Shown one piece after another: positions 1 through 64,000 of a stretch of 64,000 nt of DNA (its first letter is position 1; every line of letters begins with the position of its first letter). Location: the NCBI GenBank assembly GCA_045598245.1, contig JAZLLQ010000020.1, positions 13,772 to 77,771 on the forward strand. The letters run 5' to 3'. The position numbers were made by a program, and so were the translations under genes. The notes beneath the pieces were generated by a model that saw only the letters and a list, made by a program, of their open reading frames with translations, made no database searches and was not told the origin of the DNA. The DNA is from Candidatus Gastranaerophilales bacterium (GTDB lineage Bacteria; Cyanobacteriota; Vampirovibrionia; Gastranaerophilales; JAILCC01).

Positions 1-777
1 TTCGCACGCTTTTTCAACAAGTGCAAGGTTTTGACCCTGATTAATTCCCCTTAATGATAATTTGTATGTTTTTTGGTCGTTTGAAAATATATTTTCATTT
101 GGATTAATAAGCTCGTAATCCTTTTCAACTTCTAATATTTTGGCTCCGATTTTGTTCGCTTGTTTTTTAATTACATTTATTCCTGCGTTATTTTTACTTA
201 TGATTACAGGAACATCTTTTTTTAATATTCCCGCTTTTTCAAAAGAAATTTCCTCAATGTTTTTCCCTAACCTGTCTAAATGGTCTGCACTTATTGATGT
301 AATAATTGTGAGAATAGGTTTTTGGGTGATATTTGTAGCATCTAATCTTCCCCCCATTCCTGTTTCAAGTATAACTCTATTGACCTTGTTGTCCTTAAAA
401 TACAAGAAGGAAAGCATTGTTAGGGTTTCAAATTCCGTTAATTCTATATTGTGTTTAACGGAAACATTTTCAATTTTTTCAATGTATTTAGCAAAATTTT
501 CCTTACTTATATCCTCAAAATTTATTTTAATCCTTTCTGTATAATCCATAATATGCGGACTTGTAAAAAGACCTGTTTTATAGCCGTTATCCTGATAAAT
601 TTTGGCAAGCATTGCACAAGTAGAGCCTTTACCGTTTGTACCGGCAATATGTATTATGTTCAAATCATCCTGAGGGTTGTTGAAAATTTCGGCAATGCTT
701 TTCATTCGTTCCAAGCCTAAATTTATATGAAACTTTCCCTGAGATGTCAAAAGTTGTATGCTTTCTTCGTAATTCAT
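1..777 (-). CDS. folC: Folylpolyglutamate synthase/dihydrofolate synthase, N-terminal part (runs off the window edge)
   Basis: Not in the ORF track. Manual translation from the ATG at 777 gives MNYEESIQLL...IIHIAGTNGKGST...GLFTSPH...ETGMGGRLDATN, all FolC motifs. Confidence 0.95.
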   Translation of the reverse strand, partial: MNYEESIQLLTSQGKFHINLGLERMKSIAEIFNNPQDDLNIIHIAGTNGKGSTCAMLAKIYQDNGYKTGLFTSPHIMDYTERIKINFEDISKENFAKYIEKIENVSVKHNIELTEFETLTMLSFLYFKDNKVNRVILETGMGGRLDATNITQKPILTIITSISADHLDRLGKNIEEISFEKAGILKKDVPVIISKNNAGINVIKKQANKIGAKILEVEKDYELINPNENIFSNDQKTYKLSLRGINQGQNLALVEKACE

Positions 778-789
778 TACACCACCATT

Positions 790-1647
790 TTAACCGAATA
801 CTTCTTTGGCTCTGTAAGAACTTCTTGCAAGAGGTGCGAAAAATGTGTATTTTATACCAATACTTTTGGCAATTTGCTCTAACTCCGTAAATTCATCAGG
901 TTCATAATATTTTATTACGGGTACATTTTTCTTGGTGGGGCGGATATATTGTCCAATGGTGACTATGTCGCAGTTGATTTTTACAAGGTCTTCAAAAATT
1001 CCGGTTAATTCATCCGTTGTTTCGCCAAGTCCTACCATTAATCCTGTTTTTGTTTTTATTTTCGGGTTGATTTCTTTTGCCGTTTTTAAAACATCCAATG
1101 ACCTTTTGTAATTTGCCATAGGTCGAATTGTCTTGTGTAATCTTTCGGTTGTTTCGAGGTTATGATTAAAAACATCCAACGGAGTTAAAATTACTTTTTC
1201 TAAAGCAGCTCTTTCTCCTTTAAAATCAGGGGTTAATACCTCTACTCTTACATCAGGTGTTAAATTTTTTATTGCGCAAATTGTATTTTTAAAATGTTCT
1301 GCGCCGCCGTCAGGAAGGTCATCACGTGTTACTGACGTTATTACCGCATAATGAAGTCCTAATTTTTTAATTGCCTGTGCTATATTGTCAGGTTCATTTA
1401 TGTTAACTTTATCGGTACCGTTATGGCTGACTGCACAAAATCTGCAGTTTCTTGTACAATTGTTTCCTAAAATCATAAATGTTGCGGTTTTCTTTGCGAA
1501 ACATTCTGCTTTGTTAGGGCATCTTGCACCATCGCATACTGTATTTAACCCATATTCTTTTAAAATATCTCTGACTGCTTTTGATGAGTCGCAGTCAATA
1601 ATTCCTCGTTTTAACCATGGCGGCAGACGTTTGATTGTTTCTTCCAT
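790..1647 (-). CDS. lipA: Lipoyl synthase
   Basis: CDGARCPNKAEC and CTRNCRFC cluster motifs, C-terminal RSSY. Confidence 0.97.
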   Translation of the reverse strand: MEETIKRLPPWLKRGIIDCDSSKAVRDILKEYGLNTVCDGARCPNKAECFAKKTATFMILGNNCTRNCRFCAVSHNGTDKVNINEPDNIAQAIKKLGLHYAVITSVTRDDLPDGGAEHFKNTICAIKNLTPDVRVEVLTPDFKGERAALEKVILTPLDVFNHNLETTERLHKTIRPMANYKRSLDVLKTAKEINPKIKTKTGLMVGLGETTDELTGIFEDLVKINCDIVTIGQYIRPTKKNVPVIKYYEPDEFTELEQIAKSIGIKYTFFAPLARSSYRAKEVFG

Positions 1648-1650
1648 AAT

Positions 1651-3012
1651 TTACCTCTTAGGCGGAACGTGTGTTGCTTTGTTTTCCAAGTCCAGCAATG
1701 CTTCATTGATGGCTTCTGATGTTGTCGGATGAGCAAAAATGATATCGTTGAGTTTGTCAATGCTTATCCCTGTATTTATAGCAATAGCCAATTGTTGAAG
1801 CATACTTGATGCATCATTTGCTACCATTGAAGCTCCGACTATTTTATTTTCGATGCTCAAAACCTTAATAAGTCCGTCAAGTTCACCGTCAATATATGCT
1901 TTTGCACTAATTGTCAACGGTAATTTGCTGACTTTGTAATCAATATTTTTTTCGATGAGTTCGTTTTCCGTATATCCGATGCTTGCGATTTCAGGTTTTC
2001 CGTATATTATTGCCGGTATATTCTTGTAGTTGATATCAATTTTTTTATTGTCAAAAAGATGCTCTACAAGTTTCTTGCTTTGAGAGGCAGCGGTATGTGC
2101 GAGCATTTGTTTACCTGTAATATCGCCAACCGCATAGATATTATCAAAATTAGTTTTAAAGTTGTCATCAACCTTAATAAAGCCTCTTTCTTTTTCAAAC
2201 GGAACATTTTCCAAGTTATATAAATTTGGAACTCTGCCTATTGCCACAAGAATTTTGTCAAACTCAAATTCTTTTCCGTTTGAAAAATGTGCGATATTGT
2301 TTTCAACTTTTTCAATGCTTGTTGATGTATAAAATTCTATTCTTTGTTTTTTGAAAATTCTGGACAAAGCCGTTGATACTGCTTCATCCATTGTTGGAAC
2401 AAGTCTGTCGGCTAACTCTATAATGCAAACTTTTTTGCCGAAGTTATTTAGTATTCTTGCCCATTCCGTTCCGATTGCTCCTGAGCCTATAATCAAAGTT
2501 TTTTCAGGGAAATTATCAAGAGCAAGTATTGTATCTGATGTCAAGACATATTCATCAGGCAAATTTGGGATAGTTCTTGGTGATGAGCCTGTTGCAATTA
2601 CCAATTTGTCGTATTCAATATTTGTTGTTTCGCCATTGTAAAAAACTTGTAAATTTAATTTTTCATCAAGACTTGCGGTTCCGTTTATAATCTCAATATC
2701 ATTTGCTTTTATGTTTCTTTCTAAAGAAGTTCTTATTTTTTCGATAGTTTGAGTTCTTAAATTAAGTATTTTTTGTATATCGTATTTTGGATTTTCGACA
2801 GTAATGCCGTATTTTTCCATATTGGAAAGGTCCGTAAAAATTTGCGATGAACGAAGCATTGATTTAGAAGGGATACAACCTCTGTTTAAACAAACTCCGC
2901 CAATAAAACCTGCTTCTATTATTGCTGTTTTTTTACCTAACTGTGCTGCTCTGATTGCTCCTGTAAAACCGGCAGGACCTGAGCCTATAAATACTATATC
3001 GAATTTACTCAT
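1651..3012 (-). CDS. lpdA: Dihydrolipoyl dehydrogenase
   Basis: GSGPAG FAD site, GGVCLNRGCIPSK redox disulfide, HPTTSE. Confidence 0.95.
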   Translation of the reverse strand: MSKFDIVFIGSGPAGFTGAIRAAQLGKKTAIIEAGFIGGVCLNRGCIPSKSMLRSSQIFTDLSNMEKYGITVENPKYDIQKILNLRTQTIEKIRTSLERNIKANDIEIINGTASLDEKLNLQVFYNGETTNIEYDKLVIATGSSPRTIPNLPDEYVLTSDTILALDNFPEKTLIIGSGAIGTEWARILNNFGKKVCIIELADRLVPTMDEAVSTALSRIFKKQRIEFYTSTSIEKVENNIAHFSNGKEFEFDKILVAIGRVPNLYNLENVPFEKERGFIKVDDNFKTNFDNIYAVGDITGKQMLAHTAASQSKKLVEHLFDNKKIDINYKNIPAIIYGKPEIASIGYTENELIEKNIDYKVSKLPLTISAKAYIDGELDGLIKVLSIENKIVGASMVANDASSMLQQLAIAINTGISIDKLNDIIFAHPTTSEAINEALLDLENKATHVPPKR

Positions 3013-3026
3013 TTTATTTAGCCTTT

Positions 3027-4532
3027 CTAGTGCAAGAAGTGTCTTGTGCCTGTGTTAATCATTGCAATATTGTATTTATCACATTCTTTTATGACATCTT
3101 CATCTTTAATACTTCCTCCGGGTTGTATTATTGCTGCAATTCTGCATTGTGCTGCGGCTTGAATATTATCAATTGCAGGGAAGAAACCATCGCTTGCCGC
3201 TACCGCATCTTTAGCTTCATCGCAAGCCTGATTTAAAGCAATTTCCATCGAGGCAATTCTGCTGGTTTGTCCCATGCCAATGCCAAGTGTTTTTTTGTCT
3301 TTTGCAACGACAATAGCATTTGATTTAACGTGCTTTACGACTTTCCATGCAAAAATCATATCTTCTATCATTTTTTCGTCAGGTTTTGTTTGAGTTACGA
3401 CTTTGAAGTTATCTTTATCCAATTCAATATCTGTTTTTGTTTGGACAAGTGTTCCGAACTTTGTATTTTTTATATCAAGAAGAGGCATTTGTTTAAATGT
3501 TAAAATATCTTCATTTACTCTTACCAGACGTAAATTTTTCTTTTGTTTCAGCAAATCAACTGCTTCTTTTTCAAAATCAGGTGCAATAATTACTTCCAAA
3601 AATAATTCTTTTAGCAATTTTGCTGTTTTCACGTCTACTTTCTGATTAAAAGCAACAATACCTCCAAAAGCACTTATCGGGTCGCAATCTAATGCTCTTT
3701 GGTATGCGTCTGCAACATTTTCGCCAAGTGCAACGCCGCATGGATTAGAGTGTTTAATTATGGCACATGCGTACACTCCGATAAATTCGCTTACCAAATT
3801 GAAGGCTGACGACATATCTGTAATATTGTTAAATGAGAGTTCTTTTCCGTTAAGTAAGTCAAAATCAACTATATTATCATCAGTTTTGTATAATCCTGCA
3901 CTTTGGTGAGGGTTTTCTCCGTATCTTAAATCCTGAACTTTTTCTAAATTTAAAGTCAAAGTTTCTTCCATTTCGTTATCTGACAAAGTTTTTGCAATCA
4001 GAGAATCGTATTTTGAGGTTAATTCAAAACCTTTTACCGCAAGTTCTTTTCTGTATTCAAGGGTGGTTTCTTTTCCGTTTTCTTCAAGCTGTTTTAAAAA
4101 CTCATCATATTGTTCCGTTGAAGTAATACAGTTAACAAATTGATAGTTTTTTGCTGCTGCTCTGATAAGACTGACTCCGCCAATATCAATGGTTTCTATG
4201 GTTTTTTCTTTTTCAAACGGATATAAATTAACTGCGACTAAGTCAAACGGAATTATTGAATTTTCTTCAAGTTCTTTTGCATCATTATCGTTATCAAGTC
4301 TGGCAAGAATGCCTCCAAAAATGTAAGGGTGAAGTGTTTTTACTCTGCCTCCTAACATTTCTTCGCAGTCAGTGATGTCTTTAACTTCAATTGCAGGTAT
4401 GTTATTTTCTTTTAATAATTTGTATGTTCCGCCGGTAGAAATGATTTCGTAAGCATAGTCAACAAGTTTTTTCGCAAAATCAACAACTCCTGTTTTGTCA
4501 AAAACACTGATTAATGCTCTTTTTTTAGCCAT
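3027..4532 (-). CDS. purH: Bifunctional AICAR transformylase/IMP cyclohydrolase
   Basis: RALISVFDK, GGRVKTLHP, LRYGENPHQ, ASDGFFP, IIQPGGS, TRHF. Confidence 0.97.
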   Translation of the reverse strand: MAKKRALISVFDKTGVVDFAKKLVDYAYEIISTGGTYKLLKENNIPAIEVKDITDCEEMLGGRVKTLHPYIFGGILARLDNDNDAKELEENSIIPFDLVAVNLYPFEKEKTIETIDIGGVSLIRAAAKNYQFVNCITSTEQYDEFLKQLEENGKETTLEYRKELAVKGFELTSKYDSLIAKTLSDNEMEETLTLNLEKVQDLRYGENPHQSAGLYKTDDNIVDFDLLNGKELSFNNITDMSSAFNLVSEFIGVYACAIIKHSNPCGVALGENVADAYQRALDCDPISAFGGIVAFNQKVDVKTAKLLKELFLEVIIAPDFEKEAVDLLKQKKNLRLVRVNEDILTFKQMPLLDIKNTKFGTLVQTKTDIELDKDNFKVVTQTKPDEKMIEDMIFAWKVVKHVKSNAIVVAKDKKTLGIGMGQTSRIASMEIALNQACDEAKDAVAASDGFFPAIDNIQAAAQCRIAAIIQPGGSIKDEDVIKECDKYNIAMINTGTRHFLH

Positions 4533-4608
4533 ATTCCTCTCCTTATTCTAACACTATTACTATGTAAAAAGGATAATGCAAAGATGCTTTTTTTTCAATC
4601 TTGAATCG

Positions 4609-5031
4609 TTATTTTGTTGTTTCAAAAAATTTTCTTTTGAAGTAGTGAAAGAAATCGTTTTGACCTTTGATATTTCTGTGTTCGGTTTTAATTTTGTTAC
4701 CGTCTTTATCCGTAACAAATGTTTCAATAACAAGTCCCCTGTTACTTTTTCTTATGTGCATATCTTTATCGCTGCTTAGTGAATAATTAAGGGTAACCGT
4801 ATCGTAATGGTCGAGTTTATTCCATGCGTCACCATAGCAAATATTGTAAAGCGCTTCGTCATGAAATTTTTTGTAATTTTGCTTTTTATTGTGTTTGTTA
4901 TGTAGCCTTGTATGGTAGAAAGTTTCTGCCTTATCTAATTCCGTAAGGAATATTTCTTTAATTGTTTCGTGTGCGTTATCTGTTATTTTTAAACCGTTAA
5001 AATTAAGTGCGTTTGTTCTGTTTAATTCCAT
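4609..5031 (-). CDS. Hypothetical protein with N-terminal ...LNFNG motif
   Basis: 140-aa ORF, AAGGA-type RBS upstream of the ATG. Confidence 0.7.
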   Translation of the reverse strand: MELNRTNALNFNGLKITDNAHETIKEIFLTELDKAETFYHTRLHNKHNKKQNYKKFHDEALYNICYGDAWNKLDHYDTVTLNYSLSSDKDMHIRKSNRGLVIETFVTDKDGNKIKTEHRNIKGQNDFFHYFKRKFFETTK

Positions 5032-5202
5032 GCTATATCCTTTTTTACTTGTTTTTATAGAAAATTCAAAAATAAATAAAATTGACAGAGTAGAAATTTG
5101 AGTTCGGTTTGTGAGATTAATGATATACCTTGTAAATATTGCATTAAAAAATTTATATTGTATTATATCTGAGGAGTAAAATTTATACTGGAAATATAAA
5201 CT

Positions 5203-5724
5203 GTGACAATATCAAAAATCTTGGGAACTGCAATTACATCGTTAACATTGGCTATACCGACTGCAAAAGCAGAAAGTCAATTGGCAGGTGCTATAAGTAA
5301 TACAACGCTGCCTCAAAGAATTTCATCAGAAGGTTTAAAAATGACAGGTGATTCATTTGCACCTGCCGTTCAACAAGCTAAAAAAGTTATTATGGGCAAT
5401 GTTCAATCCGGAGGTGAAATTATTAATAACAATGGAGATGCAATAGGTAGCGGAATATTATTGCAAATTCATGGGACTGATTCTTTAGCAAATGAATTTA
5501 CGAAATTCCCAATAAAAACAGTGGAGTTAGATAACACAGTAACTAATGTTAAAAAAATTGTGATTGGTTCTCCTAAAATTACTGACAGTGTTGAATATAG
5601 TACTGAAATAACATACGGTGATAACCAAACAACAAATATTTTGGTTTCAGGTTTAGATAAAGCATATAAGTTTTTCAAAGCTAGATATGTCAATATCTTG
5701 GAAGATAACAGACTGTTGCGGTAA
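5203..5724 (+). CDS. Hypothetical exported protein
   Basis: 173-aa ORF with signal-peptide-like N-terminus (AKA-E cleavage-like site). Confidence 0.65.
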   Translation: MTISKILGTAITSLTLAIPTAKAESQLAGAISNTTLPQRISSEGLKMTGDSFAPAVQQAKKVIMGNVQSGGEIINNNGDAIGSGILLQIHGTDSLANEFTKFPIKTVELDNTVTNVKKIVIGSPKITDSVEYSTEITYGDNQTTNILVSGLDKAYKFFKARYVNILEDNRLLR

Positions 5725-6079
5725 TAAACTTTATTAGTCGTACAAAAAATGATAAAACAACAAAGAAGATATGAGAAAATCATATCTTCTTTGTTAGTAT
5801 TATAAATTTGTTTTAATTATAAAAATTAATTATGAAAAATGTTATTGAAAAAATTGCAAATGTTAAAAAAGTGAATATTTTTACCTCTAATAATACCCGA
5901 GTAGGTAATTGTGCAAGTATTCAAATGATGGTTATATATAAGTAATCTTTTTCATACTTCCAGCTATTCTTAATTCCAAACTATTTACGGGTCAAATTGA
6001 CCCGTTTTTTATTGCAAATGAAAAGCCGAGATATTATCTCGGCTTTTATATATTTTATTGAACTTTATTGTGATTGTTT

Positions 6080-6550
6080 CTAACCGAAGATGCTTCCGAT
6101 ATTTCCGAGAAGGCTGCCTGCACCGCCTAGTAAACCTGAACCCATAGAGAGTACGGTTTGAGGGCTGCTTACCATACTTACGAGCGAGTCGCCAAGTCCT
6201 AATAATGCTCTGTTACCAATTGAATTAAGTACTGTTTTTGTATTCAAATCTGCATATATATGTGTAGCACCTGAATCGTCCAATGCGTTGAATGTTTTGT
6301 TGCCCATTAACATTGTACTTGTTGTACAGCATCCGCCGCCGGTGTATATACCGCCACCGTATATTCCGCCACCCCAAAGGCTGCCGCCACCGCAACAAGT
6401 ACTTGTACTGATTACAGGTATTGCTGATGGTATTACTGATGAGCCTGAGCAGCTTGAAAATGTTCCGGGCATTACAGGTTTGTTGAATAAACCGTTATTT
6501 CCGACTGCCATAGCTAATTGCGCGTCATGATAATTCACAATTCCGTTCAT
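6080..6550 (-). CDS. Gly/Ser/Cys-rich hypothetical protein
   Basis: Start moved to the ATG at 6550 (GGAGG RBS); GGGIY repeats; inverted-repeat terminator downstream at about 6021-6048. Confidence 0.7.
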   Translation of the reverse strand: MNGIVNYHDAQLAMAVGNNGLFNKPVMPGTFSSCSGSSVIPSAIPVISTSTCCGGGSLWGGGIYGGGIYTGGGCCTTSTMLMGNKTFNALDDSGATHIYADLNTKTVLNSIGNRALLGLGDSLVSMVSSPQTVLSMGSGLLGGAGSLLGNIGSIFG

Positions 6551-6853
6551 AATAAAACCTCCGTCTCTATTTTTATTTCTTTCTCTTATATTATTAAAAA
6601 CATTTTGCTTAAAAAAATTGCCCAAATCAAATCGATAGTTCTGAAAAGCATATATAACAAGGGTTTTGGGAACTGTAAAAATGTTGCTTTTAGAAAATAA
6701 AGCATGCCGATAAAGAAAACTTAACACATGACTGTTGGCTAACTTGACATTGAGTTTTGACTGTTGATAATAATTATATGTGTCAGATTTTCCGGCATGA
6801 TTAATTTATGAAATTACAAATATGGACGCAATAAACGGCATAAGGAGGTATGT

Positions 6854-7228
6854 GTGCCTACATTAAATCAGTTGGTTCGCAAAGAAAGAACTAAATTAAA
6901 CAAAAAAACAAAATCACCGGCATTAACAAATTGTCCTCAAAGAAGAGGTGTTTGCACAAGGGTATATACAACTACACCGAAAAAACCTAACTCAGCTTTG
7001 AGAAAAGTTGCCAGAATCAGACTTACTAACGGCTTTGAAGTATCAAGTTATATTCCCGGTATTGGTCATAACTTGCAAGAGCACTCTGTTGTATTAATTA
7101 GAGGCGGCAGGGTAAAAGACCTTCCAGGTGTCAGATATCACATTATCAGAGGCACTTTGGATACACAAGGTGTTCAGAACAGAAATCAAGCAAGAAGTAA
7201 ATATGGTGCTAAGAAAGCTAAGAAATAG
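6854..7228 (+). CDS. rpsL: 30S ribosomal protein S12
   Basis: [25 protein letters not shown]. Confidence 0.99.
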
Positions 7229-7244
7229 AAAAGGAAATATATAA

Positions 7245-7715
7245 ATGTCAAGAAGAAGTAAACCACAAAAAAGAATACCAATGCCTGATCCTGTATATAA
7301 CAGCAAAGATATTGCTAGATTTATTAACAGATTAATGAGAAAAGGCAAGAAAAGTATTGCAGAAAAGATTTTCTATTCTGCAATGGATAGAATTCAAGAA
7401 AAAACAAAGCAAAATCCTGTTGAAGTATTTGAACAAGCTATCAAAAACGTAACTCCGCTTTTGCAAGTAAAAGCTCGCAGAATTGGTGGTTCAACATACC
7501 AAGTTCCTATTGAAGTAAGACCTGATTTAGGTGTTGCTATTGGTTCAACTTGGATTATTCAAACAGCAAAGAATCGTAGCGGTAAGTCTATGATTGATAA
7601 ATTAGTTGCAGAATTGTTAGATGCTTCTAATAATCAAGGTGCTTCTGTTAAGAAAAGAGAAGACACGCACAAAATGGCTGAAGCAAACAAGGCTTTTGCT
7701 CATTACAGATATTAA
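7245..7715 (+). CDS. rpsG: 30S ribosomal protein S7
   Basis: GGSTYQVP, HKMAEANKAFAHYR. Confidence 0.99.
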   Translation: MSRRSKPQKRIPMPDPVYNSKDIARFINRLMRKGKKSIAEKIFYSAMDRIQEKTKQNPVEVFEQAIKNVTPLLQVKARRIGGSTYQVPIEVRPDLGVAIGSTWIIQTAKNRSGKSMIDKLVAELLDASNNQGASVKKREDTHKMAEANKAFAHYRY

Positions 7716-7735
7716 TTTTAAATAAATTAATTAAT

Positions 7736-7770
7736 AAAAAGTGGTTATCATTTTTTGATAACCACTTTTA
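7736..7770 (+). terminator. Rho-independent terminator after rpsG
   Basis: aaaagtggttatca...tgataaccactttt inverted repeat. Confidence 0.8.
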
Positions 7771-7804
7771 TTTTTATTTAAAAATTTTGATGTAGAATTT
7801 GTAT

Positions 7805-8101
7805 ATGAGATATTTTATAGCAATAATTTTTTCAATATTTTTAATAATGCCGGTTTTTGCTGATGATGTTGAGCATTATCATTATCATATTAAGGCTGGA
7901 ATTGAAAAAAATACTATATCCAAAAATGTTTTTGTTTATAATTTATCAAATGCAAAATTGCATCTTCCCGATTGTGAATGGGCAGAAAAATGTACGAGAA
8001 ATTGTATTTATATTTCAAAAAAGGATTTAAAGAAAATGTTTTTTGTACCATGTATGGTTTGCGGTGGTGGTGTTATTGAGCCGATGGATGAATTTGAATA
8101 G
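7805..8101 (+). CDS. Small exported protein with Ada-type metal-binding-like domain
   Basis: Signal peptide, then LHLPDCEWA...PCMVC resembling the H-x-x-x-C...PCxxC Ada_Zn-like motif. Confidence 0.55.
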   Translation: MRYFIAIIFSIFLIMPVFADDVEHYHYHIKAGIEKNTISKNVFVYNLSNAKLHLPDCEWAEKCTRNCIYISKKDLKKMFFVPCMVCGGGVIEPMDEFE

Positions 8102-8246
8102 TTTTACGCTTAATTTCTCAGACAAACAACTCTATATAATATTTATAAGTATTTCGCGCAATATTTCCAGAATAAAAACACTAACTTCACAAAAACTGCA
8201 AAGTGGTGTAGACTATAAGTGTTAAAAGTTTTTATAGGTATAAACA

Positions 8247-9479
8247 ATGGAAAAAATCTTAGCTCTTTCAAATGGTGTGAAGGTCGTTTTTAGAAAGAAC
8301 GAAGAGACACCTCGGGTTGCAGTGAATTTTTATATTAAATCAGGTGTTATTGATGAAAAGAAAGCAGGCGAAACTTCTTTGATTACAAAATTGCTTTTGC
8401 AAGGAACTAAAAATCTTTCCTCAAAAGCTCTTGCAGATAAAATTGATTTATATGCAATTGATTTTATTACTGACGTAAAACAAGATTACCTGAAAATTAA
8501 AGCTGTTTTTCTTAATGATGATGTAGAGACTGCTCTTGATTTGATGAGCGATGTTATTTTAAATTCAACTTTTGATAATTTTGAAAAAGAAGTTAATAAA
8601 TTGAAGGGTGAAATTACTTCTGACTTGGATTCCGCAAAGACAAAAGCACTTGATAATTTGATAAAAAATTTATACGAAAACCATCCTTACGGAAATTCAT
8701 ATACCAGAATTTTGGATGAAATTGATTCTATTACAAAAGAGGATGTGAAAAATCTTTATTTTTCAAAACTTTTAGCAAAGAATTGCGTGATAAGTTTTGT
8801 TGGTGACATTGAGGAAGATATAGCATTAGCATTACTTGAAAAGTATTTTTCTAATATTCCTGACGGAATTAATTCTGATAATATGTCGGAAATTACGCAT
8901 TTAACTGAATCGAAAACCGTAAAAATTATAAAAGAAGATGTTGCGCAGGCTCAAATTTTTAAGTCTTGGTTAGTTCCCGGAGTTGCAAGTTCGGATATTC
9001 CTGCATTTATGGTATTAAATTCAATTTTAGGTTCTTGCGGTTTGAGTTCGCGTTTATTTTTGGAGCTTAGAGAGAAGAAAGGTCTTGCATATGTAGTTCG
9101 CAGTAGTCTTGATGTTATGGAATTAAGTTCTACTTTTACTTTGTATATTGCATCAGACCCTAAAAATATAAATGTTGCACTTGACGGATTTAAAGTTGAA
9201 GTGGATAAAATAAAGGATGAGCTTGTTTCGGATAAAGAACTTGAAAGTGCAAAGAAGAATATATTAGGAAAAAGAGCATTTTTACATGAAACAAATTCGC
9301 AACAGTCGCATTATCTCGGTTATTATGAGCTTATGGGGCTCGGTGCTTCGTACGATAGTGAATTGAACTACAAAATACAGGATGTTACTGCGGCTGATAT
9401 TAAAAGAGTTGCCAATAAGTATTTAGACGATAAATTTGTTATTTCGCTGCTTGCTCCGGAAAAATTTTTGCAAGATTAA
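8247..9479 (+). CDS. M16-family (pitrilysin-like) peptidase, probably non-catalytic subunit
   Basis: M16 fold motifs (LLLQGT, SSRLFLELREKKGLAY); HxxEH is absent (LITKL). Confidence 0.8.
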   Translation: MEKILALSNGVKVVFRKNEETPRVAVNFYIKSGVIDEKKAGETSLITKLLLQGTKNLSSKALADKIDLYAIDFITDVKQDYLKIKAVFLNDDVETALDLMSDVILNSTFDNFEKEVNKLKGEITSDLDSAKTKALDNLIKNLYENHPYGNSYTRILDEIDSITKEDVKNLYFSKLLAKNCVISFVGDIEEDIALALLEKYFSNIPDGINSDNMSEITHLTESKTVKIIKEDVAQAQIFKSWLVPGVASSDIPAFMVLNSILGSCGLSSRLFLELREKKGLAYVVRSSLDVMELSSTFTLYIASDPKNINVALDGFKVEVDKIKDELVSDKELESAKKNILGKRAFLHETNSQQSHYLGYYELMGLGASYDSELNYKIQDVTAADIKRVANKYLDDKFVISLLAPEKFLQD

Positions 9480-9560
9480 AGAAAACTTTACAAAAATTGT
9501 GACAAAAATTTTTTGTTTATGTTATGATTTATTCACATGGCTAGAAAAGGAGCGAAAAAA

Positions 9561-9860
9561 GTGAAGAATTACGAAATATTATCAATAATTAAACCGAATT
9601 TTGATACGGAAGAAGTTGATAAAATTGTTGCACAGTTAGAGGAATATGTTTCTAATTTGGGCGGAAAGATTTTAAGCAACGACAAAATCGGCAGAAAAAA
9701 ATTGGCTTATGACATTGACAATTACAGAGATGGGTTCTATGTAGTTTCTAAAATAGAACTTGCCCCTGAAAATGTTAAGGCTTTAAAGAGAAATTTGAAA
9801 TTAAATGATAATTTCTTGAGAGATATGATTGTAGAAGATACAGTAAAAGCTGAAGCATAA
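9561..9860 (+). CDS. rpsF: 30S ribosomal protein S6
   Basis: YEILSII...GRKKLAYDI...GFY; GTG start after AAGGAG. Confidence 0.95.
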   Translation: MKNYEILSIIKPNFDTEEVDKIVAQLEEYVSNLGGKILSNDKIGRKKLAYDIDNYRDGFYVVSKIELAPENVKALKRNLKLNDNFLRDMIVEDTVKAEA

Positions 9861-9872
9861 GGAATTTATTTT

Positions 9873-10265
9873 ATGTCATTAAGTAAAGCAGTTATATCAG
9901 GTATAGTAGTCAGAGATGCCGAAAAACGTTTCACAAACGATGGTTTGGCTATTTTGAATTTTACTATGAATATTGATAAATCAAATGATACTCTCTTGAG
10001 AGTTTTTATGTACGGTGATGCAGCCGAAAAAGCTGAAAGCAAAATAAAGAAAGGTACTGTTGTCACGTGCGAAGGTCGTTTGCAAACAAATTCATATAAA
10101 GATTCTAATGGCGAAGACAAAAAAGTTGTTGAGTTGTATGCCCGCAGCTATGATATCTCAGGTGAAGTTGATATTAATATGGATGCAAATGCACCTGTTG
10201 ATATGGACTATTTACCGGACGAAGTGCCTGATGAACTCATCGGTGACGATGAAATCCCATTTTAA
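9873..10265 (+). CDS. ssb: Single-stranded DNA-binding protein
   Basis: OB fold, EGRLQTNSY, acidic DDEIPF tail; lies between rpsF and rpsR. Confidence 0.93.
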   Translation: MSLSKAVISGIVVRDAEKRFTNDGLAILNFTMNIDKSNDTLLRVFMYGDAAEKAESKIKKGTVVTCEGRLQTNSYKDSNGEDKKVVELYARSYDISGEVDINMDANAPVDMDYLPDEVPDELIGDDEIPF

Positions 10266-10286
10266 AAAATAGGAAGGACAGAAAAA

Positions 10287-10523
10287 ATGATTAATAATAA
10301 AGAACAATCAAAGAAAAAGAAAAAAAATTGCAGTTTTTGTGCTGACAAAATTGAATGTGTAGATTACAAAGATGCGCATAAGCTGAAAAGATACCTGAGT
10401 GAAAGAGGTAAAATTCTTCCTCGCCGTATTACAGGTACTTGTGCTGAACACCAAAGACAGATTGCTGTTGCTATTAAAAGAGCAAGAGAAGCAGCTTTAA
10501 TTGATTACGTTTTTGAAGGTTAA
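10287..10523 (+). CDS. rpsR: 30S ribosomal protein S18 (zinc-binding type)
   Basis: [28 protein letters not shown]. Confidence 0.97.
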
Positions 10524-10557
10524 TTTTGTTTAGCTAATTATTTCATTTTAGGTTGTT

Positions 10558-11001
10558 ATGAGTAATAATATTTACAATTTTGCAAATAATCCAAGTATGC
10601 CGGAGAAGGTCTTATCTGCTCTGGCATATTTGACATTTGGCACGTTGGGAATCGTGTTGTTAATCGCATCAGGGATTATGAAAACAGGGTTGAAACCTTT
10701 TGTAAAATTCAATGTTTACCAGTCTATATTGTGTGGTGTAATTTTCTTTGTTCTGCAAATTACGTATGATTTAATTGACGGAATATTTCAGTTTTTGCAA
10801 ATTATACCCTTTTTAGGTAAATTGCTATACAGTATTTTTCAGTTTTTTGTATATTATTTAATGAGTTTTCCGATTTTATTCGGTTTTTCATTGCTATCAT
10901 CCGCTATAATTTTATTGATTTTATATCTGTCAATATATACTATAATTGGTAAAATGCCTTATATTCCCGTGATTTCTCCATCTATAAAAAGGTTTATATA
11001 A
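10558..11001 (+). CDS. Tic20/DUF4870-like membrane protein
   Basis: EKVLSALAYL...PFVKFNVYQS pattern with 3-4 TM helices. Confidence 0.55.
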   Translation: MSNNIYNFANNPSMPEKVLSALAYLTFGTLGIVLLIASGIMKTGLKPFVKFNVYQSILCGVIFFVLQITYDLIDGIFQFLQIIPFLGKLLYSIFQFFVYYLMSFPILFGFSLLSSAIILLILYLSIYTIIGKMPYIPVISPSIKRFI

Positions 11002-11003
11002 AA

Positions 11004-11585
11004 ATGATTTTGCTTGCAGGCTTGGGTAATTATCCTAAGGAATATGAGTTGACGCGGCACAATGTTGGTTTTATGTGTGTGGATAATTTCGCACACAAAT
11101 ATTCTTCTGAATTTAAAACTGAGCCAAAGTTCAAAGCTGATGTAGCAACTTGTATTGTTAATTCTGAAAAAATCATTTTATTAAAGCCTTTGACATTTAT
11201 GAACTTATCAGGTGAAGCTATACAAAAAGTTTGTGCTTTTTATAAAATATTACCCGAAAATACCTTAATTATATATGATGATATTACATTAGATTTAGGT
11301 AAATTCCGTTGGCGTGGGAGTGGTTCTGATGGAGGGCATAACGGTATAAAGTCGATTATTAACTTGATGGGGACTAATAAATTTCCAAGATTGAAAGTTG
11401 GAATAGGACCGCAGCCTCAGTTTATGAAATCGGAAAATTTTGTGTTACAAAGGTTTTCTGATGAGCAAATTCCTTTATTAAATAAAGTTATTTTGAAATC
11501 AACAGATGCCATAGAAGATTATTTATCAACAGATATCAATAGTGTTCAAAATAAATATAACGGTTTAGATTTAGCTGATATATAA
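11004..11585 (+). CDS. pth: Peptidyl-tRNA hydrolase
   Basis: GLGN, TRHNVGF, KPLTFMNLSG, GGHNGIKS. Confidence 0.97.
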   Translation: MILLAGLGNYPKEYELTRHNVGFMCVDNFAHKYSSEFKTEPKFKADVATCIVNSEKIILLKPLTFMNLSGEAIQKVCAFYKILPENTLIIYDDITLDLGKFRWRGSGSDGGHNGIKSIINLMGTNKFPRLKVGIGPQPQFMKSENFVLQRFSDEQIPLLNKVILKSTDAIEDYLSTDINSVQNKYNGLDLADI

Positions 11586-11587
11586 AA

Positions 11588-11803
11588 TTATTGGTTTTGT
11601 TGTTTTAGTGGAACTACCAACTTTAAGTGACGTTCGAATTTTTGGTAGAAACCACAATTTGACACGCACAGACTGTCTTCAATAAATACAACACCCTGCG
11701 CCAATGCTTGAACCAAAGGGCAAGCTACGCCTTTTTGCAAGTTCGCACATGTAATACATTGGTCATCTTCTTCAATACAAATATTTCCGTTTTCGTAGTA
11801 CAT
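11588..11803 (-). CDS. Small Cys-rich hypothetical protein
   Basis: 71 aa with six Cys including CITC; 3 bp downstream of the preceding minus-strand gene. Confidence 0.7.
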   Translation of the reverse strand: MYYENGNICIEEDDQCITCANLQKGVACPLVQALAQGVVFIEDSLCVSNCGFYQKFERHLKLVVPLKQQNQ

Positions 11804-11806
11804 AAT

Positions 11807-14431
11807 TTATAACCTGATTATTATTTTAGCAGTATATTCCGGTGTTGTTAAATTCAATGATGGCATCTTGATGTAGTTCAAAGTGTCTTTAACAGACTTA
11901 ACAATTATATCATCAATTTGATTGGAGCCGCTGGACGTATCCATTTGAATTTTTGCAATAGAACCATCTTTTCTGTATGTAACCGCAACGGAAACATTCT
12001 CTTTGAAACTTGGTTCTGTTGCAGAAAGCAAATCTTGAGAAAGAGAATTTTTAACAGATTTGCCGGCAATTGTCAGATAGCGTTTGACTTCAGGATTTTG
12101 AAGTAAAGTTTCAGATGCTTGCCAAGAAAGTTTAGAAATTCTCACTCCGTTAAAATCTTTTGTCAGTGCAGTTGCAATAGCATCATTTAAATGTTTTGGT
12201 TTTGGCGGTTCTACTGTTGTGCCGCTTGGAGCTCCGGGAAGTTGAGGTGCTTTATCAACAGAAGGAACATTGTCCTCATCCGTAGGAGCTTTAGCTGTTT
12301 CGGCAGTTGCGGTTGGAGGTGGTGCTACTCCCTCTGTTTTTTCTGTTGAAGGTGTAGATGTATCACTTGTCCCATTTGCTTGTAGTTGAGTTGCATCAAT
12401 CGGAGCAGGAACAGGTTCTGCAACCTCTTCCTCAATGTTACTTACTTGTTGTTGTCCGGACGGGAGAAGTGCCATAATGTCGTCTTTTTTATAAACACCA
12501 ACCGCAAGAAGTGTAAAGACTAATGCCAATATAAATACAGGACTTGTGCCTTTTTTCTCGTTAGTCTGTTGTTGTTGATTATATTGTTGTTGCTGATTAT
12601 ATTGTGGTTGTTGATTATATTGCTGTTGCTGTGTATATTGTGTTTGTTGTTGTTGAGGAGAAAATTGGTTAAATGCATTCTGCGCAATATCTTGTTGTAT
12701 GTTATTAGTCTGCATTTGGGGTTGATTATTCATTTCCTGTTGATTGGGAATCATACCGTTTATAGTATTTTGCGGTGCTTGTGGCTGCATTTGTACAGGT
12801 TGCTGCGGAACAGTTTGTTGCTGTTGGTATGATTGAGCTTGGGGTTGTGTGTACTCTTGCGAAGTAACTTGAGATGCTTCTTGCTGCGTAGTTTCATCTG
12901 CCATCTCTGATAAAAATGCAAATAAATCTTCGCCTTCTGCATCAGCCTGCATTTGTTCTTCGGTAATGTTTTCTTGAGGAGCGGTTGTCGTTTCTCCATA
13001 GGATGGAGCATTTTCTTCCATTTCATCAATAAAGCCGAAAGCATCTTCTTCAGAATCTACAGCGATATCGAGTAAATCGGCATCTGAATTGACTTCTTCT
13101 GTATTTTCAAAATTTACAGGTTCTTCAATTTGTTCAGTTTGTGGTGCAATTTCGTCATCCTGATGATATTTTGTTGTTTGAATTCTCTCAATTACTTCTT
13201 CTTCCGCATCACCTCTTAAATTCATTTCAAAATTATCATCAAGTTCTGTTGCTGCTAAATCAACGATATTATTTTCGTCATCGGTGTTATCTGAAGGAAT
13301 ATCCAAATTCTGTTGATATTCGACTTGAGAATTTTCTTGTATTTCAACTGAAGATTCGTCAATAATAATTTCTTCTTCCGATGCTGTTTCATGTTGCTCT
13401 TCTTGTTCTCCGTTTTCTTGGTTGTTTTCATTTTCATTTTCTAAAAATTCTTCCTGAAGTGATAGCGTTTCAGGGTTTTCTTCTTGTAAAGACAACGGTT
13501 CAAGTGACAATTCCAGAATCTTTTCTCCTTGAGCATTTTGATTTATCGGATTTTGTATTGCAGGAATCATGTAATCGTTTTGTAAATCTTGAATTTCATT
13601 TTCTGTAATATCTTCTTCATATTCGTCTTCAAATATTTCATTTTGTTCTGCCGATTCGATAAAGTTTTCGGCGTTATATCTTGATATAGCTTTATCCATC
13701 AGGTAATCCGAGCGTGTGGGTATATCAATTCGTCTTTCTTTATCAAACGGGTCTTCAATTTTTATTTTTGGATTTCTTGCAATCATTTTGAAGTTTGAAT
13801 TTACTGAGTAGAAAATTTTAAAGTTTCTTCTTACTTCTTTATTTTGCAGCATGTGTTTTAAGAAGAATCTTTTGCCTTCCTCTGATAAGTCGTTGTCAAC
13901 ATAGGCTAAAATCAACTCTTTTGTTGTGTTAATGATATTCGGTTGATGTCCTGATTTTTCCGGTTTTAATTTTACAAGAGCATCAATTAAATTGTCAGAC
14001 GAATTCAAATCTTCTTTTTTTATTTCAAGGTTTTTAAAATTAAAATCAGTTGTAAAGCCGATTATTTCCATTTTTGTTAAGTTTTTTGTAAAGTTCACAA
14101 ACAGGAACATATCAGGTTTGTAGTAATATTGCTTATAAACAGATGGAATATAGACTTTTTCATTTTTAGCTTTATCTACGGTTGCAATTATGTGAACAGC
14201 CAAAGAATTTATTTCAAAATCAATAACTTCAAGGTCTTCATTAACCATTGGCAGCGTGTACAATGAATATGTGTTTTCTGCAACCATATCATCGTAATCT
14301 AAATATTTATCAAGAGCTTTTTTTGTTAATTCTGCTATATAATAACGTCTTTGAGTCAATCCGTCAGTAACAGGTTTTAGTGTGCTGACTTCTATTTGGC
14401 GTTCTTGCTTTTTTAAATCTACTACAGTCAT
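11807..14431 (-). CDS. Large membrane protein: N-terminal globular domain, acidic/Gln-rich linker, single TM, C-terminal TonB_C-like domain
   Basis: TM FILALVFTLLAVGVY; C-terminal VTYRKDGSI...TSSGSNQIDD resembles TonB_C; QQYNQQ repeats. Confidence 0.7.
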   Translation of the reverse strand: MTVVDLKKQERQIEVSTLKPVTDGLTQRRYYIAELTKKALDKYLDYDDMVAENTYSLYTLPMVNEDLEVIDFEINSLAVHIIATVDKAKNEKVYIPSVYKQYYYKPDMFLFVNFTKNLTKMEIIGFTTDFNFKNLEIKKEDLNSSDNLIDALVKLKPEKSGHQPNIINTTKELILAYVDNDLSEEGKRFFLKHMLQNKEVRRNFKIFYSVNSNFKMIARNPKIKIEDPFDKERRIDIPTRSDYLMDKAISRYNAENFIESAEQNEIFEDEYEEDITENEIQDLQNDYMIPAIQNPINQNAQGEKILELSLEPLSLQEENPETLSLQEEFLENENENNQENGEQEEQHETASEEEIIIDESSVEIQENSQVEYQQNLDIPSDNTDDENNIVDLAATELDDNFEMNLRGDAEEEVIERIQTTKYHQDDEIAPQTEQIEEPVNFENTEEVNSDADLLDIAVDSEEDAFGFIDEMEENAPSYGETTTAPQENITEEQMQADAEGEDLFAFLSEMADETTQQEASQVTSQEYTQPQAQSYQQQQTVPQQPVQMQPQAPQNTINGMIPNQQEMNNQPQMQTNNIQQDIAQNAFNQFSPQQQQTQYTQQQQYNQQPQYNQQQQYNQQQQTNEKKGTSPVFILALVFTLLAVGVYKKDDIMALLPSGQQQVSNIEEEVAEPVPAPIDATQLQANGTSDTSTPSTEKTEGVAPPPTATAETAKAPTDEDNVPSVDKAPQLPGAPSGTTVEPPKPKHLNDAIATALTKDFNGVRISKLSWQASETLLQNPEVKRYLTIAGKSVKNSLSQDLLSATEPSFKENVSVAVTYRKDGSIAKIQMDTSSGSNQIDDIIVKSVKDTLNYIKMPSLNLTTPEYTAKIIIRL

Positions 14432-14583
14432 GCTGTTTCCTCTCCAAATTAATTTATCCTATATCTATATAGAGAGCAAACAAAAAAAAATATTCCAAAA
14501 AATTTAAAATATACATGAAACAATGTATATTATTTTGCGGATTACTTTTGTGACAGAAATACCCTTAGTCTTAGCAGGATAAT

Positions 14584-14612
14584 AAAAAAGGTGCAAAAAC
14601 TGCACCTTTTTT
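14584..14612. terminator. Bidirectional hairpin terminator
   Basis: aaaaaggtgca-aaaac-tgcaccttttt. Confidence 0.75.
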
Positions 14613-14640
14613 ATCATTTTTTATTGTGAAATGTATGTTA

Positions 14641-17256
14641 TTAGTTTATTCCCAACACATCATCAATGAGCCATTTCCAGAAATCTTCAAAAATATTATG
14701 ACCTTCAAAATTCTTATAATCACCGTCATAGTTTTTTCTTATTTCTTGGGCTTTATTCTTAAATGAATTTATTTCGTCATCTGATATTTTTCTAACTGTA
14801 CCACCGCCTGTAATAGTTCCTCCTCGAGGATATTCTGTAACTCCATTATTAACAATAGAATCACCGTCATCACCGCCACCTGTTATACTTGGGACAATAC
14901 CGTTGTTAATAATTTTATCTGTTCCGTTACCACCATTTATGTGTCCCCCAATAACACCATTGTTTGTAATAACATCATCCCCGCCTTCTCCGGCAATAAA
15001 GTTGCTAATAACTCCGGTTGCTTCATTTGTTATTTTATCATTACCTTGATTACCCCAGATAACATTGACATCACCAAAGTTTTGTACGATGTCATCCCCG
15101 TGACCTGCATCAATAGTACCGATACTACCCTTGTTAATCATAGTATCATCACCATTTCCACCGTTGAAAGAATCTGCAATGCCTTTTTCAGTATTAAGCA
15201 TTGTATCATTGCCGTCACCGCCACTGAGATATCCTGTTGTACCGTTGTTTGTGATATTGTCATCACCTTTATCACCGCTAAGATGATTTTCTACTGTGCC
15301 GTTATTTGTAATATTATCGTTGCCATCACCTGCATTAATTTCATATACTTTACCATTATTGATTATAGTATCATTACCGTTACCTGTTCTAATATCATAT
15401 CCGAGAGTACCATTGTTAATAATGGTATCATCACCATCCCAACCGGATACACGATACATTGTTACACCTTCATCAATTACGATAGTATCATTACCGCTTC
15501 CTGCCAATAGCTTAAAATCAGGGTATTTACATTCTTTTATTTCAATATTTAAATCCTCGGAAGTTGAAAAATCTATTGAAGAACATATACCGGTACAGTC
15601 TTCTGATATATATATATTTATTTTTCCAGTTTCCTCAACCACAAGTTTACCTTTAGTATCATGACCTACTTCAAATTTGATTTCTTTGCCGTTAACCATT
15701 ATTGATTTAAGTGAACTGCTTAACTCATACGTTGTTCCCTCAGGTATAACAGGGTCGGGAGTTACCGGAACAACGGGGTCAACAGGGTCAACCGGGTCAA
15801 CTGGATCAATTGGAGTTACTCCTTTTTGTTCAACACCATTTACATAATTTTTACCTTCAAATGTGCCTGTTCCGAGAACACCTTCTTTATAATAAATACC
15901 ATCTTTACCAATACCGGTTAATAAGTTCGTTTTTTTGCTGTCTGTGTATGCTAAGCCGTTTTTGTAAACTACGCCATTTTTTGTACCTGTATACAATTTG
16001 CCCGAATTATAAAATTTGCCGTCATCTTCATTTGCACCGCTTAATTTTGTACCGTCTTTATATGTATAACCGTTATATGTAGCGATGCCGGTAGATTTGT
16101 CACCGTTTACGTATAAAGTGTTGCTGTATAAAACCGTACCTGTTGCTTTTGTACCGTTTACATATAAAGTGTTGTCAAAAACAGTTTTGCCTGTTGATTT
16201 TCTGCCGTTTTCATATAATGTATCTTCAAATACGATATTTCCTGTAGCTTTTTTACCTTCTACATACAGTACATTATCAAATACTTGGTTTCCTGTAGCC
16301 TTATCGCCATTTACATATAAAGTGCTGCTGTAAAGAACTGTGCCGGTTGCTTTTACTCCGTTTGAATATAAGCTGTTGTTATAAACAGTTTTGCCTGTTG
16401 ATTTTCTGCCATTTACATACAATGTATCTTCAAAGACAACGTTCCCTGTTGCTTTTTTACCATCCTGATACAAATAACCTTCATGGACTACACTGCCTTT
16501 TGCGATATCACCGTCAACATATAAAGTGCTGCTGTATACAATTGTACCTGTTGCTTTTGTACCATTTACGTATAAGCAGTTGTTGAATGCTACTTTTCCC
16601 GTTGATTTTCTTCCGTTTGTGTATAAAGTATCTTCAAACAGAACTGTTCCTGTTGCTTTTTTCCCGTCCTTATATAAATAACCGTCATAAGATACATTGC
16701 CTTTAGCAATATCTCCATCTACGTATAAAGTGCTGCTGTAAAGAACTGTACCTTTAGCTTTTTCGCCATTTATATATAGAGTATTTTCATAAACAGCTTT
16801 CCCCGAATGTTTTACACCGTTTCTGTAGTATGTATCTTCATAGACACCTGTACCCAATTTCCCGTCAGCATAATATTTATCGTTAAACATACCTGTATAT
16901 TTTTCTGATTTAACGGATTTCTCTACCGTAGTTTTCATTGATTTCTTTTGATTTGCCATAAATTCTTTTTCTGCATCAGAGATTTTACCGTCACCGTCTA
17001 AATCAACATCGTCAGAAAGCATTAACCAATCGGCAATATTTGTATTGCCGTCACCATTCAAATCAAACGGATTATTTTTTTGGATGTTTTGGATTTCGTT
17101 ATTGATAATCGTTTTGTCTTTAGAATCTATTTTACCGTCACCGTTGGCATCTGCTAATTTCTTTTGCTCTTCTGTTCTTTTAGATGAATTTGTATTATAT
17201 GCCAATAATCTTTGTTGTGAATTAAATAAATTTGATAATTGAGTATAATCAGCCAT
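14641..17256 (-). CDS. Repetitive Ca-binding extracellular protein (EF-hand/dockerin-like loops, 17-aa repeats, RTX-like repeats)
   Basis: DANGDGKID, DLNGDGNTN and DLDGDGKIS loops; about 16 Yx[ND]GxKATG repeats; (DPV)n linker; G[DN]G[DN]Dx[IL]xNxG repeats. Confidence 0.85.
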   Translation of the reverse strand: MADYTQLSNLFNSQQRLLAYNTNSSKRTEEQKKLADANGDGKIDSKDKTIINNEIQNIQKNNPFDLNGDGNTNIADWLMLSDDVDLDGDGKISDAEKEFMANQKKSMKTTVEKSVKSEKYTGMFNDKYYADGKLGTGVYEDTYYRNGVKHSGKAVYENTLYINGEKAKGTVLYSSTLYVDGDIAKGNVSYDGYLYKDGKKATGTVLFEDTLYTNGRKSTGKVAFNNCLYVNGTKATGTIVYSSTLYVDGDIAKGSVVHEGYLYQDGKKATGNVVFEDTLYVNGRKSTGKTVYNNSLYSNGVKATGTVLYSSTLYVNGDKATGNQVFDNVLYVEGKKATGNIVFEDTLYENGRKSTGKTVFDNTLYVNGTKATGTVLYSNTLYVNGDKSTGIATYNGYTYKDGTKLSGANEDDGKFYNSGKLYTGTKNGVVYKNGLAYTDSKKTNLLTGIGKDGIYYKEGVLGTGTFEGKNYVNGVEQKGVTPIDPVDPVDPVDPVVPVTPDPVIPEGTTYELSSSLKSIMVNGKEIKFEVGHDTKGKLVVEETGKINIYISEDCTGICSSIDFSTSEDLNIEIKECKYPDFKLLAGSGNDTIVIDEGVTMYRVSGWDGDDTIINNGTLGYDIRTGNGNDTIINNGKVYEINAGDGNDNITNNGTVENHLSGDKGDDNITNNGTTGYLSGGDGNDTMLNTEKGIADSFNGGNGDDTMINKGSIGTIDAGHGDDIVQNFGDVNVIWGNQGNDKITNEATGVISNFIAGEGGDDVITNNGVIGGHINGGNGTDKIINNGIVPSITGGGDDGDSIVNNGVTEYPRGGTITGGGTVRKISDDEINSFKNKAQEIRKNYDGDYKNFEGHNIFEDFWKWLIDDVLGIN

Positions 17257-17292
17257 CTCTTATTTCTCCAATAAAACTACACACTGCTTTTT

Positions 17293-17319
17293 TTATCGGC
17301 AGATTTTTTTTTAACTTTA
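17293..17319 (-). promoter_or_regulatory. Sigma28 (FliA) promoter
   Basis: Minus strand TAAAGTTA-N11-GCCGATAA. Confidence 0.85.
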
Positions 17320-17517
17320 GTTTTTTTAGTAAAATTTATTAAAAATGTTACAATTCTTAATGCCGTATGATTTCTTATGTGTATATTAAGATTTCTTTAC
17401 AGTGTTATATCCTGTATTGTCTATGTTAAAACTGTGTGTTATAATACAAAATTAATGAGTAATCCCGAATGGTCTTTATTTGTTAGATGTCTAGCGTATA
17501 GAAGGAGATATTAAAAA

Positions 17518-18003
17518 ATGACAGTAGTTTCACCTGTATTATCTGTACTTTCACCAACTCCTAACGAAAGTATAAAGAACGCAATTATGGCTATGACCCC
17601 CAAAGCAGAAAAATCCGAAATTGTTTCTAAATTAATTAATGACAAAGATGGTAAAGAAATAAAAGCAATGGCGGAAATGTTTAAAGTAAAAGAAATTCCG
17701 ACTGTAAAAGCAGGTTTTACATCGTCAGTTATTCCTTATGATGTATATGAATCTTCCGGTGCTAAGACTATTGAACCTAAGGCATATAAAAATGCGAAAT
17801 TCATGAAGATGTTTGAATCTATGACTCCTCCAAAAACAGAAGTTACTGATGCACCTCCTAAAGCAGCAAAAGGTTTGTGGAATTCGATAAAGAAACATCC
17901 ATTCGTTTCAACAGTTGTTGCTTTGGCTGCCGTTGGCGGCGGAATTTGGGCTTGTACACGTGACAAGGAAGAAAAACCTGATGAATTGCAAGAAGCAGCA
18001 TAG
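17518..18003 (+). CDS. Hypothetical protein with C-terminal hydrophobic anchor
   Basis: AAGGAG RBS, C-terminal TM, terminator at 18021-18050. Confidence 0.75.
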   Translation: MTVVSPVLSVLSPTPNESIKNAIMAMTPKAEKSEIVSKLINDKDGKEIKAMAEMFKVKEIPTVKAGFTSSVIPYDVYESSGAKTIEPKAYKNAKFMKMFESMTPPKTEVTDAPPKAAKGLWNSIKKHPFVSTVVALAAVGGGIWACTRDKEEKPDELQEAA

Positions 18004-18100
18004 TTGCTGATGTTATATTAAAAAAAGAGGTGCAACGCACCTCTTTTTTTGTACCCGTTAGGGGAATGTTTATCATTGTTTATACTGATAAATTATAGTT

Positions 18101-18490
18101 ATGAAAAATATGAATTGGTTTCACACTTTAAATAAACCCTTATTTACCCCGCCTGATTATATTTTTACTCCTATGTGGGTAATATTGTATATATTGATAT
18201 TTGTATCATTCATTCTTTTTCTTAAAACAGGAAATATACAAAATAAAAAATTTGCTTTAACTGTGTTTATTATTCAATTGCTTTTAAATTTTGTTTGGTC
18301 GCCGTCATTTTTTTATATGCAAAATATATGGCTTGCGTTTGTAATAATAATTTTAATGTGGATATTTATAGCTTTAAATATATTTTTATTTTTTAAATAT
18401 TCAAAGATTGCCGCATTTCTGCTGATACCTTATTTTTTATGGGTTAGTTTTGCGGCTTACCTGAATTTTGGATATATGATTTTAAATTGA
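18101..18490 (+). CDS. tspO: TspO/MBR family tryptophan-rich sensory protein
   Basis: WFHTLNKP...PP...F.PMW, LLNFVWSPSFF, LLIPYFLWVSFA.YLN. Confidence 0.92.
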   Translation: MKNMNWFHTLNKPLFTPPDYIFTPMWVILYILIFVSFILFLKTGNIQNKKFALTVFIIQLLLNFVWSPSFFYMQNIWLAFVIIILMWIFIALNIFLFFKYSKIAAFLLIPYFLWVSFAAYLNFGYMILN

Positions 18491-18560
18491 AAATTTGCTA
18501 AAAACCTTTTATTTGTTTTAAAATATAGATAAATAACAGTAATTTAGCAGGAGATTATTA

Positions 18561-19952
18561 ATGAAAATTTTTAATTCATATTCTCAATCTTTGGAAGAAT
18601 TTGTTCCTTTGAATGATAATAATGTGTTGATGTACGTTTGCGGTCCTACGGTTTATGACGTGCCGCATCTTGGACATGCCCGTTGTTATATAACATGGGA
18701 TGTTGTATACAGATATTTAAAATTTAAAGGTTTCAATGTTAAGTATGCCAGAAATTTGACTGATGTTGATGATAAAATTATTAATAAAGCTAAGGCAAAT
18801 AATCTCCAACCGAGAGATATTTCGACAAAATATACGGAAAAATTTCATGAAGCAATGAAGGCTTTGAATTTGTTGTCACCTGATATTGAGCCTAAAGCCA
18901 CGGAAAATATTGATGAAATGCTAAAACTCATAGGTGAACTTGTTGAAAAAGGTTACGCTTATGAAAGTCAAGGCGATGTATATTTTGAAGTTGATAAATT
19001 TTCAAGATACGGAATGTTATCAAAACAAAGTATAAAAGATTTAGAAGCAGGGGCAAGGGTTGAAACTTCCGATATAAAGAAAAATCTTTTGGATTTTGCG
19101 TTATGGAAAAAAACTAAGGACGAAAATGAAATTTCATGGGACAGCCCTTACGGGAAAGGTCGCCCCGGATGGCATATCGAGTGTTCCGCAATGTCAAGAA
19201 AGTATTTGGGAACTACTATTGATATTCACGCCGGTGGTGCAGATTTGCAGTTCCCTCATCATGAAAATGAAATAGCACAATCCGAATGTGCATCAGGTCA
19301 GCAATTTGCAAAGTATTGGCTGCATAATGGTTTTGTGACTATTAATAATGAAAAGCTGTCTAAATCTTTAGGTAATTTTACGTCAATTGAAAAACTCCTT
19401 GAAACTTATGATGTTAATACAATAAAATTATTCATATTGACTAATCATTATCGTCAGCCGGTTGAATTTAATGATGTGGCATTATCAAGTGCAAAAGCAG
19501 GTGCACAAAGACTTAAAAATGCTGTTACCGATGTAAAGACGGCTTGTAATATTGATGAAATAATACCTTCTTATGATAAGAATAATCAATATTTTGTTGA
19601 ATTTGAGAAAGCTATGGATGAAGATTTTAATACTTCAAAGGCGTTGTCTATATTGTTTGAACTTGCTAATCTGGCACAGAAAGAGAAAGAAGTTAATTGT
19701 GAAAATGCCAAAAAACTGATTTCAATTCTTCTTGGCATAAGTAATGTTCTCGGTTTTGATTTTACCGAAAAAGAAGCATTAGGCTCTGATTTGACACAAG
19801 GGTTGATGAATTTGATTATTGAAATCAGAAAAATCGCAAGAACTCAGAAAAATTGGGAACTTTCCGACAAAATCCGTGATGATTTGTCTTCATTGGGGAT
19901 TTTATTGAAAGATAACAAAGACGGAAAAACGACTTTCGAAGTTCAAAAATAG
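18561..19952 (+). CDS. cysS: Cysteine--tRNA ligase
   Basis: CGPTVYDVPHLGH, GRPGWHIECSAM, KLSKS. Confidence 0.98.
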   Translation: MKIFNSYSQSLEEFVPLNDNNVLMYVCGPTVYDVPHLGHARCYITWDVVYRYLKFKGFNVKYARNLTDVDDKIINKAKANNLQPRDISTKYTEKFHEAMKALNLLSPDIEPKATENIDEMLKLIGELVEKGYAYESQGDVYFEVDKFSRYGMLSKQSIKDLEAGARVETSDIKKNLLDFALWKKTKDENEISWDSPYGKGRPGWHIECSAMSRKYLGTTIDIHAGGADLQFPHHENEIAQSECASGQQFAKYWLHNGFVTINNEKLSKSLGNFTSIEKLLETYDVNTIKLFILTNHYRQPVEFNDVALSSAKAGAQRLKNAVTDVKTACNIDEIIPSYDKNNQYFVEFEKAMDEDFNTSKALSILFELANLAQKEKEVNCENAKKLISILLGISNVLGFDFTEKEALGSDLTQGLMNLIIEIRKIARTQKNWELSDKIRDDLSSLGILLKDNKDGKTTFEVQK

Positions 19953-20072
19953 TTATTTGTTTGCTTTGTAAACAAATGTAAATAATGAGAAATTTACTAG
20001 CAAAAAAAGTTTGTTTTATGCTTTATAATAAAATTGAGGTAAGTAGTAAACTAACAGAAGGTTGGTGTAAAA

Positions 20073-20438
20073 ATGATTCAAGCTGTTGATAGCAATTCAA
20101 GTTCAGTATTAGGCGGTACAATTGGTGCCGGTGTTGTAGGTGCAGGTGTTTATGGCATATCAGATTTATGCAGACAAAAGTTCCTTTTAGGAAACCCTCT
20201 CGCTGCAAAAGGTCTTGTTAAAGATACATTTAACAAAGCTCTTAAAGCAGAAAGTGCAGGCAAAAAGTATTTAGCAGACGCATTTTTGAATGTTGCTTCT
20301 GATTTGGAAAAAATCGTAAATACAGGCAAAATTAACTGGAAAATGGCAGGAAAAACTGCATTGACCGGCGGACTTTTAATCGGTGGTCTGTATTTGGCAT
20401 ACCGTGGTATTAAAGCATTATTTACCAAAAATAACTAG
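20073..20438 (+). CDS. Hypothetical protein with Gly-rich hydrophobic segments
   Basis: 121-aa ORF, two Gly-zipper-like hydrophobic stretches. Confidence 0.7.
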   Translation: MIQAVDSNSSSVLGGTIGAGVVGAGVYGISDLCRQKFLLGNPLAAKGLVKDTFNKALKAESAGKKYLADAFLNVASDLEKIVNTGKINWKMAGKTALTGGLLIGGLYLAYRGIKALFTKNN

Positions 20439-20584
20439 TACTGAATAAAATATAAATATAGTAAATATCCTCATAGGATTTTACACAAATAAGACAAAAA
20501 AATCATTACCCACTTGTCGAATTGTAAAATGCTAATTTAACTTATAACATGGCATGTGGAAGTATTGAATGGAGGACTTACCTC

Positions 20585-21658
20585 ATGGCTCTTGAATTGT
20601 GTACCTTAAATGAGGATATTTTTTTTAAAAGTTTTAAAGATGAATTTTTATTTCAAAAATTTATTCAGGAAAAATTTTTATCGTTATCGGATGCAATAGT
20701 TGTAGTTTTGGATAATAAAAAACGAATATTATTGTATTCTCGAGAATTTTCCGAATTAGTTGAGAATGTAAATCCTACGGGTGAAATTTTTACTCAAATA
20801 ATGAAAACTATAGCCCACTTACCTGATGATTTCTTTAAAGAAAAAAGTTACTTTATAAAAGTTAATTCCTGTGACAAAGTTTTTAAAGCAGAAATAGAAA
20901 AATACGGAGCTGACTCTATACAAACACTTAGGTATGTAATTATTTTGAAAGATGTATCCGATAAAAATGAAATGCAAATAGAGAAAGATAATTTCATAGC
21001 AACCCTTACGCATGATTTGAAAACTCCCGTGCGTGCAGGAATTTTGTCATTAGAACTTCTGCAAAAAGGTCGTTTTGGAGAATTAAATAATGAACAGGCT
21101 GAAATTATCAGTGAACTTTTAAATTCAAACAAATTTATTATTAATATGATTGATACGTTGCTTGCAAAGTTTAAGTACGAAAATGATGAAGTTCAGCTTA
21201 ATAAACTGACATTTGATATAAATGAATTTATCAAAGGCATTATAAAAGAGTTAAAATGTCTTTTTGATGAAAAACAGCTTACTTGTACTTTACATTTATT
21301 TCCTGAAAAAATAGAGCTTTATGCTGATAATCTGGAGTTAAAGCGTGCTTTTTTAAACCTCATATCAAATGCGATAAAATTCAATAATGATAATGGAAAA
21401 GTAGAAATTTCCATAATAAAAGAAGATAATTCTGTAAAAGTTATAATAAGAGATACCGGCTTAGGAATGAGTAAAGATAAACTGGAACATATTTTTGATA
21501 AGTATGTCAGTTATGCTAAAAAATTCAGGCGATTGGGTACAGGACTGGGATTGTATGTTGCGAAGAAAATAATATTAGCTCATTCGGGGAGTATAGAAGT
21601 ATCCTCAAAAGTTAATGAAGGAAGTACTTTTATCGTGACTTTACCGTTAAAAAATTAA
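20585..21658 (+). CDS. Sensor histidine kinase (HisKA + HATPase_c), cytoplasmic
   Basis: HDLKTP H-box, NLISNAIKF N-box, DTGLG and GTGLGL; start set at the ATG after GGAGG. Confidence 0.93.
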   Translation: MALELCTLNEDIFFKSFKDEFLFQKFIQEKFLSLSDAIVVVLDNKKRILLYSREFSELVENVNPTGEIFTQIMKTIAHLPDDFFKEKSYFIKVNSCDKVFKAEIEKYGADSIQTLRYVIILKDVSDKNEMQIEKDNFIATLTHDLKTPVRAGILSLELLQKGRFGELNNEQAEIISELLNSNKFIINMIDTLLAKFKYENDEVQLNKLTFDINEFIKGIIKELKCLFDEKQLTCTLHLFPEKIELYADNLELKRAFLNLISNAIKFNNDNGKVEISIIKEDNSVKVIIRDTGLGMSKDKLEHIFDKYVSYAKKFRRLGTGLGLYVAKKIILAHSGSIEVSSKVNEGSTFIVTLPLKN

Positions 21659-21714
21659 GTGCTACATGAAATACATAATCATGATACAATAACGGTGTAT
21701 CGAAAGGATGTTTT

Positions 21715-22389
21715 ATGCGACTTGAAAAAAATCATAATTTGCCGGGAACATTGATTTGTGTAGAGGGTATTGACGGTTCAGGAAAATCTACACAGTTGGC
21801 TATTTTAAATGAATGGCTTTCACAGACATTTTCAGATGTGATTTTTACGGAATGGAACTCTTCAAGATTGATTTCCCAAACAACAAAGCTGGCTAAGAAA
21901 AAGTCGCAATTAAGTCCAAGAACTTTTAGCCTTTTGCATGCGGTTGATTTTGCAGACAGGCTTGAACAGATTATCGTACCGGCATTAAAAGCAGGTTTTA
22001 TTGTTCTTGCAGACAGATATGTTTACACTGCTTTTGCAAGGGATGTTGCAAGAGGGGTTGATTCAGATTGGGTTAGAAATATGTACGGGTTTGCTATAAA
22101 ACCTGATTTGACCGTTTATTTTAAAGTGCCTGTTGATACATCATTAAAAAGAATTTGCTCTAATCGTCAGCCTAAGTTCTATGAAGCGGGTATGGACTTA
22201 AAATTAAGTAATGACCCGTATGAAAGTTACAGGATTTTCCAAAGTCGTGTTATATATGAATATGACAGAATGATTAAAGAATTTGACTTAGTCAAGATGG
22301 ATGCAACAAAATCTATTCATGAGCAACAAATGAAGTTCAGAGAGTACGTTATAAAAGTTTTAAAGCATAAAGGAATTGAAATTGCCTAA
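21715..22389 (+). CDS. tmk: Thymidylate kinase-like protein 1
   Basis: EGIDGSGKST P-loop, LADRY. Confidence 0.8.
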   Translation: MRLEKNHNLPGTLICVEGIDGSGKSTQLAILNEWLSQTFSDVIFTEWNSSRLISQTTKLAKKKSQLSPRTFSLLHAVDFADRLEQIIVPALKAGFIVLADRYVYTAFARDVARGVDSDWVRNMYGFAIKPDLTVYFKVPVDTSLKRICSNRQPKFYEAGMDLKLSNDPYESYRIFQSRVIYEYDRMIKEFDLVKMDATKSIHEQQMKFREYVIKVLKHKGIEIA

Positions 22390-23053
22390 ATTAAACAAAA
22401 ATAAGCATGAATATAAAGGAAAACTCATTGTTATTGAAGGAACTGATGCTTCAGGAAAATCAACGCAAATTGATTTGTTGCGTAAATATATTGAGGCTCA
22501 AGGTTATGGTGTTCTGGTCAGCGAGTGGAAATCATCGGAGCTTATTGCAAGTGTAATTGACGAAGCAAAAGAGAGAAATTTGTTCAATGCAAATACATTC
22601 AGTTTGATGTATGCGGCTGATTTTGCTTACAGACTTGAAAATCATGTTTTGCCATCTTTAGAAGCCGGTTTTATAGTTTTAATGGACAGATATACTTATA
22701 CAGCTTATGCCCGAGATGTAGTGCGAGGCGTAAAGCCGGCATGGGTTCGCAAATTGTACAGCTATGCTCCTGCTCCTGATATGACTTTTTATATAGATAT
22801 TCCTGTTGATGTGATTTTGAAAAGAATTATTGCATCAAAGAATTTTGACTATTATGAAGCCGGGCGTGATATAGGTTTGAGTACCGATTTTTATGAATCT
22901 TTTAAGATGTACCAGACAAAAATAATGGAAGAATATGCAAAAATGGTAAAAGAATACGGTTTTATTAAAGTAAACGGAAATGATTCCATTGAAAAAATAA
23001 ACTCGGTAATAATAAAAAATACGATGAAAATAATTAAAGAAAAGGTAGATTAA
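22376..23053 (+). CDS. tmk: Thymidylate kinase-like protein 2
   Basis: EGTDASGKST P-loop, LMDRY; overlaps the first copy. Confidence 0.8.
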   Translation: MKLPKLNKNKHEYKGKLIVIEGTDASGKSTQIDLLRKYIEAQGYGVLVSEWKSSELIASVIDEAKERNLFNANTFSLMYAADFAYRLENHVLPSLEAGFIVLMDRYTYTAYARDVVRGVKPAWVRKLYSYAPAPDMTFYIDIPVDVILKRIIASKNFDYYEAGRDIGLSTDFYESFKMYQTKIMEEYAKMVKEYGFIKVNGNDSIEKINSVIIKNTMKIIKEKVD

Positions 23054-23057
23054 GGCA

Positions 23058-23810
23058 ATGGATAAAAACACAAAAAAGGCATTGGAATATTTTAGTAAAA
23101 AAGATTATGAAAAGGCTATTAACTCTTTTCAAAAAGCAATAGAAATGAATGGTGGCGATTTTTGGACATATAACAATATTGCAACGGCATATTACGGACT
23201 CGAAGATTATCAAAACGCAATAGAATTTTATTTAAAAGCACTTAATAAGAACCCGAAAGCTGCTGATGTGTATTTGAATTTAGCCAACGCATATAAGGCT
23301 AATGATGAACTCGCAATGGCAATTGATACATTATCTGCAGGGGCAGAGCAAAATCCTGATAATGATGATATCCGTCATTTAAAAGCATTGTTCTTATATG
23401 ATGATATGCAGTATGATTTGGCGCTTGATGAGCTTGAAAAAATATTGGATAAAAATGAATTTGATTTGAATGCTAATTATGATATAGCTAAAATTTATTT
23501 TGATATGGGATTATATGAAAGTGCAATTTCCCATTATATAAAAATACTTGATTCTGTCGATAATTCGGCTGATATTCACTATAATATGGCATTGGCTTAT
23601 GCTGCTCAGGATGATGTAGACAAAGCTATTTTTCATTTGTTCAATGTCATAAGTATTAATCAGGCTTATTATCCCGCATACAAAAAACTTGGGGTAATGC
23701 TTCTTGCGAAGGGTGAGAAAGATGAAGCGAAAGAGTATTTAGAAAAATACATAAAATTTGAACTTCCACAGGATGAAATTGACTCTATAAAAAAAATTAT
23801 TGAACAATAG
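23058..23810 (+). CDS. TPR-repeat protein
   Basis: Repeated 34-aa A/Y/L TPR pattern. Confidence 0.88.
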   Translation: MDKNTKKALEYFSKKDYEKAINSFQKAIEMNGGDFWTYNNIATAYYGLEDYQNAIEFYLKALNKNPKAADVYLNLANAYKANDELAMAIDTLSAGAEQNPDNDDIRHLKALFLYDDMQYDLALDELEKILDKNEFDLNANYDIAKIYFDMGLYESAISHYIKILDSVDNSADIHYNMALAYAAQDDVDKAIFHLFNVISINQAYYPAYKKLGVMLLAKGEKDEAKEYLEKYIKFELPQDEIDSIKKIIEQ

Positions 23811-23886
23811 CTCTGTTAACAAATGGAAATTTAAAGGTTCTATGTGTTAAAATAGTTATAGTTTTTTCAGAGAGAAGGTATTTGTA

Positions 23887-25110
23887 ATGAAAAATAATAT
23901 TAAGTCAAAAATTCTTATAATATTGGTTTTGATAGCCTCAGTGTTTGTTTTTAAAACAGATGTTTATGCATATACTCCTCAGTCACTTTATGATGAAGTA
24001 TGGAGATTGGTTTTTGCAAAGTATGTTGATCAGACTAACAATGGTCAATTGTGGCAGATTTGGCGACATAAATATGATGAAAAAATTAAAACAGATGCGG
24101 ATGCTTATGTTGCAATTGATACAATGTTAGCGAGTCTAAATGATCCGTATACGAGATTTCTCCCTCCGAGTGAATTTGCGGAAGAAGGAAGTGCAATTAG
24201 CGGTACATTAAAAGGTATTGGTGTTCAGATAAGTGTAAAAGACGGGAAATTGTTGGTTATTTCTCCGATAGAGGATACCCCCGCCGCAAAAGCAGGCTTG
24301 CAGGCAAATGATCATATTGTCGAAATTGACGGTAAGAGTACCAAAGGTATGACTGTTAAAGATGCTGCTGATAATATCAGAGGCGAAGAAGGTACAACCG
24401 TCAGATTGTTGGTTCGAAGAGGGAGTGTAGATAAAATTTATGATATTCCAAGAGCAGAGATAAAATTAAAGTCTATTTCTACAACTCCTCCAATGAAATT
24501 TGCTTTGAATAATAGTGTCGGATATATTCGTTTAAGTACGTTTATGAATAAGGGGGCTTCTGAGGAATTTTCAAATGCACTTAGTCAGCTATGCAATAAA
24601 TCAGGTTATATCATAGATTTAAGGTCAAACCCGGGCGGACTCCTTTCAAATGCGATATTTATTTCCGATATGTTGCTAAACGGAGGAACTATTGTCAGCA
24701 CAGTTGATAGAGATGGTTACAAAGAGGACACAAAAGCTGCAAAACGTGTAAGCACGACAAAACCCATTGTTGTTTTGATTAATGGCGGTAGTGCAAGTGC
24801 AAGTGAAATTCTTAGCGGAGCATTAAAAGATAACGGCAGAGCTGTTCTTGTTGGCGAAAAAACCTTTGGCAAAGGTTTGGTTCAGGAAATAAACAAATTG
24901 CAAGGCGGCAGCGGTTTGAATATAACCACTCAAAAGTATTTGACTCCAAACGGTACTGATATTAACAAAAAAGGTATTACTCCCGATTATGTTGTAAAAC
25001 TCACCGAAGAAGATGTAAAAAACGGGAAAGACCCGCAACTTGCAAAAGCGCAAGAGGTTCTTCTTAAAAGAATTTATATGACTCAGGTGCCACAAAGAGC
25101 TGCTCGTTAA
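23887..25110 (+). CDS. ctpA: S41 carboxyl-terminal processing protease
   Basis: DPYTRF, PDZ domain, DLRSNPGGLL, SASASEI, TFGKGLVQ. Confidence 0.93.
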   Translation: MKNNIKSKILIILVLIASVFVFKTDVYAYTPQSLYDEVWRLVFAKYVDQTNNGQLWQIWRHKYDEKIKTDADAYVAIDTMLASLNDPYTRFLPPSEFAEEGSAISGTLKGIGVQISVKDGKLLVISPIEDTPAAKAGLQANDHIVEIDGKSTKGMTVKDAADNIRGEEGTTVRLLVRRGSVDKIYDIPRAEIKLKSISTTPPMKFALNNSVGYIRLSTFMNKGASEEFSNALSQLCNKSGYIIDLRSNPGGLLSNAIFISDMLLNGGTIVSTVDRDGYKEDTKAAKRVSTTKPIVVLINGGSASASEILSGALKDNGRAVLVGEKTFGKGLVQEINKLQGGSGLNITTQKYLTPNGTDINKKGITPDYVVKLTEEDVKNGKDPQLAKAQEVLLKRIYMTQVPQRAAR

Positions 25111-25120
25111 TTGTTGAGTT

Positions 25121-26086
25121 TTATTTGCTTTGTAAAATAGCGATACAAGTTAATAGCATAAATATTGTTACGATATTTCTGGAGTAAAAAAACCTAAAAT
25201 AAAATGGTGCATCAGATGTGTTTTTTAATTCATTCCATTTGTCAAGCGGATAGTGCCAAAAACGGATGACAGGCAAATGTGTTTTGTCATCATTATAATT
25301 TTTTAAAGCATTATATAAATCAATAATCAGCGGAATGGTTAAAAAAGGTAATAAATAAAATAATGTTTTGCTTGCTAAAAATCCTAATAATACAAAACTT
25401 ACACCGTAGAAAAATAAAATAAAATTGAGTGCATTATTTTTATTTTTTAAGTATCTGCAGAGTGTTTTTTTGTGTGAACATTCATCACCATCATAATCCA
25501 TAAGCATGTGTGTATATAAAATTGTATTTGTAAAAAACGCACATGCTAAAGACAAAACGAGTACAAATAGTGAAAATCTGCTTGTCATAACATAATAGAC
25601 CCCTTCGTATAAAAGAGGACCGTATGCAAATATTACTGCGATTTCGCCCAACCCTTTCAGTGATAATCTTTGATATAACAGTGCAACCGCAAGTGCCATA
25701 ATTGCAAGTAATGCAACATATACACCGGATGTAATAAATAAAATTATACCGATGAAAGTTGCAATTCCCAAAAAAGTAATTATTGCATTTCTCAAATCTG
25801 TTGTTGTGGCAAGATTATCTTTTAAGTACTTACACTTACAATTTTGAGCTGAATTTATAAAATTTTCGTCTTTGGATAAAATTCTATAATCAAAATAATC
25901 GTCAATTAAATTTGTTGCCATGTGAACCAACCCGATACCAAATAGACAAATTACTCCTAATATTATGTTTCCGCCATGTTTTATTGAATATACAAAAATT
26001 ACAAGCCAGTTTAATATTGTTATAGGAAGTGAATAAACTCTTGCGCAATTTAGCCAAAATATTATCTTATTAATTATTGTTTTCAT
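25121..26086 (-). CDS. UbiA/MenA-family prenyltransferase
   Basis: R.YSLP, NLIDDYFDY, GLGE, N..L...MDYDGD...K.TL; multiple TM helices. Confidence 0.8.
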   Translation of the reverse strand: MKTIINKIIFWLNCARVYSLPITILNWLVIFVYSIKHGGNIILGVICLFGIGLVHMATNLIDDYFDYRILSKDENFINSAQNCKCKYLKDNLATTTDLRNAIITFLGIATFIGIILFITSGVYVALLAIMALAVALLYQRLSLKGLGEIAVIFAYGPLLYEGVYYVMTSRFSLFVLVLSLACAFFTNTILYTHMLMDYDGDECSHKKTLCRYLKNKNNALNFILFFYGVSFVLLGFLASKTLFYLLPFLTIPLIIDLYNALKNYNDDKTHLPVIRFWHYPLDKWNELKNTSDAPFYFRFFYSRNIVTIFMLLTCIAILQSK

Positions 26087-26231
26087 AATCTCTCTTATTT
26101 TTATGTGTCCCATTCGTTTATTATATCATCAATATGTTTATATGCACTTTTACTCTGTCCGAATGATGACTTTTTAAAATATATCATTAAAATTTTTATT
26201 AGGTAGTATAAAATTTTGAGGGTATAGGTTT

Positions 26232-26747
26232 ATGTACGATAAGGCACAATCAACAAGTTTATTTACTGCAGCTCAAAGTGGTCTGCAAACATCATTGCAA
26301 TATTTGTTTTCTCAGGAAAAAGAAGGTGTAACGAGAACTGCATTAAATAATGCAATTTATAACAACGCAAACGGTGTTAATTCATCATTTTTCCAAATGA
26401 TTAACAGTGATTTTGCCACATTAGACAAAAATAATGACGGTAAATTAAGCCCTGACGAGGCAAATAAAATGATTACAAATTTATCATCAGGTTTAACAAG
26501 AAACCAAATCCTTCAACTTAAAGCTCAGGGTGCAATCGATGATGATTTGGCAGGTAAAATACTTTCTAATTTCTCAAAAGTTGACACAAACGGTGACGGG
26601 ATGGTTTCTGAAAGTGAAATAAATGCTTACTGTATGGATGAAGACATTCAGGACAAAAGAGATGAACAGACAAATTTAACAATTAAAAATATGTCTTTGT
26701 ATTATGATACAGATGCTGATGATGTTTCAGAAAGTGACAAGTCGTAA
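26232..26747 (+). CDS. EF-hand domain protein
   Basis: DKNNDGKLSPDE and DTNGDGMVSESE canonical EF loops. Confidence 0.85.
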   Translation: MYDKAQSTSLFTAAQSGLQTSLQYLFSQEKEGVTRTALNNAIYNNANGVNSSFFQMINSDFATLDKNNDGKLSPDEANKMITNLSSGLTRNQILQLKAQGAIDDDLAGKILSNFSKVDTNGDGMVSESEINAYCMDEDIQDKRDEQTNLTIKNMSLYYDTDADDVSESDKS

Positions 26748-26748
26748 A

Positions 26749-26952
26749 TTATGCGATAAAGTTTAAGCCTAATTTTGTTGAACCAACTAACGGAGATTCT
26801 TTTAATAATTGGTTTACTGATTTGTATTGAGTTTTTTTAGGTTTTGTCATTGCTGATGACAAGTTTAATTGCACTCTCGCATATTTTTGTGAACTTGGTG
26901 TAATGTTTGTGTATCTTAAATTGAATAAGTTAATTTGATCTAATGTTGACAT
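26749..26952 (-). CDS. Small hypothetical protein
   Basis: AGGAG RBS before the ATG at 26952. Confidence 0.55.
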   Translation of the reverse strand: MSTLDQINLFNLRYTNITPSSQKYARVQLNLSSAMTKPKKTQYKSVNQLLKESPLVGSTKLGLNFIA

Positions 26953-27105
26953 CTCTATTTCTCCTATTGCTCTCTTGTATTTATATAAAAACAATGAGTA
27001 TATACTTATTGCTTATTTTGTATATATTTTGCTTAACATTTATTTACAATATACTCAAAAGCATTGTTATTACTGGTGTTGTGAAAGTAGAAATTTACAT
27101 TAAAA

Positions 27106-27133
27106 AAGACCGAACTTTTTTAAGTTCGGTCTT
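27106..27133 (-). terminator. Terminator of flagellin gene
   Basis: aagaccgaactt/aagttcggtctt inverted repeat followed by T-run on the minus strand. Confidence 0.8.
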
Positions 27134-27155
27134 AATAAATCTCGCAAATATCCTA

Positions 27156-28007
27156 TTAGCTTAATAGTGTTAAAGCTATTGACGGATTTGAATTTGCTTG
27201 ACTTAATAATGCAGCAGAGCTTTGTTGCAAAATTTGGTATTTTGTTAACGCTGCTGCCTCCTTAGCAATATCTGCATCCCTGAGTTCTGATAATGATGCT
27301 GACAAATTTTCTGATTTGATTAATAAACTATCCATTGTTGCATCCAATCTGTTTTGGAATGCACCAATTTTAGATCTGCATTCAGATACCACGTTGATAG
27401 CATCATCTATTGTTTGGATAAAGTCTGAACAAGTTTGTGGGGTTGCAAATGAAGCCTGTAAACCGGTTTCAGAGAAGTTTGCGTTTAATGCAGTTGCACT
27501 CATTTTAATTAATGCGGGACTGATGTCAAGTTGATTTTCCGCACCTGAGTTTGGACCGATTTGTAATACTAAACTGCTTGATCTTGAGCCATCCAAAAGT
27601 GGAATATCTGTAAATTTTGAAACTTGTGATAATCTTGTGATTTCAGCAAAGCGTGCTTGAACTTCTTGTAAAATCATAGTTCTTTCTGATGTAGAATAAG
27701 TTCCGTTTGCTGCTTGAACCGTTAAATCTCTTACTCTTTGCAAGTGTTCTTGAATTGTGTTCATATCACCTTCTGCGGTTTGAAGAAGGTTGATACCATG
27801 TTGGGTGTTCTGTTTTGCAACTTCAGTGCCGTTTACCTGAGATAGCATTTTTTGAGAAATTGCTAGTCCTGCTGCGTCATCTGCTGCGTGGTTAATTTTG
27901 TAACCTGTAGAAAGACGTTCCATTGTTTTGCCGACTGCTGAATTTGCTCTGGTTAAGTTCTTTTGTACAATTAGAGATGGTACGTTAGTGTTTACTACAA
28001 TGCTCAT
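27156..28007 (-). CDS. fliC: Flagellin (minimal, almost no variable domain)
   Basis: VNTN...ERLSTGYKINHAADDAAGLAIS, LQRVRDLTVQAANGT, RSKIGAFQNRL, DADIAKE. Confidence 0.96.
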   Translation of the reverse strand: MSIVVNTNVPSLIVQKNLTRANSAVGKTMERLSTGYKINHAADDAAGLAISQKMLSQVNGTEVAKQNTQHGINLLQTAEGDMNTIQEHLQRVRDLTVQAANGTYSTSERTMILQEVQARFAEITRLSQVSKFTDIPLLDGSRSSSLVLQIGPNSGAENQLDISPALIKMSATALNANFSETGLQASFATPQTCSDFIQTIDDAINVVSECRSKIGAFQNRLDATMDSLLIKSENLSASLSELRDADIAKEAAALTKYQILQQSSAALLSQANSNPSIALTLLS

Positions 28008-28033
28008 GTTCGATTCTCCTTAATCTTTTGTAA

Positions 28034-28057
28034 TATGCGTGGTTCCTTCCACACATA
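28034..28057 (-). promoter_or_regulatory. Candidate CsrA-binding hairpin in the flagellin leader
   Basis: TATGTGTGG-AAGGAA-CCACGCATA, ANGGA in the loop, second GGA in the SD. Confidence 0.65.
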
Positions 28058-28060
28058 GTA

Positions 28061-28087
28061 AAATCGGCACTTTTGGGCTTTTCTTTA
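28061..28087 (-). promoter_or_regulatory. Sigma28 (FliA) promoter
   Basis: TAAAG-N14-GCCGATTT upstream of flagellin. Confidence 0.85.
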
Positions 28088-28345
28088 TACGAATAAAGTT
28101 TAATCTTTCTTATACTTTAGTATGATATTTGTGTATTTTTTGTTCTTTATTTTGAGTGTTTTTACCGGCATGCCAAAAGTTATTTTTTATGCTTTGATAA
28201 AGTTTTATAAATGTTGTTAGTATTAGTGTTTTACCCAACATTGTTAAGTTTTGTTAAAAGAAAAAAATTATTAATTTGAAATTAGGCAATTTTTTTAATC
28301 GGATATACTTGATATATATAAGAAGAATAAGAGAGAGATACTATC

Positions 28346-29113
28346 ATGAGCTACGGAACATTATTAAGTAGTGCAGGTACACAAGCATTACAGAGCATGC
28401 AATCTAACAATGATGCAATGTACTATTTAGGTACTGTTAATACGGATAATTCTTATACGGGACAATCCGCAAAATTCAATAACCAAAGTATTTTTACAAA
28501 TTCATCAGGTATTTCGTCAGAATATACTTCAGGCGGGTACAATAATTTCGGTCAAGTCGATTATAACTCATACACAAATCCTGCATACAGAGGCAGAGAC
28601 GGGTTGAACAGACGAGGAGCTATATCAGGTTATGATACAAGGCGTTCTGCTATTCCGACAAATGAAAGCCAATATGCAAATGGTTTATATGGTTCATCAT
28701 TGATGGGCAATTATATGGTAAGTATTCAGAATGTTGCTTTGGGTCAATATGCGCCTACATCAGTATTTGAACAAAGATTAAATTACCATTTGGATTATGC
28801 GGATCAAAATAAACCCGGTTCAATGTTAGGTAATTATTCAAATTACTGTAACGTTGATTCTGTTGCAAATAATCAATCATCAAGCAGTAATTATAATACA
28901 TATTCATCATCAAGTTCCAAGACAGGTAATTCTTTTGGATCGTTAACATCGTCTAATGCAGGTTTAGCTAAAGCTGCAGGTGCTAATACCGTTTCAGATA
29001 TGATGAGTATATTTGGTACTGTTAATACAGGCAGTAGCACAAAATTGACGCAAAATACGATGAAGGCAACCGGTGCTAATACTGTTTCAAATTTGATGTC
29101 ATTAATGGCATAA
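28346..29113 (+). CDS. Ser/Asn/Thr/Gly-rich low-complexity protein
   Basis: 255-aa ORF; C-terminal duplicated GANTVS-x-[ML]MS. Confidence 0.7.
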   Translation: MSYGTLLSSAGTQALQSMQSNNDAMYYLGTVNTDNSYTGQSAKFNNQSIFTNSSGISSEYTSGGYNNFGQVDYNSYTNPAYRGRDGLNRRGAISGYDTRRSAIPTNESQYANGLYGSSLMGNYMVSIQNVALGQYAPTSVFEQRLNYHLDYADQNKPGSMLGNYSNYCNVDSVANNQSSSSNYNTYSSSSSKTGNSFGSLTSSNAGLAKAAGANTVSDMMSIFGTVNTGSSTKLTQNTMKATGANTVSNLMSLMA

Positions 29114-29959
29114 TTGACTTATAGCAACAGCTGTGTATTCAAGTAATTCTTCCGGCAATAGTGAATATTCACTATATTTGCCGGAATAAATTTCGCCTGC
29201 AAGTCCGTGAAGGTATACCGCTAAAATACTTGCTCTTTCTGTTGAAACTTTTTGAGCAAGAAAGCCGCCGAGCATGCCTGAGAGGATATCACCGGAACCG
29301 CCTTTTGCAAGAGCTGTATTTCCCGTACGATTTTCATATATGGTTAAAGTCTTTGTTGTTATTAAAGTTCTGTGTCCCTTTAGGATAACAATTGCCTGAT
29401 ACTTATTTTGAGCTGATTTTATAAAATGTTCTCTGTTATTTTCTATTTCTTCAACGCTTACATTTATTAGTCTGGATAGTTCTTTTGGATGTGGAGTTAG
29501 AATGAAATTTGAATTCAATTTTATATCTTTAAGTTGAGCAAGACAGTTTAGTCCGTCAGCATCAATTACGGTTGGTATATTTGTTGTTTTAAGAAATGCA
29601 AGTAGTTCTTTTGTGAATTTTATTGTTTTTTTATTGATATCTATACCGCATCCAAACACAACTGATGAAATATTTTCTTTTATAATTATATTTTTAACGA
29701 TATTGATATCGAAATTTTTATGAGATTTATAGATTAAATTTGGTGACAGTTTGCATTTTTCTATGACTTTGTCGCAAGTACAAAAAATGCTGTAACCTGC
29801 TCCGGTTCGCAGTGCTGCAGTTGCTGCCAAAAAGCCTGCACCAAAATATTTTTCTGAACTAACTATATTAAGGACTTTCCCAAAATCACCTTTGTTAGAA
29901 TTTTCATTTCTTTTGGGTAATAAATCTTTTGCCAGATTTCTTGTAATTATTTCTGTCAT
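29102..29959 (-). CDS. nnrD: ADP/ATP-dependent NAD(P)H-hydrate dehydratase (stand-alone)
   Basis: NKGDFGKV, VIDADGL, TPHPKEL, LAKGGSGDILSG. Confidence 0.93.
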   Translation of the reverse strand: MTEIITRNLAKDLLPKRNENSNKGDFGKVLNIVSSEKYFGAGFLAATAALRTGAGYSIFCTCDKVIEKCKLSPNLIYKSHKNFDINIVKNIIIKENISSVVFGCGIDINKKTIKFTKELLAFLKTTNIPTVIDADGLNCLAQLKDIKLNSNFILTPHPKELSRLINVSVEEIENNREHFIKSAQNKYQAIVILKGHRTLITTKTLTIYENRTGNTALAKGGSGDILSGMLGGFLAQKVSTERASILAVYLHGLAGEIYSGKYSEYSLLPEELLEYTAVAISQLCH

Positions 29960-29961
29960 TT

Positions 29962-30633
29962 TTAATTCCTTTTTTCAAAATGTTCTTCAAAGCAAAGTTT
30001 TAATTCTTGTTTGAGTTGTTCAATGTCAAAATTTGGTTTTATTTCATTTAAGGTGATTATGTGCTCAAAGTCAATTTCTCCTAAGAAAATTTTGTTAAGA
30101 AGATTTTTATCCAAAGAAAACGGAATAGCTCCATGTTGCAAAATATGAGTATTACTTCTGAATTGAGCAGACCCTATGAATTTTTTGTTGTTTACGTTAA
30201 CATCACAGATTGTTGACAAATTCATGCAGTATCCTGCCCCGATATTTGATTTTGTCTTTTCTCCGTAATAAGCATCTATTCCCATATTATTAAGTGCTTT
30301 TAGCAAAATACCTGATATTTCCTTATAATCTGTAATAATGTTAGTTCCGTCTTTAAGTATATTTTTTGAACAGATAACGCAATACGTCAGTTCGTCAGCA
30401 TGAAGAAGCGCTCTGCCTCCGGTGATTCTTCGTACTATCGGAATATTATTTTTTTTGCAAAAGTTTTCGTCAATACCAAGTATTTTTTGGTTTCTTCCGA
30501 GTGAAACGGATGGTTTATCCCACGCATAGAGTCTCAGTGCAAAATTAATGTTTTCGTTTTCACACTTTTTAAGCAGATTTTCGTCAAAATCCATGTTATA
30601 TTGCGCATCATGTATTTCAAAATCAATATACAT
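29962..30633 (-). CDS. Lipoate-protein ligase / LipM-type octanoyltransferase
   Basis: VRRITGGRALLH, KKFIGSAQ, LQHG. Confidence 0.9.
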   Translation of the reverse strand: MYIDFEIHDAQYNMDFDENLLKKCENENINFALRLYAWDKPSVSLGRNQKILGIDENFCKKNNIPIVRRITGGRALLHADELTYCVICSKNILKDGTNIITDYKEISGILLKALNNMGIDAYYGEKTKSNIGAGYCMNLSTICDVNVNNKKFIGSAQFRSNTHILQHGAIPFSLDKNLLNKIFLGEIDFEHIITLNEIKPNFDIEQLKQELKLCFEEHFEKRN

Positions 30634-30635
30634 AA

Positions 30636-32954
30636 TTATTGCTCTTCAGCCGGTGCAATGTATTTACATTCTTTATTTGAACATTCAATTTTTTCACCGC
30701 TTTTCAAAAACTTTTTAACTAATAAAGAATGGCATTTCGGGCATTTTTCTCCTGTAGGCAGGTTCCATAGAGCAAAATTGCAATTAGGATAGTTGTCGCA
30801 AGCGTAGAAAATTTTTCCGTAGCGTGACTTCTTTTCTACAATTTCCCCACCGCAGTTAGGACATTTTACGCCTGTTTTTACTTGTATTTTTTGTCTGTGT
30901 TTGCAATTTTCGTTTGAACATTGTAAATATTGCCCGTAAGGTCCTACTTTTATTGTCATTTCTGATTGACATTTGGGGCATTTTTCTTCTGTTTTTTGTT
31001 CAACAGCAGGAGTTTGCGTATTACCATCTTGAGTAGTTTGCGGCGGTGCGTTCAGCGGCAGCATCGTTTTACATTCAGGGTATCCGCTGCATCCCAAAAA
31101 TTGAGTTCCCCATCGGCTTGTTCTTATAACCATATCTTTGCCGCAGTTAGGGCATTTTACATCGGAAACTATGCTGACTTTTTCCATATTTGTTTTTGCA
31201 TTGTTAACCGTTTCCATAAATGGTGTGTAGAAATCGCTTATAGTTTTTTTCCAATTTTTTGAATTTTGTGCAATTTCGTCCAATTTACTTTCCATTTTTG
31301 CGGTAAAGTCATAGTTTATTATGTTTGCAAAATGCTTTGATAACTGTTCGTTAACGGTTTTTCCAAGCAAAGTCGGTTTAAGTGCCTTATCAATTTTTTC
31401 AATATATGCTTTAGTTTGAATTTTTGAAATGATTGGGGCATATGTACTCGGGCGACCTATTCCTTTTTCTTCAAGGACTTTAACCAAACTGGCTTCAGAA
31501 TATCTTGATGGTGGTTGAGTGAAATGTTGTGTCGGATTAAGTTTTTTTAAATTCAGAACATCACCTTTTTCAAATGCGGGAATGTTCCCTTCACGTTCAT
31601 TTTCATCCCTGTCATCATATACTATCAGGAATCCGTTAAAGTTAATTTTACTTGCAGCCATTCTGAATGTGTAATCTTCTGCGCCAATTTCAACGGAATT
31701 TGTTTCAACTTTTGCCGGAGTCATTTGGCTTGCCATAAATCTTGACCAAATCAGTTTGTAAAGTTTATACTGTTCTGATGTCAGATACTGTTTTATTGAC
31801 TCAGGTGTTCTTTCAATATATGAAGGTCTTATTGCTTCGTGTGCATCCTGAACATTTTTTCCTTTTTTTGTGTAGATATTTGGGGTTGAAGGATAATATT
31901 TGTCACCGAATTTATTTAAGATGAACTCTTTTGCCGCAGCTTGTGCATCATCGGAAATTCTTGTACTGTCGGTTCTCATATAAGTAATTAGACCGACCGT
32001 ACCATCAGCACCTAAATCTAATCCTTCATAAAGTTTTTGGGCTATTTGCATCGTTTTGGATACACCGTATCCGAGTTTGTTGGATGCTTCTCTTTGAAGA
32101 GTACTCGTGATAAACGGTGGTTGAGGTTTCCTTTGAGTTTCTTTCTTTGTAAGTTTTTCAACCTTAAATTCAATACCGTCTTTTGTTAAAGTTTTAACGA
32201 TTTTATCAGCTTCTTCCTGATTTTTTATTTCTATTTTTTTATCTTGAAATTTAGTGAGTTCTGCGGAAAAAACATGGGTAGATTTCTGTTTTGTTAAATC
32301 AGCGGCAATTTCCCAGTATTCCTGAGGTTTAAATGCTTCTATTTCAGCTTCTCTTTCGCATATTAATTTCAAGGCAACACTTTGTACTCTTCCTGCGGAG
32401 AGGTGATAGTTACGAAGTTTTTCCCATAATACAGGGCTGATTTTGTAGCCGACTATTCTGTCTAATATTTGTCTTGTTTGTTGAGAATAAACCCTGTCCA
32501 TATCAATACTTCTCGGGTTTTCTACAGCATGTAAAACTGCTTTTTGAGTAATTTCATTAAATTCTATACGCAAAATTTTATCCTGACTAACTCCCAAAAC
32601 CTGAGCAACATGCCATGCAATAGCTTCTCCCTCGCGGTCGGGGTCTGATGCGAGGTAAACTTTATCTGCTAACTTTGCGTTTTTTGAAAGTTCTGCAACT
32701 ACTTTTTTCTTTTCAGGTATTATTTCGTAAATAGGTTCAAAATCTTTTTTTAAATCAATACCGAGAACTTTTGGCGGAAAATCTCTGATATGACCGTAAC
32801 TTGCTAAGATTTTATAGTGGCTACCCAACATTTTGGTTATTGTTTTTGATTTTGCGGGAGATTCGACTATAACAAGGCAGTTCTCTTTTTTACCGCTTGT
32901 TTTAGTTTTTTTAGTTGTTCTCTCTTCTTTTGTTTCTTTTTTCTTTGTAACCAT
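30636..32954 (-). CDS. topA: DNA topoisomerase I
   Basis: IVESPAK, SDPDREGE, SAGRVQS, ITYMRTDS, C-terminal zinc ribbons. Confidence 0.98.
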   Translation of the reverse strand: MVTKKKETKEERTTKKTKTSGKKENCLVIVESPAKSKTITKMLGSHYKILASYGHIRDFPPKVLGIDLKKDFEPIYEIIPEKKKVVAELSKNAKLADKVYLASDPDREGEAIAWHVAQVLGVSQDKILRIEFNEITQKAVLHAVENPRSIDMDRVYSQQTRQILDRIVGYKISPVLWEKLRNYHLSAGRVQSVALKLICEREAEIEAFKPQEYWEIAADLTKQKSTHVFSAELTKFQDKKIEIKNQEEADKIVKTLTKDGIEFKVEKLTKKETQRKPQPPFITSTLQREASNKLGYGVSKTMQIAQKLYEGLDLGADGTVGLITYMRTDSTRISDDAQAAAKEFILNKFGDKYYPSTPNIYTKKGKNVQDAHEAIRPSYIERTPESIKQYLTSEQYKLYKLIWSRFMASQMTPAKVETNSVEIGAEDYTFRMAASKINFNGFLIVYDDRDENEREGNIPAFEKGDVLNLKKLNPTQHFTQPPSRYSEASLVKVLEEKGIGRPSTYAPIISKIQTKAYIEKIDKALKPTLLGKTVNEQLSKHFANIINYDFTAKMESKLDEIAQNSKNWKKTISDFYTPFMETVNNAKTNMEKVSIVSDVKCPNCGKDMVIRTSRWGTQFLGCSGYPECKTMLPLNAPPQTTQDGNTQTPAVEQKTEEKCPKCQSEMTIKVGPYGQYLQCSNENCKHRQKIQVKTGVKCPNCGGEIVEKKSRYGKIFYACDNYPNCNFALWNLPTGEKCPKCHSLLVKKFLKSGEKIECSNKECKYIAPAEEQ

Positions 32955-32956
32955 GT

Positions 32957-34048
32957 CTATACTTTCATATAAATTTCGCCGGGTAACTGTTTGATTATGC
33001 CTTTAAGTTCTAACATTGTCAATATTATCATCAAATCGTTTATGTTTATTTTTGACTGATTAGCTATTTTCTCTACGTTTGTGGGTTCATAGGCTATAAT
33101 GTCAACAACTGTTTGCTCATCTTCAGATAAATTTTCTGTCGATACTTCTTGCTCACTACTATTGTCAACCGATAAATTCAAATAGTCAATAATATCATCA
33201 CTGCATGTTACAAGACCGGCTCCTTCTTTTAATAATTTGTGAGTTCCCTGAGTATTAGGGTTAGACAAAAGTCCGGGCATGCACATTAACTCTTTGCCTT
33301 GCTCAAGACATAACCTTGCAGTTATCAAGGCACCGCTTTTTATATTAGCCTCAACAACGAGTGTGCCTTGAGAAAGTCCTGAAATTATTCTGTTTCTTTG
33401 AGGAAATCTGAAAACATCAGGCTCGGTTTCGGGATAATATTCGCTTAACAAGACACCGTTATTTTCCAAAACTTTTTTAAAAAGAGGGATATTTTGTTTC
33501 GGATAAAGATATTCAATTCCTCCACCTAAAACTACAATTGTTTCTAAATTTGCTTCTAATGCTCCAGTGTGTGCTGCTGTGTCTATACCGTATGCACCAC
33601 CGCTAACAATTATTGCATGAGTGTTTTTTAAACCGTTTATTATTGCTTTTGTGTTTTCCGTTGCACTGCTGCTGCATCTTCTGCTTCCCACAATTGCAAG
33701 CGTTTTAGTGAAGTCTTTGTTTAAAAAATTACCTTTATAAAATAAGATTGCAGGAGGATTATCTATTGTTCTGAGAGTTTCCGGATAAGCAGAGTCCTCG
33801 ATTGTAACAACTTTTATATCTTTCTTTAAAAATTCTTCTTCAATTTTATCAACATCAACATTTTTCTGATTATTTTTAAAATTAGATATGGTGGAATGTC
33901 TGAGTTGTTTTACTTCTTGCCAATCCAAAGCAGAAGCTATCCATGCTTCTTTCATGCTTTTAAAATGATTAAATATATCAAGTAAACTCGCAGAGCCAAC
34001 GCCCTCAAGTTTTGAAAAAGCTAACCAGTATTTTAATTCTTTATTCAT
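32957..34048 (-). CDS. dprA: DNA-processing protein DprA
   Basis: AIVGSR, IVSGGAYGID, FPQRNRIISGLS, SGALITA. Confidence 0.96.
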   Translation of the reverse strand: MNKELKYWLAFSKLEGVGSASLLDIFNHFKSMKEAWIASALDWQEVKQLRHSTISNFKNNQKNVDVDKIEEEFLKKDIKVVTIEDSAYPETLRTIDNPPAILFYKGNFLNKDFTKTLAIVGSRRCSSSATENTKAIINGLKNTHAIIVSGGAYGIDTAAHTGALEANLETIVVLGGGIEYLYPKQNIPLFKKVLENNGVLLSEYYPETEPDVFRFPQRNRIISGLSQGTLVVEANIKSGALITARLCLEQGKELMCMPGLLSNPNTQGTHKLLKEGAGLVTCSDDIIDYLNLSVDNSSEQEVSTENLSEDEQTVVDIIAYEPTNVEKIANQSKININDLMIILTMLELKGIIKQLPGEIYMKV

Positions 34049-34076
34049 ATATAAAGATTAACATAAAATTTGAAAT

Positions 34077-34343
34077 TTATGCCAATTTTTTAGCTTTTAC
34101 CGTTAATTCAGGTTCACCAATTTCTTTTAGCAGGCACTTAACGACTTTTGGCATTTGGCAAACAAAAGAATAGTTGCCTGAATTTATGGTGCATTCCGAA
34201 CAATTATGATTACTTCTGTAACAAGCTATTGCTTGTTTAGTCCAATTTTTACTTATTGATACGGAGAGTTGTTTCTTTTTTGATTTGTATTTGCGTTCTT
34301 GAGCCGGTTTTACCCCTGTGGTAGATTTTCTGGTTAATGTCAT
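34077..34343 (-). CDS. Small Cys-cluster hypothetical protein
   Basis: WT...C-x6-CxxC-x10-C motif after a basic N-terminus. Confidence 0.65.
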   Translation of the reverse strand: MTLTRKSTTGVKPAQERKYKSKKKQLSVSISKNWTKQAIACYRSNHNCSECTINSGNYSFVCQMPKVVKCLLKEIGEPELTVKAKKLA

Positions 34344-34462
34344 ATTTTAATTCACCTAAATAACTGATACTCCTATATCCTACAAGCAACAGATACATAA
34401 TAAATCATCTTAACAGTTGAAATTTATTGTATTTTTAATTTGCAATTTATTTAAGCTGAATA

Positions 34463-37400
34463 TTATTTCAATAATTGCAATGCTATTTCAGGGATTATGT
34501 TGGCTTGTGCCAATATTGAACTTGTTGCACTTTGCAGAATTTTTTGTCTTGTTAACATTGCAGTTTCGCTTGCGAAATCCGTATCGACTATTGTTGAATG
34601 AGAAGAACTCAGATTTTCAACTTTTGTTTCAAGTGAACCTACAACACTTTCCATGATATTTTGTGTTGTACCGAATTGAGAGCGTACAGACGATAATTTA
34701 TTTATCAATTCATCGGTTTTATCTAATGTTTCTGACGCTTGTTCTCTTGTTGAAACATCAGCGTTATATTCTAAGGCAAATACGGTATCAACCTTTACCC
34801 TGTCATTTTTTGTTCCGTCTGCTCCTATTTGAAATTGGATTGGGTCATGTGGTCTTGGTGTATTTTTTAATTCCGGCGGATTATAGCCGTAAGTGTACAA
34901 ATCGCCTAAAAATTGCAGATTATTACTGTCTTTAAACCATTTAGAGTTATGTCCTTCTACGCCTTCTTCTTCTGTTCTTACGTTCGGTGCTTGTTCAGAG
35001 TTTGAGTAGCAGTTTTCAACATCGCTGTATCTATTGTAAGAGATGAATGCTCCTGTATTTGCACCTTCAGTCGTTACTTTGCCTGAGCTGTAACAGTCAC
35101 TTATATAGCCTATATTGTCAAAACCTACAAACCCTCCTGCATAATCTTTAGCAGATACATTACCTGTTGAATATGATGAAATAATATTGCCCAGATAGTT
35201 TGTACCTACGGCACCACCTGCAATATTACCTTTTGTACTTACATCCCCGAGAGAATAGCTGTTTGAAATTGTAGCTGAATTATAACCTACCAGACCGCCG
35301 GCCCATGCAGTTGAATCTACAGAAGAATTAACATCGCCGGTTGCGAAGCATTCGTTAATAATTGAACCATAATAATTGTAACCTACCAGACCACCTGCAG
35401 AATCACCGGAAGCTGTTATATTCCCTTTAGCATACGAATTAGAAATGTTTGAATTTTTATTTTCTCCGACAAGTCCTCCTATATTCATTTGCCCTGATGT
35501 GTTACCTGTTGCCCTTGATTTTATTACATCCGTACCTTCATTGTAGCCGATGAGTCCACCAACGTCATGTTCTGTTCCTATTACTTCTCCTGATGCGTCA
35601 CAATTTTCGATTATGTTGTTATTTCCTACAGAGTGACCGACTAACCCTCCGACAGCGAGTGTTCCGTTTACTTTACCACATGCGGAAGAATTAGATATGT
35701 CTGATGTGTAGTTCCAGCCTACCAAACCTCCGGTTCTCATGTCAGTTCCTGTAGTTGTACCGTTTGATGTTGAATTTTTAACATTACTGTCAAGAGTGCA
35801 ACCTATAAGACCGCCTGTTATGCCAACTCCTGTTATATTGCCTGTTGCGGATGAATTTTCAATTGTACTTGATTCAACCATGCCAACAAGTCCGCCGCCA
35901 TAATTCCCATTGTTAGTTACGTTACCTGTTGCTGATGAGTTTATAATGGAACTGTTAGAAGTAACATCACCGGACAGTCCTCCGACATAATTTTGTCCGG
36001 CTACATTTCCTGTGGCAATGGAATTACTTATACTGCTGTTATTTGTTATTAATCCGGTAAGTCCTCCGACTGTTGAGCTTTCTGACTGTACATCGCCTGT
36101 TGCTTTTGAATTTGATATTTGTGTATTGTCCGCATAGGCTACAAGTCCTCCCGCACATATAACAGAAGATGATGCTTTACCTGCGGCACTTGAATCGGTT
36201 ATATCTGTATTTAGCGAATATCCGATAAGTCCTCCGCTCCAACTGCCACCGTCAACATTACCTGATGCTGATGAATTAATAATGTTAGAATTTATTGTAG
36301 CACCAATTAGTCCTCCGCTATTATCTCCTGTAGATATTACATTTCCAGATGCTGTTGAATCGGATATACTTCCTTCATTAATGTAGCCGCTTAAACCTCC
36401 GACTTGAGAACTGCCGGTTACATTGCCTGTTGCTGATGAATTTGATACTGTTGTATTGTTATTTATCCATCCGACTAAGCCTCCTGTACATTCTTGACCT
36501 GTAACATTTCCGTTAGCGATACAATTTTCAATTTTGCTGTTGTCGTATGCACTGGCAACAAGGCTTCCTGTGTAGTTTTTTCCGCTTACATTGGCATCTG
36601 ACGTACAGTTTTTGATAGTGCCACCTGTTAAGAAACAAGTTAAACCACCATTTTTGTCCGCAGATGAATTGATATTTCCTGATACATAGCAGTTTTCAAC
36701 AGTACCTGAAACCATATAGCTTAATGCTCCGCATGTTCCGATACTGTTTATACTGACATTTTCAAGAGAGAGGTTTTTGATTGTTCCCGATATATCATGG
36801 AACATTCCGAAATAGTCTTTTCCTTCTATATTTTGGACATTTTTTACAGCATATCCGTTACCGTTGAGTTCTCCTTCAAAATTATACCTTGCCCAACTTT
36901 CCACTTCAGAAAAATCAATATCGCACATTAAGCAGTATTTACCGCTTGTATTTGAAAGTATATTTGCAAAGTCATCCGCATTTTTTATTACACTGTATCC
37001 TTGGGCAATAGCTTCTTCTTCGGTTATGGCTGTTACTTTGTGAAAACCTATATCTCCTGTAGGTCCTGTTTTTCCTGCCGGTCCCATTTCTCCGGCGGGT
37101 CCGAGAGGTTCTATTGAACCTATTTTATTTTCTTTGTCTGTTCCGTTACTTTGAGTAAGCGAATTTGTCAGGCTATTTGTGCTGAATAATAACAATGGGG
37201 TTTCTTCGACAGTGTCTCTAACAAGTTTTTTTACTGCATGCTCATCGTCTCCAAAAATTTTGATATCATTGAATTTTGCTGAATTTTTCTGCCTGTACAT
37301 TTCTTGAACAAGATTTTCAACTTCGGTTTGCAACATGCCTCTTTCTATATCAGAATAAGTATCATTCATTGATTCAAGGCATAATTCCCTGATACGTTGC

Positions 37401-37663
37401 GCCATTGTCTGCATTTCATCTAGTGCGGATTCTGCTGTACCAATAAGGCTTATGCTGTGTTGGACATTATCTATTGCAACATTTGAACCTGAGAGTTTGC
37501 AACTTATTTTTTTAGATATTGATAAATTTGCAGCATCATCCGAGGCATGGTTAATCTTAAAACCGGTTGAAAGTCTTTCTATTGAAGTTTTCACACCGCT
37601 GTTAGCCATTGTTAAATGTCTTTGCGCAACTATTGAACTTATGTTAGTGTTAACTGAAATCAA
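34463..37663 (-). CDS. Giant flagellin with GLUG-repeat insertion
   Basis: Flagellin N-domain (VNTN, ERLSTGFKINHASDDAA) and C-domain (FQIGAD, RSQFG, DTDFASE) flank about 780 aa with many GGL[VI]G repeats. Confidence 0.92.
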   Translation of the reverse strand: MISVNTNISSIVAQRHLTMANSGVKTSIERLSTGFKINHASDDAANLSISKKISCKLSGSNVAIDNVQHSISLIGTAESALDEMQTMAQRIRELCLESMNDTYSDIERGMLQTEVENLVQEMYRQKNSAKFNDIKIFGDDEHAVKKLVRDTVEETPLLLFSTNSLTNSLTQSNGTDKENKIGSIEPLGPAGEMGPAGKTGPTGDIGFHKVTAITEEEAIAQGYSVIKNADDFANILSNTSGKYCLMCDIDFSEVESWARYNFEGELNGNGYAVKNVQNIEGKDYFGMFHDISGTIKNLSLENVSINSIGTCGALSYMVSGTVENCYVSGNINSSADKNGGLTCFLTGGTIKNCTSDANVSGKNYTGSLVASAYDNSKIENCIANGNVTGQECTGGLVGWINNNTTVSNSSATGNVTGSSQVGGLSGYINEGSISDSTASGNVISTGDNSGGLIGATINSNIINSSASGNVDGGSWSGGLIGYSLNTDITDSSAAGKASSSVICAGGLVAYADNTQISNSKATGDVQSESSTVGGLTGLITNNSSISNSIATGNVAGQNYVGGLSGDVTSNSSIINSSATGNVTNNGNYGGGLVGMVESSTIENSSATGNITGVGITGGLIGCTLDSNVKNSTSNGTTTGTDMRTGGLVGWNYTSDISNSSACGKVNGTLAVGGLVGHSVGNNNIIENCDASGEVIGTEHDVGGLIGYNEGTDVIKSRATGNTSGQMNIGGLVGENKNSNISNSYAKGNITASGDSAGGLVGYNYYGSIINECFATGDVNSSVDSTAWAGGLVGYNSATISNSYSLGDVSTKGNIAGGAVGTNYLGNIISSYSTGNVSAKDYAGGFVGFDNIGYISDCYSSGKVTTEGANTGAFISYNRYSDVENCYSNSEQAPNVRTEEEGVEGHNSKWFKDSNNLQFLGDLYTYGYNPPELKNTPRPHDPIQFQIGADGTKNDRVKVDTVFALEYNADVSTREQASETLDKTDELINKLSSVRSQFGTTQNIMESVVGSLETKVENLSSSHSTIVDTDFASETAMLTRQKILQSATSSILAQANIIPEIALQLLK

Positions 37664-37684
37664 ATGTTCATTCCTTTGATATTA

Positions 37685-37707
37685 AGACTGAAATCCTTTT
37701 GCAGTCT
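37685..37707 (-). promoter_or_regulatory. Candidate CsrA-binding hairpin in the second flagellin leader
   Basis: AGACTG-CAAAAGGATTT-CAGTCT, AAGGA in the loop, then AAGGA SD. Confidence 0.55.
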
Positions 37708-37780
37708 GATAATGTGAGTTGATTAATGGAGTTTTACAACTTTTGTTTGTTTAAAACTTTTGTATGGTTGTACATATCTT

Positions 37781-37807
37781 TTATCGGCTCGGTAGGAAAA
37801 AACTTTA
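37781..37807 (-). promoter_or_regulatory. Sigma28 (FliA) promoter
   Basis: Exact extended consensus TAAAGTTT-N11-GCCGATAA. Confidence 0.9.
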
Positions 37808-37931
37808 TACTCCGAACGTAGGATTTTTGTTCTTTAAAATTATTAATTTTGTTTAAAAATTTACAAATTTTTTACAGTACATATTTCTTTTATTTGTTAT
37901 AATGTAGAAAAATTATATAGAAGGAGAAGGT

Positions 37932-38906
37932 ATGATTAGAGTTGGAATTTTAGGTTATGGGAATTTGGGCAGAGGCGTTGAAAACGCAATAAGATTTAAT
38001 AAAGATATGCAATTAAATGCTATTTTTACCAGAAGAAATCCTGCTGATTTAAAAGTTAATTCTCAGGCAAAAGTTGTTTCAGTTAATGATATTGAACAGT
38101 GGAAGGATGATACTGATGTCTTGATTATATGCGGAGGGTCGGCTACCGATTTGCCCAAACAGACTCCTCAATATGCAGAGATGTTCAATGTCGTGGACAG
38201 TTTCGATAATCACAAAAAAATTCCGGAACACTTTGATAATGTTGATAAAGCTGCCCAAAAGGGTAATAAGGTCGCAATTATTTCAGTAGGTTGGGATCCA
38301 GGCATTTTCTCAATGATGAGAGCACTCGGTAACATCGTACTTCCTGAAGGAAAAGATTATACCTTCTGGGGTAAAGGCGTTAGTCAGGGACACTCGGATG
38401 CAATAAGAAGAATTAATGGAGTTAAAAATGCAAAACAATATACAATTCCTGTTGAAGAATCTTTAAAAGCTGTAAGAAACGGAGAAAATCCTGATTTAAC
38501 AACAAGACAAAAACACACTCGTGAATGTTTTGTTGTTCTTGAAGATGGCGCTGATCCCAAAGCAGTCGAAGAAGAAATAAAAACAATGCCTAATTACTTT
38601 GCAGATTATGATACTACGGTTCATTTTATTTCGGAAGAAGAATTAATTAAAAATCATTCAGGTATTCCTCATGGCGGTTTTGTTATAAGGTCGGGTAAGA
38701 CTTCCGATAAAAATAATCACGTTATGGAATTTAGTTTGAAATTAGAGTCAAACCCGGAATTTACCTCAAGTGTTTTGGTAGCTTTTGCAAGAGCGGCTGC
38801 AAGATTAAGCAGAGAAGGACAAAAAGGTTGTAAAACACTTTTTGATATACCGTTAGGTTACTTATCTCCAAAATCTCCCGAAGAATTAAGAAAAACAATG
38901 TTATAA
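37932..38906 (+). CDS. ddh: meso-Diaminopimelate dehydrogenase
   Basis: GYGNLG, VDSFDNH, GWDPG, FWGKGVSQGHSDA, NPEFTSS. Confidence 0.96.
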   Translation: MIRVGILGYGNLGRGVENAIRFNKDMQLNAIFTRRNPADLKVNSQAKVVSVNDIEQWKDDTDVLIICGGSATDLPKQTPQYAEMFNVVDSFDNHKKIPEHFDNVDKAAQKGNKVAIISVGWDPGIFSMMRALGNIVLPEGKDYTFWGKGVSQGHSDAIRRINGVKNAKQYTIPVEESLKAVRNGENPDLTTRQKHTRECFVVLEDGADPKAVEEEIKTMPNYFADYDTTVHFISEEELIKNHSGIPHGGFVIRSGKTSDKNNHVMEFSLKLESNPEFTSSVLVAFARAAARLSREGQKGCKTLFDIPLGYLSPKSPEELRKTML

Positions 38907-38921
38907 TTAATAATTAAAACT

Positions 38922-38960
38922 AAAGCTACGGTTGATATGAATGTCGACCGTAGCTTTTTT
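38922..38960 (+). terminator. Rho-independent terminator
   Basis: aaagctacggttga...tcgaccgtagctttttt. Confidence 0.8.
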
Positions 38961-39066
38961 TATGACTATAATCTGTCGGGTTAATAAAAATAGTAACAGG
39001 TGCAATTCAAAATAATTTTGCGTTTAAGTATATTATTTTTGAAGAGATGTTATTGAGGAGGATGAT

Positions 39067-39939
39067 ATGGAGTTAACATTTAAAGCACCTTGTGCGGAAC
39101 TTGTAAATTTAGATAATTTGTGGCTGCAATTAAGTAATATTGCTTGTAATATAAAGTGCAAACATTGTTTTTTAGATTGTCACCAAGATACAAAGAAAAG
39201 AAATTTTTTGCCTTTGAATAAAATTGATGAAACCCTGAAGTGCGATTTGAAAAATTTAAAAAATATATATTTAACCGGTGGTGAACCGTTTTTGCATCCT
39301 GATTTTTATGAAATTATACGAAAATCTTTAGCTAAGGCAAATGTTATAATACATACAAACGGCACTTTGATTAATGAAAAAAAATTAAAAATAATAAAAT
39401 CTATTGAAGGTGCTTCAAAGCATACTGTTTCATTTACTCTTAGTTTAGACCATTTTACAGAGGGCAGAAATGACGAGTATCGAGCAAGAGGTGTTTTCAA
39501 AAAGGTCATCAATGCACTTTTGCTTCTTCAAAGAAACAATTTTGAAACGAGTTTAACATGTGTAAATTTAAAAAATGAGGACGAAGATATCTTAAGAGAT
39601 GGCTTTATTGCTTTGTTTAGCAGGCATGGTATTAAAATGAATATATCTGATTTAAAGATAATTCCAATGTTAAAAATAGGGTCTTATTCTAAGTATTACA
39701 ACATATCTGATTTAAAAAAAACTGTGACATTTAATGATTTAAAAGATTTTAATTACGAAAATCTCGACTGCAAAAGTTCAAGAGTTTTGACTGTGAATGG
39801 TGTGTATTCTTGTCCTGCATTGGTTAGTGACCCAAGAGGAAGGGTGGGACAAACATTATCAAATTCCGAGAAAAAAGTTTATTTGGAAACCGAAACATGT
39901 TATGACTGTATATCAAGAAAAGAAAAGCTGTTTGGCTAA
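39067..39939 (+). CDS. Radical SAM protein of unknown function
   Basis: CNIKCKHC, TGGEPF, TNG; C-terminal Cys (C..C..CxxC). Confidence 0.88.
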   Translation: MELTFKAPCAELVNLDNLWLQLSNIACNIKCKHCFLDCHQDTKKRNFLPLNKIDETLKCDLKNLKNIYLTGGEPFLHPDFYEIIRKSLAKANVIIHTNGTLINEKKLKIIKSIEGASKHTVSFTLSLDHFTEGRNDEYRARGVFKKVINALLLLQRNNFETSLTCVNLKNEDEDILRDGFIALFSRHGIKMNISDLKIIPMLKIGSYSKYYNISDLKKTVTFNDLKDFNYENLDCKSSRVLTVNGVYSCPALVSDPRGRVGQTLSNSEKKVYLETETCYDCISRKEKLFG

Positions 39940-40802
39940 ATTATAGTTTTTAAAGGCTTGTCCGAATCTTTCAGTTTTTCATAAAATCTTGAGTTGATTT
40001 CTCCGCCCAAAAGCAAGATAAGGGATGTATAATACAGCCAAATTAGAAATATTGCCAGAACACCCATTGCTCCGAAGAACTTGTTATACATATTGATATG
40101 GTTCAAATATATACCGTACAACCAGGATGACAGTAACCACGCAAAACAAAAGAAAAATGTTCCCGGAATTGCCGCAAAGAATTTTGCACGTTTAGTCCCT
40201 TTGATATTTGGCATAAAATAGTAATTAACAAAAAACACCGAATAGAGTGCAAAGAAAATCAAAGGCCACCTTAACACGGAAATCATTGCAATAGTTATCG
40301 GCGGTAAAATGTTTAGGCTTGATATATAACCTAAAATTATTTTCCCGAATACTACTGCGTTTGTTCCTATAAAAATTACAAATGCAATAAGAAATAAAAA
40401 TGCCACGGATAAAAGTCTTGTGTACCATATTGGTCTGGTTTCTTCAACATGGTATGCTCTGTTTAAGCCTTTTATCAATGCAAACATTGCATTTGAAGCG
40501 ATGAACATTGCGAGGAAAAATGTTAATGTTAAAAACCCGTTATTATCGCTTGCTATGATTTCATTAAGCCTTGTTGCTATATATTCATGTACAAACGAAG
40601 GTATTATCGGAGTAAAGTATTTAATTATGCTGTATATTAAATTTTCCGTATTGAAAATTTTGAATAATGAAACTACAAAAATTAAAAACGGAAAAAATGA
40701 GAATATTGTATAGAATGCCATTTCGGCTGATAAACCCATAAAATCCTGTTCAAATACTGCAAAAAAACTTGTTTTTATAAATCTGCAAATTCTTCCAAAC
40801 AT
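39936..40802 (-). CDS. YihY/virulence factor BrkB family membrane protein
   Basis: AEMAFY..FS.FPFL, GLNRAY, LIWLYY..LILLLGGEIN. Confidence 0.92.
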   Translation of the reverse strand: MFGRICRFIKTSFFAVFEQDFMGLSAEMAFYTIFSFFPFLIFVVSLFKIFNTENLIYSIIKYFTPIIPSFVHEYIATRLNEIIASDNNGFLTLTFFLAMFIASNAMFALIKGLNRAYHVEETRPIWYTRLLSVAFLFLIAFVIFIGTNAVVFGKIILGYISSLNILPPITIAMISVLRWPLIFFALYSVFFVNYYFMPNIKGTKRAKFFAAIPGTFFFCFAWLLSSWLYGIYLNHINMYNKFFGAMGVLAIFLIWLYYTSLILLLGGEINSRFYEKLKDSDKPLKTII

Positions 40803-41782
40803 TATTTTTCCACCAAATTTTCTACTTCCGGCAGTACTGATTTTAGGGCTTCATCTATTGATGATTGCAAAATACATCCTGCTGCCACAGTATGTCCTCC
40901 ACCTCCAAAATGTGCACAAACGGATGCAACGTCTGCTGTTTTGCTTCTAAAACTGAACTTTGCTTCTTTTTTCAGAGTTTCTTTTACAATGAATGCGACT
41001 TCAACGCTTGTTGCTTGTCTTAACATTTCGGGGATGCCTTCAAGGTGTTCATCCAGTGCATTAAATTTATTCAACATATCTCTTGTAACGATAGTATATG
41101 CGATTTTGTTGTTTTTAATGAATTTTGCGTTAGCCATTGCATAGGATGCAATTTTTATCATTTCTATCGGTCTGCTTTCAAAGCATTTATTATATATCTC
41201 ATGTGCATCAGCTCCGTATGATACAAGTTTAGATGCTACAGAAAGTGTTTCTGCCTTGGTGTTGGAATACCTGAACGCACCTGTATCTGCTAATATAGAA
41301 CAGTAAAGGCAAATTGCCGTATCTTTTGAAATTTTCCAATTTAAACATTCTGCAATGTTAAAAAGAAGTTCGCCGCAACTTGATACTGTATTCATTACTA
41401 TATTTATATTCGCATATTCCGGGTTTGTTGCGTGATGGTCTAAATTGATGGTAAACTTTGCTTTTTTGTACATGTTTTCAAAATATCCCATTCGGTCTGT
41501 TGTTGCACAATCAACACTTATTGCTAAATCAAAACAGGAAATTTTTACTTCTCTGTTATCTGTTGTGGCTTCACTTGAATTTGGGATAAATTTATAAATA
41601 TCGGGAACTTTGTGTTGTACTACGTATATAATATTTTTATCCGAAAAGTTATTTTTTATTAATGTGGCTAATCCAATGCTTGAGCCGATGGCATCCCCAT
41701 CAGGTCCTATATGTGATACTATTAATATGTTTTTACTTTCTTCTATTTTTTTTGCTATTTCTAAGTATTTATCTTTGTTCAA
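40802..41782 (-). CDS. nrnA: DHH/DHHA1 phosphoesterase (NrnA-like)
   Basis: H..PDGDAIGS, LDHH, DTGAFRY, GGGGH..AAG. Confidence 0.92.
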   Translation of the reverse strand: MNKDKYLEIAKKIEESKNILIVSHIGPDGDAIGSSIGLATLIKNNFSDKNIIYVVQHKVPDIYKFIPNSSEATTDNREVKISCFDLAISVDCATTDRMGYFENMYKKAKFTINLDHHATNPEYANINIVMNTVSSCGELLFNIAECLNWKISKDTAICLYCSILADTGAFRYSNTKAETLSVASKLVSYGADAHEIYNKCFESRPIEMIKIASYAMANAKFIKNNKIAYTIVTRDMLNKFNALDEHLEGIPEMLRQATSVEVAFIVKETLKKEAKFSFRSKTADVASVCAHFGGGGHTVAAGCILQSSIDEALKSVLPEVENLVEK

Positions 41783-41864
41783 AATAGTTTCCTCTGTTTA
41801 TTATGTGATTTTAACATGAAATATTTTTCTTTGCATTATTGTAATGTTTGTATCTCGTATAAAA

Positions 41865-43163
41865 TTAAAGTAAGCCTATCCTTTTGTATATAAAATCAAT
41901 ATTCTTCAGGTAATCATCGGTTACAAAAATTTTTTCTATATCATTTTCTGTAAGATATTTTTTAACTTCATTATCATTTAGTAAGTTTTGTTTAAAGTTA
42001 CCATTTTCTTTTCCCCATGCATTAAGTGCATTTTTCTGGACAATTTTATATGCGTCCTCTCTTAGTAAACCTTTGTCAATAAGTGCCAATAATACTTTTT
42101 GCGAAAATACACATCCTCCAAAAAGTGTTGTGTTATTTAACATTCTATCCTTGTGTATTACGAGGTTGTCAATGATATTTATAAGTCTGTTGAGCATATA
42201 ATCAAGTAAAATTGTGCTGTCAGGGAATATAATTCTTTCTGCACTACTGTGACTTATATCTCTTTCGTGCCAAAGAACAACATTTTCTAAAGCTGTTATT
42301 GAATTTGAACGAACTATTCTTGCTAGTCCGGTCAGGTTTTCACTTGAAACAGGATTTTTCTTGTGTGGCATAGCAGAAGAACCCTTTTGTGATTTTGAAA
42401 ATCCTTCTTCAACTTCTAAAACTTCACTGCGTTGAAGATGTCTTAATTCTACGGCTATTTGTTCAATTGTTGTTGCAATAAGTGCAAGTACTTGTAAATA
42501 ATTTGCGTGCAAATCTCTTTGAATTACTTGTGTGGAAACGCTTGCAGGTTTTAGCTCCAAAATTTCACAGGTAAGTTTTTCTATTTCGGGTGAAATATTG
42601 CTATATGTGCCTATCGGACCCGATATTTGACCTGTTTCTATTTCTTTAGAGCTGTTTTCAAATCTTGCAAGATTTCGTTTCATAATCTCATACCAGTTGC
42701 AAAGTTTTACGCCAAACGTCATAGGTTCTGCATGTATTCCGTGGGAACGTCCTATACAAACCGTATTTTTATGTTCAAGTGCTTTTTGACCGAGCAATTT
42801 TATAAGTTTTTTTATATCTTCTTTAATTATTTTATTTGCCTGTTTGAGTTGCACAGCAAGTGCGGTGTCTATAACATCGGAACTGGTTAAGCCTAAATGA
42901 AGGAATCTTGAGTTCTCTCCCACGTATTCATTTACGCAGGTTAAAAATGCTATGAAATCGTGTTTTACTTCTTCTTCAATTTCATCAATTCTGTTAATAT
43001 CAAATTTCGCCTTTGATTTTATATCGTCAACTACGTCTTTACTGATAACACCAATTTTTTCCTGTGCTTCGCAAACAGCAATTTCAACATCCAAATATGT
43101 TTGAAACTTGTTTTCTAAACTCCATATGTTGCCTATTTCTTGTCTTGTATAACGCTCTATCAT
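41865..43163 (-). CDS. purB: Adenylosuccinate lyase
   Basis: MIERY, TSSDV.DTA, GSSAMPHKKNP. Confidence 0.97.
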   Translation of the reverse strand: MIERYTRQEIGNIWSLENKFQTYLDVEIAVCEAQEKIGVISKDVVDDIKSKAKFDINRIDEIEEEVKHDFIAFLTCVNEYVGENSRFLHLGLTSSDVIDTALAVQLKQANKIIKEDIKKLIKLLGQKALEHKNTVCIGRSHGIHAEPMTFGVKLCNWYEIMKRNLARFENSSKEIETGQISGPIGTYSNISPEIEKLTCEILELKPASVSTQVIQRDLHANYLQVLALIATTIEQIAVELRHLQRSEVLEVEEGFSKSQKGSSAMPHKKNPVSSENLTGLARIVRSNSITALENVVLWHERDISHSSAERIIFPDSTILLDYMLNRLINIIDNLVIHKDRMLNNTTLFGGCVFSQKVLLALIDKGLLREDAYKIVQKNALNAWGKENGNFKQNLLNDNEVKKYLTENDIEKIFVTDDYLKNIDFIYKRIGLL

Positions 43164-43410
43164 AAAACACCTCAATGCTTTTCAATATTGAGTTTACCAT
43201 AAAAATAAATATGTGCATTATTAAGAATTTGTAACAAGTATTGATTTCGTGTCGACTAATGCTTTAATGTACGGTATAATAAGAATGTTCCGAAAGGAGC
43301 ATGGAGAGGAAAAGGGAAGCATTTGAGAGGATGCATTATAATTTTTAATCTCAACCTATGGTCTTATTTAACTCTTTTCCGCAGGCAACCATGATATTAG
43401 AGGAGCAGGA

Positions 43411-44037
43411 TTGTATAATTACAAATTTGAAATAATTACAGGTCCTATGAGTTGCGGTAAAACTGAAGAGTTGTTGCGCCGTCTTAGACGTGCCGCTATC
43501 GCAGGTAAAAAAATAAAAGTTTTTTCGCCAATGGTTGATACACGAGTTCTTGCCGATTGTATTGAATCAAGAACCGGTAGCAGACGTGAGGCACGAAAAG
43601 TAAGAAGAGCTGTTGATATTTTAGATTATGTCACCTGTGATGATGAAATTATTGCAATTGATGAATTGCAGTTTTTCGACAGTGACATAGTTTATGTTGT
43701 CAGAAAACTTGTATCGTTAGGTAAAAAAGTTATTGGTGCAGGTTTGGAGTTGGATTTTAAAGAGGAACCGTTTGGGTGTATGCCGCAGTTACTATGTTAT
43801 GCGGATAAAATTGATAAGTTGAGTGCTATTTGCATGAAGTGTGGCAGTGAGCATGGAGTCAGGACGCAACGTCTTATTGACGGGATTCCTGCGGATGTTA
43901 ATTCGCCGCTCATTATGATTGGTGGGGATGAAACATATGAAGCACGCTGCATGCATTGTTATGAAATCAATAATGATTTTCATTCTATTAAAGGCACTAA
44001 CGAGAGCATAAGAAAACAAGAGTTCATTATGCAATAA
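43411..44037 (+). CDS. tdk: Thymidine kinase
   Basis: GPMSCGKT, IDELQF, GLELDF, CxxC...GG.E.YEARCxxC. Confidence 0.95.
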   Translation: MYNYKFEIITGPMSCGKTEELLRRLRRAAIAGKKIKVFSPMVDTRVLADCIESRTGSRREARKVRRAVDILDYVTCDDEIIAIDELQFFDSDIVYVVRKLVSLGKKVIGAGLELDFKEEPFGCMPQLLCYADKIDKLSAICMKCGSEHGVRTQRLIDGIPADVNSPLIMIGGDETYEARCMHCYEINNDFHSIKGTNESIRKQEFIMQ

Positions 44038-44091
44038 TGAACAACTTGCCATGATGCGTCCTTTCTCACACTATTCCGGTGTGGGATTTTT

Positions 44092-45645
44092 TTATGCGGA
44101 CATTTTAATAAATATTTGCCATAAAAGTAAACTTGCGTATATAATCCAAAACGAGTTTGAGCCGATTATTTCTTTAAGATATGACAGTGTTTTATTTGCC
44201 ATTGTTGTTTTGTGTTTAGATGATAGATTTAGCTTCTTATAAATGTTTATTTTGGCTATTCTAAGAGAGTTGTTAAATGGAAATTTTTTTTCTAATTTAC
44301 TTGATATTTCATTGACGTCTATTATAATTCCTGTTTCATCTTCAATACTGTAATTTTGCGGTGTTTTGTTTGCAAATAGCAGAAAGTATTGAAGTGCTTT
44401 TTCATAATTCTTTTGTTTGATATGGCAACAGGTAAGAATGAATGTAAAAATTATGCTCAATTCTTCTTCTGTTTTTTTACCGAGTATTTCTATTACTTTA
44501 TTATATTTTTTAGAAAAATAAAAAAACAAAATCTGAAAAAATAGCAGATTTTCATCATCGGGGTTGTTTCTCAAATAATTTTCAAATTTTATTAAGCCTT
44601 CTTTATATTTTTTCATTCCGAGATAACAGTATGCATATTCCGCAAAAGTATCTGCTTCGGGAAAACCGAGAGATACAGCTTTATCTAAAAGTTTTTTTGC
44701 ATTTTTATGATCTTCTTTAAAGTATAAGGTTGTACACGCTTTTCTGTATACACACCAATTATTTTTCGGAGCAAGTTCGTATCCCTTTTTGGCATATTGA
44801 ATAGCTTTATCTTTGTCAGTTCTTCCATATATCCACGATATATTTGAATATATGTATGCGTAATCTTCCGGTACTTTATCTGCAAAACATTCAATTGTTT
44901 TGAGGTAATATTTTAAGGCTTTTTCGTAGTTGCAGGTTGTATAATAGTAAAAATCAGCTTTGTGAGAGTATGTATAAAAATATTTTTCTGTTAAAAGTGC
45001 CTTATTTAAGTATTCAAGTGCTTTTTCATTATTACCCATAGAGAGATATATATCGGAGATAGAATCATAGACTCGTGTTTCTCCAAGCTCTTCTGCTTTG
45101 AGGTAATACTTTAGTGCTTCTTCGTACTTTTCTTGAGCGTCATAACAAAATGCTTTATATTCGTAGAATAATGGTTCATTTGGAAATTTTTTTATTGCTT
45201 TTGAGGTAAAAGCGTTTAGTTTAAAAAAATTTTTTTGTTTCCATAGCGAGCATATTATAGCTTGGTATATGTAGTAATGTTCCTGTCCCAGTTTTTCGGC
45301 TTTAAATAAATATTCCAATGCCTCATCAAGTTTGTTGTTTTGCCACAAAAACCAACCTTTTAGGTAGTAAACATCACTTTCATAATAATCATTTTCAATG
45401 TCGGACATTGCTTTATTGAGTGCTTTCATTGCGACATCACTCTCGTCAGTATTACAAAGATATGCAATATGACAGTACAGTCTGCTTGATTTATAACCTA
45501 ATCGCTCTGCTTCCTGAAATTTTTTAATGGCAAGTTCTCTCATTCCTGTTTTCTCTGAAAGGAAAACGCCTTCTGCGAAGACGGATGATGCTTTTGCAAA
45601 ATCACGTTTTTTTGACGAGAAGTTTATGATTTTTGCTTTTTTCAT
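44092..45645 (-). CDS. TPR-repeat protein
   Basis: Multiple TPRs; start moved to the ATG at 45645 (GGAGGTG RBS). Confidence 0.85.
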   Translation of the reverse strand: MKKAKIINFSSKKRDFAKASSVFAEGVFLSEKTGMRELAIKKFQEAERLGYKSSRLYCHIAYLCNTDESDVAMKALNKAMSDIENDYYESDVYYLKGWFLWQNNKLDEALEYLFKAEKLGQEHYYIYQAIICSLWKQKNFFKLNAFTSKAIKKFPNEPLFYEYKAFCYDAQEKYEEALKYYLKAEELGETRVYDSISDIYLSMGNNEKALEYLNKALLTEKYFYTYSHKADFYYYTTCNYEKALKYYLKTIECFADKVPEDYAYIYSNISWIYGRTDKDKAIQYAKKGYELAPKNNWCVYRKACTTLYFKEDHKNAKKLLDKAVSLGFPEADTFAEYAYCYLGMKKYKEGLIKFENYLRNNPDDENLLFFQILFFYFSKKYNKVIEILGKKTEEELSIIFTFILTCCHIKQKNYEKALQYFLLFANKTPQNYSIEDETGIIIDVNEISSKLEKKFPFNNSLRIAKINIYKKLNLSSKHKTTMANKTLSYLKEIIGSNSFWIIYASLLLWQIFIKMSA

Positions 45646-45667
45646 TAACACACCTCCACATACATTC

Positions 45668-45694
45668 ATATCGGCATATTTAATGAAATCTTTA
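45668..45694 (-). promoter_or_regulatory. Sigma28 (FliA) promoter
   Basis: TAAAGATT-N11-GCCGATAT. Confidence 0.8.
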
Positions 45695-45780
45695 GATAAA
45701 GCGTTTATTTTAAAAAAAAATGTTACAATGTTTTACAAGTTATATGGACAATTACCTGTTTTAATAATAGAATAGTGTAG

Positions 45781-45941
45781 TGATAATTGAATAGTTTTGA
45801 TAAAATGTCGGGACGTAGCACTCTGCCGAACAAAACGATTGAGAATCGTTTTGAGAGAGGTTGGTAGCGCATAATTTCGTTTTAGTGATATAATACTTGC
45901 ATTGATAATTGAATAGTTTTGATAAAATGTCGGGACGTAGC
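45781..45941 (+). repeat. 39-bp direct repeat (45781-45819 / 45903-45941) spanning the tRNA-Pro upstream region and first 11 nt
   Basis: tgataattgaatagttttgataaaatgtcgggacgtagc occurs twice. Confidence 0.9.
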
Positions 45942-46007
45942 GCAGCTTGGTAGCGCATCACCTTGGGGTGGTGGGGGTCGCAGGTTCAAATCCTGTCGTT
46001 CCGACCA
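45931..46007 (+). tRNA. tRNA-Pro (GGG)
   Basis: Acceptor CGGGACG/CGTTCCG, D-loop TTGGTA, anticodon loop TTGGGGT, GGTTCAAATCC, encoded CCA. Confidence 0.96.
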
Positions 46008-46091
46008 TTTAAAACAAAAGCCAATAACTGTTTTCAGCTATTGGCTTTTTATTTTTGTGTAATATTTGTGTAATCGACAGGATTTGAACTT

Positions 46092-46259
46092 TAATGCAGA
46101 CAAGCTGCGTTTCCTCACATGTTCGGAAAGTCGTGTCATCCCGACCATTTAAAAAGAGTCGTAGGAATATGGCTCTTTTTTGTTGACACGATTTGAACAT
46201 AATGCAGACAAGCTGCGTTTCCTCACATGTTCGGAAAGTCGTGTCATCCCGACCATTTA
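46092..46259 (+). repeat. 60-bp exact direct repeat (46092-46151 / 46200-46259), each ending in tRNA-like CCGACCA followed by a terminator hairpin
   Basis: taatgcagacaagctgcgtttcctcacatgttcggaaagtcgtgtcatcccgaccattta occurs twice. Confidence 0.92.
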
Positions 46260-46760
46260 GCCACTTAAAGAAGTGGCTTTTTTTATAATAATACGACCAA
46301 TTTGATTTGTACGGATATAATGAAATGACCAATTTGCCTTGTACGGATAAAACGATTTTTTCGGAAAGTTGGCTTTATTTACAATAAATGTCCGATTTAG
46401 TTGGAAAGGAATTTTTGTTTTCTGGCGAAATTTTGCTATTGGTTTAGGTTTTAGCGATTTCCTACATGTTGGAATTTTGTGCATGAAATCGGACAGTCGG
46501 GACAACTTTCGCATATAAGTTAGCTACTTGCTCTTTGAAATAATGCCGTAAAATCGCATGTTAGTAAACAAAGTAGCGAAATCCATTGTAGCCCGATTTG
46601 AAAAAGTCGGAAAAGGTGCCATACAAACCAATAACCATTTTATCTGTTAAGTTACAGTTGCGGTTTGAATTAGAATTCACCATTAGATTTTTTGTAAATA
46701 TTTGTTAAATAAATAGCAAATAATTTTTTTAGATATTTTAAAACACATAGTAATAATTAT

Positions 46761-48731
46761 ATGAAACTTGTATTTATGAGAATTAACTTTAATTCTAATT
46801 TGAATTTTTACACATCACAAACATTACAAAAACAACAAAAAATTTCAGCAACAGATAATTCAAGTATTACGAAATCTTCTGATTTTGTTAAACCTTCTCT
46901 TGCAAATTTGCAAGCTAATAAATTGAGTTTCGGTTGGACTGCAACAACTACTCTCTTATCGCATGATTTAGGAGCAGAACCAGCTTCACATCCTTTTACT
47001 AATGCTCTTTTTACGGATACATCCGAGGCTGTAGATGAGATTATGAGACAATATTCAATTGGTTCAAAACGGGTTGATACTTATGATATTGGATTATATA
47101 CAAGATATATAGGGAATCAAGTATTAGACGGAATATTAGAACGAGGATTTGATATTAACGGTAAGTATGGTAAATATGATACAACTTTATTATATAATTC
47201 TATCAATACTATTAGACCGAATATACGTTATATTAAGGCATTGATAGATCGTGGTGCGGATATAAATATAGAAATTTTTAGTCAAAATGCGTATGAATGT
47301 GCCTGTGAGAATCGCTTAGCAGATGCAGCTAAAATTTTGCGAAATCATAAGGATTTTAAAATAGACAAGATTGATAGCTCTGGTAATAATACTTTTATGA
47401 ATGCTTGCAGGTGCGGTTCACTTGAACTTGCAAAATCTCTGTATGATACCGGTAAATTCAATCTTACTGATAAAAATTCAAGAGGAGAGAATGCATTGGA
47501 CTTAGCACTTGATGAAAGTGTATTGAAAAATGGATGTAACACTGAAGAACTTATTAAATGGTTGTATTCTACGGGAGAATTCACTTCTTCTCTTAAAGAA
47601 AAAAAGAAATATGAAGACAGATTTATGCAAGCTTGTTGTGAAAATGAATTAAGAGTTGCAAATATGCTTTATACATTAGGTATTTACAATCTTACAGATA
47701 AAAACATATTTGGAGAGAATGCTTTTCAACATGCTTTGGCATATAAGAATATGCTGAATTGGTATTTAAGTAAATTCTATATATCAGAAAATGATATTAA
47801 GTATGCAAAAAAAATAGGACAAAATTATCCTTATGGCTATGATTATGTATTACCGGCAATAGAAAGATATCAAGCAAGATTTAATGTCGGAGAAATTATT
47901 GAACGAATCGTCAATACGAAAGATTCATTAGAAAGACATATGAAATTAGGCTTGAATGAAGAACATCTGAATAAGCAAGATGAAATTGGTCAAAATGCTT
48001 TAATGTGGGCATTAGATTTCAATGATTTTGAGCTCTTTAAAAAATTATTACCGCTTACAAAAGATATTAATGCACAAAATATTGACGGAGATACCGTTTT
48101 AATAAAAGCATCGGCAAGAGGACTAACTGATTTTGTTAATGCTATTTTAGAAAGAAAAGATGTTAAAATTGATATTAAGAACAATGATAATTTATCTGCA
48201 ATAGATTTGTCGGAACAGTTTGAACATCCTGAAATAACAAAACTCTTAAATATTTCAAGACCGAATATTTCTCACTCAAAAAACAGCAGTTCAAGTGAAC
48301 AAAATACTGTTTCAATCCCAAATTTAACGGATAACACATTAGCTCATATTAGCCATGGTAGCGAGACAGATTGCCTGACACATAATCCAACGACAAAGGA
48401 ATTGATAGAAAGATACTGGTTAAGGAGTAAAGAAAGAAAATGTTTATATGAAGGTCGCCCTTATGATTCTATAAAAGCTGTACCTGAAGACAGACGGAAA
48501 TATATAGAAATATTGGAAGAGCATATAAGTGAACAAGATACAGTAGGGATACCAGCTCATAGTAGAGCTCGCATGATATCTGATATATTAAATGATGAAG
48601 AACCTGATCTTGAACATTTTGACTATGCGCCAACTTTTATGAAGTTTGAATATCTTCTGGGTTTAGGGATAGCAGTTTTAGCACATGGTACTTATAGAAA
48701 AATACCAAAAAATATCGATGGAAGAAGGTAG
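46761..48731 (+). CDS. Ankyrin-repeat protein
   Basis: Repeated G.NAL..A / G.T.L..A...G...V..LL motifs; N-terminal ...KLSFG. Confidence 0.85.
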   Translation: MKLVFMRINFNSNLNFYTSQTLQKQQKISATDNSSITKSSDFVKPSLANLQANKLSFGWTATTTLLSHDLGAEPASHPFTNALFTDTSEAVDEIMRQYSIGSKRVDTYDIGLYTRYIGNQVLDGILERGFDINGKYGKYDTTLLYNSINTIRPNIRYIKALIDRGADINIEIFSQNAYECACENRLADAAKILRNHKDFKIDKIDSSGNNTFMNACRCGSLELAKSLYDTGKFNLTDKNSRGENALDLALDESVLKNGCNTEELIKWLYSTGEFTSSLKEKKKYEDRFMQACCENELRVANMLYTLGIYNLTDKNIFGENAFQHALAYKNMLNWYLSKFYISENDIKYAKKIGQNYPYGYDYVLPAIERYQARFNVGEIIERIVNTKDSLERHMKLGLNEEHLNKQDEIGQNALMWALDFNDFELFKKLLPLTKDINAQNIDGDTVLIKASARGLTDFVNAILERKDVKIDIKNNDNLSAIDLSEQFEHPEITKLLNISRPNISHSKNSSSSEQNTVSIPNLTDNTLAHISHGSETDCLTHNPTTKELIERYWLRSKERKCLYEGRPYDSIKAVPEDRRKYIEILEEHISEQDTVGIPAHSRARMISDILNDEEPDLEHFDYAPTFMKFEYLLGLGIAVLAHGTYRKIPKNIDGRR

Positions 48732-48794
48732 TTTGTAGGTGCAATTTTTTGCACCAATCATCAAATTCTCTGTTACTTTTTCTCAAATTGACTG

Positions 48795-49073
48795 TTAATT
48801 TACAGCAATAGCTAATTTAGGATCATCAATTTCATCTGCACCACAAGGTTTCCAAAAATCTTCATAATACAAATTGGTTGCTTCCTCTTTTGTTATATAT
48901 TTTACATCTTTATATGGTAAATTTTTCCTTGTTAGATAAGCATTAAAAGTTCTTTGAGTTACCCCCATATTTGTAGGTCCACCTTTATCATTTTTATGAT
49001 TAATATATCCTGCTTCAGCAGGAAATAAAAATTCAAGTGCTTTTTCAAAATTTTCTTTAGACATAATAGTCAT
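48795..49073 (-). pseudogene. Truncated glycoside hydrolase family 108 lysozyme
   Basis: EAGYINHKNDKGGPTNMGVT GH108 signature; ends at LAIAVN without the rest of the domain. Confidence 0.8.
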
Positions 49074-49204
49074 CCTTTTCTTAATTACTAATTTTTATAA
49101 TAAACATAAATTTGTATAACAAGAAAAAACAGATGCAAAACTACTATCATTTATCTTGTTATCACTTAAAGAATTTGCTGTTAGTATTCAGAAAGTTTTA
49201 AATA

Positions 49205-49723
49205 TTAATAATTTTTGCCATCGAATGTATATGTTACCGACATTGCCTTGTCAGGTATAACACTACTGCCATCATCCGGAATATGCCCTGCAACAACTTC
49301 AATATCATGATATGAGTTTGTAGTATGATTCAAAATTTTTATTCCATATTCGGGATATAAAGAGCTTAAAAATGTCAAATTTTCACATCCTTTGGATGTT
49401 TTTTTCAAGACAAAAAGATTTGTTCCAATAGTACCCTGATAAAAATTACAATTAGCAAAGCCTATTATCTCAGAAATTTTATCATCATTTAAATCATAAT
49501 AAAAAGCCTTAACTTTATCTTTAGAACATTGTTCCTGATAAAGTTTTGCAATTTCAGGATTTTCTTTTATCAAATATTCATATAATTCATTTTGTGCATT
49601 TTTATCATTAAAATCATTTTCACTTGCAACATAGTCATATTTTACATTATTATAAATAAAATAACTAAAAACTGATATACAAATAATTAATAGTATTAAA
49701 AGTAGTGATTTTTTGGTAAACAT
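49205..49723 (-). CDS. Membrane-anchored/exported hypothetical protein
   Basis: N-terminal TM, YDLNDDKISEII loop. Confidence 0.7.
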   Translation of the reverse strand: MFTKKSLLLILLIICISVFSYFIYNNVKYDYVASENDFNDKNAQNELYEYLIKENPEIAKLYQEQCSKDKVKAFYYDLNDDKISEIIGFANCNFYQGTIGTNLFVLKKTSKGCENLTFLSSLYPEYGIKILNHTTNSYHDIEVVAGHIPDDGSSVIPDKAMSVTYTFDGKNY

Positions 49724-50103
49724 ATATAAAACTTTCTCGAAATTATTATAACAAATTTTAGCATTAATATAACATTTTAACTACTGTTCATTTTATAATA
49801 TCCTCTCTTATTTTTTGTATTGGAAAATTAAGCCACGACAAATCTGCCATGAGCAGGTGTTAACAGTCATTTCCAAAGATTATGTAACTTATAAAAATCA
49901 CGTTAGCATACGTTAAAAAAGCGTTCAATACCAAAACATGAAAATATTAAGTTACAGGAAGAAAAATTGTGTTGATAAGATACAAAAAATCGAAAAATCA
50001 GGATAAACACTTGATATATGACTAAAATAGAGTTAGAGTGCGAATACATAGAGATAAAAGTTTAGTTTATCGTTCCGACTATTTGAATATTGCTGTTTAA
50101 CAA

Positions 50104-50135
50104 AAGGAGAGGTGCCGTTATTAGCACCTCTTTTG
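50104..50135 (-). terminator. Terminator
   Basis: agaggtgc/gcacctct inverted repeat. Confidence 0.7.
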
Positions 50136-50137
50136 AT

Positions 50138-64000: not shown

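Follow-up and report, generated by a model that had tools for sequence, protein, structure and literature searches.

A gene in a Gastranaerophilales genome encodes a flagellin of 1066 amino acids that has, in place of D2/D3 outer domains, a single complete GLUG module consisting of an M26_N-type cap, a stack of rungs and a C-cap. The explanation that we favor, with a probability of about one half, is that this protein would stud the flagellar filament sparsely with rigid rods, which together would act as a non-catalytic surface for binding or adhesion.

The gene and its flagellin core

The window, i.e. the whole stretch of DNA that was analysed, is 64,000 nucleotides long. The host was obtained from faeces, and Gastranaerophilales are gut relatives of cyanobacteria. 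The following features define the gene and the two ends of the protein:

34463..37663, reverse strand: flagellin open reading frame, 1066 aa, TTG start, uninterrupted
37244..37663, reverse strand: N-terminal D0/D1 helices, residues 1-140 (Flagellin_N; AF2 helices 8-33, 44-99 and 105-128)
34463..34831, reverse strand: C-terminal D1/D0 and stop codon, residues 945-1066 (Flagellin_C; AF2 helices 973-1054 and 1058-1065)

No in-frame ATG or GTG lies upstream of the TTG codon in the reading frame, and the start position agrees with an alignment in which the N-terminus (M-ISVNTN) lines up with the starts of other flagellins. The original prediction, made from the DNA alone, was of intact D0/D1 termini, and a single open reading frame does carry both flagellin domains above the Pfam cut-offs: Flagellin_N (PF00669) at residues 4-138 (E 1.9e-30, 106 bits against a cut-off of 26.6) and Flagellin_C (PF00700) at residues 980-1065 (E 5.3e-16, 59 bits against 23). 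The top NCBIfam matches are flagellins, with scores far above that of FlgL, PDB flagellins match the N-terminal region (best E 1e-38), and a PHROGs scan matched the flagellin core only. The protein is a genuine member of the flagellin family.

The core has some peculiarities. In the alignment, usually conserved D1 residues are altered (QNRL to QNIM and SRI to STI), the Arg-to-Ile change being common to 8 of 35 relatives. The protein contains 17 cysteines, two of them in D1, which is unusual for an exported flagellin. It had also been predicted that the TLR5 region (AQRIRELCLES) diverges from that of a short flagellin of 283 aa encoded nearby (LQRVRDLTVQA); both strings are present, but in the alignment their divergence is slight, and both proteins retain the Arg and Leu positions that we take to matter most when TLR5 recognises flagellin.

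Architecture and predicted fold of the insert

The two D1 halves are separated by an insert of about 800 aa, which is composed of these parts:

37028..37243, reverse strand: N-side linker, residues 141-212, predicted disordered (AF2 pLDDT below 50 at 145-198)
37046-37102, reverse strand: G-x-x stretch GPAGEMGPAGKTGPTGDIG, 6 triplets, residues 188-206, within the N-side linker
36770..37027, reverse strand: beta-helix N-terminal cap, Peptidase_M26_N-like, residues 213-298 (Pfam PF05342 and AF2)
34994..36769, reverse strand: about 21-22 GLUG rungs of about 28 aa each, residues 299-890 (Pfam Glug and AF2)
34832..34993, reverse strand: GLUG C-cap (WFKDSNNLQFLG...YGYNPPEL) followed by a short Pro-rich return linker (NTPRPHDP), from the sequence

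The spacer had been called collagen-like. The (GPx)n stretch exists, but a collagen domain was ruled out: there are 6 triplets in a disordered linker (pLDDT <50) and no match to Pfam Collagen (PF01391) at E <= 0.01. Linkers with at least two G-x-x triplets are found in 12 of 35 family members and linkers with at least three in 5 of 35, both of which are rare in shuffles. The match of the cap to PF05342 is marginal (residues 234-329, profile positions 149-250, 28.1 bits against a cut-off of 27.7). Its AF2 pLDDT is mostly 84-96, with a lowest 10-residue block of 75, and its GNG motif (268-270) is kept in 30 of 35 relatives, G268 being invariant.

Pfam Glug (PF07581) scores 219 bits (cut-off 20.5), and 9 stretches are significant on their own. 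We counted 19 clean motifs of the GGL[VI]G type between residues 366 and 871, at intervals of 27-32 aa (mode 28), and 2-3 degenerate rungs upstream of them, in agreement with the roughly twenty repeats expected; the expected length of about 780 aa of repeats was overstated, the rungs spanning about 590 aa (299-890). DNA-level tandem repeats among the rungs were not found at the locus, therefore the rungs are old and diverged, and recent repeat expansion or slippage was ruled out as the source of variation.

AlphaFold modeling (AlphaFold2, AF2), suggested earlier as a check, yielded a beta-solenoid with pLDDT mostly above 90 over residues ~265-890 (mean 82 for the whole protein), a regular pattern of three strands per rung and a small alpha/beta element at 902-919 within the C-cap segment. 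The GLUG region is predicted to be a right-handed parallel beta-helix rod. At 4.8 Å per rung it would be roughly 10 nm long; this length, and likewise how the rod is oriented with respect to D1, is estimated from the rung count alone. The best Foldseek matches of the insert are 3n6z, a Bacteroides "putative IgA1 protease", and then 7uvk, 6xja, 6xjb and 7uvl, which represent the non-catalytic N-domain of streptococcal-type IgA1 proteases.

Given this fold, one may ask whether the beta-helix carries the site of a polysaccharide lyase, hydrolase or peptidase. Proteolytic flagellins exist (PMC7643111), a survey of the AlphaFold database includes a pectate-lyase-like cluster of flagellin outer domains (PMC11532411), and many glycan-cleaving enzymes use right-handed beta-helices. 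However, a motif search of the protein and 34 relatives returned HExxH in none of the 35, and HxxEH was also absent; the insert matches only Glug and the non-catalytic M26_N region and no catalytic family in Pfam or NCBIfam; and the nearest folds are non-catalytic GLUG helices, the 50 Foldseek matches listed including neither a pectate lyase nor a tailspike. An enzymatic flagellin is thus very improbable, and the absence of HExxH and the probable lack of proteolytic function noted from the DNA are consistent with these results. Two specific candidates were ruled out: an M26 IgA1-specific metalloendopeptidase, as HExxH is absent and Peptidase_M26_C has no Pfam match in the protein (the NCBIfam score for ZmpA is 32.8 against a cut-off of 3000), and flagellinolysin (flagella_HEXXH), as there is neither HExxH nor a match to a peptidase family.

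Companion flagellins

The genome encodes six flagellins, three short and three long. The minimal one, whose coexistence with the long protein had been pointed out, is found within the window:

27156-28007, reverse strand: minimal flagellin, 283 aa, with both Flagellin_N and Flagellin_C (Pfam)
28061-28087, reverse strand: sigma-28-like promoter of the 283-aa flagellin (sequence)
28037-28054, reverse strand: GGA-loop hairpin of its leader (RNA fold)

The cargo of the long flagellins is GLUG in two cases (1066 and 874 aa) and LamG/lectin-like in the third (649 aa). Identity of the D0/D1 core is 44-51% in long-long pairs versus 34-44% in long-short pairs, and by core sequence the three long flagellins are assigned to one lineage. 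All three have Pro-rich return linkers: the 874-aa paralogue has the same C-cap motif as the 1066-aa protein and a Pro-rich linker, and the 649-aa flagellin has a poly-Pro linker at the equivalent place. The cargo of this latter protein is a LamG/LNS domain with a concanavalin-like lectin fold, which among the hits listed otherwise occurs only in non-flagellin proteins. Additionally, the genome encodes a pilin-like protein of 3143 aa with GLUG repeats.

Promoter, leader and flagellar machinery

Upstream of the gene we identified the following elements:

37781..37807, reverse strand: sigma-28 (FliA) type promoter TAAAGTTTTTTCCTACCGAGCCGATAA, TAAA-N15-GCCGATAA, exact consensus
37664..37772, reverse strand: 5' leader of about 110 nt with hairpin, Shine-Dalgarno and candidate CsrA sites
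37685-37707, reverse strand: leader hairpin with AAGGA in the loop (RNA fold)
37671-37677, reverse strand: Shine-Dalgarno AAAGGAA with a second GGA (sequence)

The gene thus has a sigma-28 promoter of its own, as had been claimed. The strict pattern TAAAG-N14-GCCGATA[AT] occurs at about 17 genomic sites, including sites upstream of two other flagellin genes, and a looser pattern at 86 sites against 35 in shuffles. A FliA/WhiG sigma factor (TIGR02479, 237.6 bits against a cut-off of 189.6) and FliS (Pfam, 149 bits) are encoded in the genome; both were found by phmmer with Bacillus subtilis queries and confirmed by Pfam/NCBIfam. The GGA sites of the leader are candidate sites for CsrA, the precedent being the hag leader of Bacillus subtilis, and fliW and csrA are both present in the genome. 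Whole-leader folding energy is not significant for the 1066-aa flagellin gene (z -0.76); the leader of the 283-aa flagellin has an identical hairpin-plus-Shine-Dalgarno layout (z -3.5).

These data bear on the possibility that the flagellin termini are nothing but an export signal and a chaperone handle, and that the GLUG rod is released to the medium or the cell surface. FlaC of Campylobacter, a flagellin homologue outside the filament, is a precedent. The changed D1 residues described above would fit such a role, and many Gastranaerophilales keep partial flagellar sets thought to be secretory (preprint 10.64898/2026.04.24.720558). However, neither the D0 nor the D1 segments are truncated and their scores are those of a flagellin rather than FlgL/FlgK, the D1 deviations are also seen in other family members, and this genome is 97% complete and has a full-looking flagellar set, including a flgF-to-flgL-like run of open reading frames judged by eye from N-terminal sequences. 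We regard secretion of the cargo as quite unlikely.

Codon adaptation and presence in a close relative

The gene has a codon adaptation index (CAI) of 0.494, which falls at the 6th percentile, compared with values of 0.651 and 0.636 (90th and 86th percentile) for two short flagellins, the 283-aa one being at the 86th; FlgL has 0.512. Low codon adaptation is common to all three long flagellins. The whole transcription unit is also missing in a close relative:

34426..37920, reverse strand: 3.5-kb indel (promoter, leader and gene), segment missing in relative L020

In L020, whose TopA is 83% identical, ddh is followed by 90 bp and then by a small open reading frame, dprA and topA; the flanks align to window positions 38906-37921 and 34425-33909. 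Neither target-site duplication nor integrase nor inverted repeats were seen at the indel borders, and insertion of a mobile element was ruled out on this ground. Low CAI, the TTG start and the accessory status indirectly support the suggestion that this is a minor flagellin; it is probably a low-abundance, strain-variable subunit, although the low CAI could reflect recent transfer instead of low expression. No RNA run was found to contain the sequence, which is present in one faecal DNA metagenome run only (share 0.06 of sampled words).

The same observations weigh on a purely mechanical role, in which the rods would pack laterally as an outer sheath and yield a stiffer and thicker filament for viscous mucus, with no specific ligand. 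Beta-helices are rigid and pack side-on; giant flagellins make thick filaments, for which a mechanical advantage has been proposed (PMC6248924); outer-domain dimerisation modulates motility in viscous media (PMC8931119); and our own geometric estimate suggests that there would be steric room for a filament made wholly of the 1066-aa subunit if it is at least about 21 nm in diameter. A major structural subunit should nevertheless be conserved and highly expressed, which is at odds with the CAI, the TTG start and the missing gene at the syntenic site of L020. Moreover, the bulk of the filament could be supplied by three short flagellins, two of which have a high CAI, and the lectin-type fold in the sister paralogue points to binding. 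A mechanical function therefore appears doubtful.

Relatives and gene turnover

The closest non-self homologue of the 1066-aa flagellin reaches 37-44% identity, versus 87% for TopA. Fusions of flagellin and GLUG are recurrent: the best 120 matches in metagenomes include about 48 other clusters at 90% identity, the GLUG C-cap is joined to Flagellin_C in about 25 representatives at 50% identity, and flagellin-GLUG open reading frames are present in 7 of 41 Gastranaerophilales genomes, one of which apparently has at least nine paralogues. One example of 1546 aa adjoins two short flagellins. A search of genome contigs for related loci gave nothing but a distant GLUG protein of Sedimentisphaeraceae that is not a flagellin, and none of the flagellin-GLUG matches listed bears a UniRef source label. 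Among the matches listed, GLUG domains are also common in haloarchaea and Planctomycetes; the domain being common in non-host environments, host binding is not implied by its presence.

We also considered whether the N-side linker is a return strap. With some 10 nm between the two ends of the rod, proteins with more rungs should need longer linkers. Linker length and rung number are correlated across 35 relatives (rho 0.61), a value driven by one clade; without it (n=28) rho is 0.35 (p=0.07), and some members have linkers of 7-11 aa.

Fast divergence or turnover, the presence/absence polymorphism and the multiplicity of paralogues would also be expected of a variable coat, in which swappable bulky outer domains mask the conserved D1 from antibodies, TLR5 and flagellotropic phages, with antigenic variation arising through gene turnover within families of paralogues. 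In line with this idea, chickens that lack immunoglobulin harbor more Gastranaerophilales (PMC11512033). On the other hand, the locus showed no sign of a phase-variation switch, an invertible promoter or DNA repeats, little shielding could come from a minor subunit that is sparse, and the TLR5-type residues are retained. We consider such a coat unlikely.

A proposed mechanism

In the favored explanation, that of a filament studded with binding rods, FliA would transcribe the gene late in flagellar assembly, CsrA-FliW may gate the leader, and output would be kept low by the TTG start and poor codon adaptation. The FliS-bound protein would be exported through the flagellar type III channel with its N-terminus leading, and its D0/D1 helices would co-polymerise with the abundant short flagellins. 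The solenoid would then fold outside the cell, one rung after another, and the rod would be held by a flexible 70-aa tether on the N-side and a short Pro-rich stalk on the C-side. Export, co-polymerisation, stoichiometry and binding are all inferred here. Candidate ligands include a host mucus glycoprotein, immunoglobulin, food particles and other cells. Adhesin or glycan binding by the GLUG insert is suggested by analogy only; outside the IgA1 proteases we know of no GLUG domain with a known ligand. The display of a binding module gains support from the sister long flagellin, because its cargo is of the lectin type.

More tentatively, the long flagellins might be a weakly expressed "carrier" lineage, a plug-in scaffold of D0/D1 core and Pro-rich linker for swappable binding modules in Gastranaerophilales and probably other gut bacteria. 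If so, cargo genes come and go among strains, the rotating flagellum becomes a strain-specific, multivalent organelle of adhesion or capture, and, given the pilin-like GLUG protein, both filament systems display GLUG rods. Strain-to-strain turnover of the gene marks a likely site of selection by host or phage. Incorporation of the protein into the filament would show how a large fold passes the 2-nm flagellar channel during export and is nonetheless able to assemble; solenoids fold rung by rung. It would also offer a natural template for engineered flagellar display and suggest how an abundant uncultured lineage of the human and animal gut attaches to mucus, particles or cells.

Comparison with known systems

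Giant flagellins are known from Oceanospirillales (Bermanella marisrubri, Oleibacter marinus; Thomson et al. 2018, PMC6248924). With 1066 aa, the protein described here exceeds their length threshold of 1000 aa and similarly combines normal D0/D1 termini with an enlarged, repeat-containing exposed center and no enzyme domain. However, giant flagellins have an insert of "DE" regions that are duplicated and akin to Pseudomonas-type outer domains; such regions are unlikely here because the GLUG module accounts for all of the insert. Furthermore, a giant flagellin is the sole flagellin and forms the whole thick filament, whereas this one is accompanied by three short flagellins and two further long ones, and it appears to be accessory and weakly expressed. 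Flagellinolysin (Clostridium haemolyticum FlaMP, Hylemonella gracilis; PMC7643111) is comparable in that a foreign domain occupies the flagellin hypervariable region and gives the filament many copies of a function other than motility, but that domain is an HExxH metallopeptidase, while the 1066-aa flagellin has neither HExxH nor a catalytic family match.

The insert itself resembles Gram-positive M26 IgA1 proteases (S. pneumoniae 6XJA/6XJB, G. haemolysans 7UVK) and BACOVA_03286 (3N6Z) in its Glug repeats, M26_N-type cap and predicted fold. In the S. pneumoniae enzyme the N-terminal domain containing the beta-helix binds IgA1 Fab, and the beta-helix gates the active site without being the catalytic part (PMC7695701). 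That beta-helix comprises 270-290 residues (781-1070), compared with 21-22 rungs here. Unlike the IgA1 proteases, the 1066-aa flagellin has no protease domain, G5 domain or LPXTG anchor, and its module is nested in a flagellin and would leave the cell by flagellar type III export instead of Sec.

Modular type IV pilins carry adhesive modules, e.g. PilB and PilC of Streptococcus sanguinis, and likewise represent filament subunits with a bulky binding module. They belong to another filament system and their cargo is C-terminal, in contrast to the cargo nested between carrier halves in this case. Cluster #35 of a survey of flagellin outer domains, "pectate trisaccharide-lyase-like" (Nat Commun 2024, PMC11532411), indicates that right-handed beta-helix outer domains of some flagellins are already on computational record; the survey is based on UniProt/AlphaFold-database entries, and GLUG is not mentioned in the paper. 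In the literature searched we found no paper naming GLUG together with flagellins. Flagellins with functional outer domains such as proteases or thickening domains are well established (PMC7643111, PMC6248924); what is new relative to the searched literature is the predicted 10-nm beta-helix rod in a flagellin and the putative family of carrier flagellins with swappable cargo.

Domain architecture of the GLUG flagellin

The features of the window considered here are:
34463-37663 (-), GLUG flagellin ORF of 1066 codons, TTG start
27156-28007 (-), minimal 283-aa flagellin, present as originally predicted
37781-37807, 28061-28087 and 17293-17319 (-), tight sigma-28 consensus sites, with ~14 more genome-wide
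37685-37707 and 28037-28054 (-), GGA-loop hairpins in the two flagellin leaders
14641-17256, non-flagellar 871-aa ORF, preceded by one of the tight sigma-28 sites

No in-frame ATG or GTG occurs upstream of the TTG as far as the preceding stop, and in alignment the deduced N-terminus (M-ISVNTN) is in line with those of the genome's other flagellins. Pfam matched both Flagellin_N (residues 4-138, E 1.9e-30) and Flagellin_C (residues 980-1065, E 5.3e-16) in this one ORF; the flagellin termini are intact, as the original prediction had held. NCBIfam flagellin models score far above FlgL for this protein, and a PDB sequence search with its full length returned flagellins only. The Pfam Glug repeat scores 219 bits (cut-off 20.5), and residues 234-329 match, just at threshold (28.1 bits vs 27.7), the N-terminal part of M26 IgA1 proteases, which is not catalytic. 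The roughly twenty GGL[VI]G repeats noticed at first reading are represented by 19 clean motifs at residues 366-871, spaced 27-32 residues apart; the ~780 aa once assigned to repeats describes the whole insert between the D1 halves (~780-800 residues), whereas the rungs cover ~590 residues. Cysteine is usually missing from flagellins; this one has 17, two of them in D1 (C55, C95) and many of the others at a recurring 'NC' position of the rungs.

Predicted structure of the insert

We built an AlphaFold2 model on an alignment of 34 relatives with the same architecture (mean pLDDT 82). Its parts are as follows.

Segments of the AlphaFold2 model
Residues 8-128 and 973-1065: long helices of D0/D1; pLDDT 66-90 in most blocks of ten residues, less at the very ends and at ~31-50
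Residues 145-198: disordered N-side linker, including most of the GXY stretch; pLDDT <50
Residues 213-260: small cap; pLDDT 87-95 in most blocks of ten residues, 75 in one
Residues ~265-890: regular solenoid with three strands per rung; pLDDT mostly >90
Residues 902-919: C-cap, a small alpha/beta element; pLDDT 84-90 in most blocks
Ahead of the D1 hairpin: short segment rich in Pro; pLDDT ~60-74

With the beta-helix rise of 4.8 Å per rung, the ~21-22 rungs of the model would give a rod estimated at ~10 nm. Taken together with the data below, the protein is probably a minor, strain-variable subunit that would co-polymerise with the short flagellins and display this predicted rigid rod for binding. 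Of four alternatives, we rank first a rod whose role is mechanical, thickening the filament.

When compared with the PDB by Foldseek, the flagellin core matched flagellins, and the insert matched 3N6Z, listed as a 'putative IgA1 protease' of Bacteroides ovatus, as well as the IgA1 protease N-terminal domains 7UVK, 6XJA, 6XJB and 7UVL; three of these entries were recovered by an insert-only sequence search. In the S. pneumoniae IgA1 protease the N-terminal domain containing the beta-helix touches the Fab of IgA1; the active site, with its catalytic residues elsewhere in the protein, is gated by the helix (PMC7695701). An enzyme is the last of the four alternatives in our estimate, and a motif search confirmed the earlier reading that HExxH is absent from the GLUG flagellin. 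We regard it as secure that the protein belongs to the flagellin family and that its outer domain is a GLUG beta-helix module, complete and non-catalytic.

The linker ahead of the cap had been described as a collagen-like spacer. The GXY stretch (GPAGEMGPAGKTGPTGDIG, residues 188-206) is real and non-random, as none of 500 linker shuffles reproduced its six triplets, but it is short, predicted by AlphaFold2 to be disordered and without a match to Pfam Collagen, and a collagen domain was therefore rejected. The description that fits it best is a periodic Gly-rich tether. In the same linker, 12 of 35 family members have at least two G-x-x triplets and five have at least three. Under the idea of a return strap, tether length was compared with rod length (rho 0.35, p 0.07, one over-represented clade left out).

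The original prediction had also noted divergence in the TLR5 region, to which we give little weight. QRIRELCL differs from QRVRDLTV of the short flagellin at four of eight positions (I, E, C, L vs V, D, T, V), two of them conservatively, and it retains the Arg and Leu positions that we take to be most important for TLR5 recognition.

Paralogs and their cargo

Seven Flagellin_N matches were found in the genome carrying the window (G000; 2.06 Mb, 97% complete): FlgL, three short flagellins (279-286 aa) and three long ones, namely the 1066-aa protein and two encoded outside the window. These two, and the only ORF of the genome with GLUG repeats outside flagellins, are:
G000:C37:21081-23705 (-), 874-aa GLUG flagellin, 14 rungs by motif count
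G000:C40:15338-17287 (+), 649-aa long flagellin with a different insert
G000:C11:118723-128153 (+), pilin-like GLUG ORF, >3143 aa, extending past the contig end

The 874-aa protein has an M26_N-like cap followed by GLUG rungs, and its core is 46% identical to that of the 1066-aa protein. Across the D0/D1 core, long flagellins are 44-51% identical to one another and 34-44% identical to short ones; all three long flagellins have a Pro-rich return segment to D1.

In the insert of the 649-aa flagellin, a segment of ~35 aa occurs twice in almost the same sequence, at a distance of ~45 residues; the insert also holds an all-beta domain of the LamG/concanavalin-like type, and its return linker is a (Pro)10 stretch. 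The domain was modeled confidently as all-beta (pLDDT 75-98), with structural matches to LamG/LNS domains, to a pentraxin and to a putative carbohydrate-binding protein of Bacteroides. It has 351 homologs, often carrying it in tandem (consensus LPxEYQEVEYIESTGTQYIDTG ... FVPCYRKSD ... GLYDLVN), and among the matches listed there was neither a flagellin nor a Pfam family for the domain. As modeled, this cargo has a lectin fold of the concanavalin-like type, well known as a binding module.

The pilin-like ORF combines a prepilin-like N-terminus (KRAFTMQEVLIALSIIGVLALL) with Cys-rich repeats and GLUG repeats, and because both the prepilin-like start and the GLUG repeats are found in one ORF, the rod module may have a second kind of carrier, resembling a type IV pilin.

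Flagellar machinery and regulation

Melainabacteria are flagellated and have several flagellins (PMC3787301). In the present genome the consecutive ORFs before flgL resemble, by eye, flgF, flgG, flgA, flgH, flgI, flgJ, flgM, flgN and flgK in order and N-termini; FliS is encoded, as are a FliA/WhiG sigma factor (TIGR02479, score above cut-off) and an adjacent fliW-csrA pair (G000:C35:56356-56894). The sigma-28 promoter noticed at first reading ahead of the GLUG flagellin is exact (TAAA-N15-GCCGATAA). The strict motif TAAAG-N14-GCCGATA[AT], also written TAAAG(TTT)-N-GCCGATA[AT], has ~17 sites genome-wide as counted from the site list, including one upstream of a short flagellin and one upstream of the 874-aa GLUG flagellin (TAAAG-N14-GCCGATAT); a looser pattern gave 86 matches in the genome vs 35 in shuffles. 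It is secure that the GLUG flagellin is sigma-28-controlled and that the genome has machinery able to export it. FlaC-like secretion without incorporation into the filament is the reading that we place third among the four alternatives.

In Bacillus subtilis hag, the CsrA sites comprise a GGA in a hairpin loop and a GGA in the Shine-Dalgarno sequence. The leaders of the GLUG flagellin and the neighboring short flagellin share this layout, each having a second GGA in its Shine-Dalgarno sequence besides that of the hairpin, and contain candidate CsrA sites. The GGA hairpins and the fliW-csrA pair suggest that this diderm, a relative of cyanobacteria, has a CsrA-FliW-flagellin checkpoint of the Bacillus type.

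Expression level, gene turnover and distribution

Codon adaptation was calculated against EF-Tu, EF-G, DnaK, GAPDH and RpoB/C.

Codon adaptation index (CAI) and genome percentile
Short flagellin, contig C37: 0.651, 90th
Short flagellin, window: 0.636, 86th
Short flagellin, contig C29: 0.556, 36th
874-aa GLUG flagellin: 0.535, 21st
FlgL: 0.512, 10th
649-aa long flagellin: 0.496, 6th
1066-aa GLUG flagellin: 0.494, 6th

The low CAI and TTG start of the 1066-aa protein would fit a low-abundance subunit; the low CAI could alternatively result from recent transfer.

With proteins of 'Candidatus Gastranaerophilales bacterium', the topoisomerase I of the window shares 87% and 75% identity, and a faeces metagenome is the sole sequencing run containing the GLUG flagellin gene. 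In L020, the locus of a close relative (TopA 83% identical), 90 bp separate ddh from the block of small ORF, dprA and topA, vs 3.5 kb in the window, made up of promoter, leader and GLUG flagellin gene; the flagellin beside dprA is also missing in two other relatives. In a search of 5.8 billion proteins, the closest non-self homolog had 37-44% identity. Because of this 3.5-kb presence/absence and the distance of the best homolog, the gene is considered accessory and quick to change. At the locus, neither a mobile-element signature nor a DNA repeat was found that would account for the turnover. Variability of this kind also bears on a variable shield, the second of the four alternatives in our estimate; a strain-variable binding subunit is the reading we prefer.

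Proteins of ~1930 aa with a Pfam SPM domain (PF26745) were observed in relatives (L018:4073-8735, L020:1-1418), within a few kb of a GLUG flagellin in the former and of the ddh-dprA-topA locus in the latter.

Among the best 120 matches, flagellin and Glug domains are combined in ~48 other clusters (600-1850 aa). A query from the C-cap to the C-terminus found 10 proteins at E <= 1e-30 among 1.84 billion representatives, and ~25 span both parts. Flagellins occur in 30 of 41 genomes of the order and GLUG-flagellin ORFs in seven, from two families. One GLUG flagellin, of 1546 aa, is encoded immediately before two short flagellin genes. A genome of another family (G024) has apparently at least nine separate flagellin ORFs of 550-960 aa with GLUG segments on many contigs, which would be a paralog expansion. 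No flagellin match was found in G001, a genome of the same genus (87% complete), or in any of the 11 genomes sampled from one family of the order (f3); flagella seem to have been lost repeatedly within the order.

Comparison with known systems

Our literature search did not find GLUG together with flagellin in the relevant sense. In the part available to us, an AlphaFold-database survey of flagellin outer domains names a cluster (#35) as pectate-lyase-like and says no more about it (PMC11532411); none of the flagellin-GLUG matches found here bears a UniRef label, and these proteins probably lie outside that survey. Two further precedents for the idea are giant flagellins (PMC6248924) and proteolytic flagellins (PMC7643111).

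Follow-up and report, generated by a model that had tools for sequence, protein, structure and literature searches.

The DNA considered here (hereinafter the window, 64,000 nucleotides in all) belongs to a draft metagenome-assembled genome of 2.06 Mb in 52 contigs, broken by repeats, from an uncultured gut bacterium of the order Gastranaerophilales, non-photosynthetic relatives of cyanobacteria. The sole tRNA called in the window, by both ARAGORN and the Rfam tRNA model (59.1 bits), is tRNA-Pro(GGG) (45931-46007), with its CCA end encoded; like this gene, the features described below lie on the plus strand unless indicated otherwise. The array that follows it has genes for TPR, thymidine kinase and ankyrin-repeat proteins as neighbours. 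Upstream of the entire tRNA-Pro locus there is a sigma-70-like promoter, TGGACA-17-TAGAAT (45745-45773), recognized by consensus match only, and then a partial copy of the 5' side of the tRNA gene (45776-45897), which consists of the leader with tRNA bases 1-11, a module of the form CTCTGCCGA-hairpin-GAGAG (45819-45859) that also precedes other tRNAs, and then GTTGGTAGCGCAT. Positions 45776-45819 of this partial copy are repeated directly at 45898-45941, with 95% identity.

On the 3' side, the tRNA gene is followed by terminator T1, a bidirectional hairpin (46008-46054, arms 46011-46030 and 46035-46054), and by a conserved 20-nt spacer, TTTTTGTGTAATATTTGTGTAAT (46055-46074), made of two copies of TGTGTAAT; only this terminator and spacer, and no foreign cargo, are found between the intact tRNA and the first of two tandem units. 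Unit 1 (46075-46147), which starts 68 nt past the tRNA on the same strand, opens with a left arm, CGACAGGATTTGAAC (46075-46089), that is the reverse complement, at 15 of 15 bases, of tRNA-Pro(GGG) positions 53-67 (45984-45998), that is, of the T-loop, the 3' strand of the T-stem and 2 nt. It continues with a core (46090-46130) that contains a hairpin (46093-46111), a UUCCUCAC tract and the T-loop-like segment GTTCGGAAAG (46121-46130), and ends with a right arm, TCGTGTCATCCCGACCA (46131-46147), which is a direct copy of the last 17 nt of a different proline tRNA, tRNA-Pro(TGG). After terminator T2 (about 46148-46183), which is also present behind both unit copies on another contig of the same genome, C22, unit 2 (46185-46255) repeats this organization, with a left arm (46185-46198) that begins GACACGATTTGAAC, a core (46199-46238; hairpin 46201-46219, GTTCGGAAAG at 46229-46238) and a right arm (46239-46255) that corresponds to the tRNA-Pro(TGG) 3' end including CCA. 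Terminator T3 (46256-46285, a stem at 46259-46278 followed by a T run) is overlapped by two tandem copies of a 32-nt repeat (46284-46347), each of which may carry a degenerate left arm, ACGACCAATTTGA (compare ACGACAGGATTTGA), a weak resemblance detected by eye. On the minus strand, a 107-aa open reading frame (46009-46332) spans the three terminators.

A search of the region 45500-46800 against Rfam at E <= 10 returned the tRNA plus chance-level matches only. The match to HPnc0260 (48 bits) was rejected, being under the 59-bit threshold of that family and resting on the antisense strand of the tRNA. T1 together with the spacer that follows it is kept in another genome of the same genus (G002) and in two loci of the family that we denote f3 (L041 and L047), and the spacer, which is retained in L030 as well as in these two loci, is kept in families f1 and f3. 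It includes a candidate -10 box, TAATAT, about 7 nt ahead of unit 1, and so might possibly act as a weak promoter; a promoter scan of the locus called none ahead of the units, this TAATAT included.

Composition and predicted fold of the units

The original prediction for this locus described an array of tRNA-derived units, and most of its structural details were borne out. The starts of both units are indeed reverse complements of a tRNA T-arm, the hairpin AATGCAG-ACAAG-CTGCGTT is found in both, 60 nt are identical between them (46092-46151 and 46200-46259), and the three terminators (46011-46054, about 46151-46183 and 46259-46285) differ and are unrelated to one another. The description of the 3' part of each unit as a diverged T-loop and acceptor 3' strand was right in that both units end in GTTCGGAAAGTCGTGTCATCCCGACCA and wrong as to the divergence. 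The second proline tRNA of this genome, tRNA-Pro(TGG), is located on contig C15 and has the 3' end ...GTTCAAATCGTGTCATCCCGACCATT; the GTTCGGAAAGTCGTGTCATCCCGACCA strand equals its last 17 nt plus the first 3 bases of its trailer, with zero mismatches, compared to 3 mismatches in 13 between the right arm and the adjoining GGG tRNA. Similarly, the left arm of unit 2 reproduces exactly, in reverse complement, the T-loop and T-stem (3' strand) of tRNA-Pro(TGG). Unit 1 is a hybrid, with a GGG-type left arm and a TGG-type right arm. The presence of TGG-type units behind a GGG gene, together with this hybrid, implies that units move or recombine between paralogous tRNA loci.

The module is predicted to fold into a hairpin-rich rod in which the left and right arms close a helix, whereas an acceptor-3'-strand tail of about 10 nt with CCA remains free and is directly followed by the terminator. 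For unit 2, the rod with a free CCA tail that was part of the original prediction was recovered, with a tail of 10 nt, at -24.6 kcal/mol (z = -4.1, with none of 200 shuffled sequences folding as well). The fold of unit 1 is poorer (z = -1.45), its GGG-type left arm and TGG-type right arm giving one mismatch. Among the six plus-strand units that were folded, unit 2 alone clearly beats the shuffled sequences, the other five having z-scores from -1.45 to +0.21. Shuffled sequences fold as well as the minus strand of the unit does (z = 0.04).

The units are without an anticodon arm and an acceptor 5' strand, and neither ARAGORN nor Rfam calls a tRNA there. A tRNA pseudogene on the minus strand was also considered, given that this strand offers an acceptor 5' strand, a D-arm-like hairpin and a T-loop; it was ruled out by the lack of T-stem pairing and of an acceptor 3' strand and by the z-score just given, and it would contain C.A where the plus strand shows G.U. 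Membership of the integron attC sites was likewise rejected: the arm ends TTTGAAC and GTTCGGA match the R'' and R' consensus at just 5 of 7 positions each, by eye, and the cargo on contig C22 (see below) sits within a unit, not between units.

Distribution and covariation in Gastranaerophilales

The units of the window are not isolated. A 55-nt core pattern gave 2 matches against 0.00 expected, and the wider search for the core that the original prediction had proposed turned up further copies in the same genome, on contig C22, and in relatives. In the genome of the same genus already mentioned (G002), 2.3 units with GGG-type arms follow tRNA-Pro(GGG). In a genome of another genus (G003), there are three units without CCA, in agreement with the tRNA gene itself, which is without CCA. 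Yet another genome (G001) has one unit behind tRNA-Ser(GGA), in which the core is the same and the arms and the terminator are both copied from tRNA-Ser; behind its tRNA-Pro(TGG), there are two complete units and a third copy of the right arm, with a core that is different though related. A covariance model built from seven units, R1 (a home-made model, the E-values of which are rough), matches 19 of 401 Gastranaerophilales genomes, spread over two families and 7 of the 64 genera, and in the phylum-wide sample of 401 genomes the R1 matches are confined to Gastranaerophilales. With the core pattern, no matches were obtained in viral contigs or in JGI metagenome contigs, and in the genome contig collection only two relatives were matched. 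Thus, in these collections, the units are a Gastranaerophilales-specific family of tRNA-linked repeats, the sequence of which is unrelated to that of the E. coli repeats discussed below.

The 37 units that could be aligned follow tRNA-Pro(GGG and TGG), tRNA-Ser(GGA and GCT), tRNA-Arg(CCT), tRNA-Glu(TTC) and tRNA-Lys, and the set also includes arrays with Met-type or Pro-type arms in loci where the tRNA was not called. A tRNA was called for 27 of the units, and 15 of these have a right arm that is identical, with no mismatch, to the last 13 nt of the adjoining tRNA; in the left arms, 0-4 bases, mostly 0-2, differ from positions 53-67 taken in reverse complement. Across 13 Pro-linked loci from different genomes, the left arm is 90% identical, compared to 48% for the core. 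Furthermore, of the two T-loop variants, ATTTGAAC and ATTCGAAC, the left arm tracks that of the respective tRNA, even though the constant GTTCGG within the unit would pair with either, so that the arm must be either re-copied from the tRNA or selected to match it. Many R1 units are tandem, with a period of about 95-140 nt, and the number of tandem copies varies, from 2 in the window and 2.3 in G002 to 3 in G003, G245 and G233. Many units are placed at contig ends, and the arrays often finish in truncated units, both of which would be expected of unstable repeats irrespective of function. Genes for Fic, RnpA, glutamate dehydrogenase and flagellar export come after the truncated last unit in G003; an integrated element past this unit was considered and rejected, there being no second att site in 20 kb and no integrase. 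A pair of filled and empty tRNA-Pro(TGG) loci from one genus (L015 and L014, respectively) shows that, in the filled locus, the old terminator was shifted downstream and a new one was imported. Taken together, the arms tailored to many tRNAs, the hybrid unit 1, the truncated end units and this pair of loci indicate that the family clearly spreads and turns over at the DNA level. The units are non-coding, share the strand of the tRNA gene that they immediately follow, and come in tandem numbers from 1 to 3 or more.

The covariation analysis that was proposed along with the original prediction supports a conserved fold, above all that of the core hairpin. In the 37-unit alignment, which was fitted to the model, standard pairs occupy 89.5% of the pair cells, as opposed to 36-40% when the partners are slid by 1-3 columns. 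In the core hairpin, the sequence of which is independent of the tRNA, both sides have changed at 5 of the 6 pairs and 93% of the cells are paired; the variants include GCAG/CUGC, GCGG/CCGC and GUGG/CCAC, with the ACAAG loop constant, as well as shorter forms such as GCA-AGUA-UGC. By contrast, covariation of the closing helix proves little alone because both arms are copied from the tRNA, so that it is partly automatic, and the uncompensated left-arm mismatches in some units (in G002 and in unit 1 of the window) indicate that the pairing of this helix is not strictly kept. The T2 stem is held through variants at one position, namely G.U in the window, G-C on contig C22 and A-U in G002. In helix 2, U.G pairs occur at two positions, in 15 and 19 sequences; these would become C.A mismatches on the opposite strand, which argues that the plus strand is the one that folds.

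The genome from which the window comes has additional elements of this kind on both sides of its tRNA genes. On the 3' side, units with this or other core types are found behind tRNA-Met (2), tRNA-Phe (1.5), tRNA-Leu-CAA (1) and tRNA-Pro-GGG (2), and also behind tRNA-Gly-UCC and tRNA-Gly-CCC. A mirror-image arrangement, built from the leader, the initial 11-20 nt of the tRNA and a core that in many cases has an inverted D-arm behind it, precedes tRNA-Phe (3 copies), tRNA-Val-UAC (2), tRNA-Val-GAC (2), tRNA-Leu-CAA, tRNA-Arg-UCU, tRNA-Pro-GGG and tRNA-Pro-UGG. On contig C22, 4.5 kb of DNA interrupt one unit exactly where the left arm meets the core; this case stands alone, and C22 ends in an assembly break within the repeat. 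The cargo encodes a 118-aa open reading frame, a RelB/YafQ pair, a 641-aa ankyrin protein and a 184-aa open reading frame, and amounts to two cassette-like modules with a conserved start, AAATGTCCGATTTAGTCGGAAAG..., and a conserved end, ...CTGTTACTTTTTCTCAAAnnGAnTGTTAATTTACA. In the window, the ankyrin gene that comes after the array (about 46385 to 48806) is bounded by the same modules, as are three cassettes on contig C47, located behind tRNA-Glu. No further split units, with the left arm and the core parted by cargo, were found at the Phe, Met and Leu loci. These cassettes are hints that the palindromes formed by tRNA ends may also serve as landing sites for accessory cassettes.

Comparison with known tRNA-linked repeats

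In general design, the units closely resemble the tRNA-linked repeats (TLR) of E. coli, which have been known since 1978 (Egan and Landy, 1978; Rudd, 1999) and which, when located behind tRNA genes, have no known function (PMC8144298). E. coli K-12 has 22 TLRs in ten loci, one to five in each, and the last 18-19 nt of a TLR are identical to the 3' terminus of the immediately upstream tRNA or rRNA, a repeated end that has been proposed to act as an RNase E or processing signal (PMC8144298). The rRNA-linked representatives RrA, RrB and RrF are found behind rrnA, rrnB and rrnD (Stenum et al., 2021; PMC8144298), between two terminators; RrB arises when the first terminator is read through, and the RNAs are cleaved behind 5S, at an RNase E site, and in vitro they bind Hfq and CsrA (PMC8144298). 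In the tRNA-Tyr operon tyrT-tyrV, we find that every 178-nt unit includes GGGGAAGGAT, which is ATCCTTCCCC of tRNA-Tyr in reverse complement, and terminates in AATCCTTCCCCCACCACCA; in the consensus of the Rfam family RtT (RF00391), the GGGGAAGGAT and ATCCTTCCCC segments are paired and CCACCACCA is left single-stranded.

The likeness to the Gastranaerophilales units extends to several levels. Both kinds of elements come immediately after a stable-RNA gene and share its strand, presumably within the same operon in the present case, and both occur in tandem copies (1-5 in E. coli). In both, the closing helix is made of an inverted and a direct copy of the tRNA end, namely of its T-stem and the beginning of the acceptor, and leaves free a tail of about 9-10 nt that ends in CCA. 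The order tRNA-T1-unit-T2-unit-T3 in the window mirrors the order 5S-T1-rrB-T2 of the terminator-flanked RrA, RrB and RrF; a counterpart of the latter behind 5S rRNA was sought in the window genome, the assembly of which contains no 5S gene. As regards the identity of the 3' end, in E. coli the last 18-19 nt, CCA included, equal those of the gene immediately upstream; the last 17 nt of the window units equal those of tRNA-Pro(TGG), on another contig, and in 15 of 27 related units the match to the adjoining tRNA is complete over 13 nt.

There are also differences. The RtT elements and the units described here share no similarity of sequence or under the covariance model: RF00391 does not match 45500-46800 even at E <= 10 and gives no match at the gathering score in five related loci, the cut-off for membership being 45 bits and the positive control, four E. 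coli units, scoring 133-138 bits. The E. coli units are 130-178 nt long, compared to about 72 nt here; each unit described here has its own terminator, its host belongs to another phylum, and the same genome holds the mirror-image 5'-side family. Furthermore, expression has been demonstrated in E. coli, whereas the RNAs of the present units are putative. By architecture, then, the units share the TLR/RtT design, yet by covariance-model score they lie outside the Rfam family RF00391. The suggestion in the original prediction that the array might represent a new family of tRNA-mimic small RNAs is therefore only partly sustained: the design does fit the E. coli tRNA-linked repeats better than it fits integration scars, but elements of this kind are not new. 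A literature search for such elements in Melainabacteria found none.

Two other systems also bear some resemblance. The trnF pseudogene arrays in the plastids of Brassicaceae are tandem partial tRNA copies beside an intact trnF gene, with variable copy number; they differ from the units in that they are pseudogenes with no conserved foreign core and no terminators. In E. coli, the trailer of a tRNA gives rise to a functional small RNA, 3'ETS-leuZ (Lalaouna, 2015, as cited in PMC8144298). Like the putative unit RNAs, it derives from the 3' trailer of a tRNA operon, from which tRNA-processing nucleases set it free; unlike the units, it has neither a copy of the tRNA end nor an inverted arm nor tandem repeats, and it ends at the single terminator of its operon.

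Origin and possible role of the units

Partial duplications of tRNA genes that result from integration were reportedly described by Reiter in 1989 and by Williams in 2002. Such integration is typified by direct repeats of the tRNA 3' end, as in the attL/attR duplications at tyrosine-integrase islands and prophages (PMC9897764). The original prediction included the possibility that the array consists of serial att-site scars of an element targeting tRNA-Pro; on this view, integrase-driven elements repeatedly entered the tRNA-Pro 3' end and lost their interior, so that remnants of the attR type stayed behind. The direct repeat downstream of an intact tRNA and the downstream displacement of the original trailer in L015 compared to L014 are features that the units and the attL/attR duplications have in common; the interruption of the C22 unit by 4.5 kb of accessory genes and the accessory ankyrin cassette behind the window array point in the same direction. 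However, integrases are absent at the examined arrays (the window, G003 and C22), and of the 3 matches to PF00589 in the genome none is near the arrays, two being Xer-like and one being located on the phage-like contig C16; in the window the repeats are not separated by anything, cargo included; and in G003 no second tRNA-end copy or att site occurs within 20 kb. Moreover, the same architecture, with a conserved and covarying core, is found behind at least six other kinds of tRNA, which is not expected of one integrase specificity, and the inverted arm, which the attL/attR duplications do not have, plays no role in known attP or attB sites. We therefore regard integration scars as an improbable source of the units. 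A one-off, neutral local duplication, with neither a family nor a function, would at least account for the 60 nt that are identical between the two units, so that the last duplication must be recent; nevertheless, with the architecture conserved in 19 genomes of 7 genera, this view, which the original prediction would have had us adopt had there been no transcription and no other copies or conservation, is refuted and retains virtually no probability.

The remaining alternatives concern what the inverted arm is for and how the module spreads. The left arm might act in cis as a trap for the tRNA: in a read-through RNA, the left arm and, in the subfamily of the window units, the core as well would pair with the T-arm and D-arm of the tRNA and thereby mark mis-terminated precursors for decay or keep them unfolded. 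The left arm is the best-conserved part of the unit, and in the minimum free energy fold of 45931-46290 the T-arm is base-paired to the left arm of unit 1 and the D-arm to CAAGCUGCG, but this 360-nt fold has an ensemble frequency of 0.0001. By eye, the complementarity to the D-arm is missing in the Ser- and Arg-linked units and in the f3 core variants, and, the window units bearing TGG arms, only the left arm of unit 1 fits its neighbour; such a trap appears improbable. A more serious contender, though clearly a minority one in our judgement, is that the units are gene-less selfish DNA, a module that spreads among tRNA genes by a target-templated or recombinational process in which the local tRNA end is copied once inverted and once direct, the RNA being a by-product. 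This would explain why one core family, its arms fitted to the tRNA in question, occurs behind at least seven kinds of tRNA, why the left arm tracks the T-loop variant even where pairing would not demand it, and why there are variable copy numbers, truncated array ends, a hybrid unit 1, a displaced and a newly imported terminator in L015 compared to L014, and a mirror-image family 5' of many tRNAs. Against it, no enzyme or intermediate was identified, no copies turned up in viral or metagenome collections, and a pure double-stranded DNA process leaves unexplained the covarying core and the strand-specific G.U pairs, which folding of single-stranded DNA would fit. This proposal is compatible with the units being transcribed and, for that matter, with the explanation that we favour below. 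An extension of it, in our view rather unlikely, holds that TLR-type modules are widespread gene-less elements that write their specificity from the target and that, in this lineage, the arm-terminator-arm palindrome docks accessory cassettes such as those with ankyrin and RelB/YafQ genes. The core would settle behind or before a tRNA gene, the end of which would be copied once inverted and once direct, and the palindrome would consist of the right arm, the terminator and the next left arm; the hint in this case is the split unit on C22.

The explanation that we favour, with somewhat better than even confidence, is that the units are a Gastranaerophilales-specific family of the TLR type that would give rise to trailer RNAs by terminator read-through, be handled by the tRNA 3'-end machinery and change in copy number by recombination. 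Under this hypothesis, RNA polymerase would pass T1, the terminator of the tRNA, or start at a weak promoter in the spacer, and transcribe the unit until stopped at the next terminator. The unit would then be freed by a cut just past the CCA of the preceding tRNA, and its tRNA-identical 3' segment would be recognized by the same 3'-end nucleases that act on the tRNA. Given such an origin, the amount of unit RNA would track the transcription of the tRNA operon; read-through may be rare, however, because T1, with 15 pairs, looks strong. Copy number would shift through unequal recombination between the repeated tRNA ends. As for a role, a protein or a purine-rich RNA might bind to the conserved parts that are predicted to be single-stranded, namely the ACAAG loop and the UUCCUCAC tract, and the unit RNA could thus bind a protein or an mRNA through the exposed loop and the UUCCUC tract; alternatively, it might be a mere selfish passenger.

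There is also a practical side to these elements: assemblies are interrupted by them at tRNA loci, and they may be misread as integration scars or tRNA pseudogenes. The origin of the TLRs in E. coli is unexplained, and the Gastranaerophilales family offers a second, independent data set, with covariation and with filled and empty sites, plus a mirror-image family on the 5' side. The same design now appears in an unrelated sequence family, in a distant, uncultured phylum and at many tRNAs, and this recurrence argues for a general process that produces or selects such elements rather than for an enterobacterial accident.

Spacer and unit variants on the 3' side

At 46055-46074 lies a spacer in which TGTGTAAT occurs twice. 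This spacer and the sequences flanking the terminator T1 (46011-46054) are kept across two families of the order (in the window and at loci L030, L041 and L047), and in these two families the T1 stem varies by compensatory changes while the spacer and flanks stay conserved. At L041 and L047, the block of spacer and T1 flanks is placed after the unit rather than after the tRNA.

Behind tRNA-Gly there is a second 3' unit family, one that has no obvious inverted arm. At L017 and L024, in relatives, a longer core of about 100 nt or more comes after tRNA-Gly(UCC), and next to it stand a direct copy of the tRNA 3' end and a terminator; a similar longer core is found in the window genome behind both tRNA-Gly(UCC) and tRNA-Gly(CCC). 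At L064, on contig C28 of another genome of the order (G292), repeated tRNA-Lys-like copies with an insert of about 100 nt past the anticodon region interleave with units of the family.

Accessory cassettes and a split unit

Cassette-like accessory modules that share a conserved start, AAATGTCCGATTTAGTCGGAAAG, and a conserved end, CTGTTACTTTTTCTCAAAnnGAnTGTTAATTTACA, are placed 3' of tRNA genes in the window (~46385-48806) and on contigs C22 (100270-104698) and C47 (12780-15350) of the same genome. Their cargo comprises ankyrin-repeat proteins, a RelB/YafQ pair and small ORFs; no recombinase was identified for the modules at these three sites. In one C22 unit (parts at 104724-104811 and 100192-100252; loci L028, L029 and L068), 4.5 kb of accessory cassettes separates the left arm, GACACGATTTGAACAT, from the core, which begins TAATGCAG; C22 itself terminates within the repeat, with an identity of 87/88 to window positions 46116-46203. 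At 46544-46668 in the window, a permuted tmRNA model gives a weak match (15.6 bits, E = 1.2) that is far under threshold and probably due to chance.

A conserved module and tandem units on the 5' side

The partial 5' tRNA copies that precede tRNA-Pro and other tRNA genes carry, where the D-loop would lie, a conserved module that consists of gcaCTCTGCCGA, a variable, covarying hairpin and GAGAGG. In the window this module spans 45819-45859, inside the partial copy at 45776-45897; elsewhere in the genome it is present at C15 7788, C5 6861 and 6972, C33 19784, C18 2972 and C29 164421, and further loci are L014, L015, L018, L021, L033 and L047. In the 3' unit that follows tRNA-Leu(CAA), the same module serves as the core, in reversed orientation. 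An A followed by CTCTGCCGA occurs 13 times in the window genome, against about one occurrence expected.

Units on the 5' side also stand in tandem, repeating every 91-92 nt or so, before the genes for tRNA-Phe (C35), Val-UAC (C27), Val-GAC (C42), Leu-CAA (C29) and Arg-UCU (C41), all in the window genome. Each combines the leader and the 5'-terminal 12-20 nt of the tRNA with a core, and the units of tRNA-Phe and Val-GAC have a reverse-complement D-arm as well. These tandem units are the mirror image of the 3' units.
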